Shown here: positions 1 through 32,000 of the stretch, piece by piece
Position numbering within the stretch: position 1 is the stretch's first letter
How the letters are laid out: the number at the start of each line of letters is the position of its first letter
DNA from: Haloquadratum walsbyi C23
GTDB taxonomy: Archaea; Halobacteriota; Halobacteria; Halobacteriales; Haloferacaceae
NCBI RefSeq assembly: GCF_000237865.1
Contig: NC_017459.1
Coordinates: 2,940,001-2,972,000 of the forward strand
Length of the DNA stretch: 32,000 nucleotides
Reading direction: 5' to 3'
The notes under the pieces: generated by a model
Database searches by the model: none
What the model saw: only the letters and a program-made list of their open reading frames with translations
Told to the model about the DNA's origin: nothing
Position numbers and translations under genes: made by a program

Positions 1-199
1 GTCTGATATCTCGAGAAATACCATACGCATATCTCGGATATATACCTGAGAGGTCATGCTAGCGTGTCAGACGTTCCCAGCAGAGACTCTATGTGAACCT
101 ATGATATTCTTTCCGCAGTAAACGGCGGAGTTCCCATATGCGGAGGCTTGCTGGGTTGTGAGATTTATGATTTCATACTCCGGGAGGGAATGCGGGTCA

Positions 200-470
200 T
201 GCCATACGACACCCCACTGTCGAAAGACGGGGATTCGGGGTTATTGTGCGCTTCCTGCACCCCGTTCGCCTGATGAAAAGTGTATTTTCAATGATGAAAA
301 GAAGAATCCCGACACTGTCTCAGCGAAAGAAAGGAGAGACCACCTCGGTCAGACTCGATGTAGCGTGAACCGCCTCGGGGTCAAGCTCCGAGGCACTCGG
401 TCTGTTCCGCCTGTAGAACCGATTAAACTGCGTGCAGACGGTGTATCCCCGCCTGAAACACGAGGTATGA
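200..470 (-). mobile_element. 3'-terminal fragment of an IS1341-type (tnpB-only IS200/IS605) element: last tnpB codons, stop-codon hairpin and a downstream RE-like hairpin
   Basis: On the minus strand, 373-393 (cctcggagcttgaccccgagg) plus the following cggttcac matches 13421-13449 at the end of tnpB copy 1. The upstream reading ..GDTPSARS..GSTGGTDRVP.. resembles the tnpB1 tail [19 protein letters not shown] second hairpin (ccccgtc tttc gac agt gggg) lies at 211-236. Confidence 0.45.
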
Positions 471-641
471 GTGATCTCATCCACTTAATAATATTCCAAC
501 TACATCTGATCAGGGTATCATCACTAATCACGAACACCGCATTCTCTCAGTTAATCAGCGATACAAGCAGTAGGTTTGCAAATAGAAGAATAAAGAGTAA
601 TAGACCCGTTGATGAATGGGTATTGACAGTTATAGATAATA

Positions 642-1883
642 TCAGCGTGATTCCGTCTCACCAAGCAACTGATTGACCATTGATTCTGGATTGAATCGTT
701 CAATGTCGTCATATTCCTGCCCAACGCCCAGAAACAATATTGGTTTTCCAGTGACATACGCAATTGAGATTGCTGCACCACCATTTGAGTCGGCATCTGC
801 CTTCGTTAAAACCGTCCCATCAATCTCAGCAGCCTCATTGAACTGTTTTGCTCGTTCGACAGCATCCTGTCCGGCAACAGCTTCATCAACGAAAAGTGTC
901 ATATCAGGATTGACTACTCGATCAATCTTCTCTAATTGTGCCATCAAATCATTCGATGTGTGAAGTCGACCAGCAGTATCACCTAATACAACATCAATAT
1001 CATTTGCCTCAGCGTACTCAACGGCATCATAAAGAACCGCTGCAGGGTCGCCTCCCTGTTCATGAGCAATAAGTCTCGTGTCGAGTGTCTTTGCATGTTC
1101 ACGGATTTGTTCATTTGCCCCAGCCCGGTACGTATCACCGTTAGCCATCACAACTGAAAGTCCGCGAGACTCAAGATATTGGACAAGTTTTGCAATACTC
1201 GTCGTTTTCCCAACTCCATTGACACCTGTAAAGACAATTGTCATCGGTGAGTCAGCACTCTCGACACGTGAGTCAAAGTCATACTGTCCAACGCTGATTA
1301 CCTCATACAATGCGTCTGAGAGCGCTTCTTCAACGAGCGCAGCAGTTGTATTAACCTGCGCACGCGTCTCACCAAGCATTTTGCTTCGAATAGTACCAAG
1401 GATTTCCTCTGCAACCTGCATCTCCACATCGCTTTCAAGAAGTGCCATCTCAAGTTGCCATAACGGCTCTTCGAGATCCTCTTCCTCGATAACAATTTTT
1501 CCAGTAGCAAACGCCGCTGCGCGCTTAAGTCGACCCGGTTTATTATCTGATTGTGCTGTCTCATCGAGCACTGCTGCAGCTTCCTGTGATGCAAGCGAGG
1601 ACGAGTCAGTATCTATATTTGGGTCTCCATCCGTATTTGCCGATATATCAGACTCAGCAGTTGTGACATCACTGTTACTCGTGTGAGTGTTATCATCTGG
1701 AGTCTGCTCGCTGGTATCGTTGGCTGCCTCAGAAGGCATATGCGACACTGATTCATCCGATTGCTTGACGTTTGGTTCAGCGTCATCACCAGATGATGCT
1801 TCATCAGTAGCTGATTTCTCAGTCGCTGTCTCCTCGACATCGTCTCGAAACTGATCAAGTTTATTTTTCAGTCCATCAAACAT
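642..1883 (-). CDS. ftsY: Signal recognition particle receptor FtsY
   Basis: 413-aa ORF. SRP-GTPase NG domain motifs are present: GVNGVGKTT, DTAGRLH and LTKADAD. It has a long acidic, low-complexity N-terminal region and lies last in the conserved rpl39e..ftsY cluster. Confidence 0.95.
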   Translation of the reverse strand: MFDGLKNKLDQFRDDVEETATEKSATDEASSGDDAEPNVKQSDESVSHMPSEAANDTSEQTPDDNTHTSNSDVTTAESDISANTDGDPNIDTDSSSLASQEAAAVLDETAQSDNKPGRLKRAAAFATGKIVIEEEDLEEPLWQLEMALLESDVEMQVAEEILGTIRSKMLGETRAQVNTTAALVEEALSDALYEVISVGQYDFDSRVESADSPMTIVFTGVNGVGKTTSIAKLVQYLESRGLSVVMANGDTYRAGANEQIREHAKTLDTRLIAHEQGGDPAAVLYDAVEYAEANDIDVVLGDTAGRLHTSNDLMAQLEKIDRVVNPDMTLFVDEAVAGQDAVERAKQFNEAAEIDGTVLTKADADSNGGAAISIAYVTGKPILFLGVGQEYDDIERFNPESMVNQLLGETESR

Positions 1884-1914
1884 TAGTGAGGTATCTGACT
1901 ACGCAACCAGCGTA

Positions 1915-2379
1915 TTATTCGTTGTCCTCTGGTTGCTGGTCTTGCATTTGCTGCATTTGTTGTTGCTGCATTTGCTGTTGCATCTGTTGCGCCTGCTGCT
2001 CGAGTTGACTACTTTCAGTCTCAAGTTCGTCAATGTCGTCACGAAGTGACTCAATCCGATTATCAAGCGCATCCTGTTTTGTTGAGAGGGATTCCACAGC
2101 ATTATCGGCGGACTGCTCAGCAGCAAAGTCAGCGCCAAGTCCAACAATTATCTCATCAGCGTCTTGAATTTCTGCGCGAACGTAAGCGTCACCACCGAGT
2201 GGGACTTGAACAGTCGCTCCGCTCTCTAGTGTCTGAATTGCATCCATAGCCTCGTCAATTGATGTTTGTTCAGATTGAAGATCATCGACTTCTTCACGAA
2301 GTTCATCAATCTCTTCATCAATCGCTTGAAGTTCTTCAGAAAGCTGTTGTAACTGCTGTTGCTGACCACCGCCCATCAT
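1915..2379 (-). CDS. pfdA: Prefoldin alpha subunit
   Basis: 154 aa with coiled coil, beta-hairpin core (VQVPLGGDAYVRAEI..IIVGLGADF) and coiled coil architecture. Its start overlaps the rplX stop by 1 nt. The conserved position between rplX and ftsY supports the call. Confidence 0.9.
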   Translation of the reverse strand: MMGGGQQQQLQQLSEELQAIDEEIDELREEVDDLQSEQTSIDEAMDAIQTLESGATVQVPLGGDAYVRAEIQDADEIIVGLGADFAAEQSADNAVESLSTKQDALDNRIESLRDDIDELETESSQLEQQAQQMQQQMQQQQMQQMQDQQPEDNE

Positions 2380-2594
2380 TAGCTAGCCACCTCAGATTCG
2401 GTTATATCTGCATTGTCTGATAGCGAGCGCACCGAGTCAATCTTGATTTGTGTCCGCCTAAGACTATGCTGACTCCCAATATTCGCATACACCCGCTCGC
2501 GAGCGACGTTCTTGTTCGGGGCCTCGACATCTGTTGTGAACTCATTGAATCCGTCTCGGCTCCGGAACTGACCGCTCACCGCGAATTGAACCAT
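2379..2594 (-). CDS. rplX: 50S ribosomal protein LX (L18Ae/eL20 family)
   Basis: The internal ATG at 2594 of the 2379..2687 ORF gives 71 aa: MVQFAVSGQFRSRDGFNEFTTDVEAPNKNVARERVYANIGSQHSLRRTQIKI. This is the typical archaeal LX signature and the typical position upstream of pfdA. Confidence 0.85.
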   Translation of the reverse strand: MVQFAVSGQFRSRDGFNEFTTDVEAPNKNVARERVYANIGSQHSLRRTQIKIDSVRSLSDNADITESEVAS

Positions 2595-2833
2595 ACGTTC
2601 GATACCCGAGCAAGCGGGAAGTATCTTCCTACTTTCGGGTTTGCCTTGAGACAACACTTGAATACAGTCCCATCGCAAATACAGCATTATCTGATGTTGG
2701 CTTCCGTGTCAGCTACCCAGCGCTGCAGTACTTCATGAAACATTTTGAACCATCGGTCCTATGCAGCAGTATCAGCAGCTACTCTATGCCAAGATTTTGA
2801 ATTGAATTCCTCAATAAGTTTTCAGGAACATTA

Positions 2834-2942
2834 AAGCGCTGGGCTTGTCGGTGGACTCCCGTTCTACCGATACGTAGTAGGTGTCGGACGCCACTTCAGT
2901 AGCGTTCACGGTCATGATCCCCGACTTCAGGGCGTACTGACA
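2834..2942 (+). repeat. Degenerate IS1341-type right-end (omega-RNA-like) fragment
   Basis: aagcgctggg..gtcggtggact.. resembles 14427-14470 downstream of tnpB copy 2 (acgcgctgga..ctcggtggcaat). It ends in a decayed hairpin unit, gatCCCCGACttcaGGGCGTACtgaca (2916-2942). Confidence 0.3.
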
Positions 2943-2954
2943 GAACGCCCCTCC

Positions 2955-3222
2955 AGCCCTGTCTCTTACCCACAACTCGAGTCAGGATTTCAGCGGAACG
3001 GGATCGGGATCGGCGAGCACGACTGAAATCCTCGGTATCTACAGTTTCAACACCTCTTTGGAACAATTGTAGTGGGCTTGATTACCGGCGTTCGGTCACC
3101 CCTACAGCCGATATCACTGTCTGAATCGCTTCTCGCCTCGATTTTTTGCGTTCAAAATACCTCTGAGAGTGTCTGAAACGTCCGGTTACGACCCCACGAA
3201 CTTGTGGGTAAGAGACAGGGCT
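2955..3222. mobile_element. 268-bp MITE-like element with perfect 21-bp terminal inverted repeats and an interior derived from a truncated tnpB element
   Basis: 2955-2975 agccctgtctcttacccacaa is the exact reverse complement of 3202-3222. On the minus strand, 3218->3172 matches 12488-12534 at 43/47 positions. The interior at about 3127-3160 resembles tnpB1 coding sequence at about 12554-12590. An internal hairpin aggatttcag/ctgaaatcct lies at about 2984-3032. Confidence 0.7.
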
Positions 3223-3794
3223 AAAGCCGGTGGGCTTCCGCGCTGTATATCGTGTGAACGCAGAGGAACCCGGCGCGTGAGTGGTGGAGATTTCAGGTTT
3301 GTAGTCCTATCAAACTCTGACATGGTGAGACTCCATGCCGGGTTCACGGACTGTGGCAGTCGGGACTGGGACTACTTGGGGTGCTGAGCGCCTGGTACTC
3401 CTATCCTCAATCGTGTTCGGACTCCCAGAGTTGATTTTACTCTAGAAGTCCGACAGACTTCGACGGACTCGGAGTTACTTCCTTGATGCGTGCAATAATC
3501 AATCCCATGCCGATTATGTGAGAATCGGGCGGTCGCCGACTGGTTTCGATTATTGCTTTGATGCGTGGAGCGGCAAAACCGCCATTATAGGACGATGTAG
3601 AATCACTCTATTCTCACCTGATTCCTACTTTTGAATGGAATTGTCTGCTAATTGAAATTATAAATCAAGAATATCGGACAGGTGTCGAAACATGGACTGG
3701 TTCCATATTGTCAGGTTCATTTTGCGGTACCGAGGTCGGTGGTCTCGTTCGCATTGCTTCGTTCAACATGTCGTAACTGTGGGTACCAGAAATC
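3223..3794 (-). mobile_element. About 0.57-kb tnpB-less IS1341-derived element (omega-RNA-like body), decayed
   Basis: The minus strand starts with a degenerate copy of the shared terminus (3794->3775 gatttctggtacccacagtt). The body is collinear by eye with 23617-23863 (shared 16-mer ggactcggagttactt at 3464-3479 and 23848-23863; caggtttg / gactcc blocks). It ends in a decayed RE hairpin at about 3236-3275. Confidence 0.4.
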
Positions 3795-3879
3795 TGCAAT
3801 TCTGTGGACGGCGAAAGTCATAATTATTCTCATCGAATTTATATGTATCATAATGTTCGACAATCACAGCGAATTATGA

Positions 3880-4560
3880 CTATTCGCTGGTGATAGATTC
3901 GAGATACCCGAGCGTATCTTCGATCCGAGTTAATTCAGGACCAGTCGTATCCTCGCCAACGACATATCCGGTTTGTCCGGCAACAATACCGGACCCGACA
4001 AGTGGTGCACCGTAATTGACTGTTCCAATATCAGCACGAACATCTAAATGGTCTTCAATTGCCTCGAGTTCGGGTTCACGTGCTTTAGGATGACAGAGAA
4101 CACCACGATTTGTTGCTACTGCAGCGGTTCCTACGGTGCGAACATCTGCAAGCTTGCCGCGGGCAACTGGAACATTAAGTGCGGATTCAACACTCTCGAC
4201 AGCTTCTGTGGAGAGATCAGGATGGACATATGCGCCATAGTCATTCGCAAGGATAACATTGCCAGCAGCATTAATTCGACCAGGAAGTTCGGTAACTGAG
4301 ACAGAGGCCGTTGTTTCAATCGCCTCCTTTTCACGCATTGTTACATTGCTTGTGACGAGGATTCCATTTTCATTTCCAGTTGCAAGCGCCCCAACAGTTC
4401 CAGAGCCACCAATTGTCGTTGCAACGGCTGGGATATCGAGTTCGGCTGCCATTGCATCAGCGGTGTCATCATCTACATCAGAGCGGAGAAGAAGCACATC
4501 ATCGGTCGCACGCGCGAAGACGCCAACATATGGCGACCCGGCGAAAGAGGCACGAAGCAC
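3880..4560 (-). CDS. eif6: Translation initiation factor 6 (aIF6)
   Basis: A GTG start at 4560, 1 nt after the rpl31e stop, gives 226 aa: (M)[54 protein letters not shown]. This is the typical aIF6 repeat pattern. The longer ORF-track start would overlap rpl31e. Confidence 0.9.
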
Positions 4561-4561
4561 G

Positions 4562-4840
4562 TTATTCAGCCGGCTCCGCTTCGACGATAGACTCGCCGTC
4601 TTCGTCGAATCGAGCCGCACGAACCCGTAGTTTACTCGGTGGGTTCTGGCTTCCACGCGCCCAGACAGTTTCATTAAGTGATGGGTCAAGTCGAATGTCA
4701 GACTCATCAACGCGGAAGTGCTGTGCGAGATGTTCGCGGATCAGCGTCATTGCACGACCAGCTCGTTCGTGAGTTGGCACTGCAGAGACATCCCGAAGTG
4801 GAACCGTCACAACACGCTCTTCAAAGTCGCTGGTACTCAT
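4562..4840 (-). CDS. rpl31e: 50S ribosomal protein L31e
   Basis: 92 aa, [55 protein letters not shown], a canonical L31e sequence. Confidence 0.95.
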
Positions 4841-4842
4841 CG

Positions 4843-4995
4843 TTATTCGTCAGTATCGCTCCGCCGCCAGTTGCGACGCTTTGGATTTCGCGTTACTTCC
4901 ATATTGGTCTTGAGCATGACCCACGCAGGAACACGAGAGTTTTGTTTTTCAAGTTTACCGAGTCGCTTCTTTTTTGCCTTCGATTTCTTTCCCAT
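4843..4995 (-). CDS. rpl39e: 50S ribosomal protein L39e
   Basis: The internal ATG at 4995 gives 50 aa: [50 protein letters not shown], canonical L39e. The upstream part of the 95-aa track ORF is not L39e-like. Confidence 0.92.
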
Positions 4996-5020
4996 AGTAT
5001 CATTTGATAATTTCGGACTG

Positions 5021-5027
5021 CATAAAA
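5021..5027 (-). promoter_or_regulatory. TATA-like box for the rpl39e-rpl31e-eif6 transcript (leaderless geometry)
   Basis: The minus strand reads ttttatg 26-32 nt upstream of the rpl39e ATG (4995). This spacing is typical for haloarchaeal leaderless mRNAs. Confidence 0.4.
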
Positions 5028-5236
5028 TGTTGTTCCTTTGTGGTACAACAGTGTGTGATTCGTTTACTCCCAAGGCACAGAAGATATTCGAGGAGTCAAT
5101 CATGAACTCAATACCAGAGAATATAGACATAATCGTGAACGCACCATAGGGTCACACCAAACCCCCACAGGACACTCCTCTTGCATTGTGTAAACAGTGT
5201 GAATCTGATAACTATTAACTGTCCTGGACGAGTAAT

Positions 5237-5983
5237 ATGGGTATGACAGATAACGAACCCACCGATCACGAATTTTCGTCAGGACAGGGGTTCAACGAAG
5301 AGTATGAAGAGTTTACGCTTGACCCACCAGAGTTGAGTGCTGACCCAACATCAGTTGATCCGGTTGATACGCGAGTGATTACGGATGAACTTGATAAACG
5401 AAATATCGCATCGGATCAAGTTGATGTTGAGCAACTCGTTGATGTTGGGCTCTCGTATATGCAGATTAATCGCTTTGAGGAGGCAACAGAAACATTTGAA
5501 CGAGCAGCACGATTCGCACCTGAGGAATCTCTTGCAGCACAAGAAGCATGGGTGAATAAAGGTGCTGCTCACGGACAACTTGAAGAATGGGATGAAGCAA
5601 TCGGCTCATATAAGGAGGCACTTCGCATTGACGATGAATCGGAGCATGCTGCTTCTGCGGAGACAAATCTGGCATATGCATTATGGGAGGCTGGTGAGAC
5701 CGAGTCAGCGCTCCAGCATGCTGAGCGAGCGGTAAAAGTCGATCCACGATTTCCGCAAGCGTGGTATAATCGTGGATTTTTCCTACACGAGCGTGGTCTC
5801 AATGAGGAGGCTGTATCAGCATTTGATAATGCAATTCGGCTTGGGATGCAGACTGCTGATGTGCTTGAGGAGAAAGCACGTGCGCTTGATGAACTGGGTC
5901 GAGATGAGGAAGCGGAACAAACACAGACGCAAGCAGAGGAGTTGCGACGTGAACGTGAACAAGAACTTCTCGAAGACCAGTGA
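5237..5983 (+). CDS. TPR repeat protein (acidic)
   Basis: 248 aa with several 34-residue TPR-like repeats (e.g. AWVNKGAAHGQLEEWDEAIGSYKEALRID, AWYNRGFFLHERGLNEEAVSAFDNAIRLG). Acidic N- and C-termini. Confidence 0.8.
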   Translation: MGMTDNEPTDHEFSSGQGFNEEYEEFTLDPPELSADPTSVDPVDTRVITDELDKRNIASDQVDVEQLVDVGLSYMQINRFEEATETFERAARFAPEESLAAQEAWVNKGAAHGQLEEWDEAIGSYKEALRIDDESEHAASAETNLAYALWEAGETESALQHAERAVKVDPRFPQAWYNRGFFLHERGLNEEAVSAFDNAIRLGMQTADVLEEKARALDELGRDEEAEQTQTQAEELRREREQELLEDQ

Positions 5984-6444
5984 CGGGGTCGGATCGAAGT
6001 GATAAAGAAGATATACTCTCCGAATCTGAAGATCCGCTGAAGCCTGTACCCGAATCTAACGCTGAGCATGACTCTAACCGTGACTCTGTATCGACGTCGA
6101 CTGAGGCTCATGATGATAATACTGAGACGGATGATGATGAGGCTCTTTTACTTCGAGAGCGACAAACACCAGAAGGATTGCTTGTCGCCGTTTGTGACAG
6201 TGACTGTCTTGGGGAGACATATGTCGATGGTGAGGTATCACTCAACGTAACAGAATCATTCTATGGTGGAAGTGAAGCCGATAAGGTTGATGCGGAAACA
6301 GTTATTAAACGTCTAAAACGAGCCAGTGTTGCAAATATCGTTGGCAAGCATGCAGTCGCAATCGCAATCGAGGCTGGAATCGTTGAGAAGGACCGAGTGC
6401 TACAAATCGATGAAACGCTACATGCGCAATTAGTATGGATGTAA
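5980..6444 (+). CDS. DUF424-like archaeal protein with acidic N-terminal extension
   Basis: A GTG start overlaps the TPR stop (GTGA). The C-terminal roughly 95 aa (LLVAVCDSDCLGETYVDGEVSLNVTESFYGG..VANIVGKHAVAIAIEAGIV..ETLHAQLVWM) matches the DUF424 pattern as I recall it. Confidence 0.65.
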   Translation: MTGSDRSDKEDILSESEDPLKPVPESNAEHDSNRDSVSTSTEAHDDNTETDDDEALLLRERQTPEGLLVAVCDSDCLGETYVDGEVSLNVTESFYGGSEADKVDAETVIKRLKRASVANIVGKHAVAIAIEAGIVEKDRVLQIDETLHAQLVWM

Positions 6445-6608
6445 GAGATTGGCTGTCTGGCGTTAGCTATTGGGATTTTCAATAATAACTTTGGATTGTA
6501 GCAGATAAATTTTTGAGAAGACACGAGAAATATCGATACTACAGACATATTACTTCTGCAACATTAGGACCGAAGGGATGTTCTTCCTAGAGTACCTATA
6601 AGCCAATA

Positions 6609-7892
6609 ATGGGAACACAAGAGCAGAAAGCGTATCCGATAGACATTCCGAGTGTCCGCGGGGACTTTCCAATCCTCGACCGAAAGGTTGGGGGGGACAT
6701 CGAAACGCCGGGTCCAAGTCCTGATGATACCGATCCACTTGTTTATCTTGACAATGCAGCAACAAGTCAAACGCCAACAGACGTTGTTGAGGCCCTCACA
6801 GAGTACTATTATCAATACAACTCAAATGTCCATCGAGGGATCCATCATCTAAGTCAGGAAGCTTCAGTCGCATACGAGGTCGCACATGACCGTGTTGCTG
6901 AGTTTATTGGCGCTGATGGACGCGAGGAGATCATTTTCACAAAGAATACAACAGAATCAATGAATCTTGTCGCTTACGCATGGGGGCTTGCGGAGTTGGA
7001 ACCCGGAGATACTGTTGTGCTCTCTGAGATGGAACATCATGCATCACTTGTCACTTGGCAGCAAATCGCAAAGCGAACCGGTGCGAATGTTGAGTATATT
7101 CGTGTTGATGAAGATGGCTATCTTGATATGGAACATGCACGTGAGTTAATTGATGACTCAATAGCAATGGTGTCCGTTGTGCATATTTCAAATACGCTTG
7201 GGACAGTAACACCAGTTGAAGAGTTGGCAGAGCTCACACACGACCATGGTGGATATATCTTTATTGATGGCGCACAGTCAGCACCAACGCGACCAGTCGA
7301 TGTCGATGCGATGGACACAGATTTCTTTGCGTTCTCTGGACACAAGATGCTTGGACCGACGGGAATTGGGGTTCTCTACGGCAAACAGGAAATTCTCGAG
7401 TCTATGGAACCATACCTCTATGGCGGGGAGATGATCAGGCGAGTTACATACGAAGACTCGACATGGGAGGACCTGCCCTGGAAGTTTGAGGCTGGAACAC
7501 CTGTTATTGCACAGGCAATTGGGCTTCATGCTGCAATTGATTATCTTGAGGATATTGGGATGGAGACAGTTCAAGCACACGAGGAGTTACTCGCTGAATA
7601 CGCCTATAATCAACTATCTGCATTTGATGATGTCGAAACATATGGTCCACCAGGCGGCGACCGTGGCGGGCTTGTTGCATTCAATCTTGAGGGAGTCCAT
7701 GCGCATGACCTCTCGAGCATCCTCAATGAGTATGGAGTTGCAATCAGAGCCGGTGATCACTGCACGCAACCACTTCATGACAAAATTGGTGTACCGGCTT
7801 CAACGCGAGCCTCATTCTACATATATAATACACGTGAAGAGATTGACGAGCTTGTCACTGCGGTTGATGCTGCACGGGAACTATTTGCCTAA
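6609..7892 (+). CDS. sufS: Cysteine desulfurase, SufS type (class V aminotransferase)
   Basis: 427 aa. Motifs: NVHRGIHHLS, FSGHKMLGPTGIGVLYG (PLP lysine) and RAGDHCTQPLH (catalytic Cys loop). Confidence 0.92.
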   Translation: MGTQEQKAYPIDIPSVRGDFPILDRKVGGDIETPGPSPDDTDPLVYLDNAATSQTPTDVVEALTEYYYQYNSNVHRGIHHLSQEASVAYEVAHDRVAEFIGADGREEIIFTKNTTESMNLVAYAWGLAELEPGDTVVLSEMEHHASLVTWQQIAKRTGANVEYIRVDEDGYLDMEHARELIDDSIAMVSVVHISNTLGTVTPVEELAELTHDHGGYIFIDGAQSAPTRPVDVDAMDTDFFAFSGHKMLGPTGIGVLYGKQEILESMEPYLYGGEMIRRVTYEDSTWEDLPWKFEAGTPVIAQAIGLHAAIDYLEDIGMETVQAHEELLAEYAYNQLSAFDDVETYGPPGGDRGGLVAFNLEGVHAHDLSSILNEYGVAIRAGDHCTQPLHDKIGVPASTRASFYIYNTREEIDELVTAVDAARELFA

Positions 7893-8021
7893 TGGCGACA
7901 GATGAACTCAAGACACACAGGCGTCTTAATTACTGATAACTGACGTCATTTGCACCACGAAATACGATTATCGGTACAACAAAATCAGCAATTAGCGGAA
8001 CGTTTTTGCAGCACACAGCTG

Positions 8022-8032
8022 TATATATTATA
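8022..8032 (+). promoter_or_regulatory. TATA box for sufU (leaderless geometry)
   Basis: tatatattata lies 22-32 nt upstream of the ATG at 8054. It is too close to the alternative starts at 8006 and 8036 to serve them. Confidence 0.4.
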
Positions 8033-8053
8033 ACAATGGGACTAGGATCAGAT

Positions 8054-8452
8054 ATGTATCGTCAACAGATTCTCGATCATTACAAGAATCCTCGAAACAA
8101 GGGTGAGATACCTGATCCGGACTTCTCACATACCGGCGAGAATCCGTCATGTGGCGATACCATCACTGTGAACGTGCAATTGAAAGATGATAATGAAACA
8201 ATCGAATATGTGAGCTTTACAGGGGATGGATGTGCGATTAGTCAGGCATCAGCATCTATGCTTTCAGAGCATTTACAGGGAATGACGTTAGAGGAGCTTG
8301 ACACGCTTGATACTGATGATGTGACAGAGATGCTTGGTGTTGATATCTCACCAATGCGAATCAAATGTGCGGTTCTTGCACGACAGGTTGCACAGGATGG
8401 AGCAGCCATACATGATGGTGAAATAGCGATTGAAGCAACGACGGTCGAGTAA
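8054..8452 (+). CDS. sufU: Fe-S cluster assembly scaffold / sulfur acceptor, SufU(IscU/NifU-like)
   Basis: MYRQQILDHYKNPRNKG.., GENPSCGD, GDGCAISQASASM, RIKCAVLA are SufU-type motifs. The start was chosen at 8054 from the family N-terminus and TATA spacing; 8036 is possible. Confidence 0.85.
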   Translation: MYRQQILDHYKNPRNKGEIPDPDFSHTGENPSCGDTITVNVQLKDDNETIEYVSFTGDGCAISQASASMLSEHLQGMTLEELDTLDTDDVTEMLGVDISPMRIKCAVLARQVAQDGAAIHDGEIAIEATTVE

Positions 8453-8490
8453 AAACTCAATTCAATTCGAATTATATCCGATAAGCAGGC

Positions 8491-8526
8491 GAAAAACCTC
8501 GCCCTTCAGGGCGGGGAAGATGTCAA
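8491..8526 (+). repeat. Solitary RE-type hairpin unit (R-unit) in the sufU 3' region
   Basis: gaaaaaCCTCGCCCttcaGGGCGGGGaagatgtcaa: an 8-bp stem, ttca loop and GATGTCAA tail. The architecture matches the terminal hairpin of the tnpB element at 14535-14569. It starts 39 nt after the sufU stop, on the same strand. Confidence 0.6.
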
Positions 8527-8618
8527 ATCATCATATTCCGTACTTACATTCATCTCAATAACTATGAACAGTATCGGGCATTTTCAGTGATCATTTCAAT
8601 AAGAGACTTACAACGGTA

Positions 8619-8638
8619 GCGAGGCGAAAGCCCGCGAT
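8619..8638 (+). repeat. 5' half of an R-unit split by a MITE insertion
   Basis: gcgaggcgaaagCCCGCGAt aligns with tcgaggagaaagCTCACGAc (15821-15840). The complementary 3' half is at 9161-9184. Confidence 0.5.
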
Positions 8639-8644
8639 TATACC

Positions 8645-9159
8645 CTGTCTTTTACGCACAAGTTGTCCCGACGAGATGGACGGGGTGAAGCGGTGAAAAT
8701 TGCTCCCATTGTCGGGAGTTGGGAATCTCATCTTAAGTAACCGGGTATGCTGACGACGAGTTGACCCGGCTTGAGTAGTCCCTGTGACCCAATCGGTAAT
8801 CCCGGTTGGCGCCTTATGATGATACACTCATCTGTAGCAGTCGGTACCTGCGGAATATCTGGATTAGAACTGTCCGAGTGACAAACTGACACCTGCGATC
8901 AGAGGGGTCAAAACACCGGGTATTCGCTTCTACAGATGAGCGTGGTGATTAATTCAAATAGTTTCACCGGCGGTGTCGAATGACGCGAATTCAGCGGCTC
9001 CCATCACCGATACGGATAATCACGGCGGTTAAGACTAAGACTTAGACTTGGACTAATCGCTATCAGTCCGTCAGGATTTGTCTCAGACCCTGCTTGAAAG
9101 CGGCTAAAACGTCACGTTGGGATGCTGTGGACTTATGAGTAAAAGTCAGGATTTCAGTC
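8645..9159 (+). mobile_element. 515-bp MITE-like element with imperfect 19-nt terminal inverted repeats and an omega-RNA-like interior
   Basis: Left end ctgtcttttacgcacaagt (8645-8663). Right end 9141-9159 acttatgagtaaaagtcag, whose reverse complement ctgacttttactcataagt matches at 15/19. The interior has blocks shared with 23617-23863(-) and with the tnpB2 3' region (9005-9028 vs 14439-14463). An internal 12-bp inverted repeat actcatctgtag/ctacagatgag lies at about 8825 and 8931. Confidence 0.6.
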
Positions 9160-9160
9160 G

Positions 9161-9184
9161 TGGGAGGAGGTCAATTGAAGTCAT
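9161..9184 (+). repeat. 3' half of the split R-unit
   Basis: atttcaGTCGTGGGaggaggtcaa aligns with ttcaATCGTGGGagaagtca (15841-15860). GTCGTGGG pairs with CCCGCGA(t) at 8631-8638. Confidence 0.5.
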
Positions 9185-9471
9185 CTTGACGATCATTAAC
9201 AACAGAATCTGCAGTGAAGCATTTCACGACGAGTGGACATCAGCAGTAACCTTCGTATCATTTATATGAACACTTTCACCATCATGTATTGAGGATGTGT
9301 CTCAACCGATGTTAGATAACGATTAGTACGCCATTTTGAAAGCCCTGAATATGTTTTCTCGTAGAAATACATGATTGTCCAAGACTTTGTCCGTGTCATC
9401 TACTTGGAGAAGAAACAGCTGAGACACGCAGTTTGAGCCATCCGCCATATTATATTCTATATCAGATATGG

Positions 9472-10503
9472 CTATTCAGGCTTCAATCCAGCATCCTTGA
9501 CACGCATCACAGCTTCACCATCAGCGAGATTTGGTGCATCAACAAGTCTCACGATTCGCTTATCATTCTTTGATTTTCGAAGATACATGCGGAATGTGGA
9601 GGTATGTCCGAGAATATTTCCACCAATTGGCTGCGTTGGGTCACCGAAGTATGAATCAGGATTTGAAGCAACCTGATTTGTAACGAGGACAGCGGTATTA
9701 TATAAGTCGCCGATTCGCATCAGATCATGAAGGTGTTTATTTAGTTTTTGTTGTCGCTCAGCGAGCGATCCACGACCGACATATTCCGCACGGAAGTGCG
9801 CGGTTAGTGAGTCGACACAGAGAAGTCGAACAGGAAAACCACTATCTTGGTTATCACGAGCCAGTTCTTTTGCTTTCTCTGCTAAAAGGATCTGATGATT
9901 TGAATTGAACGCTTTTGCAACGTGTATATGATCCAAAAAACTATCTAACAGCGCTTTCATCGTCTCATCATCACCTGGAGTTCCCTCTATCTCACGACGC
10001 TCAAGCAAATCAGTGATAATCTCATCATCAAGCCCACGAAGCATATCATCAATACGCTCTGGACGAAATGTATCTTCAGAGTCAACGAAGATTGCTGCCC
10101 CACCAAGACCACCGTGTTCAGGTGGTAATTGCACATTGACTGCCATTTGATGGGTAACTTGTGACTTACCAGCGCCGAATTCTCCATACACCTCAGTAAT
10201 CGATTGGGTCTCAATCCCACCACCAAGTAACTCATCGACTTCAGGGATTTTCCACGAGAGTTTTCCAATCTCCTCACGACGTTGCAAAACGGCTGCACCG
10301 GTCTCGAACCCACCAACATCCGCAGCATCACGGGCAGCGTTGATGATATCAGAGGCGGTTGACTCACCAACATCTGCGGTGTTTGACATTTCGGCTGGAC
10401 TTGCGACTGCAATTGCTTGATAGCTCTCAAACCCAGCATCAACGAGTTTATCTGAGGTCGCTGGTCCAACTCCTGGGAGATCTTCGAGTTCATCCTCTGG
10501 CAT
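9472..10503 (-). CDS. radA: DNA repair and recombination protein RadA
   Basis: 343 aa from the ATG at 10503: N-terminal HhH ([20 protein letters not shown]), Walker [10 protein letters not shown], Walker B AIFVDSE, and a conserved C-terminus. Confidence 0.95.
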
Positions 10504-10902
10504 TGTATAACTGCATAACGTCCACTGCCACATAAAGCCTCGTTAACACCATAGTGAAAGTAAAATAGCAGTGATTTCGCTACTCGCAAAAATAATCAGC
10601 TGATACTGGTTTAGCATGCTGATGAAAATATCTAAGATACACAGGCACTATCGGATGGATTCATCAATCACGCACAAAATCTCATCCTTATTCCACGTTT
10701 CTGATACACAGTTACCTGCGGGATTTCACATCTCCCGGTCTTAAAAAACAGATCAAGTTTCCGTGGCTTCGGTCACCCAGTCATCAATTCGTAAGATTAT
10801 CATCCGCTTCAGACGAGGCGCTCAGACAAGCGTTCCCAGATTCGGCGAGTGGTTCAGTGAGCGTTACTTCGTATCTGAACGTGATTTATATATCGATCAG
10901 CG

Positions 10903-11508
10903 TTATTGCCACGGATGACCGCCACGAGCGTCAGGCCACATCGGATACCAGTATGACTCATCATCTTCAATGGTCAGTTCACCAGTGAGGACCGACTCAA
11001 GTTTGAACTCAAGTTGTTGATCACGGTTATTCCCAGACCGTGGTGCGAATGGATAGTACGCACCACGGCGGAATGAGTAAATCCAGTATGCACGCTCGCC
11101 AGCATCTTCAAACCCAAAGACAGCCGCGAGCAATCGCGATCCGTATCCACGCTCAATAAACTCATCAGCCGCAAAATGGATACTTGTGACAAGATCCTCT
11201 GGATTATCATCTTGAAGAATGACCCATTCCCATCCATGACTATCTTCATGAAGATCGAAGGTTGTTCCTGTTTCTTCACTGCCAGCACGAAGAATCGCCT
11301 CAACATCGCTGACAGTATCGGCAAAGTCAGTACTATCGACGCCTGAGAAACACAGCGCAGCTGAACCAACAGAATCGAAGCCAAGATCCGCACCCATCGT
11401 CATATATGCGGTGCTCATGCCGAAGAGATCCTCAGGATCAGCATCGCGGGTTGCATCCGCAGCCGCGTTTGTTCCAAATACAGATCGTATCGTATCAAAC
11501 AGACCCAT
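10903..11508 (-). CDS. Conserved hypothetical acidic protein (co-directional with htpX, 29-nt gap)
   Basis: 201-aa ORF with acidic haloarchaeal composition and no antisense competitor of better quality. I recognise no catalytic motif. Confidence 0.7.
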   Translation of the reverse strand: MGLFDTIRSVFGTNAAADATRDADPEDLFGMSTAYMTMGADLGFDSVGSAALCFSGVDSTDFADTVSDVEAILRAGSEETGTTFDLHEDSHGWEWVILQDDNPEDLVTSIHFAADEFIERGYGSRLLAAVFGFEDAGERAYWIYSFRRGAYYPFAPRSGNNRDQQLEFKLESVLTGELTIEDDESYWYPMWPDARGGHPWQ

Positions 11509-11537
11509 CAGTTATTTATCATCTATGGTATTTCGCG

Positions 11538-12407
11538 TCATCGTGTTTCCAGTTCACGTTCGAGTTCACGAAGGCGTTCCACACGCTGCTCAGTCGAGGG
11601 GTGAGTGCTGAACAACCGTCCAATAAGATCGCTTTTCACCGGAACAATAAAGAACGCATTCATCTCTGATTGTTCGCGGAGATCCTCACGCGGAACATTT
11701 TCCATCCGACCATCAATTTTCAGCAGTGCTGACGCAAGAGCTGATGGTTGTCCCGAAATAATCGCTCCACCTCTGTCGGCGGCATACTCACGGTATCGGG
11801 AGAGTGCACGGATAAGGAAATATGAGACAATCCAGACGATGAGAGATGCAACAATGGCAATAAGCACTTGACTGCCACCCTCTCGTTCATGTCCACCGCC
11901 AAACCAAAATCCTATTCGGACAATCATGAATGCGACTGTCGAAAGGAATGACGCAATTGTCATTATCATAACGTCACGGTTCTTTATATGTGCAAGTTCG
12001 TGCGCGAGAACGCCTGATAATTCATCTTGATCGAGTGAACGCAGTAGTCCAGTCGTTACAGCGATTGTTGCACTATCTTTCGAACGTCCGGTTGCGAATG
12101 CGTTCGGAACCCGTGAGTCAGCAACTGCAACATCTGGCTTTGGGAGATCAGCCTGTTGGCTGAGTCGATTAATCGCCGTGTGAAGTTCAGGATATTCATC
12201 TTCGGAGACTTTTGATGCCCCCATGCTGTAAAGCGCAAGCTTATCGCTGAAGAAGAGCTGTGCAAGTACAAACACTCCCATCAATGGGAGGAATATAAGT
12301 GACCGCGACCACCACAGCGCCCCAACGAAGACCAGGTATAGGGCGAACAGAAGGAACATTGTTAGAGCCATTCTGCCACGTAGTCCCCAGTCTGTTTTCC
12401 AGTCCAT
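11538..12407 (-). CDS. htpX: Zn-dependent membrane protease HtpX (peptidase M48)
   Basis: 289 aa with N-terminal TM helices, the HELAHIKNRD (HExxH) motif, two further TM helices, and a C-terminal ..FSTHPSTEQRV. Confidence 0.93.
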   Translation of the reverse strand: MDWKTDWGLRGRMALTMFLLFALYLVFVGALWWSRSLIFLPLMGVFVLAQLFFSDKLALYSMGASKVSEDEYPELHTAINRLSQQADLPKPDVAVADSRVPNAFATGRSKDSATIAVTTGLLRSLDQDELSGVLAHELAHIKNRDVMIMTIASFLSTVAFMIVRIGFWFGGGHEREGGSQVLIAIVASLIVWIVSYFLIRALSRYREYAADRGGAIISGQPSALASALLKIDGRMENVPREDLREQSEMNAFFIVPVKSDLIGRLFSTHPSTEQRVERLRELERELETR

Positions 12408-12536
12408 ATATGCAATACGTGTTGAACGTAATAAACGGTGTCGCAGATGGATTACAGAAGTTCAAGGAGAAAGCCCTCCCTTGAGGTCTGTCTTTTACAC
12501 ATAAGTTCGTGGAGTCGTAACCGGACGTTTCAGAGT

Positions 12537-13433
12537 ATGACGTTTTCGCAGTCTGGCTTCGAACTCAAAAACACGAGTGACCGACACGCGACAATCTGGC
12601 TCTCCAAAATCGGAGACATCCCGATCCGCTACCACCGCGAAATCCCTGACGAAGCGGACATCAAAGAAGTTACCGTCAAGAAGGAAACAACCGGTAAGTG
12701 GTTCGTCTGCTTCGGGCTCGAAACCGACGACGCTGACCTTCCTGAGAAACCCGACGTGGAGTCTCTCAACACAACCAACAGCGTTGGGATTGATCTCGGT
12801 AGTCTCAATTACATCTACACAACCGATGGGAAGACCGTGGATTGGCTTGATCTCGAAGACGACTACGAGCGATCGCGCCGCGAACAACGCAAACTCTCAC
12901 GGAAGCAGAAAGGGTCGAACAACTACGAGAAACAACGGCGAGAAGTAGCGAAGCTGAAGCGGCACATCCGTCGGACAGTGTTGGACTACCAGCACAAAAT
13001 AACGACGTGGCTCGTCCGTGAGTACGACGCGGTGTTCGTCGAGGACTTGGACGTAAAGGGAATGTTGGAGCAGTCGCACAATGCTCGCAACAAGCAAGAT
13101 GCAGCGTGGCGACAGTTCATTACACTGCTCGAGTATAAGGCCGGTCTGTACGGCTGTCACGTCGTGCAGATCAAACCAGAGGGAACGACGAAAGAATGTG
13201 CGTCGTGTGGTGTAGAAACAGCAAAACCGATTTGGGTACGTGAACACTCCTGCCCGTCATGTGGGTTTGAGTGTGATCGTGACGCGAATGCGGCGATGAA
13301 TGTCCTGCAACGCGGTTTTTTTGAAGTAGGGCTGGAATGGCCCGAAGACACGCCTGTGGAGACTGCGCTCCCTACGGACACCCATTCGGTGTCTGCAAAG
13401 CGCGTCATCGAAACAGGAAGCCTCGGGGCTTGA
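12537..13433 (+). pseudogene. tnpB: tnpB (OrfB/IS1341-type RNA-guided nuclease family), copy 1, N-terminally truncated
   Basis: RuvC motifs SVGIDLG, VFVEDLDVKGM and CDRDANAAMN. Zinc ribbon CASCG..CPSCG. The RuvC Asp lies only about 85 aa after the first Met, compared with about 190 in full-length TnpB, so the REC/WED N-terminal part is missing. The frame stays open upstream through the terminus to 12438. Confidence 0.8.
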
Positions 13434-13440
13434 CCCCAAG

Positions 13441-14325
13441 ACGGTTCACTCGGCTATTCAGGACCAAGCCATTCGAGAAGCGAAATCTGACCACAGCAAA
13501 GATGGGGAAGTTGAATACCGAGAGAGTCAACCGTTCGCAGTCAACAACCAGAATGGGGAGATCGACACAACCGATAACGGCACAGTCGTCATCGGATTCC
13601 CGTGTGTTTCTCAGTGGTGGTACACGCCTATTGAAGTGTACGACGATATTGCCGATTCTGTAGACCGACTGGTCGAAGGTGACGCCGACAAATCCCGTCT
13701 ACAGGTCTACGGTCGTGGCGACGACTGGTACTGTACATTCAACGCCGAGTACGATACCGACACGTCGAATGGGACATCCATCGGTGTCGATATTGGCGAA
13801 CGACATATTCTCGCTGCAACGGCTTATGATGAAGATGAGTCAATGCTGGTGTCAGGTGATGAGGCAAAGTACGTTCGGCGCAAATATCGTTCCCTACGCG
13901 ATTCGCTCCAACAAGCGGGTGCGCTTCGCGCACGCAACCGTGTGGGTGACAAAGAACAGCGTCGAATCAAGGACTTAAATCATAAACTCTCACGTCGCCT
14001 CATCACGTTCGCGGAACAGTTCAAGAATCCAGTCATCAAACTGGAAGACCTCGAAGGTATCCGCAAGAATAGCTCGTGGTCAGCCATTCACTCGTGGCAC
14101 TTCTATCAACTCCAACAGTTCATCACGTACAAAGCAGAACGTGCTGGTATCAGCGTCGAGAAGGTTGACCCGTACCGTACCAGCAAACTATGTTCAGAAT
14201 GTGGTTCAATTGGAACTCGTGATGAAGATCACTTTTTATGTTCGGAGTGTGACCGTGGACGACATGCCGACCTAAATGCTTCAGAGAATATTGCACAACG
14301 TGAGGGAGAACCATGCACGGCGTAG
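13441..14325 (+). pseudogene. tnpB: tnpB, copy 2 (different subfamily), N-terminally truncated, no start codon at the junction
   Basis: The frame is open from about 13420: ..[35 protein letters not shown]. RuvC motifs [18 protein letters not shown] and [10 protein letters not shown]. Zinc ribbon CSECG..CSECD. The ORF track starts only at GTG 13636. Confidence 0.75.
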
Positions 14326-14569
<244 letters not shown>

Positions 14570-14609
14570 TTAATTTATTGATACTCATAAGATATCGTGC
14601 AGACTGATA

Positions 14610-15788
14610 ATGATTAACCGCATTGATAGATTATATATATCAATGAGTTCTGGAGAATTCTGCCCGCGATGTGGTGATGTTATTTCCAAGCAGCCGTCAT
14701 CACGTCCAGGTGCTCCGCATGAGCGTGATGCTGTCCTCTGTAATGATTGTTATTTTGCGGACTTCGAATTAATTGACGCACCTGAGCGGCTTGAAGTGCA
14801 AGTATGTGCGAGATGTGGTGCAGTCAAAGATGGGAGTCAGTGGGTTGACGTTGATGCGGATGATTACACTGAGGTTGCAATCGACCGAATAACCGAATCA
14901 CTTGGTGTACATCTCTCCGCTGAAGAAATCCAGTGGGGTGTCGAACCCGAGCAAGTTGATGAAAATACAATTCGAATGCATTGTACATTTAGCGGAGTTG
15001 TCCGCGGAACGCATCAACAAGAGCGTATTACAGTTCCTGTCCTTATCTCTCGGCAAACTTGTCAGCGATGTGGACGGATCGCTGGTGGGTATTATGCAAG
15101 CATCGTGCAAGTACGTGCACGTGAACGAACACCAACAGCAACTGAACAGCAGCGCGGTGTCGAAATCGCTGAATCATATATTGCAGATCGTGAGGCAACT
15201 GGCGACCGAGATGCGTTCATCTCGGAAATAACAACGACGGATGATGGGACGGATATCAAAATATCAACCAATCAATTAGGCAGCGGTGTTGCAGCACAGA
15301 TTGTCCGTGAGCTTGGAGGGAATGTATCAGAGTATCCAACGCTTGTGACTGAAGATGGAGATGGAAATGAAGTTTATCGGGTGACATATGCAGTTCGACT
15401 GCCAGAATTTACCCCTGGAGACGTAATTGAACCTGCTGATGAGGAGGGTCCGGTCGTTGTCCGAAGTGTACAGGGAAATCTGAAGGGTGTCCGAGCAACA
15501 ACAGGAGATTCATATGAGGCGTCATTTGAAGATGGTATCGCACCGGATGCAGAGCATATTGGAACGGTTGATGATGCTACCGAAACAACAGTGGTCGCGT
15601 TCGAAGACACATATGCGATGCAGGTGCTTGATCCAGAAACATATGAATCAAAGACAGTCGCCCGACCGTCATATGTTGACCCTGATGCAGCGACTGTTCC
15701 AGTCATTAAGAGCCATCAAGGGCTGTATGTGCTTCCAACATCAGTGGTAAAAATAAATAATAAGACTAAGTCAACAGATCCTCAGTGA
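14610..15788 (+). CDS. NMD3 family protein (60S/50S biogenesis-related zinc-finger protein)
   Basis: 392 aa with CPRCG, CNDCYF, CARCGA and CQRCGR zinc-binding pairs, then an NMD3-type body. The true start may be the Met at 14643 (MSSGEFCPRCG). Confidence 0.85.
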   Translation: MINRIDRLYISMSSGEFCPRCGDVISKQPSSRPGAPHERDAVLCNDCYFADFELIDAPERLEVQVCARCGAVKDGSQWVDVDADDYTEVAIDRITESLGVHLSAEEIQWGVEPEQVDENTIRMHCTFSGVVRGTHQQERITVPVLISRQTCQRCGRIAGGYYASIVQVRARERTPTATEQQRGVEIAESYIADREATGDRDAFISEITTTDDGTDIKISTNQLGSGVAAQIVRELGGNVSEYPTLVTEDGDGNEVYRVTYAVRLPEFTPGDVIEPADEEGPVVVRSVQGNLKGVRATTGDSYEASFEDGIAPDAEHIGTVDDATETTVVAFEDTYAMQVLDPETYESKTVARPSYVDPDAATVPVIKSHQGLYVLPTSVVKINNKTKSTDPQ

Positions 15789-15820
15789 TCGATCTACTAT
15801 TGTTCACGAATTACACGGAA

Positions 15821-15860
15821 TCGAGGAGAAAGCTCACGACTTCAATCGTGGGAGAAGTCA
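15821..15860 (+). repeat. Solitary R-unit in the NMD3 3' region
   Basis: tcgaggagaaagCTCACGACttcaATCGTGGGagaagtca, 33 nt after the NMD3 stop on the same strand. It shares the tcgagga prefix, hairpin and gtca tail with 14531-14568. Confidence 0.55.
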
Positions 15861-16447
15861 CATACTCATACCAACATTACTGCTGAGAATTACACTGGCT
15901 CTGATTAAGTGCTTGGTCAATGACCCCTCCCCACCCACTCGCTTATGAATTACTTCTTAATGAAGGGGACTCCACCTCAAAGACATTGAGTCCATTAAAT
16001 TCAGATCCGCAATTATCAGCACTTAAGAACATTTTATTATAGTCGATGGTAACACCACTTCCTCAAAGAGTGAGTGAAACGAACGAGTAGCAAGGGATAC
16101 GCCCGACAATCATAACAGTAATATTGATTTTGTGGTCTGACATGCTTTGATTGTCTAATGTGGAAATCATTCAAACCGATAGAGCAGACGGCAATAATAT
16201 CCGTTTCCGTTTTTGTCGTTTCGCCACAGTTCGAACATGTAAGCTCAACCTCTCAATCAAGATGTTTAATAAAGAAAGTCTAGTGAGGGCTGTGGATCCC
16301 CACAGCGAATAATTCTCTCCAACTTGGAACACGATCGGAATTTGAATCAACCTTCGGTGGAAACTCCGCCGTCATAGAACCGGTCTCCGACAACTGAGTA
16401 GCTCGGGGAAGTTCACTTTTTAGCGTAGTTTCAAGATAGAAGGTGAA

Positions 16448-16624
16448 TTAACCAGCGTGATACTGCTGTGGTAGGTTGATATGTTCTCTAATCGGAATTC
16501 CGCGTCGCTGAAGCGTTGTGATGAATGTATCTTGGGACTGACCTGCGTGTGAAGCTGCTTGTGATAGGGTCAATGTTCCGCTCTGATACAGTGTTAGTGC
16601 CGTCATTAGTCTATGGGTGTACAT
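16448..16624 (-). CDS. UPF0175-family (antitoxin-like, HTH) small protein
   Basis: 58-aa ORF, below the ORF-track cutoff and translated by hand: MYTHRLMTALTLYQSGTLTLSQAASHAGQSQDTFITTLQRRGIPIREHINLPQQYHAG. It fits the UPF0175 pattern A..LY..G.LSL..AA..AG.S...F...L...GIP. An AT-rich promoter region lies upstream. Confidence 0.6.
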   Translation of the reverse strand: MYTHRLMTALTLYQSGTLTLSQAASHAGQSQDTFITTLQRRGIPIREHINLPQQYHAG

Positions 16625-16867
16625 TACGCTTTCATTTAAATTTATAACTTGATGTATATTAACTATTTCGTGAGAAAGGCTACCATTAACTAATCAAAAA
16701 GAATCAAAATTAAACAAACGCATATAATATTTCTGATTTATACCGTATATATTTAGTTATAAATATGCACATAATTGGAGCAAATACAGAGTGAACTACG
16801 AGTACGGATCAGACTCGTTTATACAAGCGCTAAAAGAGGACTGCTCGAGATGATTTCACCTAAAGTA

Positions 16868-16908
16868 CCTCGGGGAAACCCCGAGGCACTCGCCTTGCTA
16901 TCTGTAGG
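16868..16908 (-). repeat. Remnant of the tnpB1-type stop-codon hairpin region
   Basis: The plus strand cctcggggaaaccccgaggcactcgccttgctatctgtagg parallels 373-415 (cctcggggtcaagctccgaggcactcggtctgttccgcctgtag). It has a perfect 8-bp stem. Confidence 0.4.
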
Positions 16909-16988
16909 AATAAAGTATAATTATGATTTACCGATGATCATCGCAGTAGTTATCCTCAAGTCTGTTGCAAATTATACTGGCATACGAT

Positions 16989-17075
16989 ATGGATCGGCAA
17001 CAAATACTCGCACTGTTACTGGTTGTATTAATGATCGGCTCCTCTGTCGCATATGGGGCAGCATTGGTTCTGTGA
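16989..17075 (+). CDS. Candidate 28-aa hydrophobic micro-protein
   Basis: Hand translation gives MDRQQILALLLVVLMIGSSVAYGAALVL, a single TM or signal-like helix with an ATG start. It is convergent with the helicase gene. There is no other support. Confidence 0.2.
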   Translation: MDRQQILALLLVVLMIGSSVAYGAALVL

Positions 17076-17119
17076 ATAAATAAAGATAGTATACATGTCT
17101 GCTCAATACAAGAGAAATG

Positions 17120-18916
17120 TCAGTTTTCTCCCCAAACATCACTCAGCGGGTGAGTAGAACGACGATCTTCAGAATTCGTCTTATTATTTGAATTTGCATG
17201 TTTTGAATGGTCATCTGATTGGGCTGTCGACGTCGACGGTGACCTAACTCCCGCTGTGGATGCACGCCCGACAGTATTTATTGCTTCCTCGAATGTGGGT
17301 AATGTCGGTGTTGAAATACGGTCAACCTGCTCACGAAACCACGCTGGCATTTCATTTCGCGCGTTATTGAATAAGTTCAGTAGGGACGAATCAGCAAGAT
17401 AAGTGCTTCCATAGTCATCTGGTGAACGAACAATGCGACCACACGCTTGGATAACTGTCTGAAGTGCCACGCGTCGGTACCACGACCACTTTCCGTCTGA
17501 AAGTCGGCGACTTACACGCGAGTCGGTTGTATTGAGATACGGCGCTTTACAGATCACCTGCCAACGACAAAGATCTCCCTGCAGGTCAAGTGCTTCCTCC
17601 ATCGTCACAGAGAGGAATATATCTGGACTGTCGGTGCTAAGCCACGCTTGGAGCGATTCATCTCGGTCAGTGGTATCATGTGTTTGAATTCGTGATTCAA
17701 CTCCTAACTCTGCAAGACGACGGCGAAGTGACGATTGTATCGCGTATGAATGACAATGGATGAGTCCCTTCTCATCTGGATGTGCTGCCATCAGTCGTAT
17801 AAGCATGCGAGTAACCGCCGGGAGTGTCTCATCGCGCTCATTATATGTCATTTTACCACACGTGACATCATATAGTGGTCGATTTGCGACGGGAAATGTA
17901 TGATCGACATCAACAAGTGCGACCTCAGCAGGGTCAAGCCCAACACCGCGACAGAATGCGTTTTTATTCAAGATCGTCGCAGATAATAATGCAAATTTAT
18001 TCCCTCGATTCCAGACAGTATGTGAAAGATACCGAGCGGGATCAAGTGGTTTGATTGCGACGTCATTGTTGGTATCATCTTGATCAATAACCCACGTTGT
18101 TGGACTTTGTGGGTCGCGTGCATCGGAAATAAACCATTGTAATTCTGAGCGGATCTCTTGTAGTCGATCACGATGGGCGGCCTCAGTCGGGGTCAGTTCA
18201 TCACGATTGATTAATGGATCAATAGCGCGTTTACATGCCTCAATGACCGTTTCGGCGAATCGAATCGTCCGGTCAAGTGGATCTGATTCGGCTGTGAGGT
18301 CAGGGACAGTTATTTCATCCCAGATTGGAATTGTGTTAGACTGAAGATTGACTGTTGCATACATTTCTGCCCACTCAGGTAATCCGTGTGCTTCGTCGAT
18401 AACAACAACATCACGCCGCCTGAAGACATCTGAGCCTGCTGTCTGCATAAAATATGCAAGAGTCATGGCAGCGATTCGGCGATTTGAGGCGATTGCTCGG
18501 TCAGAGAAGTATGGGCAGCGATGTCGAACCGAACAGTCATATCCTTTCTCACGAGCGCACGGAGCACGATCAACAGGCGTCTCGGTTTCTCCGTTTAAGA
18601 TGCATGTATAATTCGATTTTCCCCGGATGATATTTAGATCATCCAATAATGGGTCAGCAGCAACATCATCAAGTTGTGATACTTGCGGGGTGGTATAGTA
18701 CGAATTAATTGCATCAGAAGGTTTAGCATCAGTCACTGTGCGTGCACCACCGGCGATCGCTCGTGCTAAAAGCGACTTGCCGCTACCTGTGGGTGCACGT
18801 ACAAGGACAACACTATTTCCTGCAGCGAAAGCATCACGAATATCGCTGATTGCTTCCGCTTGCATACCGCGGAATGAAGAAGCTGGGAACGATTCTCGGA
18901 TTCGATCCGGATCCAC
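17120..18916 (-). CDS. XPD/Rad3-type (DinG family) ATP-dependent DNA helicase
   Basis: 598 aa with a GTG start. Walker A APTGSGKS and DEAH box VVIDEAHGL. A four-Cys Fe-S domain (C..C..C..C in YTCILNG..APCAREKGYDCSVRHRCPYF). C-terminal helicase motifs (..QACGRIVRS..). Confidence 0.88.
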   Translation of the reverse strand: MDPDRIRESFPASSFRGMQAEAISDIRDAFAAGNSVVLVRAPTGSGKSLLARAIAGGARTVTDAKPSDAINSYYTTPQVSQLDDVAADPLLDDLNIIRGKSNYTCILNGETETPVDRAPCAREKGYDCSVRHRCPYFSDRAIASNRRIAAMTLAYFMQTAGSDVFRRRDVVVIDEAHGLPEWAEMYATVNLQSNTIPIWDEITVPDLTAESDPLDRTIRFAETVIEACKRAIDPLINRDELTPTEAAHRDRLQEIRSELQWFISDARDPQSPTTWVIDQDDTNNDVAIKPLDPARYLSHTVWNRGNKFALLSATILNKNAFCRGVGLDPAEVALVDVDHTFPVANRPLYDVTCGKMTYNERDETLPAVTRMLIRLMAAHPDEKGLIHCHSYAIQSSLRRRLAELGVESRIQTHDTTDRDESLQAWLSTDSPDIFLSVTMEEALDLQGDLCRWQVICKAPYLNTTDSRVSRRLSDGKWSWYRRVALQTVIQACGRIVRSPDDYGSTYLADSSLLNLFNNARNEMPAWFREQVDRISTPTLPTFEEAINTVGRASTAGVRSPSTSTAQSDDHSKHANSNNKTNSEDRRSTHPLSDVWGEN

Positions 18917-18974
18917 AGATGTGTTCCGTTATTAGTGTATAAAAGTCTTCTAAACAGATATTAATCTGAGTCAG

Positions 18975-19178
18975 TCATAGTTTATTGATGTCATCGCTTG
19001 TTACGACTCGGTCACTTGGGAGTTGTCCGATACAGTCATGACAAAGAAAGAATTCGCCGCCATCATCGAGTTCAATTGTCATTCCACCAGTCGGGTCAGT
19101 CTCAAATGACCACAGATCACCAATCCCACCAGCAATACGGACAGGTCGTCCACACGTCTCGCACGACTGAGTTGCCAT
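18975..19178 (-). CDS. Small zinc-ribbon protein (CxxC..CxxC)
   Basis: The internal ATG at 19178 gives 67 aa: MATQSCETCGRPVRIAGGIGDLWSFETDPTGGMTIELDDGGEFFLCHDCIGQL... The upstream part of the 125-aa track ORF is basic and Cys/His/Arg-rich, so non-coding-like. Confidence 0.6.
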   Translation of the reverse strand: MATQSCETCGRPVRIAGGIGDLWSFETDPTGGMTIELDDGGEFFLCHDCIGQLPSDRVVTSDDINKL

Positions 19179-19576
19179 ATTACGATTATCGGTGCAATCA
19201 ATAAACCGCCTCCGGTGAGAATCCAAATCAAGAATCATTAACACGGTGGGACTGCAGCGTATAATATGCACCCTTGTTTGCCGGTCACGGCATCTACACA
19301 CATTCGCACCACGCAGAGTGCGTGTGTGGGGGCGTGGATATCCAAATATCACTTATCACCGTTTTCAACTAGTTTTACGACACATCCACGCGCTATCCGG
19401 TTCGCATCCGTGCTCATATTCATGCGTAATTATGCACATGCATCAACTCAGCAGAGTCATGATTACAATCACAGCTCAAACGCGCAACTAGCCCGAAATA
19501 AGGGGGTAGATCAGGCTCAGGCTCAGATGCAGCAAAGGGGAGTCACTCAGATTGCCGGTAACTGGGCAGCACGCTG

Positions 19577-20314
19577 ATGGCTCGATCAAGCGCTCATGCA
19601 GGGACAGAGTCGAGCCCATACGGCGACACATGGGTATATGAGAGTATCATTGGAGCGTTACCAGGAATTGAACTATCCGACACTGAGGCAATTGCACTAC
19701 AACTTGGATTATTCGAAGTTGCAGTAATTGTGCTCTCAATTGGATATGGTATTGAATCAGCTATTCTACCAGGAACTGTGGCGGTTTTTGAAGCAGCTGT
19801 CGGGAGTGGTGCAATGCAGCGACTTGGTCGTGGAACACGTGAGCTTGACCTTCCGCAGTCATATCGGCAGTTTCTGTTTGGATCGAGTATTGAGGTAGTC
19901 CTCGGCGTATTAGCGTTTGTTGCGCTTGTTACACATCTATTTGTTTTTGATCCTCGAGGGACTGGAATGACAATTATTGAGTCTTTTCTTGGAGAAAATC
20001 CGCCAATTCTTGTTGTGTATCTCACCTTATTGATTCTCTGGGATCTTTGTTACCGGATTGGAACTTCATGGTGGGCTGCTGTTGTTGCTCTCTGGCGATC
20101 CTGGCGATATGAATTTGACTCCGAAACTGTGGGTAAACTGCGTCGCCTTGATGCACTCAACGCTGGATTTGGACTAACACAGGTTGCAATGGTTCCGTTT
20201 GTGATTGACCGACCGGTACTGCTCACTGCTGTAGGAGGTCATGTGATTGCTGTTATCGGTGTCTCTCTTGCTGCACTGGTAACACTTGATGAAATAGATG
20301 TATCAACAGCCTGA
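19577..20314 (+). CDS. Integral membrane protein, uncharacterised (about 6 TM segments)
   Basis: 245 aa with an ATG start and alternating hydrophobic helices (e.g. LGLFEVAVIVLSIGYGI, VVLGVLAFVALVTHLFVF, ILVVYLTLLILWDLCY). Confidence 0.75.
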   Translation: MARSSAHAGTESSPYGDTWVYESIIGALPGIELSDTEAIALQLGLFEVAVIVLSIGYGIESAILPGTVAVFEAAVGSGAMQRLGRGTRELDLPQSYRQFLFGSSIEVVLGVLAFVALVTHLFVFDPRGTGMTIIESFLGENPPILVVYLTLLILWDLCYRIGTSWWAAVVALWRSWRYEFDSETVGKLRRLDALNAGFGLTQVAMVPFVIDRPVLLTAVGGHVIAVIGVSLAALVTLDEIDVSTA

Positions 20315-20778
20315 TCGAATTGACGTCTTCTCCAACGTCTATACAGTGAGCCTACAAGCATCAATATATTAACTTACTACATACTATTTGTTGCTGACTA
20401 TGATGATGATAATCTGCGTGTTCAGGTGAAACAATGTTTAAACACTATTCATAGTTAACCAGGAGCGTCGAAATCGCGATTAATTGAGGCTCAATATCGC
20501 CAGCACTAGCAGTCACAATCGTTACTTCACCTGCCTGGGACTGCGGACAACCCATCAAATTCATACTGGCTAGCCGTTCGGTGGAAGAATGGGGGGACTG
20601 TCAGCCCAACGAACACACCATTCAGAATAGGATCTTTTGACGCAGATACTTCTTATTTAGCAATATATCGGAGTAGCGTGGCACTGCGCTGGAGAATAGC
20701 GCTAGATAGCGACCTCATAGACACAGACAATGACAAAATAGGCGATATGAATAATTGTGTCCGCGTAATATTAAGCAT

Positions 20779-21774
20779 GTGGCACGCCCGCTTCGCTTTC
20801 GACATGCCCCTTGGAAATGGAATAACAGCCAGGTAGAGGAGAAACTCTATCGCGATCTTGATCAGAATCTTGGGGCAACACGGCGTCAACCGTGGTTTAA
20901 ATCACCACCGACATACACCGGAGACCGGTTTGAGATGAGCAATGGCGACATTGCGTTATTTGCATGGAATGATACAGAAGCCTACTGGCTTGGGAATACA
21001 GAAACACCAAAAGCACTCTGGCGGACTGATAAACATGGATTCGGCGCTGTTGATAATGCTATTTCCCGGTGGGCAACCCGAGAATTAACTGCGCAGCTAC
21101 ATGTCGAAAGTCCATGGCTCGAACCATATCCACACCTGTCATGGTTTTTTCTTCCAGTGTTTCTCTCGAAAGATGGTCGTGAGACAACGCGAACATTCTT
21201 CAAGAAACATGCGGCAGGGTTTCCCGATGCAGCGCGCGAAAATGTCTTAGAGTTCTATGAAGCGGTCGTCCGAACGCGTGTGCTTGATCAATGGCGAGAA
21301 GTGATGGCTGGAAAGTTGGGAACATCTGAATATCTTGATCTAACTCGAATGACTGCAGCAATGGGCGAATTCAATGTTGCATATTTATTAGATAATGCTG
21401 GATACGACATCGAACCTGAGATAACTGTATCGACTGGACATGCAATTGATTATCGGGCAGAAACTGATGAAATGGCGACTCTTGTTGAGGTGACAAGACC
21501 AACACCGACAGCAAAGCGGACAGCAGGTACGCCAATCGCGGCCGTACGGGATACAGCGCAGACAAAATCAAGAGGTCAACTGAAATCTCACGGTGGAGAT
21601 GTTGTATTGTTTGTCGATTGTTCATCATTTCCGGATGATGAGTGGCAACGGATCATTGCAGAAAAACCATCTGTCCATCATCAACCAGCGGTAGTGTATC
21701 GACTCCGACCATCGGGTCATGTCTCGGGATATATGAAAGGAGATGTCCCGCTTATACTATCAGACATTGGGTAA
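20779..21774 (+). CDS. Conserved hypothetical protein (haloarchaeal type), function unknown
   Basis: The long ORF is 20755..21774. A GTG at 20779 gives (M)ARPLRFRH.., a plausible N-terminus. Acidic, Trp-rich, no motif recognised. Confidence 0.7.
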   Translation: MARPLRFRHAPWKWNNSQVEEKLYRDLDQNLGATRRQPWFKSPPTYTGDRFEMSNGDIALFAWNDTEAYWLGNTETPKALWRTDKHGFGAVDNAISRWATRELTAQLHVESPWLEPYPHLSWFFLPVFLSKDGRETTRTFFKKHAAGFPDAARENVLEFYEAVVRTRVLDQWREVMAGKLGTSEYLDLTRMTAAMGEFNVAYLLDNAGYDIEPEITVSTGHAIDYRAETDEMATLVEVTRPTPTAKRTAGTPIAAVRDTAQTKSRGQLKSHGGDVVLFVDCSSFPDDEWQRIIAEKPSVHHQPAVVYRLRPSGHVSGYMKGDVPLILSDIG

Positions 21775-21839
21775 TAAAGAGACTGTAGTATATTTCTGCT
21801 TAGGACTTGGTTAGTATCATATAGATCAGACAGTAAGAA

Positions 21840-22124
21840 TCAGAATGATACCTGTTGCGGTCCGTCTTCACCAGTTGTATATGCATCACGGTCACTGTAA
21901 TATCGGCGACCGATTGCTTCAGACCCAAGTCCGCAAAAGAGTGCTGATTGGACATCGCTTGCACATGTATATGTCTCTGACCCAGCACGGGTTAGCACCT
22001 CGCCAAGTTGTGTAGTCCCATTTGGAAGTTCAATTGTTTCCTCACCATGTGCTTCAACGATATCTTCAGTCGTCGCTGGGAACTCATGTCGGTTAATCAG
22101 GTCATCCGCATGATTCAATCTCAT
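21840..22124 (-). CDS. Small conserved hypothetical protein
   Basis: 94 aa from the ATG at 22124 (MRLNHADDLINRHEFPATTEDIVEAHGEETIELPNGTTQLGEVL..YYSDRDAY..). Acidic composition. The track ORF starts 4 codons earlier. Confidence 0.65.
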   Translation of the reverse strand: MRLNHADDLINRHEFPATTEDIVEAHGEETIELPNGTTQLGEVLTRAGSETYTCASDVQSALFCGLGSEAIGRRYYSDRDAYTTGEDGPQQVSF

Positions 22125-22238
22125 TGTATATATCATATTTTACCCAAGGTTCTTAATGGTTTTCAATGATAAAATATAGACTCTATAGAGACCTTAATTA
22201 TCATTAATGTGGTCTAGAATAGACAGAAAGGGTATTAC

Positions 22239-23075
22239 TTGTCCGCATCTATTGCATGTGTGACAACTAACAGTGCGGAGACGGATGCCCCATCTGCAGA
22301 CCTCCATATACATACAACCGCCTCGGATGGGCTATTAACAATCGATGAGCTCCCAGAAGTTGCAGATAAAGCAGGCATTGATACTGTTGCCGTCACGGAT
22401 CATGATCGGATTCATCCTGAACTTGCTACTCCCGTGTCAACAAAGGGTGCTGTGACGATTATCCGTGGAATCGAGCTTCGAGTTAGCGCTGGTGATCAAC
22501 GATTAGATCTGCTTGGGTATGCTGTTAGGCGGACTGACTCACTCATTGAGCTCACAACCTCAATTCAACAAAATCGAAAAAAGCGTGGTGCTGCAATGGT
22601 TGATGCTGTCGAGTCATATCTTGATATTAGCCTTGATATTGATATTCGTAAAGGGTTGGGTCGCCCTGATATCGCACGGGCGATTGATGAAAGTGACGCA
22701 CCATATGATTATTCTGATGCTTTCAGCGAGGTGATTGGATCGGAGAATCCCTGTTATATCCAGCGCGATATCCCATCATTCGACACAGGGGCAGGAGTGC
22801 TTGCTGATGCATGTTCAGTCATCGGGCTTGCGCATCCGTTTCGGTATCCAGACCCGGCAGCGGCGCTTAAACGAGCAGAGAAATTAGATGCTGTTGAACG
22901 ATATTATCCATACAGTGGTCAGAATGCTGACCGCGCTGACCCAGTAGTCATTGAAGACGTTGCAACAAATGCTGATTTACTTCTTATTGGTGGATCGGAT
23001 GCACACAACCGAACCGTCGGTATCACCGGACCACCACCGGCTGATTTTGAACCGTTTGCGACACGGGTATCATAG
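22239..23075 (+). CDS. PHP (polymerase/histidinol phosphatase) domain metal-dependent phosphoesterase
   Basis: DLHIHTTASDG and AVTDHD motifs, then C-terminal ..GGSDAH. The start is uncertain (TTG 22239 or GTG 22260). Confidence 0.85.
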   Translation: MSASIACVTTNSAETDAPSADLHIHTTASDGLLTIDELPEVADKAGIDTVAVTDHDRIHPELATPVSTKGAVTIIRGIELRVSAGDQRLDLLGYAVRRTDSLIELTTSIQQNRKKRGAAMVDAVESYLDISLDIDIRKGLGRPDIARAIDESDAPYDYSDAFSEVIGSENPCYIQRDIPSFDTGAGVLADACSVIGLAHPFRYPDPAAALKRAEKLDAVERYYPYSGQNADRADPVVIEDVATNADLLLIGGSDAHNRTVGITGPPPADFEPFATRVS

Positions 23076-23181
23076 GTTATTATCACTCACGGTTTCAATT
23101 TGTTACTTATCGAAAGGGCACTTAGCCTTTATCAGGCAATGTCTGACAGTAGGCTTAAAGAGTAAGAGGGCTAAAATACAT

Positions 23182-23352
23182 ATGGTAATGAAGTGCCACT
23201 ATTGCGACCAAGAGGCGGCATACGCCGCTGAGAAGGATGGAATCAAGGTCGGTCTCTGTGAACGGCACTTCCGGCAGCGAGTTGAAGAACTCGCAGATTC
23301 CGAGGAACTAGCTGCCCTTCGAGAACAGATTGACATCGACCGAACCGAATAG
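23182..23352 (+). CDS. Small zinc-finger protein (C-x2-C..C-x2-H)
   Basis: 56 aa from the ATG at 23182: MVMKCHYCDQEAAYAAEKDGIKVGLCERHFRQRVEELADSEELAALREQIDIDRTE, with an acidic helical tail. Confidence 0.6.
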   Translation: MVMKCHYCDQEAAYAAEKDGIKVGLCERHFRQRVEELADSEELAALREQIDIDRTE

Positions 23353-23579
23353 TATCACTAAAATCGCGCAGGGAAGCATATCAAATATATATTGAATTAT
23401 TGAAGCGCACTCGTAATGTTTCATTATACATTTTGTATCTCTTGCGGCAAATCCACATATTATCCTGCGAAATCAAAAAACGAATGATTTCTCATATCAC
23501 ACGAGTTGATTTTTTGATAGTCAATTCAATTTAATGGTTATATCTTCGATCAGCACTCAAGACCTATTGGATACCAGTA

Positions 23580-23863
23580 TTGACATTCTCCTCCGTCTGA
23601 AGGCAGGAGGGATCACGGCACCGCACCGCTTCGCTGAGTTGGGGGTGTCAGGTTTGGGTTTGAGTTTGGGTTTGCAGACTCCCAATACTAATACCAAGTC
23701 AGTCCACCGTTGGAATCGGTGTGTGACCGGTCACTGCGCAATCTCCAGGGAGTGCTACATCTCAGCCCCCAATGCTCCTCTCCTCACCTGAGGCGAAGTC
23801 CCTGTGTTGGTTGTGCCACAGGAGTTTCGATCATTGTCACTGTCACCGGACTCGGAGTTACTT
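23580..23863 (-). mobile_element. 3' part of a tnpB-less IS1341-derived element (omega-RNA-like body with intact terminal R hairpin), separated from its 5' part by an IS1595 insertion
   Basis: The minus strand ends gatCCCTCCTGCCttcaGACGGAGGAGaatgtcaa (23614->23580). The body shares blocks with 8868-9030 and 14439-14463 (cacaccg..caac.cggtgg) and with 3260-3479. Confidence 0.55.
23651..23674 (+). repeat. Hexamer microsatellite (GGTTTG-like x4)
   Basis: ggtttg ggtttg agtttg ggtttg, read directly. It lies inside the element above. Confidence 0.8.
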
Positions 23864-24871
23864 GTACGCTCTTGTGAAGTACATTGTTGGTGAGTCAGAG
23901 AACTTCTCGGATAATCTGTTTCAGTGCTTCTTGTCCCGGTTTGCGGAGGATTCGTCGCCGAAGTTGGAACGGCCTGAGATATGCTGTCAGTTTGTCCTTT
24001 GAGACGCCTCGATGCGGCGAGAGCCACCGTCGCGCCAGCGACGCGTGGCTCTCGCACGTGTTCACATGTGCGTCTCCATCAACGTACTCGCCGTCACCGT
24101 GAATTACTGATTCTCGGTGGAAGCTCTCATCATTGTCGAGTGGATCGTAGGCACGAAATCCGTCAGTATAGATGCTCAGCGACTCCTTCTCGTGGTTGTC
24201 GAGAAGGAGTCGCACGGTCGTTTCATCGGCGGATTTCGCTGGGACGACGTATCGCTGACCGCTGCCCCGATCAACGAGCGTGAACACTGGCGGTTTATCA
24301 CCCTCATACGTTCCTCGTCCGCGTTTCGAGAGGGCACGCGAGCGCGACTCTCGATCGCGCTCGCGACCTTTCTTCCCAGCAGAGACATAGAACTCGTCGA
24401 TCTCGACCGGTCCAACGAGATCGATTGTTGGCGCGTCGAGCGTTCTGGCGAACTGCTCGACGCGCCGGTGAAGCGAGCGATACGAAACGTCAATTTCAGC
24501 GTCTAACTGGCGGATACTCGTGTTGAACCGGAGGAACGAGTAGAACGCGAACAACAGCTTATCGAGGCCGATCTTCGCGTGCGCAAAAATCGTGCCGGTT
24601 TTGTCGTTGAACGTGCGGTCGCAATCCTTACACAGGTACCGTTGATACTCTCGATAGCTGCCGTGTTTGATTACCGACTCAGACTGGCAGCGCGGGCAAC
24701 AGAGGCCCTCTCGCCAGCGAACCTGCTCCAGCAGGTTCGCGGCGCTCGCCTCTGAGCTCAGCAATTCAAATGGGAACATTGCGTTCAGGTGACGCGTCGC
24801 GTCACTCTTGCCCGCTACGCTTTCACGGCGATAGCTTTACCCGACCAACAATCTGCTTCAGAAGAGCGTAC
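23864..24871 (-). mobile_element. IS1595-family insertion sequence (about 1.0 kb)
   Basis: Imperfect terminal inverted repeats: 23864-23891 gtacgctcttgtgaagtacattgttggt vs the reverse complement of 24844-24871, gtacgctcttctgaagcagattgttggt (25/28). It has a single transposase ORF. The exact tips and target duplication were not resolved. Confidence 0.75.
23895..24779 (-). CDS. IS1595-family transposase (N-terminal zinc ribbon + DDE domain)
   Basis: 294 aa: CPRCQS..KHGSYREYQRYLCKDCDRTFNDKTGT zinc-ribbon motif, then a DDE region (..VEIDEFYV.., ..IYTDGFRAY.., ..NTCESHASLARRW). Confidence 0.88.
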   Translation of the reverse strand: MFPFELLSSEASAANLLEQVRWREGLCCPRCQSESVIKHGSYREYQRYLCKDCDRTFNDKTGTIFAHAKIGLDKLLFAFYSFLRFNTSIRQLDAEIDVSYRSLHRRVEQFARTLDAPTIDLVGPVEIDEFYVSAGKKGRERDRESRSRALSKRGRGTYEGDKPPVFTLVDRGSGQRYVVPAKSADETTVRLLLDNHEKESLSIYTDGFRAYDPLDNDESFHRESVIHGDGEYVDGDAHVNTCESHASLARRWLSPHRGVSKDKLTAYLRPFQLRRRILRKPGQEALKQIIREVL

Positions 24872-25089
24872 TTGTATTGGTGACGAGAGCCCAATGGCTG
24901 TTTGATTCCCACATGGGGCACCCTGTTTCCAGCGTGGGCGGACACTCTCACTCGAATCGCCACTTTTCGGGCACTCGGCTGCATCGGGGTCAGAGCCAAT
25001 GCGCCGTTGTACAGCAAAACCGGTTGAAAACTACAGTATGACGGCGCGTATCCACGCCGTGAGCAGGCGTGGTATTGCGCCTGTACCAT
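24872..25089 (-). mobile_element. 5' part of the element interrupted by the IS1595 copy
   Basis: A GC-rich non-coding block starts right after the dedA stop. It has a hairpin ccacgcc tgctcac ggcgtgg near 25040-25060. The block adjoining the IS (24878-24915) loosely parallels 3480-3512. Confidence 0.35.
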
Positions 25090-25608
25090 CTATAATAACC
25101 GACCTGAGAGTAAAAACAACCCAGCAAGAGCACATTCAAAAACAACGGTTCCGATTGCGGATAATGTAATAAATTGGCGATCATTCATCTCAGCAAATCC
25201 TGCAGGAACGGTGAGCATCCCACGTGTGAATAATAATGCGTTGCTAAGAGGAATAATAAAGGGACCCCAGCGTTCAAACCACCCATCGAATCGTTCAAGT
25301 TTGGATGGCTTGATCCGAAACCACGATTTCTGGAGAAGATACTCACGACCTCCATGCTGTGCGAGTTTAAATAATACATATTGACCAATTGTTGCACCAG
25401 CCACTGCAACCCCAATAATGGGGATAACAGCATCATCACCAAGCAATAATAACGATCCAGGGACAATAAACTCACTTGGCATGAAGTACATCAACATCGC
25501 CCCCTCAAGTATGAATATACCAAAGAGGGCAATATAAGCCCACTCTGACTCAAGAAGTGCCACCAATTGTGGGGGCATTGACTCAAGTTGCAGCGGGAAT
25601 ACTAACAT
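25090..25608 (-). CDS. DedA/SNARE-associated family membrane protein
   Basis: 172 aa from the ATG at 25608: ..YIALFGIFILEGAMLMYFMPSEFIVP..GATIGQYVLFKLAQHGGREYL..FERWGPFIIPLSNALLFTRGMLTVPAG. Confidence 0.85.
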   Translation of the reverse strand: MLVFPLQLESMPPQLVALLESEWAYIALFGIFILEGAMLMYFMPSEFIVPGSLLLLGDDAVIPIIGVAVAGATIGQYVLFKLAQHGGREYLLQKSWFRIKPSKLERFDGWFERWGPFIIPLSNALLFTRGMLTVPAGFAEMNDRQFITLSAIGTVVFECALAGLFLLSGRLL

Positions 25609-25709
25609 CAATTCAAATTATTGTGGAAAGCCACAAACTCGTTTCGCTATGAATTCGGAAGTAGCTCGCATAACAGTGAGAACGATGCGGCTTTTTTGCT
25701 TCAGATAGG

Positions 25710-26705
25710 ATGTCACATATGAATATTGAGTTGACTGACCGCCCACGGCGGCTACGCCGGGACGGGATTCGATCACTCGTCAGTGAAACCAGCGTAACTG
25801 CTCAAGATCTTGTTGCACCCGTTTTTATCGATGCAACGACAACAACACGAACACCAATCGAGTCGATGCCGGGACACGAGCGCGTTCCAATTGAAGATGC
25901 GGTGACACGCGTTGAAGAGATTCGTGAAACCGGTGTTGAGGCGGTCATGGTATTTGGAATTCCGGCTGAAAAAGATGAACGCGGGTCACGTGCATGGGCA
26001 AGTGATGGTGTTGTCCAGCAGGCTGTCCGTCGCATAACGGCTGAGACAGATGCGTACGTCATTACTGATGTTTGCTTGTGCGAGTATACAACACATGGTC
26101 ATTGTGGCGTTGTCGAATCTGATGCGGCGACGGACCCAACACTGACAGTAAAAAATGACAAAACACTTGAATTATTGACAAAGACGGCTGTTTCGCATGT
26201 CGAGGCAGGGGCAGAAATGGTCGCACCAAGTTCAATGACTGATGGAATGATAACTGCGATCCGAACTGCGTTAGATGAGACAGGACATACAGATATCCCA
26301 ATCATGTCGTATGCTGCAAAGTACGAAAGTGCATTTTATGGTCCATTCCGTGATGCAGCCGACGGCGCACCGGCATTTGGTGACCGACGACATTACCAAA
26401 TGGATCCAGCGAACAGTCAAGAGGCAAAGCGGGAGGTTCGACTTGATGTTGAAGCGGGGGCTGATGTGTTAATGGTTAAACCGGCACTTGCATATCTCGA
26501 TATTGTCAACACTGTATCGTCGAATTTCGACAGACCAGTCGCAGCATACAATGTGTCTGGAGAATATGCGATGGTTCATGCTGCCGCTGATCGCGGATGG
26601 GTCGATTTGGAAGCGACAGCAGTTGAATCACTTATTGCAATGAAGCGAGCCGGGGCTGATTTGATTATTACATATTTCGCTGAAAAGCTTGCAAATCAAC
26701 TCTGA
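25710..26705 (+). CDS. hemB: Porphobilinogen synthase (delta-aminolevulinate dehydratase)
   Basis: 331 aa: RPRRLR.., metal site DVCLCEYTTHGHCG, active-site Lys in LMVKPALAYLD, and C-terminal ..ADLIITYFA. Confidence 0.95.
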   Translation: MSHMNIELTDRPRRLRRDGIRSLVSETSVTAQDLVAPVFIDATTTTRTPIESMPGHERVPIEDAVTRVEEIRETGVEAVMVFGIPAEKDERGSRAWASDGVVQQAVRRITAETDAYVITDVCLCEYTTHGHCGVVESDAATDPTLTVKNDKTLELLTKTAVSHVEAGAEMVAPSSMTDGMITAIRTALDETGHTDIPIMSYAAKYESAFYGPFRDAADGAPAFGDRRHYQMDPANSQEAKREVRLDVEAGADVLMVKPALAYLDIVNTVSSNFDRPVAAYNVSGEYAMVHAAADRGWVDLEATAVESLIAMKRAGADLIITYFAEKLANQL

Positions 26706-26991
26706 ATTGATAGCGCGCCAGCGTATATGATAGATATGGCAGAATAGTATCAAAACATATGTCCATATTTTTGTTGACAACCGGGGTTATTTTGGACAGA
26801 TTATATCCTTATACACGTTATATTCCCCCCTAGATTGAACGCTTGTTAATCGCAATAAGTATTATATTGGTTTTTAAACTACAGGATTTATATGGTTCTG
26901 TTACCAGACTATCTGTTGTGATACATAATACAAATCGCGGTTGTCGTGATGTATTGATAAACAAATGTGCGATTCAAATGGCAGGTGAGAA

Positions 26992-28404
26992 ATGATCCCA
27001 CTACAGATTGATGCAGGGGCAATCGCAAGTGGTGTAAACAATGTCTGGATTCTTGTTGTCTGTTTCTTAATCTTCTTCATGCAGCCTGGATTTGCGTTAT
27101 TAGAAGCCGGGCAGGTTCGAGCAAAGAACGTCGGCAATGTCTTGATGAAGAATATGACTGATTGGACGCTTGGCGTTCTTGTCTTTTTCATCGTCGGTGC
27201 TGGTGTAAGTTCGATTATCGGAATGCTGACCGCTCCTGGTACAGCACTTGATCTTGGAAGTGCATTCGCATACATCAACGATCCATCATCATACATTGGA
27301 TGGTTCTTTGGTGCAGTCTTCGCGATGACAGCCGCAACAATCGTTTCCGGCGCAGTAGCCGGTCGAATGAATTTCACTGCGTATGTTTTCGTTGCCGCAG
27401 CAATGACATCAGTTATTTATCCAGTCGTGACAGGACTCACTTGGGCTGGTGGCTTGCTCTCAGCTGATGGGTTCATTGGACTTGCACTCGGTGTCGGATA
27501 TCTTGACTTCGCTGGTGCGACTGTCGTTCATATGGTTGGCGGGCTCGCTGGGCTTGTTGGGGCAAAAATGGTTGGACCGCGTAAAACTCGGTTTGATTCG
27601 AACGGTAACTCACAACCGATCCCCGGTCATTCAATGCTTTTGGCTGTACTTGGGACGTTATTCTTGGCGTTCGGATGGTACGGATTTAATGTCGGTACAC
27701 AGGCGACTGTCCTCGCTGCTGCCGATGGGGCATTAAGCTTCAACGGTGGCGCACTTGGACAGGTCGTGTTAAATACCACCCTTGGCATGGGTGGAGGTGC
27801 AGTCGCAGCGATGATTGTTTCTGCAAGCTGGCAAGGAAAGCCTGATCCACTCTGGGCGGCTAATGGTTTGCTTGCAGGTCTTGTAGCAGTTACTGGTGCA
27901 GTGCCACACGTTACGTGGTGGGGTGGTCTCATCCTCGGTCTGATTGCTGGTGCATTGGTGCTTCCAACCTTCCGATGGGTTGTTGACTCACTCAAGATCG
28001 ATGATGTCTGTGGTGTGTTCGTGGTTCATGGAAGTGCAGGTGCCATTGGTACTATCTTGATCCCTGTTTTTGGTGTGACAGCCACTGGAGGATATGCATT
28101 CCTTGGCGTCAACCAGTTGATTATGCAGGTTGTCGGTGTGTTAGTTATTGGAACGTGGACCGTATTTGCGACGATTGCAGTCTTTGGGATTGCAAATGCA
28201 CTCTTTGGGCTTCGCGTTTCAGAAAAAGACGAAGAGCAAGGACTCGACGAGAGCGAACATGGTATTTCAGTCTACCCAGAATTTGTCCCAAGCGAGCGTC
28301 GTGAAGGTGTTGCGACTGACGGGTCTGGAGTAGAGACTGATGGTGGCGTTGATGTTGATTCAGAAACACGTTCAGATTCAAACTCGGTGAATAACGATGA
28401 GTAA
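26992..28404 (+). CDS. amt: Ammonium transporter (Amt family) with acidic C-terminal extension
   Basis: 470 aa, about 11 [33 protein letters not shown] and [17 protein letters not shown] (twin-His pore motifs). The stop overlaps the glnK start by 8 nt. Confidence 0.95.
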
Positions 28405-28759
28405 GAACAATACAGGCGAAATTCAGCTGGTAATGGCGTATATTCGACCAGATAAACTAACGGATGTAAAGAAGGCACTTGCTGAGACTGGTGCTCCCTC
28501 GCTGACTGTAACAAATGTTTCCGGTCGTGGATCACAACCAGCGAAGAAGAGTCAATACCGCGGTGAAGAATATACCGTTGACCTACATGAGAAGGTTAAG
28601 GTCGAATGTGTCGTTGCTGATATTCCTGCTGAGGATGTCGTCAGTGCGATTGAATCAGGTGCACATACTGGTGAACCAGGCGATGGGAAGGTTTTCGTAC
28701 TTCCCGTTGAAGCAGCAACGCAGATCCGAACTGGGAAGACGGGACCAGACGCGGTCTAA
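28397..28759 (+). CDS. glnK: Nitrogen regulatory protein P-II (GlnK)
   Basis: 120 aa: ..[37 protein letters not shown] (T-loop)..[10 protein letters not shown].. It is translationally coupled to amt. Confidence 0.93.
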
Positions 28760-29402
28760 ACTCTTCAGCATTCGTTCGCCGTTGTGTATTTGCAGCATAA
28801 AATCATAGATCGATTGTATTCTGGCGTCAAATCACGAACATCATATCTGATAGCGATTGGTACATTTGTCTATTGAGTGTATGTGTATTTCTCGCCACCG
28901 TAGCATGACATGAATATTATCCCAAGAAAGTATCAACGAGATGTCGGCTGAGGTCCATGTTCTGGAGCGAGTGGTGTAGGCGCTGAAAACATCTCTATAT
29001 ACTGGCTTGACTGTGGGGTGTCTGATGATGGTATTGATTCCGCTGAGTCAATTGCTATTGGCTGATAGAGTTGTTCTGTCGTCGATTGCGTTGGTGTTGG
29101 TGTTGGTGTTTGAGTCGTCATTGAGTGGTTATAGTCGAAACGGAGTCTGAGTGATTGTTCCTGATATATCGGCTGTCAAATTATTTGGAGAGTTGTATTA
29201 TCTGTGTATAGGTACAGTGTATTTCATCATACAATATTACTTATCATTATATATAATAAATCTTTATGATATAATCTGCATACGCACCTGCATCAAGTGC
29301 TATGATACCAGTTAACAATTTAATATAACTAATATACAGTATTTGACCAGAAGAGAAAGCCAAACAGTGAAGATTTTTGCGCGTACAGCCAAATTTATCT
29401 AC

Positions 29403-30743
29403 ATGACTGACGAGGAATCTCGGGCACTGTATGACCGGGCGTTATCAGTGATGCCTGGTGGCGTTAATTCATCTGTGCGGGCGACGCAGCCATATCCGTT
29501 TTTTATTGAGCGTGGTGACGGAGCCACCGTTATCGACGCTGACGGGACCCGCTATCTTGACTATGTGATGGGTTATGGACCATTATTGTATGGGCATGAC
29601 CTCCCAGAGCCAGTCAATGCAGCAATTCAGTCATATACGTCTGAAGGACCAATGTATGGTGCCCCAACACCAATCGAGGTCGAACATGCTGAGTTTGTTG
29701 CTCGGCATGTGCCGTCTGTCGAAATGATACGGTTTGTTAATTCAGGAACGGAGGCAACGGTCTCAGCCGTTCGACTTGCACGAGGATACACCGGTCGCGA
29801 TAAGATTGTTGTGATGAAGGGTGGCTACCATGGTGCACAAGAATCAACGCTTGTCGAGGGTGACCCGATGCATGTCGAGCCAAGCACGCCAGGAATTCCG
29901 AGTTCATTTGCCAAGCATACACTTCCAGTTCCGTTTAATGATTTAGAAGCGATTACAACTGTCTTTGAGACACATGGTGAGGACATTGCTGCCGTGCTTA
30001 CCGAGCCAATTCTCGCCAATAATGGCATTGTCCGTCCGGTCGATGGCTATCTTGAGCATCTTCGATCACTCACCACCGAACATAATTCACTTTTAATTTT
30101 TGATGAGGTGATTACTGGATTCCGTGTTGGCGGACTCGGATGTGCACAATCAAAATTTGGAGTGACTCCGGATGTGACGACCTTTGGAAAGATCATCGGT
30201 GGTGGGTTTCCTGTTGGCGCAATTGGTGGGCGTGCAGACATTATTGAACATTTCACTCCCTCTGGAGATGTATTCCAGTCTGGAACGTTCTCAGGGCACC
30301 CAGTAACGATGGCAGCAGGATATGAGTCATTAAAATATGCTGCTGAAAATGATGTCTATGATCACGTCAACCGACTTGGGGAGCGGCTTCGGGGGGGAAT
30401 TACCGATATTGCAACAGACCAATCACCGTCAGCAATTGTTGTCGGGCTAGATTCAATGTTCAAAACTGTGTTTGAAAGAGAAGGTTCGACAACAGATGAT
30501 GGAGATGTCTGTTCTGCTGGATGTGAACAACGTGAATCATGTATGCGGTATGATGACTGTCCAAAAACAGGTGCGGATGTCAGTAGCGCTGAGACTGAAC
30601 GGTGGGAACGAATTTTCTGGCAGGAAATGCGCGATCACAACATTTTCCTCACTGCAAATCAGTTTGAATCACAGTTTGTCTCATACGCACACACCGATGA
30701 GGATATTGACCGAACATTGGAAGCGTATAAATCAGCACTATAG
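29403..30743 (+). CDS. hemL: Glutamate-1-semialdehyde 2,1-aminomutase
   Basis: 446 aa from the ATG at 29403: [37 protein letters not shown] (PLP Lys), [16 protein letters not shown]. The upstream 20 codons of the track ORF are basic and not family-like. Confidence 0.94.
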
Positions 30744-30867
30744 CTTTCTGAATCATAAGACCACACATGACACATGGTTACCATTACTCAACTGTGATGT
30801 GGTTATACCAGTATGATATATTCTGGAGATCGATCTTAAACCGTTATTTCGGACCGCTTATATTCAA

Positions 30868-30907
30868 TGAGGAGAGAATCCCGCCATTCACCGTGGGCAA
30901 GGATGTC
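30868..30907 (+). repeat. Solitary R-unit in the hemL 3' region
   Basis: gaggagagaatCCCGCCAttcaCCGTGGGCaaggatgtca, 125 nt after the hemL stop on the same strand. The stem is partly decayed. Confidence 0.45.
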
Positions 30908-31133
30908 ACGCAGGAGCACAGTTGAGTTGTACATAGCCTGTTTCAGTAGTTGCATCACGCAGTCGGTTTTTTTACTGTATTCATTTTCCGTATATTATAT
31001 ACAGTGAACAGTTTGTGTCAATCTCACCGTGGTCACAAGAGGCTTCTAACAGAATCAGCTCATTCATCACAGACATAGCGGTGTAGCGAAGTGGTGTCCT
31101 TTTCACCCGTGACCGACGATTGTTGCATAGAAA

Positions 31134-32000
31134 ATGACCACTCGTAGTCGCACTCGCGGGACATTAACACTCGCGACACGGGGGTCTGATCTCGCGCTCA
31201 AACAAGCGACGAGCGTTCAAGAGGCGCTCACAGATGAGCGCTATGAGGTTGACCTCATTGAAGTCGAAACGCGCGGTGATCAAATTCAAGATGAATTAAT
31301 ACATCAACTTGGCAAAACAGGTGCGTTCGTCCGTGCACTTGATAAGAAGGTCCTTGATCCCACGGCTGAGGCTGATGCTGCAGTTCACTCAATGAAGGAT
31401 ATGCCAACGGACAGTCCAGATGATCTTGTTGTTGCTGGTATTCCACAACGAGCACCACCAGGTGACCTCTTGATTACGACTGATGGGCAGAGATTGTCTG
31501 ATTTACCGAGTGGGGCTACGATTGGAACATCATCACTTCGTCGACAAGCGCAGTTGCTTGATCAACGTACGGATATTACCGTTGAACCACTGCGGGGGAA
31601 TATTGACACACGAATTGAAAAGCTACTCGCACCATCGCTACAGACTGAGCATGAACAGCGTATTGAGGCTGAGCAGGGTGAGATAACCAATACAGAAAAC
31701 GCAGGGAGTGACGATGAAGATATAGATAGAGATGAAACGGATAAAGAGCTTCCTGAGTTTGAACAATCAATTGAGGAGTGGTTCAATGAACTCTCTGAAA
31801 TTGAGCGACGAGCGCTCGAACGATCGGTCGAAACAGAATATGATGCGATTGTTCTCGCAGAAGCCGGACTACAGCGATCAGGGCTTATACATCATATTGA
31901 GTATGTCCAACTTGATACAACAACCTTTGTGCCAGCGCCAGGGCAGGGCGCAATTGCCATTACCACACAAGGAGAAGCAAATGCAACAGCACAGATTCGA
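31134..32000 (+). CDS. hemC: Porphobilinogen deaminase (hydroxymethylbilane synthase), 3'-truncated by the window end
   Basis: Hand translation from the ATG at 31134: MTTRSRTRGTLTLATRGSDLALKQA..IEVETRGDQ..GKTGAFVRALD..AVHSMKDMP..GTSSLRRQAQL..LRGNIDTR..PAPGQGAIAI. The frame is open to position 32000, so it is absent from the ORF track. Confidence 0.9.
   Translation, partial: MTTRSRTRGTLTLATRGSDLALKQATSVQEALTDERYEVDLIEVETRGDQIQDELIHQLGKTGAFVRALDKKVLDPTAEADAAVHSMKDMPTDSPDDLVVAGIPQRAPPGDLLITTDGQRLSDLPSGATIGTSSLRRQAQLLDQRTDITVEPLRGNIDTRIEKLLAPSLQTEHEQRIEAEQGEITNTENAGSDDEDIDRDETDKELPEFEQSIEEWFNELSEIERRALERSVETEYDAIVLAEAGLQRSGLIHHIEYVQLDTTTFVPAPGQGAIAITTQGEANATAQIR

Follow-up and report, generated by a model that had tools for sequence, protein, structure and literature searches.

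The non-coding DNA between the eIF6 and rpl18Ae (rplX) genes of Haloquadratum walsbyi C23 contains a small element with inverted ends, at 2959-3218 of the window (the whole 32,000-nucleotide stretch of DNA that was analysed). The 21-nt sequence AGCCCTGTCTCTTACCCACAA at 2955-2975 recurs as an exact reverse complement at 3202-3222, with a spacer of 226 nt between the two arms, and an equal inverted match was given by none of 100 dinucleotide shuffles. The original prediction, which was made from the sequence alone, had described this inversion as a pair of perfect 21-bp terminal inverted repeats (TIRs). The inversion is indeed exact, but its outermost letters (AGCC...GGCT) are palindromic 10-bp target DNA that lies outside the element. 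The inverted ends proper to the element comprise about 17-20 nt (CTGTCTCTTACCCACAA...); they are identical to each other for 17 nt and then diverge in the same way as the left (IRL) and right (IRR) ends of the insertion sequence ISHwa2.

We read the element on the minus strand, which is the orientation in which its left end resembles the ISHwa2 IRL. The left, IRL-like terminal inverted repeat (3199-3218, minus strand; CTGTCTCTTACCCACAAGTT) agrees at 19 of 20 positions with the IRL of ISHwa2 on the chromosome of strain HBSQ001 (CTGTCTCTTACCCACAAGTC), with an uninterrupted 19-nt identity starting at the tip, and the right, IRR-like repeat (2959-2978, plus strand; CTGTCTCTTACCCACAACTC) agrees equally well (19/20) with the corresponding IRR (CTGTCTCTTACCCATAACTC). 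The IRL/IRR asymmetry of ISHwa2 (...AAGT versus ...AACTC) is thus kept in the window copy. Only the terminal 17-20 nt are inverted, and the interior is asymmetric. The single-stranded DNA fold predicted for the element is strong (-55.6 kcal/mol, z = -5.8) and is driven by pairing of the ends together with one internal hairpin at 2984-3032, whose arms AGGATTTCAG (2984-2993) and CTGAAATCCT (3023-3032) were read from the sequence and the predicted fold. This hairpin, a region that is also part of the subfamily consensus described below, includes the 15-mer AGGATTTCAGTCGTG, which recurs once elsewhere as had been noticed, although at 9148-9162 and not at 9158-9172. Stop codons close all six frames of 2959-3218, the element has no coding capacity, and no family reached its gathering score in an Rfam scan of the whole window. 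A separate repeat of about 113 bp lies nearby at 2727-2839; it is found with 88% identity in three unrelated metagenome contigs, and in size it agrees with the 'small mobile repeats' (SMR) of ~110 bp that have been reported from Haloquadratum.

Copies and target-site duplications

We scanned one genome per prokaryotic species for the end motif CTGTCTYTTACNCAYAAGTT. It was found at at least 120 loci, almost all in Halobacteria, and the genera that carry it include Natribaculum, Natrinema, Halorubrum, Halovenus, Halobellus, Natronomonas and Haloquadratum (J07HQW1 and J07HQW2), among others. The motif nearly always occurs in inverted pairs. Among the matches listed, 69 of the 76 distinct pairs are spaced by 242-268 bp; the listed matches also include five inverted pairs spaced by 1662-1663 bp and five spaced by 1537-1538 bp, the latter all from a Planctomycetaceae MAG. 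A scan of metagenomes with the motif of the Haloquadratum subfamily gave 46 stretches. Together with related loci on Haloquadratum-type contigs, these yielded 39 complete copies, which represent 29 distinct flank pairs. The copies of this subfamily range in length from 240 to 266 bp and share 87-98% identity with the subfamily consensus, the value for the window copy being 92%. Compared with Haloquadratum copies at other sites, the window copy shows 90-94% identity, and over its full 260 bp it aligns at 65-71% to MITEs from other genera, Halorubrum, Halovenus and Natronomonas among them. Because the alignment to other genera covers the whole length, the interior is DNA of this family and not local tnpB debris. 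In a search of a plasmid collection, the relatives obtained were only 67-72% identical, belonged to other genera and lay under no specific annotated feature (one was under a 'hypothetical protein' gene).

The target-site duplication (TSD) of the family is 10 bp long. Among the matches listed, it is perfect in 33 of the 76 distinct copies and has one mismatch in 6 more, and a TSD of 8, 9, 11 or 12 bp fits none of these 76. A 9-bp duplication like that of Tn5 was therefore rejected, the register being strictly 10 bp. Both flanks could be read at 28 subfamily sites, of which 7 have a perfect 10-bp duplication and 3 have one that matches at nine of ten positions. The TSD consensus, GNCTNNAGNC, is palindromic (G-N-C-T-N-N-A-G-N-C), with T4 in 39/39 and A7 in 37/39. 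It is this 10-bp register across the 76 distinct copies among the matches listed that places the boundaries of the window element at 2959 and 3218 (260 bp).

At the window site, one TSD copy (GGCTAAAGCC on the plus strand) lies at 3219-3228 and corresponds to the loop of the targeted hairpin, and a second, decayed copy (CCCTCCAGCC) lies at 2949-2958. The two copies agree at 6 of 10 positions only, the invariant T4 and A7 being kept, which argues for an old insertion. The same 6/10 match is also seen in HBSQ001 and in a further sequence (L151). In addition, at five loci and some others the two flanks of the MITE copy belong to different hairpin families, and the TSD copies agree at only 1-6 of 10 positions; these mixed flanks suggest recombination between copies or loss of one TSD copy, not simple decay.

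The element is real and is mobile as a family. For the window copy itself mobility is only a possibility. Its TSD is imperfect (6/10), and it shows no presence/absence polymorphism: in contigs located through the neighbouring gene pfdA, each of the five sequences spanning the site has the MITE, and no empty site was found among these five.

The Tn5-like partner ISHwa2 and the published MITE HqIRS35

The original prediction had proposed a search for copies with target-site duplications and for a full-length IS with the same inverted ends, setting against these the prospect of a single-copy element whose two ends no other element carries. Many copies with TSDs exist, and a full-length IS with these ends, ISHwa2, is present in the same species (HBSQ001); the element is therefore neither single-copy nor alone in its ends. 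The 1.66-kb units that share the ends contain a single 474-aa open reading frame and no tnpB. The 474-aa protein matches the IS4 family model NF033590 of NCBIfam (2.6e-118) and the domains Tnp_DNA_bind (PF14706, 1.9e-21) and DDE_Tnp_1 (PF01609, 3.5e-05). The Dimer_Tnp_Tn5 domain (PF02281) scores 2.2e-04 in the archaeal protein, which is below the gathering score, versus 2e-13 in the planctomycete relative. Furthermore, the protein aligns end to end with the Tn5 transposase structures 1MUS and 4DM0 (E ~6e-34), being homologous over its full length to the transposase of Tn5/IS50 of Escherichia coli, and its relatives in the 90% cluster include proteins named 'ISHwa2-type transposase ISHwa2' from both HBSQ001 (CAJ52575.1) and C23 (CCC40581.1).

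On the HBSQ001 chromosome, ISHwa2 is 1668 bp long (L194, 948-2615) and is flanked by a perfect 10-bp TSD (GTTTTGATGC; 938-947 and 2616-2625). Six full-length copies, this one included, have a TSD of 10 bp. The IS and the MITE are thus alike in their 10-bp TSD and in their choice of IS605-type hairpin loops. They differ in size and content, since ISHwa2 measures 1659-1668 bp and encodes a transposase of 474-476 aa, whereas the 260-bp MITE is non-coding and has an interior unrelated to that of ISHwa2 (best local score 11-12). The ISHwa2 transposase gene was found to be absent from the window by tblastn, which gave one chance match at 27529-27624 (E 0.096). Mobilisation by a DDE transposase had been one of three options put forward for this element, and it is the one borne out, with ISHwa2, a Tn5-like insertion sequence of the IS4 family (IS50 group), as the partner.

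The relationship to Tn5 is also visible in the ends. The left end of the MITE (3199-3218) agrees at 16 of 19 positions with the Tn5 outside end; the ends show 16/19 agreement with this outside end (CTGACTCTTATACACAAGT) and 15/19 with the mosaic end (Tn5 ends as given in PMC2566895). In contrast, the target duplication is 9 bp in Tn5 and 10 bp in the ISHwa2/MITE family, and Tn5 is a bacterial composite transposon, whereas the ISHwa2 family consists of single IS copies and MITEs in Archaea. A preference for palindromic targets is common to both, the Tn5 target consensus being A-GNTYWRANC-T. In the Planctomycetaceae MAG NORP218, at least five IS50-like copies of 1537-1538 bp encode a 464-aa transposase, and their terminal 20 nt, CTGTCTTTTACACATAAGTT, are also found, without change, at the end of the truncated MITE copy that lies at 12488 of the window. 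This likeness crosses the domain boundary and, as far as sequence comparison goes, would be consistent with the published idea that Bacteria were the source of ISHwa2.

The properties of the window element correspond to those of a described MITE. HqIRS35 is listed in Table S8 of Dyall-Smith et al. (2011, PLoS One, PMC3119063) as a MITE of 241-266 bp with an ITR of 16/19 and a TD of 10, with 34 copies in C23 and 36 in HBSQ001, and with 5 + 5 strain-specific insertions. Published positions of strain-specific insertions are 32662-32921 and 420734-420987 in HBSQ001 and 933374-933633 in C23. Its parent is given as ISHwa2, and it is the same as 'Duanwu' of Chen et al. (2009, Gene 436:1; reference 69 of PMC3119063), which a review describes as a 257-bp MITE of H. 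walsbyi. ISHwa2 itself is listed in the same table as a Tn5-type element of 1661-1668 bp with an ITR of 19/20 and a TD of 10-11. The window element and HqIRS35 share the species (over 1.7 kb the window is 99.5% identical to HBSQ001), the length (260 bp against 241-266 bp), the TD of 10, the TIRs held in common with ISHwa2, the presence of tens of copies and the frequent location in PATEs or IS605-type elements; by the published description no difference was found, although the TSD of the window copy has decayed. On the basis of its inverted ends, the alignments and these published properties, we assign 2959-3218 (minus strand) to HqIRS35 ('Duanwu') as a complete, non-coding copy with ISHwa2 as the parent, at a probability of about 95%; the name follows from agreement in species and parent IS as well as in size range and TD length. 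The window element is very probably an ordinary MITE that has already been published, and its preference for tnpB-element hairpins is largely published too, with 30 of 31 MITE nestings located inside PATEs or IS605-type transposons (PMC3119063).

Insertion into the hairpins of TnpB-element ends

The sequences beside the MITE ends are conserved as well. On one side they read ...TTAC(A/G)G...GAGGAGAAAGCCCAC, and on the other GTGGGAGGATGTCAA or GTGGGATGAATCCGACA. When the MITE and one copy of the TSD are removed, the two flanks join into a hairpin with an 8-bp stem, a tetraloop and an ...ATGTCAA terminus, and a hairpin of the same architecture closes tnpB2 (14530-14570) as well as a solitary 45-50-bp unit at 8480-8527. 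With up to four mismatches allowed, the first half-site accompanies 43 and the second 24 of the 84 inverted pairs among the matches listed. Insertions at right ends split the last hairpin before the ...GGGAGGATGTCAA terminus, the expected end point of the guide RNA scaffold. ISHwa2 of HBSQ001 also sits in such a hairpin (...CCCA-GTTTTGATGC-GGGG...), and insertion into a hairpin loop with a duplicated palindromic 10-mer is seen in at least 20 haloarchaeal genera. Copies with perfect TSDs occur in unrelated, non-hairpin sequence too, for example ATGTATAGAC and ATATGTACAC, so the preference for hairpins is strong but not absolute.

A longer element was also considered, in which the conserved 'class A' and 'class B' flanks would be LE and RE of a TnpB element with built-in inverted repeats. 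This reading was rejected because the same interiors occur with either flank, because the 10 nt beside each end are direct duplications and because perfect-TSD copies lie in unrelated, non-hairpin targets. The association of the MITE with PATEs and with IS200/IS605 elements (IS1341-type, TnpB) is physical only: their subterminal hairpins are the target that it prefers, so that the MITE flanks resemble the ends of TnpB elements. In their own properties the two kinds of element are distinct: IS200/IS605 elements have subterminal hairpins at both ends on the same strand and neither TIRs nor TSDs, their insertion point is next to a tetra- or pentanucleotide, and they are moved in single-stranded form by the Y1 transposase TnpA, whereas the MITE has TIRs, 10-bp TSDs across the family, hairpin halves that lie outside it and are split by it, and a DDE partner.

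The host of the window copy is a PATE-like, IS605-type-derived repeat on the minus strand. Its body and the upstream half of its terminal palindrome occupy 3229-3483 by alignment to paralogues; the body (3275-3483) is found at 69-76% identity at six other loci, and the uninterrupted paralogues end in ...CCTCCGCGTTTACGCCGAGGAGAATGTCAA. The flank ACAGCGCGGAAGCCCACC matches the 'class A' half-hairpin that adjoins many MITE copies. From alignment to the uninterrupted paralogues, the distal remainder of the host is tentatively placed at 2937-2958, where the minus strand reads GGCTGGAGGGGCGTTCTGTCAG; this remainder contains the decayed TSD and terminates in the 'terminal oligonucleotide' TGTCA(A/G). 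The host repeat may be broken by the MITE and resume at 2958-2937, the exact nesting being a tentative reading of the sequence.

Similar arrangements are found elsewhere in the window. The solitary unit of about 45-50 bp at 8480-8527 (GGCGAAAAACCTCGCCCTTCAGGGCGGGGAAGATGTCAA), just downstream of a NifU-like gene, looks like an uninterrupted 'terminal-only' PATE, in other words the empty form of the target that the MITE prefers. A 506-bp non-coding element at 8645-9150 is bounded by related sequences, with CTGTCTTTTACGCACAAGTT occupying 8645-8664 and a degenerate inverted counterpart occupying 9131-9150, sits in another IS605-type hairpin and shows no similarity to the ISHwa2 transposase. About 120 bp of its interior (its positions 179-298) are missing in many strains, which suggests a further small nested repeat. 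The 15-mer at 9148-9162 that is shared with the internal hairpin of the MITE represents a duplicated loop and stem (GATTTCAGTC-GTGGG...) abutting the degenerate right end of this 506-bp element, and one may speculate that the corresponding hairpin arm in the MITE is a captured target half.

By analogy with the biochemistry of Tn5, the DDE transposase of ISHwa2 would act in trans on the MITE, which encodes nothing. The enzyme would bind the ~19-bp ends and form a synaptic dimer, and the MITE would be excised by cut-and-paste and then integrated with a 10-bp stagger at a palindromic site. In haloarchaea, the preferred target GNCTNNAGNC is most often found where IS200/IS605-type (tnpB) elements and their gene-less derivatives, the PATEs, have the loop and upper stem of a subterminal hairpin, and the window copy landed in such a hairpin of the PATE-like repeat between the two genes. 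The 2011 description does not fully cover the precision of this targeting (the hairpin loop) or its breadth (at least 20 genera) for ISHwa2 and its MITEs; at that time, ISHwa2 was considered absent from other sequenced Archaea, save for a remnant in Natronomonas pharaonis. ISHwa2 ISs and several MITE subfamilies are now seen in many haloarchaeal genera, compared with the Haloquadratum-only view of 2011. Insertion into the end hairpins of TnpB elements is a clean natural case of one transposon targeting another, and it could be looked at afresh, since the omega RNA of TnpB nucleases is now known to be encoded by these ends. A possible but doubtful extension is that the targeting is directed by structure (an extruded hairpin or cruciform) and not by a mere match to a Tn5-like palindromic consensus, making the family a DDE transposon specialised against TnpB/omega-RNA elements. 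If this were true, the ISHwa2 family would parasitise or disable such elements.

A different question is whether the host now uses the window copy, located between eIF6 and rplX, as a structured ncRNA, a terminator or a regulatory element, or whether the family acts as an inactivator of IS605-type elements, a role that Dyall-Smith et al. (PMC3119063) proposed for SMR-A repeats. Such exaptation would agree with the strong predicted fold, with the location of family insertions in hairpins at the termini of TnpB elements and PATEs, and with the fixation of the copy in all sampled strains: four further contigs, HBSQ001 (AM180088.1, 2789494-2789753) among them, have it at the corresponding position with 99.2-99.6% identity. 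However, the neighbouring non-coding DNA is as conserved as the copy (98.8-99.6% over 1.7 kb), so that the conservation of the copy reflects low strain divergence and not selection. Moreover, the TIRs account for the fold, and the Rfam scan of the whole window matched no family. We therefore regard exaptation as very unlikely.

The tnpB1 locus and the apparent kinship with tnpB

The window contains a second, truncated HqIRS35 copy at 12488-12534 (plus strand), consisting of the first 47 nt only. It is directly joined to tnpB1 (12528-13433, plus strand), a 5'-deleted gene of 301 codons with the Pfam domains OrfB_IS605 and Cas12f1-like_TNB, whose product is intact at 408 aa in two other sequences (L135 and L139). 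At the junction, an 8-bp microhomology (GTTTCAGA, 12525-12532) links MITE nucleotide 47 to about codon 107 of tnpB1. Other H. walsbyi strains have about 945 bp between the positions that correspond to 12504 and 12527 of the window. In L139 (reverse complement of 7470-8520), a complete 253-bp HqIRS35 is present at this junction in the opposite orientation (reverse complement of 7517-7769), inserted in the hairpin GGAGAAAGCCCTG [loop] CGGGGATGAATCCGA. It is followed by about 300 bp of another remnant, then by the subterminal hairpin of tnpB1 itself (GCCCCGGGG...CCCCGGGGTTGAATCCGACA), and then by the ATG and 107 further codons of the intact 408-aa TnpB. The ~700 bp that follow the complete MITE in other strains are missing from the window, and the ~945-bp deletion is shared by the window and a further sequence (L140). 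Read from these alignments, the tnpB1 allele of the window is a microhomology deletion, of the type termed repeat-mediated in the 2011 paper (PMC3119063). Strains differ at this site in both the orientation and the completeness of the MITE, and the difference in orientation suggests that, before the deletion took place, either an inversion occurred between the inverted ends of the MITE or a MITE inserted there independently.

These findings bear on the reading with which the original prediction began, in which the window element is a miniature derived from tnpB (PATE-like, IS200/IS605) whose TIRs have evolved or been revealed, with the inverted repeat possibly as a new end structure of archaeal tnpB-only elements. 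Its main support, the match between the first 47 nt of the element on the minus strand and 12488-12534, just upstream of tnpB1, was confirmed (blastn 91.5% over 47 nt, that is, 43/47). The sequence at 12488 had been taken for the left terminus of a tnpB element, but it is a truncated copy of the same MITE, which other strains carry there in complete form, fused to a 5'-deleted tnpB; because the window allele joins MITE nucleotide 47 to tnpB1, what had been compared was one MITE with another, truncated one. In those strains the real 5' end of tnpB1 lies about 640 bp beyond and has its own subterminal hairpin and no CTGTCTC inverted repeat.

A second point in favour, a likeness of about 35 nt to tnpB1 coding DNA, shrank to a local match of 16/20 nt. 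With the whole gene as search space, 42 of 200 shuffles score as well, and the match becomes conspicuous only when that one spot is chosen in advance for the comparison (1 of 500 shuffles). In the ancestral arrangement found in other strains, the MITE and the tnpB1 stretch of this 16/20 match are about 700 bp apart. The resemblance of the flanks to TnpB-element end hairpins, the third point, concerns sequence that lies outside the element, is split by it and has its loop duplicated on both sides. As for the interior, which had been described as a shrunken tnpB, it has closed frames and aligns in full length to other MITEs, and tblastn with the full-length 408-aa TnpB1 from L139 and with TnpB2 gave no TnpB similarity in 2595-3900 (E > 1). 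Together with 10-bp TSDs and TIRs common to a DDE transposon, these results make a tnpB origin hardly credible; it would need mobile full-length tnpB elements with CTGTCTCTTACCCA inverted ends and without a Tn5-like gene.

There are two trivial reasons why the element seemed akin to tnpB. The ends of tnpB elements are the habitual neighbourhood of the MITE, and the second copy at 12488 was truncated and fused to tnpB1 by the microhomology-mediated deletion. The result removes the false lead of a tnpB element with inverted ends and supplies correct annotation boundaries. A one-off local fold-back (inverted duplication) at the window locus involving no mobile element, to which the perfect 21-bp inverted repeat and the very stable predicted hairpin would be suited, is next to impossible given that the 260-bp unit occurs at at least 29 genomic sites, each with its own 10-bp duplication, that the MITE is present in many genera and that the inversion is limited to the terminal 17-20 nt of an otherwise asymmetric unit.

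Beyond the MITE stub, the tnpB1/tnpB2 region is a conglomerate of decayed IS605-type elements. The stop codon of tnpB1 (13433-13435) is directly followed by the interior of the unrelated tnpB2, which is 27% identical and lacks its own N-terminus. The tnpB2 region extends over 13435-14570, with its right end recognisable at 14530-14570, and in L140 a further deletion joins position 12901 to 13984.

Follow-up and report, generated by a model that had tools for sequence, protein, structure and literature searches.

The window analysed here, 32,000 nucleotides of the Haloquadratum walsbyi C23 chromosome (2,940,001-2,972,000), contains three non-coding regions that, as noted previously, have the same orientation as eif6, sufU and dedA, respectively (Table 1, copies 1 to 3). 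It also carries two tnpB genes, both of which are fragments. An earlier note on this DNA had described the three regions as related copies of a ~0.5-kb body with the tnpB2 3' region as relative. Based on pairwise alignment, a family profile and a covariance model, copies 1 and 3 are homologous, while copy 2 is unrelated to them.

Table 1. Features at and around the three regions (positions within the window)
Feature	Position	Strand	Evidence or remarks
Second decayed IS605-type remnant	2825-3253	-	Inserted in the loop of the copy 1 right-end hairpin; putative boundaries
Tn5-type MITE, HqIRS35-like	2955-3222	.	260-268 bp; perfect 21-nt inverted repeat
Copy 1, decayed HqIRS56-type PATE, left-end subtype i	~3251-3760	-	Profile, covariance model, blastn
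Copy 1 ωRNA-like module	~3251-3489	-	
Conserved 5' start motif of the ωRNA scaffold, AAGTAACTCCGAGTCC	3465-3480	-	Second exact copy at 23848-23863
Copy 2, unrelated composite	8612-9174	+	TTAC-type IS605 left end, like ISNph18/HqIRS54
Small-mobile-repeat-like element, inverted repeats TAGTGATTAG...CTAATCACTA	8817-9062	+	~110 nt; interrupted by the HqIRS39 MITE
HqIRS39 MITE	8825-8942	.	118 nt; 8-bp target duplication; holds the 'aactgtccgagtgacaaactgaca' block
Right end and ωRNA region of truncated tnpB2	14326-14569	+	ORF fragment 13434-14325; Pfam
Copy 3, whole	23580-25090	-	Split by 1002-bp ISHwa6
Copy 3 3' part, complete ωRNA-like module	23580-23866	-	nhmmer, covariance model
ISHwa6 (ISH4-type, IS1595 family)	23867-24868	-	1002 bp; 8-bp target duplication TACAAGTA
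ISHwa6 transposase ORF	23895-24779		Pfam DDE_Tnp_IS1595
Copy 3 5' part, subtype ii left end (GATGGTACAGGCGCAATACCACG...CGTGGATACGCGCCGTCA) and ~170-nt 5' module	24869-25090	-	
TTATA target of copy 3	25091-25095		

Two diverged relatives and an unrelated composite

Copy 1 matched the family profile over positions 44-516 of 530 (nhmmer, E = 9e-86), scored 150.1 bits with the covariance model and gave blastn matches in 16 haloarchaeal plasmids (best E = 3e-54). It keeps 34 of the 47 consensus pairs, compared with a family mean of 45.7, and 3/7 in the terminal hairpin. Decay of the left-end hairpin leaves its 5' boundary uncertain (±25 nt), and the 5' oligonucleotide that serves as target was not recognisable. 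On the other side, the right-end hairpin is interrupted within the loop, and both the 3' arm of this terminal hairpin and the GATGTCAA boundary are missing; with these lost, no guide can be defined. Copy 1 is a dead element, in which the hairpin 3' arm and the boundary have been replaced by an IS605-type remnant plus a MITE. The extent of 3223-3794 that it had been given needs correction at one side, where the homologous part ends at ~3251 and 3223-3250 is the left end of the inserted remnant.

This second remnant was read from the sequence and compared with the published ISNph18/HqIRS54 5' ends (Table S9). Its own left-end hairpin is split by the MITE, and its left end is similar to 12465-12487 and 8622-8644. 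The MITE, whose core CTGTCTCTTACCCACAAG ends lie at 2959 and 3218, is of the right size for HqIRS35 and has perfect inverted repeats, but its 10-bp flanks agree at 6/10 positions only; published HqIRS35 elements measure 241-266 bp, derive from the Tn5-type parent ISHwa2, to which their terminal inverted repeats are related, and make a 10-bp target duplication (Table S8, PMC3119063). The site of copy 1 is likewise occupied in HBSQ001 and in metagenome contigs, and that of copy 3 in metagenome contigs, with no empty site of either seen there.

In copy 3, the ISHwa6 insertion is strain-specific and has hit precisely the motif with which the ωRNA module begins at its 5' side. Empty ISHwa6 sites were found in two contigs, and the insertion is listed in Table S5 of PMC3119063 (row 684, C23 2963867-2964868, 'in_repeat'). 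The 3' part matched the family profile at E = 5e-15, and copy 3 scored 75.5 bits with the covariance model and keeps 33 of the 47 consensus pairs plus 7 gapped ones, again to be compared with the family mean. Both element ends are present. The left end contains a CCACG...CGTGG palindrome and is common to many haloarchaeal plasmids, and the 5' part, 81% of which is covered by two Natrarchaeobaculum records, is a close match to the published HqIRS56 5' end (Table S9). The intact right end consists of the hairpin CCTCCTGCC-TTCA-GACGGAGG followed by AGAATGTCAA, and the would-be guide is the flank from 23579 downward (TACTGGTATCCAATAGGTCT). The ωRNA module and boundary of copy 3 are therefore complete, yet cut off from the 5' module by ISHwa6. 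Right-end-type hairpins had been attributed to two of the three copies; the structure is intact in copy 3 only, since that of copy 1 is interrupted and that of copy 2 degenerate (GGGAGGAGGTCAA). PATE copies can follow immediately after a gene, as in the case of the dedA stop codon, which one of them abuts.

After removal of the IS, local alignment of copies 1 and 3 gave a score of 61, compared with 25.8 ± 3.3 in shuffles (z = 10.6). Their similarity is diverged yet significant and is located in the 3' ~240 nt. The 16-mer GGACTCGGAGTTACTT is indeed common to both, with exactly two occurrences, at 3465 and 23848; this start motif is conserved in the PATE family and in the tnpB 3' end of Har. marismortui, and the published primer used to clone VNG_sot0042 is similar to it in its 5' part (PMC4615843). 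Self-comparison of the window by blastn and repeat finding recovered the left-end, MITE and IS repeats and gave no match for the copy bodies, because these are too diverged for BLAST.

Copy 2 showed no significant pairwise similarity to copies 1 and 3, no family-profile match and no covariance-model match, and blastn returned short matches only. It represents a separate IS605-type remnant that has taken up a MITE and a small mobile repeat, and lies outside the PATE family. Its ends were compared with the published ones (Table S9), and a motif scan placed Tn5-like end motifs (CTGTCT...AAGT) at 8645 and 9130-9149; the core is low-copy and mobile repeats are nested in the region. As bounds of a Tn5-type MITE, this motif pair would enclose 505 bp, which is too long, and the target duplication does not fit; a further Tn5-like motif at 12488 is a fragment of 34-47 nt. 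The copy 2 blocks that the earlier note regarded as shared lie inside other mobile elements. The 'aactgtccgagtgacaaactgaca' block sits inside the HqIRS39 MITE, which is strain-specific, absent from one contig and listed in Table S5 (row 680, 'INSERT_MITE ... in_repeat HqIRS39'; PMC3119063). The 'caccg..cggtg' block is carried by the small-mobile-repeat element at 8817-9062, which has copies at at least eight other loci; eight of them are 86-91% identical, and one lies inside a PATE 5' module.

The connection to the tnpB2 3' region is confined to its very end. Pairwise similarity of 14326-14569 to the copies was not significant, a forced alignment showed that it shares with the family only the terminal ~60 nt (AACCTGAA...hairpin...GAGAATGTCAA), and its covariance-model score was marginal (8.4 bits, E ~0.04). 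It also gave 17.9 bits with HgcC (Rfam RF00062), an RNA family with a terminal UUYA hairpin and a GGAGGUCA-like tail, which account for weak matches at 8426-8539 and 14403-14582; the HgcC matches in the window are sub-threshold, with the right-end hairpin as the sole common part. The tnpB2 ωRNA region represents a different ωRNA lineage, and copies 1 and 3 are neither derived from nor specifically related to tnpB2. IS605-type ends do occur in all three regions, and the terminal ~60-nt motif recurs in the tnpB2 right end. However, a common ~0.5-kb body derived from the tnpB2 3' region, present in three copies that serve as independent ωRNA genes, is scarcely credible given that copy 2 fails all similarity tests, that its supposedly shared blocks belong to other mobile elements and that the tnpB2 region reaches 8.4 bits where the truly related tnpB lineage reaches 60-134.

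A probable mobile-element family with an ωRNA-like 3' module

The family comprises elements of ~520 nt (500-540), present in at least 15 haloarchaeal genera with unrelated flanks and bounded by TTATA| at the 5' side and ...GGAGGATGTCAA| at the 3' boundary. We obtained 149 matches in 133 fetched loci from genomes and metagenomes, of which 45 cover the full length and 104-105 retain the 3' end intact. TTATA directly precedes 40 of the 46 distinct full-length copies, and ...GATGTCAA stands at the 3' end. The 88 distinct 3' flanks among 104 copies imply insertion at many sites, and a single plasmid record may hold PATE copies in up to 7 places. The elements have neither terminal inverted repeats nor a gene, and they make no target duplication; a left-end hairpin follows directly after TTATA, while the right end is a UUYA-loop hairpin followed by GGAGGATGTCAA, and the hairpins at both ends covary. 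Many members are 90-97% identical across genera; conservation could partly reflect recent horizontal spread. Rather than the stand-alone genes proposed earlier, copies 1 and 3 represent a probably mobile type of non-autonomous IS200/IS605 element, which has a left and a right end and uses TTATA as its target.

The previous finding that no credible ORF is present stood up: antisense open frames, although long (up to 193 codons in relatives), change phase between members and conserve neither sequence nor a start, and we rejected an antisense protein-coding function. We also rejected a tnpB pseudogene, as tblastn with the tnpB fragments of the window and with full-length TnpB of Har. marismortui and Halobellus gave no match in any PATE, and no TnpB coding remnant was detected beyond the nucleotide-level overlap. 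No tnpB ORF lies directly upstream of the 3' module in any of the 133 fetched loci or at copies 1 or 3, and it is this lack of an adjacent tnpB that makes the elements PATEs. The partner nuclease is thus one that we infer. Related-clade tnpB genes (the clade of WP_011222377) are located ~1 kb from a PATE in Hrr. ezzemoulense.

The ~240-nt 3' module folds into 47 pairs (97.3% paired). It contains 21 compensatory pairs, compared with 8.0 ± 1.5 in shuffles (reached in 0 of 500), a control that ignores relatedness among the sequences, and with 4-9 in slid controls. In the diverged subfamily that includes copy 3, 27 compensatory pairs were counted versus 10.9 in shuffles, using a model-fitted alignment.

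The covariance model also matched intact tnpB genes, over the final ~140 nt of the ORF and the following ~48 nt as far as the right end. Scores were 129.6 bits in Har. marismortui pNG500, 133.8 bits in Halobellus ramosii and 59 bits in Hrr. ezzemoulense; on three tnpB 3' ends other than those of Har. marismortui and Halobellus, model R1 scored 59-64 bits. By blastn, 70-74% identity was found over 158 nt under annotated TnpB CDS 3' ends. One hairpin shows a compensatory change between PATEs and tnpB-linked copies (GGGGG/CUCCC versus GGCUG/CAGCC). At its 3' side the consensus structure closes with a hairpin and GGAGGAUGUCAA, right at the element boundary, where the flanks diverge; this is true of copy 3, whereas the boundary of copy 1 is lost. 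Intact members match the Rfam sot0042 family (RF02656) end to end with 27-36 bits, short of the gathering score of 88 bits. An Rfam gathering scan of the window returned nothing, and at E <= 10 (2650-3900 and the whole window) there was no match on copies 1-3. Judging from these comparisons of sequence and predicted structure, the 3' ~240 nt appears to specify a structured RNA whose homologue, the ωRNA (sotRNA), overlaps the tnpB 3' end in one clade of haloarchaeal tnpB genes. The idea of an ωRNA-type scaffold without a linked nuclease gene thus holds for copies 1 and 3. Taken together, copies 1 and 3 are very likely two diverged members of the HqIRS56-type PATE group, i.e., non-autonomous IS200/IS605 elements of ~500-540 nt with an ωRNA-homologous 3' module.

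Relation to known elements and RNAs

HqIRS56-type PATEs of 466-688 bp have been catalogued in the H. walsbyi genome (Dyall-Smith et al. 2011, PMC3119063), with 7/7 strain-specific insertions reported for HqIRS56 (PMC3119063). They come from the same organism and genome as the copies studied here, and the ends of copy 3 agree with theirs. Further common traits are the lack of inverted terminal repeats and of a target duplication, the TTATA oligonucleotide, near-terminal palindromes, the ...GGAGGATGTCAA 3' end, and their use as insertion sites by transposons, MITEs and small mobile repeats. The description of 2011 was written before the advent of ωRNAs and regarded the interior as a non-coding core. 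Our analysis adds a structure for the RNA, its homology to the 3' ends of tnpB genes and the distribution across many genera. Copies 1 and 3 are decayed members of this already catalogued, gene-less mini-transposon family of salt-loving archaea. The feature is real and of a known kind: the "orphan guide RNAs" at this locus are catalogued PATEs, and two of the three regions are real relatives.

That PATEs encode ωRNAs used in trans is an idea already in print (Dyall-Smith 2011, Gomes-Filho 2015, Meers 2023). In Hbt. salinarum, PATE RNA without a tnpB is expressed (Gomes-Filho et al. 2015, PMC4615843). The sotRNA VNG_sot0042 (RF02656) resembles the PATE module at both ends, with a GUAUCUCCGAGUCC-like motif as its start and a UUCA tetraloop hairpin like that of the right end as its terminus, but it overlaps a tnpB ORF, which the PATE module does not. 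VNG_R0052 of Halobacterium salinarum is a 99-nt terminal-only PATE, similar to 8477-8526 of the window, and has neither the full scaffold nor the 5' module. A metatranscriptome paper (PMC9684190) contained no ncRNA or PATE information. The PATE-like elements of Geobacillus stearothermophilus (Meers et al. 2023, PMC10055086) also consist of left and right ends and an ωRNA with no protein gene; for them, mobilisation by TnpA and use of TnpB in trans have been proposed, and the TAM equals the TnpA target. These elements are bacterial and unrelated in sequence, function was shown for tnpB-linked elements only, and the haloarchaeal PATEs possess an extra structured 5' module.

The 5' module and a proposed mode of action

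The ~230-nt 5' module has 41 pairs, of which 16 are compensatory compared with 7.1 in shuffles, and many G-U pairs; its compensatory and G-U changes occur on the ωRNA strand. Conservation of the module extends across genera, and in the copy-1-type family it was found only in PATE copies. No Rfam match at E <= 1 to a group I/II intron (IStron-like) or other ribozyme was obtained for this module in four intact members. These interior ~230 nt are not left-end DNA, nor do they represent what is left of a tnpB gene. One may speculate, as an option that we rate as rather unlikely, that they form an undescribed RNA domain fused to the stand-alone ωRNA. The module could serve as a promoter, could act in processing or stabilisation in place of the tnpB mRNA context, or could extend the scaffold of the guide RNA. 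If such a domain exists, the ~500-nt PATE would amount to an RNA gene in its own right, parasitic on TnpA as well as on TnpB.

We propose that a PATE would be moved as single-stranded DNA by TnpA supplied in trans, and that its transcript, or a processed 3' part starting from AAGUAACUCC, would be loaded in trans by the TnpB of an autonomous relative. The guide would be the ~16-20 nt of flanking DNA transcribed past GAUGUCAA. After excision, TnpB would re-cut the TTATA-adjacent empty site, and recombination would restore the element. Transcription of the PATE RNA, its binding by TnpB and TAM-dependent cleavage are suggested by analogy with the expression in Hbt. salinarum and with the work of Meers et al. 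Most tnpB and essentially all tnpA genes of H. walsbyi are disrupted (PMC3119063) and the tnpB genes of the window are fragments, and present-day activity in this organism is therefore doubtful.

The same disruption, which makes H. walsbyi a graveyard of IS605-type elements, could mean that PATEs are inert debris, namely IS1341-type deletion relics whose conservation stems from recent horizontal spread and from DNA hairpins kept for TnpA, with a functionless RNA. The copies in the window are visibly decayed or interrupted, and the identity of many members across genera fits recent spread. Nevertheless, TnpA needs just the subterminal hairpins, yet the interior of ~240 + ~230 nt shows one-strand compensatory and G-U changes above controls; moreover, structure is kept between PATEs and tnpB-linked ωRNAs despite strong sequence divergence, and for Hbt. 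salinarum both expression of a PATE RNA and an effect of it on growth have been described (PMC4615843). Based on these findings, we regard inert debris as improbable.

Even less probable, in our estimation, is that the PATE RNA is functional as something other than a guide, for instance as a decoy, competitor or regulator that titrates TnpA/TnpB or influences neighbouring genes. Such a function was hypothesised by Gomes-Filho et al. for RNAs with a right-end-like tetraloop (PMC4615843). It would be in line with the growth effect of VNG_R0052 and sot0042 over-expression (PMC4615843), with the presence of PATE-specific 5' modules and with the position of copies immediately behind genes such as dedA. 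However, conservation extends beyond the tetraloop hairpin to the full ωRNA scaffold, which ends precisely at the element boundary, as a guide-bearing ωRNA requires, and a regulatory target is not evident.

If TnpB uses PATE RNAs in trans as guides, the hundreds of PATEs per genome, e.g., in H. walsbyi, would constitute a large guide pool competing for few intact nucleases, which would bear on the persistence of IS200/IS605 elements after gene decay. By-products of the analysis are a well-populated alignment and covariance model, which link this widespread PATE family of haloarchaea with the ωRNA from one particular TnpB clade, the definition of TTATA as target and TAM, and a second structured module in PATEs.

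Relationship of the three bodies and the family behind them

Three diverged ~0.5-kb stand-alone omega-RNA genes, related to the 3' region of tnpB2 (14326-14569), had been proposed for this segment. A blastn self-comparison of the window revealed no similarity among the three bodies. In local alignments with shuffles, copy 1 and copy 3 (IS removed) scored 61 versus 25.8 ± 3.3 for shuffled sequences (z = 10.6), with the likeness confined to the 3' ~240 nt, while any pairing that involved copy 2 or the tnpB2 3' region stayed within noise. The 16-mer GGACTCGGAGTTACTT, cited in the earlier note, occurs exactly twice in the window and marks the conserved 5' beginning of the ωRNA (TnpB guide RNA) scaffold (AAGTAACTCCGAGTCC); this motif is also present in a Har. 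marismortui tnpB gene and is similar to the 5' portion of the primer published for cloning VNG_sot0042 (ACGTATCTCCGAGTCCCG). A family profile matched the window only at copy 1 and at the 3' part of copy 3. The relationship holds for copies 1 and 3 and falls for copy 2, whose matched blocks sit within the HqIRS39 MITE and a ~110-nt small mobile repeat.

Searched against plasmids with sensitive blastn, copy 1 matched 16 haloarchaeal records (best E = 3e-54, ~70-73% identity over ~400 nt), mostly in unannotated DNA, one overlapping a hypothetical-protein CDS; tnpB adjoined the match in 0/3 contexts inspected. Alignment of the relatives delimited discrete units of ~520 nt, which begin with a left-end hairpin (AAGGAGAATACCTGCGGCTTCAGCCGCAGGATGAATCC) directly after TTATA and end in GGATTCCTCCGCGTTTACGCGGAGGAGGATGTCAA, with unrelated flanks beyond. 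These are the published ends of HqIRS56-type PATEs (palindrome-associated transposable elements) and ISHwa21 (Table S9, Dyall-Smith et al. 2011, PMC3119063). PATEs are IS605-derived, lack a transposase and occur in 177-194 copies per H. walsbyi genome; MITEs, small mobile repeats (SMRs) and transposons have often inserted into them (Dyall-Smith 2011, PMC3119063). The feature is real and of an already known kind.

Conserved-motif scans of genomes and of metagenomes yielded 17 and 111 loci, respectively, and a profile HMM gave 149 matches, 45 of them full-length. TTATA lies immediately 5' of 40/46 distinct full-length copies, and 88 of 104 3' flanks are distinct. There are two left-end subtypes; copy 3 belongs to the HqIRS56 subtype (CAGGCGCAATACCACG...CGTGGATACGCGCCGTCA). 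One contig binned as 'uncultured Bacteroidetes bacterium' (L019, CAJXKO010000078.1) bears a PATE 3' module typical of haloarchaea (profile positions 172-530) and is probably a mis-binned haloarchaeal contig.

Homology of the 3' module to tnpB-linked ωRNAs

We aligned 49 non-redundant 3' modules (~243 nt). The RNAalifold consensus comprises 47 pairs in 10 helices, with 97.3% of alignment cells paired and 21 compensatory pairs, compared with 8.0 ± 1.5 after shuffling (0/500 shuffles) and 4-9 with partners slid. Over their full length, intact members align with Rfam RF02656 (sot0042), the transcript that overlaps a Halobacterium IS1341-type tnpB gene in sense, at 27-36 bits (E 6e-8 to 2e-3), below the gathering score of 88. 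With blastn, an intact module matched genes annotated as 'RNA-guided endonuclease TnpB' at their 3' ends. On Har. marismortui pNG500 (tnpB CDS 984-2300), the match at 2201-2348 covers the final 100 nt of the ORF and continues for 48 nt to the right end, the canonical ωRNA position. R1, the covariance model built from the alignment, scored 129.6 bits at this tnpB 3' end, 133.8 bits at that of Halobellus ramosii and 59-64 bits at three more tnpB-linked sites; copies 1 and 3 reached 150.1 and 75.5 bits, and copy 2 gave no R1 match. The PATE 3' module is thus homologous to tnpB-linked ωRNA. The link to the tnpB2 3' region proved marginal (8.4 bits, E ~0.04).

Halorubrum ezzemoulense (L013) and a related metagenome contig (L122) encode a full-length TnpB, 55-60% identical to that of pNG500, with its own ωRNA (59-61 bits with R1), ~1 kb upstream of a co-oriented intact PATE (294 bits). 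This TnpB and the PATE form a natural candidate pair for use in trans. Within the ωRNA module, four loci (L034, L073, L087, L089) carry 2-3 tandem GTCCGT repeats just after the 5' motif AAGTAACTCCGA, and the copy-3 subfamily shows CAAACC-type repeats before the P9 helix (window 23640-23680; L107).

The 5' module and a proposed mechanism

Only the first ~55 nt of the 5' module (left end) are common to tnpB-bearing insertion sequences; its interior is present in PATE copies only, with no TnpB coding remnant and no Rfam family match. Its structure comprises 41 pairs and is 95% paired; 16 pairs are compensatory, versus 7.1 ± 1.7 shuffled, and G-U pairs on the same strand are numerous. The left-end hairpin, which is required as DNA too, accounts for about half of the compensatory pairs. 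Long antisense open frames are present, and their phase differs between members. This conserved, structured, PATE-specific module is the one aspect for which we found no earlier description. PATEs of the C23 genome were catalogued in 2011 (Dyall-Smith, PMC3119063), and expression of a PATE RNA and of the sotRNAs in Halobacterium was shown in 2015 (Gomes-Filho, PMC4615843).

Element boundaries, target motif, multi-site distribution, RNA-type covariation and homology to tnpB-linked ωRNAs are shown here. The mechanism we propose draws on what is known of IS200/IS605 elements and of TnpB (Karvelis 2021, Altae-Tran 2021). TnpA given in trans would shift the element as single-stranded DNA to a site beside TTATA. 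The PATE transcript would be used in trans by TnpB of a related clade, with the flank past GAUGUCAA as the guide, which would direct renewed cutting of the empty TTATA site, so that recombination would restore the element. Meers 2023 (PMC10055086), a further source for this mechanism, states that PATEs 'often encode ωRNAs', on which TnpB acts in trans. Both tnpB genes of the window are fragments, and in H. walsbyi disruption is reported for most tnpB genes and for essentially all of tnpA (Dyall-Smith 2011, PMC3119063), which makes present-day activity in this genome doubtful.

State of the copies and neighbouring remnants

The segment (~47% G+C, haloarchaeal chromosome) reads ftsY, pfdA, rplX(L18Ae), a 1.3-kb gap and eif6, then sufS and sufU, radA, the tnpB fragments and NMD3. 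H. walsbyi HBSQ001 is ~99% identical to it, and four strain-specific events of Table S5 (Dyall-Smith et al. 2011) match exactly once 2,940,000 is added to the window positions, which identifies the window as 2,940,001-2,972,000 of strain C23.

Features of the window (Table S5 in the remarks: Dyall-Smith et al. 2011)
Feature	Position	Strand	Remark
PATE (HqIRS47 core deletion)	365-417	minus	C23-specific, Table S5
IS605-type remnant	2825-3253		
Tn5-type MITE	2955-3222		splits remnant
Copy 1	3223-3794	minus	
Copy 1, profile match	3726-3251		profile 44-516 of 530, E = 9e-86
Copy 2	8645-9159	plus	
HqIRS39 MITE	8825-8942		strain-specific, Table S5
34-nt replacement	12488-12521		strain-specific, Table S5
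tnpB fragments, two in tandem	12537-13433 and 13434-14325		
Copy 3	25090 to 23580	minus	single 501-nt PATE
Copy 3 3' part, profile match	23865-23580		profile 296-530, E = 5e-15
ISHwa6	23867-24868		strain-specific, Table S5
IS1595-family transposase	23895-24779	minus	
VTT/DedA gene	25090-25611	minus	

Copy 1 keeps 34/47 consensus pairs (family mean 45.7), and its terminal hairpin is broken after the loop (…CCTCTGCGTTCAC|ACGATATACAGCGCGG…). Beyond the break, a second IS605-type remnant begins with its left end and is in turn interrupted by a Tn5-type MITE whose 21-nt inverted repeats are perfect; the whole stack is kept in HBSQ001 and several metagenome contigs. Copy 1 cannot supply any guide. 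Three metagenome contigs (L138, L141, L143) are identical on the rplX-pfdA-ftsY side and change to unrelated upstream genes (window ~2833-2846) ~10-20 nt from the right-end-like terminus of the remnant, which is decayed (GCGCTTTAATGTTCC, 2825-2839). The remnant may be the site of a true rearrangement or of an alternative context; a chimera produced by assembly across a repeat is the other candidate explanation.

Copy 3 is broken by ISHwa6; the orthologous contigs L117 and L065 are free of the 1002-bp element and reveal an 8-bp duplication (TACAAGTA). The insertion point is the exact start motif of the ωRNA module, which is intact with its boundary and scores ~10 bits under uninterrupted orthologues. 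The VTT/DedA stop codon TAG (25092-25090, minus) straddles the TTATA|G PATE junction (25090-25095). Since its final base belongs to the inserted PATE, this gene may owe the present form of its 3' end to the insertion.

Copy 2 has a TTAC-type, ISNph18/HqIRS54-like IS605 left end and a degenerate right end; its interior contains the HqIRS39 MITE nested in the small mobile repeat, which recurs at no fewer than 8 further loci. The tnpB1 and tnpB2 fragments (12453-14325, plus) differ from each other and are arranged head to tail. The N-terminal region of tnpB1 is missing, and the fragment starts directly after a 47-nt piece of a Tn5-type MITE (12488-12534), itself located within an IS605 left-end hairpin (TTAC AGAAGTTCAAGGAGAAAGCCCTCCCTTGAGG); according to Table S5, the 34 nt at 12488-12521 replace 957 nt of HBSQ001. 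tnpB1 has neither its C-terminal tail nor its own ωRNA, and continues straight into tnpB2.

Downstream of ftsY, a decayed ωRNA/right-end-like remnant (101-254, minus; covariance model, 16.8 bits, E ~5e-5) ends in CCGCCGTTTACTGCGGAAAGAATATCAT. The HqIRS47 element is a 53-nt terminal-only PATE (TCTAC AGGCGGAACAGACCGAGTGCCTCGGAGCTTGACCCCGAGGCGGTTCAC), left end joined to right end; it is similar to the 52-bp core deletions published for HqIRS46/ISHwa23, and Table S5 lists it as an insertion (core_deletion). A 50-nt mini-PATE (8472-8526, plus; TCCGATAAGCAGGCGAAAAACCTCGCCCTTCAGGGCGGGGAAGATGTCAA) immediately follows TTATA, matches Rfam HgcC weakly (24.9 bits) and has an expressed 99-nt analogue in Hbt. 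salinarum, VNG_R0052.

Follow-up and report, generated by a model that had tools for sequence, protein, structure and literature searches.

The 32,000 nucleotides of the Haloquadratum walsbyi C23 chromosome analysed here (the window; positions are counted from its first letter) contain three solitary hairpin units, all of them on the plus strand and each downstream of a gene read in the same direction. One follows sufU (8472–8526, 55 nt), another follows NMD3 (15811–15861, 51 nt) and a third, degenerate one follows hemL (30858–30909, 52 nt). The units begin 19–114 nt after the stop codons (19 nt past that of sufU and 22 nt past that of NMD3), and the distances from stop codon to hairpin are 39, 33 and 125 nt; both the same-strand placement and these distances had been given correctly in a preliminary description of this DNA, in which the hairpins were listed. 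Two of the three units are enclosed by convergent gene pairs (sufU with radA, and NMD3 with a gene of 58 amino acids). The hemL unit sits between hemL and hemC, which are tandem genes on one strand, and hemC is found downstream of it in strains L142, L143 and L149.

Anatomy and family membership of the solitary units

A structured pattern, made up of a 7–8 bp stem (one mismatch allowed), a loop that includes TTCA or TTTA, a linker of purines and then GTCA, matched the window four times, whereas 200 dinucleotide shuffles gave an expectation of 0.035. A scan for a generic perfect stem plus GTCA yielded 2 matches against 2.07 expected, its sequence requirement being too loose and its stem requirement too strict. 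Covariance models built from eight published ends were dropped on account of stems misplaced by MAFFT and of the small size of the sets, and they were replaced by an alignment of 50 mini-elements taken exclusively from haloarchaeal genera other than Haloquadratum. The model built from this alignment (R1) was used to search the window with the filters off, and recovered six of the seven hairpin copies of the preliminary description (E values from 4e-18 to 2e-3), and direct reading of the window showed every listed sequence at its given coordinates. The seventh, a supposed decayed copy at 2916–2942, was not recovered, its nearest R1 match (2889–2904) having an E value of 9.9, and this claim was not supported. 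An extra hairpin at 2880–2914, GGACGCCA cttcag TAGCGTTC acGGTCA, was matched by the pattern scan with an R1 E value of 9.9, and is probably a chance match or a very decayed one.

In the alignment of 50 sequences the stem is maintained by covariation, with 93.5% of the cells paired, compensatory changes in six of the eight pairs, and none of 500 shuffles reaching an equal value. The folding energies of the hairpins are not exceptional with respect to shuffled sequence (z from -1.9 to +0.7) and do not separate the units.

Each solitary unit carries a left-end-type flank (GAGGAGAAAGC), a single hairpin and a right-end-type tail (GATGTCAA), preceded by a target oligonucleotide that reads TTAC at 15811 and TTAT(A) at 8472 and 30858. 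Direct reading revealed no visible inverted terminal repeat and no duplication of the flanks, and two of the three units end in GTCAC, not GTCAA. The unit after NMD3 (R1 56.7 bits, E = 4e-18, model positions 1–52) is laid out as TTAC, ACGGAATCGAGGAGAAAGC, stem CTCACGA, loop CTTCAA, stem TCGTGGG and AGAAGTCAC; when read along the scheme of a left end joined to a right end, it becomes TTAC ACGGAA TCGAGGAGAAAGC TCACGAC TTCA ATCGTGGG AGAAGTCAC. In the unit after sufU (33 bits, E = 8e-10, positions 1–52), a TTATA-type target precedes the HqIRS56-like left flank GCAGGCGAAAAACC, the 8-bp stem CCTCGCCC/GGGCGGGG encloses the loop TTCA, and GAAGATGTCAA forms the right-end tail. The degenerate unit after hemL was also matched over positions 1–52 (16.8 bits, E = 3e-4); its target is TTATA, and the flank GAGGAGAGAATCC is followed by a weak stem and by the tail GGATGTCAC. 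The hairpin family given in the preliminary description is real, but the 5' border of the units needs correction: it lies 15–20 nt further 5', at the TTAC or TTATA, and the flank that is gained in this way is left-end-like and not right-end-like.

Comparison with published element ends (Table S9, PMC3119063) accounts for this composite anatomy. The left ends of HqIRS54, ISHwa24 and ISNph18 read TTAC, 6–7 nt, GCGAGGAGAAAGC, a hairpin with a TTCA loop and GGATGAATC, and the right ends read GTGGGAATC (...GTGCCGTGGGAATC), a near-identical hairpin and AGGATGTCAA. The fusion of left and right ends predicted for ISHwa24 is 52 nt long. The unit at 15811 is of the ISHwa23/24-HqIRS54 type by sequence comparison, its 5' part resembling the published left ends and its tail the right ends. 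R1 covers positions 1–52 in the solitary copies, whereas in the genuine right ends of the window (14522 and 23610) it matches positions 23–52 only or has a poor 5' part, because the left-end part is absent there. As the solitary units combine a left-end 5' part with a right-end tail, they are fusions of both ends and not solo right ends, as had been proposed. The assignment of the units to the ends of IS200/IS605 (tnpB) elements was, in turn, confirmed by R1 and by the comparison with Table S9. We conclude that the solitary units are very probably terminal-only PATEs, that is, non-coding derivatives of 51–55 bp of IS200/IS605 elements (IS1341-type, tnpB-only); their anatomy and family membership are demonstrated by the data above.

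Element ends, MITEs and strain alleles in the window

The right end of a degraded IS1341-type element was located on the plus strand at 14522–14569 (R1 29.8 bits, E = 1e-8, with a poor 5' part). Its 5' flank CGAGGAATCC is of the right-end type, lacks TTAC, and resembles the ISHwa24 right end. A tnpB fragment of the same element lies at about 13452–14325 (Pfam OrfB_IS605 and Cas12f1-like_TNB), and the 244 nt that separate the tnpB stop (14325) from the right end (14569) correspond to the scaffold region of roughly 200 nt. A left end on the same strand at 12452–12487, TTAC AGAAGTTCAAGGAGAAAGC..., probably belongs to this element (R1 match 12452–12518, 19.3 bits, E = 4e-5, matching part 1–23). 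It is broken off by a MITE-end remnant at 12488–12521; in HBSQ001 a full MITE splits the left-end hairpin, and row 682 of Table S5 in PMC3119063 gives 34 bp in the window versus 957 bp in HBSQ001. A second tnpB fragment, at 12541–13451 on the plus strand, was identified by Pfam, by sequence and by comparison with Table S9. It has its own right end GAAGCCTCGGGGCTTGACCCCAAGACGGTTCAC at about 13418–13451, with a hairpin at 13420–13442, and belongs to a different family (HqIRS46/ISNph12, GGTTCAC type). The whole of 12452–14569 thus appears to be nested, with an outer element that has a TTAC left end and a GATGTCAA right end holding the MITE remnant and the second tnpB fragment.

On the minus strand, an HqIRS56-like PATE extends over 23580–25095, with the left end TTATA GATGGTACAGGCGCAATACC... 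at 25095 and the right end ...GGAGGAGAATGTCAA at 23580 (comparison with Table S9). What had been listed as a minus-strand copy at 23614–23580 is the right end of this PATE (R1 match 23610–23580, 16.3 bits, E = 5e-4, positions 23–52 only). The PATE is interrupted at 23867–24868 by ISHwa6 (1002 bp, IS1595/ISH4-type, 8-bp target duplication), whose transposase is of the IS1595 type by Pfam and which is absent from HBSQ001 (Table S5, row 684). A terminal-only PATE of another family, TCTAC ... GGTTCAC, occupies 53 bp on the minus strand at 365–417. It corresponds to HqIRS47 (core deletion; Table S5, row 678), and its coordinates in C23 (2940365–2940417) are set in that table against 4 bp left in HBSQ001 (PMC3119063).

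One further copy of the mini-element is split, on the plus strand. Its left half (8608–8643), made up of TTAC AACGGTAGCGAGGCGAAAGC plus the 5' arm CCCGCGA, very closely resembles the left end published for ISNph18 (R1 match 8608–8661, 16.7 bits, E = 4e-4, model positions 1–23). The right half (9151–9175) consists of the loop TTTCAG, the 3' arm TCGTGGG and the tail AGGAGGTCAA (R1 match 9133–9174, 14.6 bits, E = 2e-3, matching at the 3' end). Once rejoined, the arms CCCGCGA and TCGTGGG are complementary. An inverted-repeat and motif search revealed that the segment in between (8644–9150), lying in the hairpin of the mini-element, is an element with the Tn5-like inverted terminal repeats CTGTCTTTTACGCACAAGT, around which no 10-bp target duplication was recognisable, so its exact boundaries are uncertain. 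It carries a nested 118-bp HqIRS39 MITE at 8825–8942, a segment that is missing from HBSQ001 and that appears in row 680 of Table S5 (C23 2948825–2948942) as an HqIRS39 insertion 'in_repeat' (PMC3119063). The splitting is explained by the preference of MITEs for inserting into such end hairpins: 30 of 31 MITEs were found inside PATEs or IS605-type elements, with small repeats entering the near-terminal palindromes (PMC3119063).

At 2955–3222 lies a MITE of 268 bp whose inverted terminal repeat, AGCCCTGTCTCTTACCCACAA, is 21 nt long and perfect. It probably represents 'Duanwu' (HqIRS35), which the Tn5-type ISHwa2 mobilises and for which 34–36 copies of 241–266 bp have been reported (Table S8, PMC3119063). 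As a side observation, the inverted repeats CTGTCTCTTACCCACAAGT of the MITE-like elements at 2955–3222, 8644–9150 and in another locus (L001:6905–7176) closely resemble the outside ends of Tn5/IS50, and these three elements occupy or adjoin IS605-type end hairpins.

The NMD3 protein encoded in the window is 99% identical to that of H. walsbyi, and the window is about 98% identical over 21 kb to the HBSQ001 chromosome (AM180088.1). The indels between the window and HBSQ001 at 365–417, 8825–8942, 12488–12521, 23867–24868 and 30811/12 agree to the base with the C23 positions of Table S5 (PMC3119063) once 2,940,000 is subtracted from the latter, which places the window almost certainly at 2,940,001–2,972,000 of C23. 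The three solitary units do not appear in this table of strain differences because they are located in segments common to both strains. The NMD3 unit is identical in nine strain or metagenome loci, the sufU unit is present at two loci (HBSQ001 and one metagenome contig), and the hemL unit is present in all of the five hemL loci, out of eight, that reach it. Among the strain and metagenome loci examined, neither a full-length parent nor an empty allele was found at the exact sites of the three units. Such site polymorphism is seen for sister copies (Table S5) and for an ISHwa21-like neighbour. The site of the latter (30811–30819) is a hot spot of insertion in the hemL–hemC interval, located 40-odd nt 5' of the hemL unit, and is empty in the window. 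At this hot spot a metagenome strain (L148, 4417–5943) has the ISHwa21-like tnpB element at full length, oriented on the minus strand, with TTATA as its target and ...GGAGGATGTCAA as its end, and HBSQ001 (L145:4417–5722) carries only the two ends of the element, flanking an IS630-type insertion. The three states show the decay of such elements within the species, although not that of the three units themselves.

The mini-element across haloarchaea

A collection of genomes was searched with the pattern GAGGMGAAAGC N7-9 TTYA N7-11 GRWGTCA, which gave at least 120 matches; about 111 of those listed were in Halobacteria, where they were spread over many genera. Among the 120 matches listed, 99 had a TTAC 6–10 nt upstream of GAGG, mostly at 8–9 nt, and the total length was 52 nt in 61 and 53 nt in 24, with 52 nt as the modal value. 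The commonest sequence among the matches listed is in essence the fusion predicted for ISHwa24.

Gene context was assessed for 95 elements with crude gene calls (GC3-validated ORFs covering 68% of the sequence). Nearly all of them (92/95) were located outside genes. Out of 84 cases, 30 had the upstream gene in the same orientation as the element (null 0.49, p = 0.02), and in tandem gene contexts 9 elements were sense and 34 antisense (p = 2e-4). On the strand of the gene, the antisense elements read as stop codon, hairpin and a pyrimidine-rich GCTTTCTCC. Therefore, co-orientation with the upstream gene, which had been noted for the three units of the window, does not hold as a property of the family. 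Moreover, as two of these units lie between convergent genes, either orientation would have placed them downstream of a co-oriented gene.

Overlap between the end of the element, ...GTCAA, and the TGA stop of an oppositely oriented host gene occurs in 31 of 95 elements when validated genes are considered, and in 52 of 111 when any ORF of at least 100 amino acids is accepted. At these sites, which are among the loci L010–L129, the element is followed by GTAA, the reverse complement of TTAC, as exemplified by L028:1371–1422 on the minus strand. These arrangements are consistent with insertion of the element, or of its parent, into an xxG|TAA stop, with the element end TTGA restoring a stop codon in frame. 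In Halorubrum coriense, the gene of a 3-hydroxyacyl-CoA dehydrogenase ends in ...YEYD TGA, followed by the element and GTAA, and orthologues of identical length (285 aa) have ...YEYE or ...YEYD before the stop codon. Stop codons were enriched among occupied relative to vacant TTAC sites (31 to 61 versus 39 to 673), with an odds ratio of 8.8 whose true value is probably lower, as crude gene calling makes the 'intergenic' class too large. An HqIRS82 insertion had been recorded as 'in gene, sequence not affected', with no stop-codon rule stated (PMC3119063). A text search of the literature combining the terms of such a rule returned no paper, which shows neither novelty nor prior description.

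A 52-nt element that is common in Halobacteria and often placed on stop codons without gene damage bears on the decay of tnpB elements and on the sites at which their remains are tolerated. A wider proposal would be that the single-hairpin element of 52 nt constitutes a pan-haloarchaeal, trans-mobilised minimal IS200/IS605 substrate with a preference for antisense G|TAA stops, acting as a portable cassette of stop codon plus 3' end. We advance it tentatively and consider it rather doubtful as a whole: the wide distribution and the overlap with stop codons are observed in the census, and the mobility and the effect on transcripts are predictions.

Origin of the units and related systems

This class of unit has been known in H. 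walsbyi since 2011, and its observation in the window is real but ordinary. The 'terminal-only' PATEs described for this species comprise HqIRS81–83 and a 52-bp core-deleted ISHwa23 (Dyall-Smith et al. 2011, PMC3119063). In that work, both HqIRS46 and the tnpB element ISHwa23 were found to be reduced to 52 bp by deletion at direct repeats of 22 bp or 19 bp formed by the end hairpins, and one site harboured a 1500-bp ISHwa23 in one strain versus a 52-bp element in the other (PMC3119063). HqIRS81–83 are PATEs of 51–60 bp present in 23–25 copies per genome (Table S8, PMC3119063), and possible mobility of the mini-element itself is suggested by six 52-bp copies that are strain-specific (PMC3119063).

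The deletion mechanism shown there for the sister copies can be extended, as an inference, to the three copies of the window. The left- and right-end hairpins of these element families are near-identical and constitute direct repeats of 16–22 bp, and recombination or replication slippage between them would delete the core, that is, tnpB, the omega-RNA region and one copy of the hairpin. Each unit consists of the target oligonucleotide (TTAC or TTATA), a left-end flank of about 20 nt, one subterminal hairpin and a right-end tail of about 10 nt ending in GTCA(A). The fused ends would stay in place after the deletion of the core, and a TnpA (Y1) transposase acting in trans may later mobilise some copies. 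Any role for the host is at most putative; the units probably persist owing to their position at tolerated intergenic sites, and they serve as preferred landing sites for MITEs. Either in-situ deletion or the insertion of a ready-made mini-element may have given rise to each of the three units.

Among the three roles offered for the hairpins in the preliminary description, that of footprints of lost elements was the nearest to the truth, but not in the form of solo right ends. Truncation or imprecise excision of full elements could leave such ends, and indeed the 3' halves of the units match right ends and the window holds truncated tnpB fragments. However, model positions 1–22 (TTAC plus GAGGAGAAAGC) are matched in the solitary copies and not in the right ends at 14522 and 23610. 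Right ends carry GTGGGAATC where the left-end flank would be. The full-length model matches refute this origin for the units at 15811 and 8472; it could hold for the one at 30858 if its 5' flank were unrelated to left ends, and for the units in general we regard it as scarcely credible. Since the units are fusions of the left and right ends, the objection that precisely excising elements should leave no solo right ends does not apply, and complete fusions explain how apparently 'solo' hairpins arise from such elements. A second role offered was that of orphan guide-RNA modules: transcribed together with the upstream gene, the hairpin would form the 3' stem of an omega-RNA, and a TnpB provided in trans would be guided by the next 16–20 nt. 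The units share their hairpin and tail with a tnpB right end, the three units of the window are sense-oriented behind expressed genes, and longer PATEs are thought to encode trans-acting omega-RNAs (Meers et al., PMC10055086). Nevertheless, only about 30 nt of right-end origin are left in a unit, the 5' half of which is left-end sequence, and an omega-RNA scaffold would take up some 100–250 nt, derived from the tnpB 3' end and placed directly upstream of the element boundary. In the case of sufU and NMD3, coding sequence stops 19–22 nt upstream of the unit, so there is no room for a scaffold of about 200 nt, and no Rfam family was matched. The exact 18-mers located 3' of the three units had 0, 8 and 0 matches in viral contigs, and all 8 were in phages of 32–39% GC (AT-rich) and lacked TTAC, so no meaningful viral match was obtained. 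As the family is, in addition, mostly antisense to its neighbouring genes across genera, a guide-RNA role is highly improbable.

The remaining role, that of co-opted 3'-end elements whose hairpins would terminate the upstream gene's transcript or make it more stable, as bacterial REP sequences do, appears very unlikely. It would fit with the position of the units 19–114 nt past stop codons, with their fixation in all the strains examined and with the compensatory changes that keep the stem across the family. [quoted passage not shown] Besides, the sense strand carries no T-tract after the hairpin and no terminator-like call at the units, the hairpin energies are unexceptional, and the orientation bias of the census (30/84 co-oriented with the upstream gene; 9 sense versus 34 antisense in tandem contexts) runs against it. 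With the guide-RNA and terminator readings failing the tests run, and with the repeat class catalogued for this genome in 2011, the finding as first stated is of little consequence, and the units are best described as terminal-only PATEs.

In the IS608 model, the Y1 transposase TnpA binds subterminal hairpins and inserts 3' of TTAC, and the right end reads ...TCAA. The IS200/IS605 ends of this model and the units are alike in the TTAC target, the imperfect subterminal hairpin with a conserved loop, the TCAA right end and the absence of target duplication. A normal IS200/IS605 element has two hairpins with cargo between them, whereas in the units both cleavage sites flank a single hairpin. With the H. 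walsbyi terminal-only PATEs (HqIRS81/82/83, and the core-deleted HqIRS46, HqIRS47 and ISHwa23), found in the same organism and 51–60 bp long, there is no substantive difference. These PATEs and the window units alike lack inverted terminal repeats and target duplication, have a target oligonucleotide, a near-terminal palindrome and a conserved terminal oligonucleotide, share homology of their ends with IS605-type transposons, and are targets of MITEs. The omega-RNA-carrying PATEs of bacteria (Meers et al. 2023, PMC10055086) are also non-autonomous members of the IS605 family that need proteins in trans, but they keep a full omega-RNA, whereas the 52-bp units keep only its last hairpin. Finally, REP/BIME sequences resemble the units in being single short hairpins, related to IS200/IS605 ends and intergenic, often at the 3' ends of genes. 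REPs, however, have a dedicated RAYT (TnpA-REP) gene and their own conserved tetranucleotide, whereas the units are fusions of the left and right ends of tnpB elements.

Follow-up and report, generated by a model that had tools for sequence, protein, structure and literature searches.

Within the 32,000-nt stretch of Haloquadratum walsbyi C23 that we analyzed (referred to as the window herein), the gene for an HtpX-like protein (11538-12407) lies next to an ORF (12438-13433) that reads through a short transposon end and into an IS1341-type tnpB, one of two different tnpB genes at this locus (tnpB-1 and tnpB-2, Table 1). The HtpX-like protein is encoded identically in strain HBSQ001 (AM180088.1), in several H. 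walsbyi assemblies and in saltern metagenomes, and the window is ~98% identical to AM180088.1 and these other H. walsbyi sequences; comparison loci are cited by their L numbers. The product of tnpB-1 contains OrfB_IS605 and Cas12f1-like_TNB domains (Pfam). When aligned to the intact L005 protein, its homology starts at about residue 102 of 408, residues 1 to ~101 being missing. Its right-end hairpin resembles the HqIRS46 and ISNph12 ends listed by Dyall-Smith et al. 2011 (PMC3119063, Table S9). The tnpB-1 element is nested within that of tnpB-2 (12465-14569), whose right end matches a PATE in L131 at 92%; L131 also holds an intact hairpin, GAGAAAGCCCCGCGCTTCAGGGCGGGGATGAATCC, paralogous to the one of which the outer element retains the 5′ half.

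Table 1 Features of the window, motifs beside the terminus, and full-length relatives in other genomes. Coordinates are those of the window; x/19 gives matches to the Tn5 outside end as assumed in the text.
Feature	Position	Strand	Details
Terminus copy	2959-2977	+	15/19
Terminus copy	3200-3218	-	16/19
Terminus copy	8645-8663	+	15/19
Terminus copy	9131-9149	-	15/19; A at position 4
Terminus copy	12488-12506	+	15/19
Complete HqIRS35-type MITE, subfamily M1	2959-3218	-	260 bp; repeats 2959-2977 and 3200-3218
5′ half of IS605-type left-end hairpin	3219-3243	-	Minus-strand reading GCGCGGAAGCCCACCGGCTTTAGCC; target of the M1 MITE
Left-end-type hairpin half, left flank of M2	8622-8644	+	AGGCGAAAGCCCGCGATTATACC
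MITE of second subfamily, M2	8645-9149	+	505 bp; repeats 8645-8663 and 9131-9149
HqIRS39 MITE within M2	8825-8942		118 bp; C23-specific, absent from L001-L006
Right-end-type hairpin half, right flank of M2	9150-9174	+	GATTTCAGTCGTGGGAGGAGGTCAA; fits right-end consensus ...GGAGGATGTCAA (PMC3119063, Table S9)
5′ half of left-end hairpin, outer tnpB-2 element	12465-12487	+	AGGAGAAAGCCCTCCCTTGAGGT; target of the MITE whose stump follows
Solo 'A' end of HqIRS35-type MITE (stump)	12488-12534	+	47 nt; last 8 nt, GTTTCAGA (12527-12534), shared with tnpB
5′-truncated IS1341-type tnpB-1 and right end	12527-13449	+	Stop codon 13431-13433; right end finishes ...GACGGTTCAC at 13449
3′ part of tnpB-2 and right end	13450-14569	+	Gene part 13450-14325, ORF 13636-14325 (Pfam); finishes GGGAGAATGTCAA (ATGTCAA) at 14569
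Hairpin-half motif	5′ side of left end		GAGAAAGCC...
Hairpin-half motif	3′ side of left end		Reverse complement of ...GGGATGAATCC
Hairpin-half motif	5′ side of right end		GGGAATCC...
Hairpin-half motif	3′ side of right end		Reverse complement of ...GGAGGATGTCAA
Full-length elements with the same ends	L042, L075, L078, L114, L116		1662-1663 bp; among the matches listed
Full-length elements with the same ends	L018, L121		1489-1492 bp; among the matches listed
Full-length elements with the same ends, planctomycete	L064, L067		1537 bp; among the matches listed

The transposon end at 12488 begins with a 19-nt terminus that recurs in the window. An earlier note on this DNA had described the recurrence as a degenerate pattern, and when we searched for that pattern with up to three mismatches, we found five matches in the 32 kb where shuffled sequence predicts 0.02. 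All five copies that the note had listed as well preserved are therefore real, save that the one given as 9159-9141 is 10 bases off and runs from 9149 to 9131; the A that the note had seen at its position 4 is present. With the family consensus CTGWCTYTTACNCAYAAGT, six matches were found versus 0.21 expected from shuffles. We took the sixth, at 15639-15657 on the minus strand, for a chance match since it has three mismatches and encodes ...ETYESKTV... within a conserved NMD3 coding sequence; on these statistics and in that context we rejected it as a remnant. Compared with the Tn5 outside end, which we take to be CTGACTCTTATACACAAGT as given in the earlier note, the best copy agrees at the claimed 16 of 19 positions and the other four at 15, while sites scoring at least 15/19 are expected 0.09 times by chance (Poisson-binomial, both strands of the window). 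At 12488 the similarity extends beyond the terminus over 47-55 nt, with 87% identity to 3172-3226.

Two further traces proposed in the earlier note did not withstand the same comparisons. The supposedly decayed copy at 3793-3775 scores 13/19, a score reached by nine sites in the window versus ~6 expected, and when the sequence around it was aligned locally to the MITEs, the score stayed at the level of shuffled sequence. Likewise, the 10-mer at 14582-14591, which had been read as a vestige, aligns to the MITEs no better than shuffles do; its place is not in a hairpin but 13 nt downstream of the tnpB element's right end.

Two of the five copies bound a complete MITE at 2959-3218 (M1), whose inverted repeat is perfect over 21 nt. 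With MITEs in HBSQ001, J07HQW1 and L044 the M1 copy shows 89-94% identity, and with those from other genera 65-71% along the entire element; the MITE found at the htpX-tnpB locus in HBSQ001 and further H. walsbyi strains stands at 89%. Its length falls within the 241-266 bp that PMC3119063 (Table S8) gives for HqIRS35 ('Duanwu' in an earlier MITE survey), a MITE of ISHwa2 with a 16/19 repeat and a 10-bp duplication that occurs at 34-36 copies per strain. M1 shares with HqIRS35 the host organism, the 19-nt repeat, a nominal 10-bp duplication, the multi-copy habit and the insertion in PATEs or IS605-type elements. By length, repeat and the 89% identity, the copy at 2959-3218 thus belongs to HqIRS35, as does the 12488 stump by a 44/47 match described below. 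The 10-mers flanking M1, CCCTCCAGCC and GGCTAAAGCC, match at 6/10 positions and do not form a clean duplication. The hairpin half at 3219-3243 has the form of the left-end halves that flank copies elsewhere and of ends in PMC3119063 (Table S9).

The L044 copy lies at 6620-6879 of a MAG labeled 'Halorubrum sp.' (LUM.57); its 94% identity to 2959-3218 exceeds that of the HBSQ001-locus copy (89%) and of J07HQW1 (90%), which suggests a recent transfer or a mis-binned Haloquadratum contig. As a test for a structured RNA in the conserved interior of HqIRS35-like MITEs, RNAalifold analysis of 18 copies from several genera returned terminal-repeat pairing only, with essentially no covariation, and Rfam gave no match in the window at gathering thresholds.

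The pair at 8645 and 9149 bounds a second MITE subfamily (M2), which shares with M1 only the ~20-nt ends; M2 is 251-256 bp long in other genomes. We aligned it end to end with copies in Halorubrum sp. SY-15 (L082, 256 bp) and H. walsbyi J07HQW1 (L080, 251 bp), and also to the HBSQ001 copy. Its 505 bp in C23 are due to a nested HqIRS39, which PMC3119063 (Table S5, row 680) places at C23 2948825-2948942, together with a further insert of ~125 bp. HqIRS39 has the ends CACTCATCTGTAG.../...CTACAGATGAGCG. The ~125-bp insert (about 8946-9068) is common to C23 and HBSQ001 and absent from the Halorubrum and J07HQW1 versions; a short AGACT-rich repeat is 12 bases longer in C23 than in HBSQ001 (about 9033-9044). 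Because M2 has only its ends in common with the HqIRS35-like family, the sequence at 8645 diverges immediately after 19-21 nt. This divergence, which the earlier note had taken to suggest that the terminus is a separable module, is real and has a trivial explanation, namely that these MITE families share just the ends bound by the transposase. The flanks of M2 are non-matching hairpin halves, again without a clean duplication. Given such flanks, the insertions at 2959-3218 and 8645-9149 are old or rearranged.

To place the terminus in a wider context, we scanned one genome per species with CTGTCTYTTACNCAYAAGT and obtained at least 120 matching stretches of DNA. Of the matches listed, about 100 come from haloarchaea, which represent more than 25 genera, and about 20 from bacteria. 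The inverted pairs of ends among them include about 45 MITEs of 243-273 bp as well as the full-length elements of Table 1, each of which carries a single ORF of 464-486 aa. Those of L078 and L064 contain the Pfam domains Tnp_DNA_bind, DDE_Tnp_1 and Dimer_Tnp_Tn5; the last passes in L064 and, at 20.7 bits, lies below the Pfam cut-off of 26.7 in L078. The L078 ORF aligns over its full length (residues 24-469) with the Tn5 transposase structure 1MUS (E = 5e-39). One homologue bears the database name 'Tn5-type transposase ISHwa2', and others occur in Salinibacter and MSBL1. The IS4-like transposase gene flanked by the terminus, for which the earlier note had advised a search, is thus found in other haloarchaea, in elements of 1.49-1.66 kb. 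The window holds none (best tblastn E = 0.16), so its copies are non-autonomous.

Since the same 19 nt bound elements that encode a full-length Tn5-like transposase, we attribute the resemblance to the Tn5 end, which the earlier note had pointed out, to homology. The reading least probable of all in our view is that this resemblance is a coincidence and that the repeats come from an unrelated haloarchaeal IS family. Ends of many IS families do start with short common motifs, and the comparison covers 19 nt only; against this stand the five copies at 15-16/19 where 0.09 chance sites are expected, and the fact that elements with these ends encode a protein whose homology to the Tn5 transposase spans the entire sequence and takes in the N-terminal end-binding domain. 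The ~19-bp repeats are accordingly those of the IS4 family, IS50 group. With IS50/Tn5 of Escherichia coli, the window copies share the 19-bp ends of the form CTG(A/T)CTCTTA...CACAAGT, and the haloarchaeal relatives share the three transposase domains, the full-length alignment and a preference for palindromic targets. In contrast to IS50/Tn5, the haloarchaeal family is strongly biased to one class of palindrome, the apex of IS605-type hairpins, and has abundant MITE derivatives; its transposases are only distant relatives, as the E value of 5e-39 to solved Tn5 structures indicates.

Within H. walsbyi the corresponding autonomous element is ISHwa2. According to PMC3119063, ISHwa2 is related to Tn5 (main text) and is a 'Tn5-type' element of 1661-1668 bp with a 19/20 repeat and a duplication of 10-11 bp (Table S8). 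The relatives found here agree with it in the terminal 19 nt, in 10-bp duplications, in the Tn5-like transposase and in size class (1659-1663 bp), whereas the window copies differ in being without a transposase gene. Our look-ups of proteins, plasmids and contigs for ISHwa2 of H. walsbyi itself returned relatives with the same ends, none of them demonstrably from C23 or HBSQ001, hence the link between HqIRS35 and ISHwa2 in C23 rests on PMC3119063 and on homologous elements in other genera. The same paper states that ISHwa2 is absent from other archaea and found the family only in Haloquadratum, unlike the spread over more than 25 haloarchaeal genera seen among the matches listed.

The planctomycete relatives show a peculiarity of their own. 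The 1537-bp elements at 397-1933 of L064 and 210-1746 of L067 (Planctomycetaceae MAG) have identical 19-nt ends that are flanked by 13 further nucleotides in inverted orientation, GCTGGGTCTTGAC / GTCAAGACCCAGC, and other planctomycete copies adjoin a recurring GTAGGGTGGGC motif. These flanks are either part of a longer repeat or a repeated palindrome that is also targeted.

To learn where the family inserts, we compared the 25 nt outside the archaeal ends, which are strikingly regular among the matches listed. There, strict hairpin-half motifs of left-end or right-end type (Table 1) match 64 of 101 archaeal flanks, T at -7 and A at -4 each occur in 91/101, and the GARAAAGCC motif seen at 8622-8644 is found in 32/101. 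As PMC3119063 (Table S9) shows, haloarchaeal IS605/IS1341 elements and PATEs end in these flank motifs. Perfect 10-bp duplications, such as GGCTTTAGCC, GACTACAGTC and CCCTGAAGGG, border 27 of the 53 complete elements among the matches listed. The target duplication of IS50 is 9 bp, versus 10 bp in these relatives; the flanks of the window copies are degenerate (6/10 for M1, non-matching for M2). We then reconstructed empty sites by removing each element and one copy of the duplication, and counted as palindromic those with at least 6/7 symmetric pairs centered on the duplication. Among the matches listed, 56% of the empty sites were palindromic, compared with 0.29% of random positions in the same loci. 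The target is a hairpin apex with the consensus nnCTnnAGnn, flanked by CCAC/GTGG. The terminal hairpins on the left and right of haloarchaeal IS605/IS1341 (tnpB) elements, and of the PATEs derived from them, have this apex.

Each of the three window sites obeys this rule: 3219-3243 (minus strand) is a left-end half, 8622-8644 and 9150-9174 are a left-end and a right-end half, and 12465-12487 is a left-end half. Every copy adjoins a hairpin half because the family prefers the palindrome at the hairpin apex as its target. The upstream flanks that the earlier note had called different do differ in sequence; they are nevertheless related, all being halves of IS605-type terminal hairpins. IS200/IS605 (IS1341-type) elements and PATEs thus adjoin the terminus, and the hairpin halves beside every copy are theirs. 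Unlike the element studied here, they are its targets and have neither inverted terminal repeats nor duplications; their ends read TTAC followed by a hairpin on the left and ...GGATGTCAA or ...GGTTCAC on the right. Of the 31 nested MITE insertions counted in PMC3119063, 30 lie in PATEs or IS605-type elements; the paper also describes two other sites at which the orientation of HqIRS35 is reversed between the two strains. The apex-centered geometry, the nnCTnnAGnn consensus and the spread across Halobacteria are, as far as we found, not described in that paper.

A minority of elements have flanking 10-mers that are not direct repeats but reverse complements of each other (e.g. GGCTGAAGCC / GGCTTCAGCC), and in others the 10-mers derive from visibly different hairpins. 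Such odd flanks occur in L015, L062 and L086, in L003 (9920-9929 and 9657-9666) and in the window (2949-2958/3219-3228 and 8635-8644/9150-9159); they may have arisen by recombination between MITE copies residing in different hairpins. The window also contains two solitary pieces resembling IS605-type right ends or omega RNA. The piece at 365-394 is 90% complementary to the right end of tnpB-1 at 13420-13449 and that at 8494-8526 reads GAAAAACCTCGCCCTTCAGGGCGGGGAAGATGTCAA; both are probably PATEs.

We next compared the 12488 locus with its counterparts in other H. walsbyi sequences. In L002, L003 (HBSQ001), L005 and L006, htpX is followed by a left-end hairpin interrupted by an entire MITE of 253 bp, the 5′ portion of tnpB-2, TTAC and the left end of a second element, tnpB-1 with its right end (...GGTTCAC), and finally the rest of tnpB-2 with its right end; tnpB-1 is intact (408 aa) in L001 and L005. 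It follows from this order that the tnpB-1 element is nested in that of tnpB-2 and that the hairpin interrupted by the MITE is the left-end one of the outer element. The stump at 12488-12534 agrees at 44/47 positions with the far end of the HBSQ001 MITE when that end is reverse-complemented, and at 20/47 with the end that occupies the equivalent position in HBSQ001, which implies that the C23 MITE had the opposite orientation to that of the other strains. The MITE sequence ...GGACGTTTCAGACAC... and the tnpB-1 sequence ...GGGAGTTTCAGAGTATG... meet in the window as ...GGACGTTTCAGAGTATG..., which places the junction within the shared GTTTCAGA. At this junction the window is missing ~920-940 bp that are present in L002-L006. 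The strain comparison of PMC3119063 (Table S5, row 682) records the same difference as 34 bp in C23 (2952488-2952521, window 12488-12521) versus 957 bp in HBSQ001, classed as in_transposon with HBSQ as the ancestral state. The earlier note had described the terminus as fused in frame to the middle of tnpB. While the ORF does read through, the fusion point is a deletion junction at GTTTCAGA and the frame is accidental.

Between C23 (12465-12487) and HBSQ001, the left flank shows 3-4 differences over about 16 positions, which is above the 2% background. We considered the C23 flank as a simple inversion of the HBSQ001 arrangement and rejected this, as the sequences fit no single flip. In metagenome contigs, the exact C23-type junction had 0 matches, and the search for an intermediate allele, in which a full-length MITE would have the C23 orientation, was likewise negative. 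A search of metagenome contigs sharing the upstream flank returned two HBSQ001-type alleles and one paralogous PATE (L131), and no true empty allele. At about 9758-9916 of L001, an H. walsbyi assembly, the MITE at the htpX-tnpB locus is without its first ~105 bp, with a junction reading GGGCTGT/GGAGTTG; this truncated MITE is a third allele at the site, beside the complete MITE and the C23 stump.

These comparisons bear on both origins that the earlier note had offered for the terminus. One took it for the true left end of a family of tnpB-only (IS1341-type) elements, standing beside the right-end hairpin of a neighboring copy. The position of the 19-mer directly upstream of, and in frame with, the tnpB ORF at 12488, and its constant proximity to IS605-type hairpin halves, would agree with this. 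However, where tnpB is intact (408 aa), the element starts after TTAC with its own hairpin and without the CTGTCT motif (L002, L003, L005). At that locus the motif is part of an independent inverted-repeat element of 253 bp, which lies inside the hairpin of an outer tnpB-element remnant, ~390 bp ahead of the tnpB start codon. Moreover, among the matches listed the copies are paired in inverted orientation at a spacing of 243-273 bp and bordered by 10-bp duplications, whereas IS200/IS605 elements are without inverted ends or duplications (PMC3119063, Table 4). Among the matches listed, no homologue of TnpB-1 starts just inside an end, three near-end hits being outside the element. The true left end being without the motif, we hold this origin to be refuted and give it next to no credence.

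The other origin was that an IS4-type end had captured a segment of tnpB and omega RNA and now mobilizes a composite tnpB transposon bounded by inverted repeats. That the end is of the IS4 family has proved correct, and in favor of a capture one could cite the fusion to tnpB at 12488 and an inverted match with three mismatches 3.1 kb downstream (15639-15657). This match, however, falls within the conserved coding region of NMD3, and chance alone predicts 0.21 matches of its kind, leaving the end at 12488 with no credible partner. Compared with six other H. walsbyi sequences, the junction is a unique deletion confined to this strain; PMC3119063 classed it as derived from an ancestral HBSQ001 state, and metagenome contigs yielded no second copy. 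The TnpB left at the junction is truncated by ~100 N-terminal residues, and among the matches listed no scanned locus has tnpB just inside an end. A captured composite is therefore very unlikely, if marginally less so than a tnpB left end; the association with hairpins reflects target-site choice and the tnpB junction at 12488 a deletion.

[quoted passage not shown] If the mechanism resembles that of Tn5, a dimer of transposase provided in trans would bind both MITE ends, excise the element and insert it elsewhere, with a 10-bp target duplication in this family. At 12488, we infer that the left-end hairpin of the outer tnpB element once contained a MITE in the C23 orientation, which had arrived by independent insertion or by re-insertion at a hot spot. 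A deletion between the 8-nt direct repeats GTTTCAGA, one in the MITE and one in tnpB, would then have removed the rest of the MITE, the 5′ part of the outer element, the left end of the inner tnpB element and ~100 tnpB codons, with the in-frame junction as an accident of that deletion. Insertion in the C23 orientation followed by deletion at GTTTCAGA is the most economical history.

Elsewhere in the window, at 23867-24868, lies a 1002-bp ISHwa6 specific to C23, with 33-nt inverted ends (23859-23891 and 24844-24876), a transposase ORF of 294 aa on the minus strand (23895-24779) and a locally raised G+C content (0.58); PMC3119063 (Table S5) lists this insertion at C23 2963867-2964868. The three strain-specific features, HqIRS39, the 34/957-bp replacement and ISHwa6, map to the C23 coordinates of Table S5 with a constant offset of 2,940,000, which places the window at 2,940,001-2,972,000 of the C23 chromosome.

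The feature itself is already known, as the repeat, its kinship with Tn5 and the MITE status were published in 2011 (PMC3119063). What goes beyond that paper is the presence of the family in most haloarchaeal genera among the matches listed, the conservation of an HqIRS35-like MITE over its full length at 65-71% identity, and, as a modest lead, the apex-centered insertion on the hairpins of TnpB elements. For annotation, it means that ORF 12438-13433 is the product of a pseudogene-making deletion, not a gene with a new N-terminus, and that the hairpin halves beside each copy are interrupted IS605-type ends.

We see an even chance that ISHwa2-type full elements and at least two conserved MITE families of ~250 bp, spread through most haloarchaeal genera, have evolved near site-specific insertion at the hairpin apices of TnpB elements, which would make this a "transposon that lives in transposons" and a widespread natural antagonist of TnpB elements. 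If so, insertion into a right-end hairpin would, judging from the known TnpB/omega-RNA layout, cut the omega-RNA scaffold from its guide, and insertion into a left-end hairpin would spoil the hairpin recognized by TnpA. For the mining of TnpB and omega RNA in haloarchaea, many "odd" right ends or guide-less omega RNAs may carry inserts of ~250 bp.
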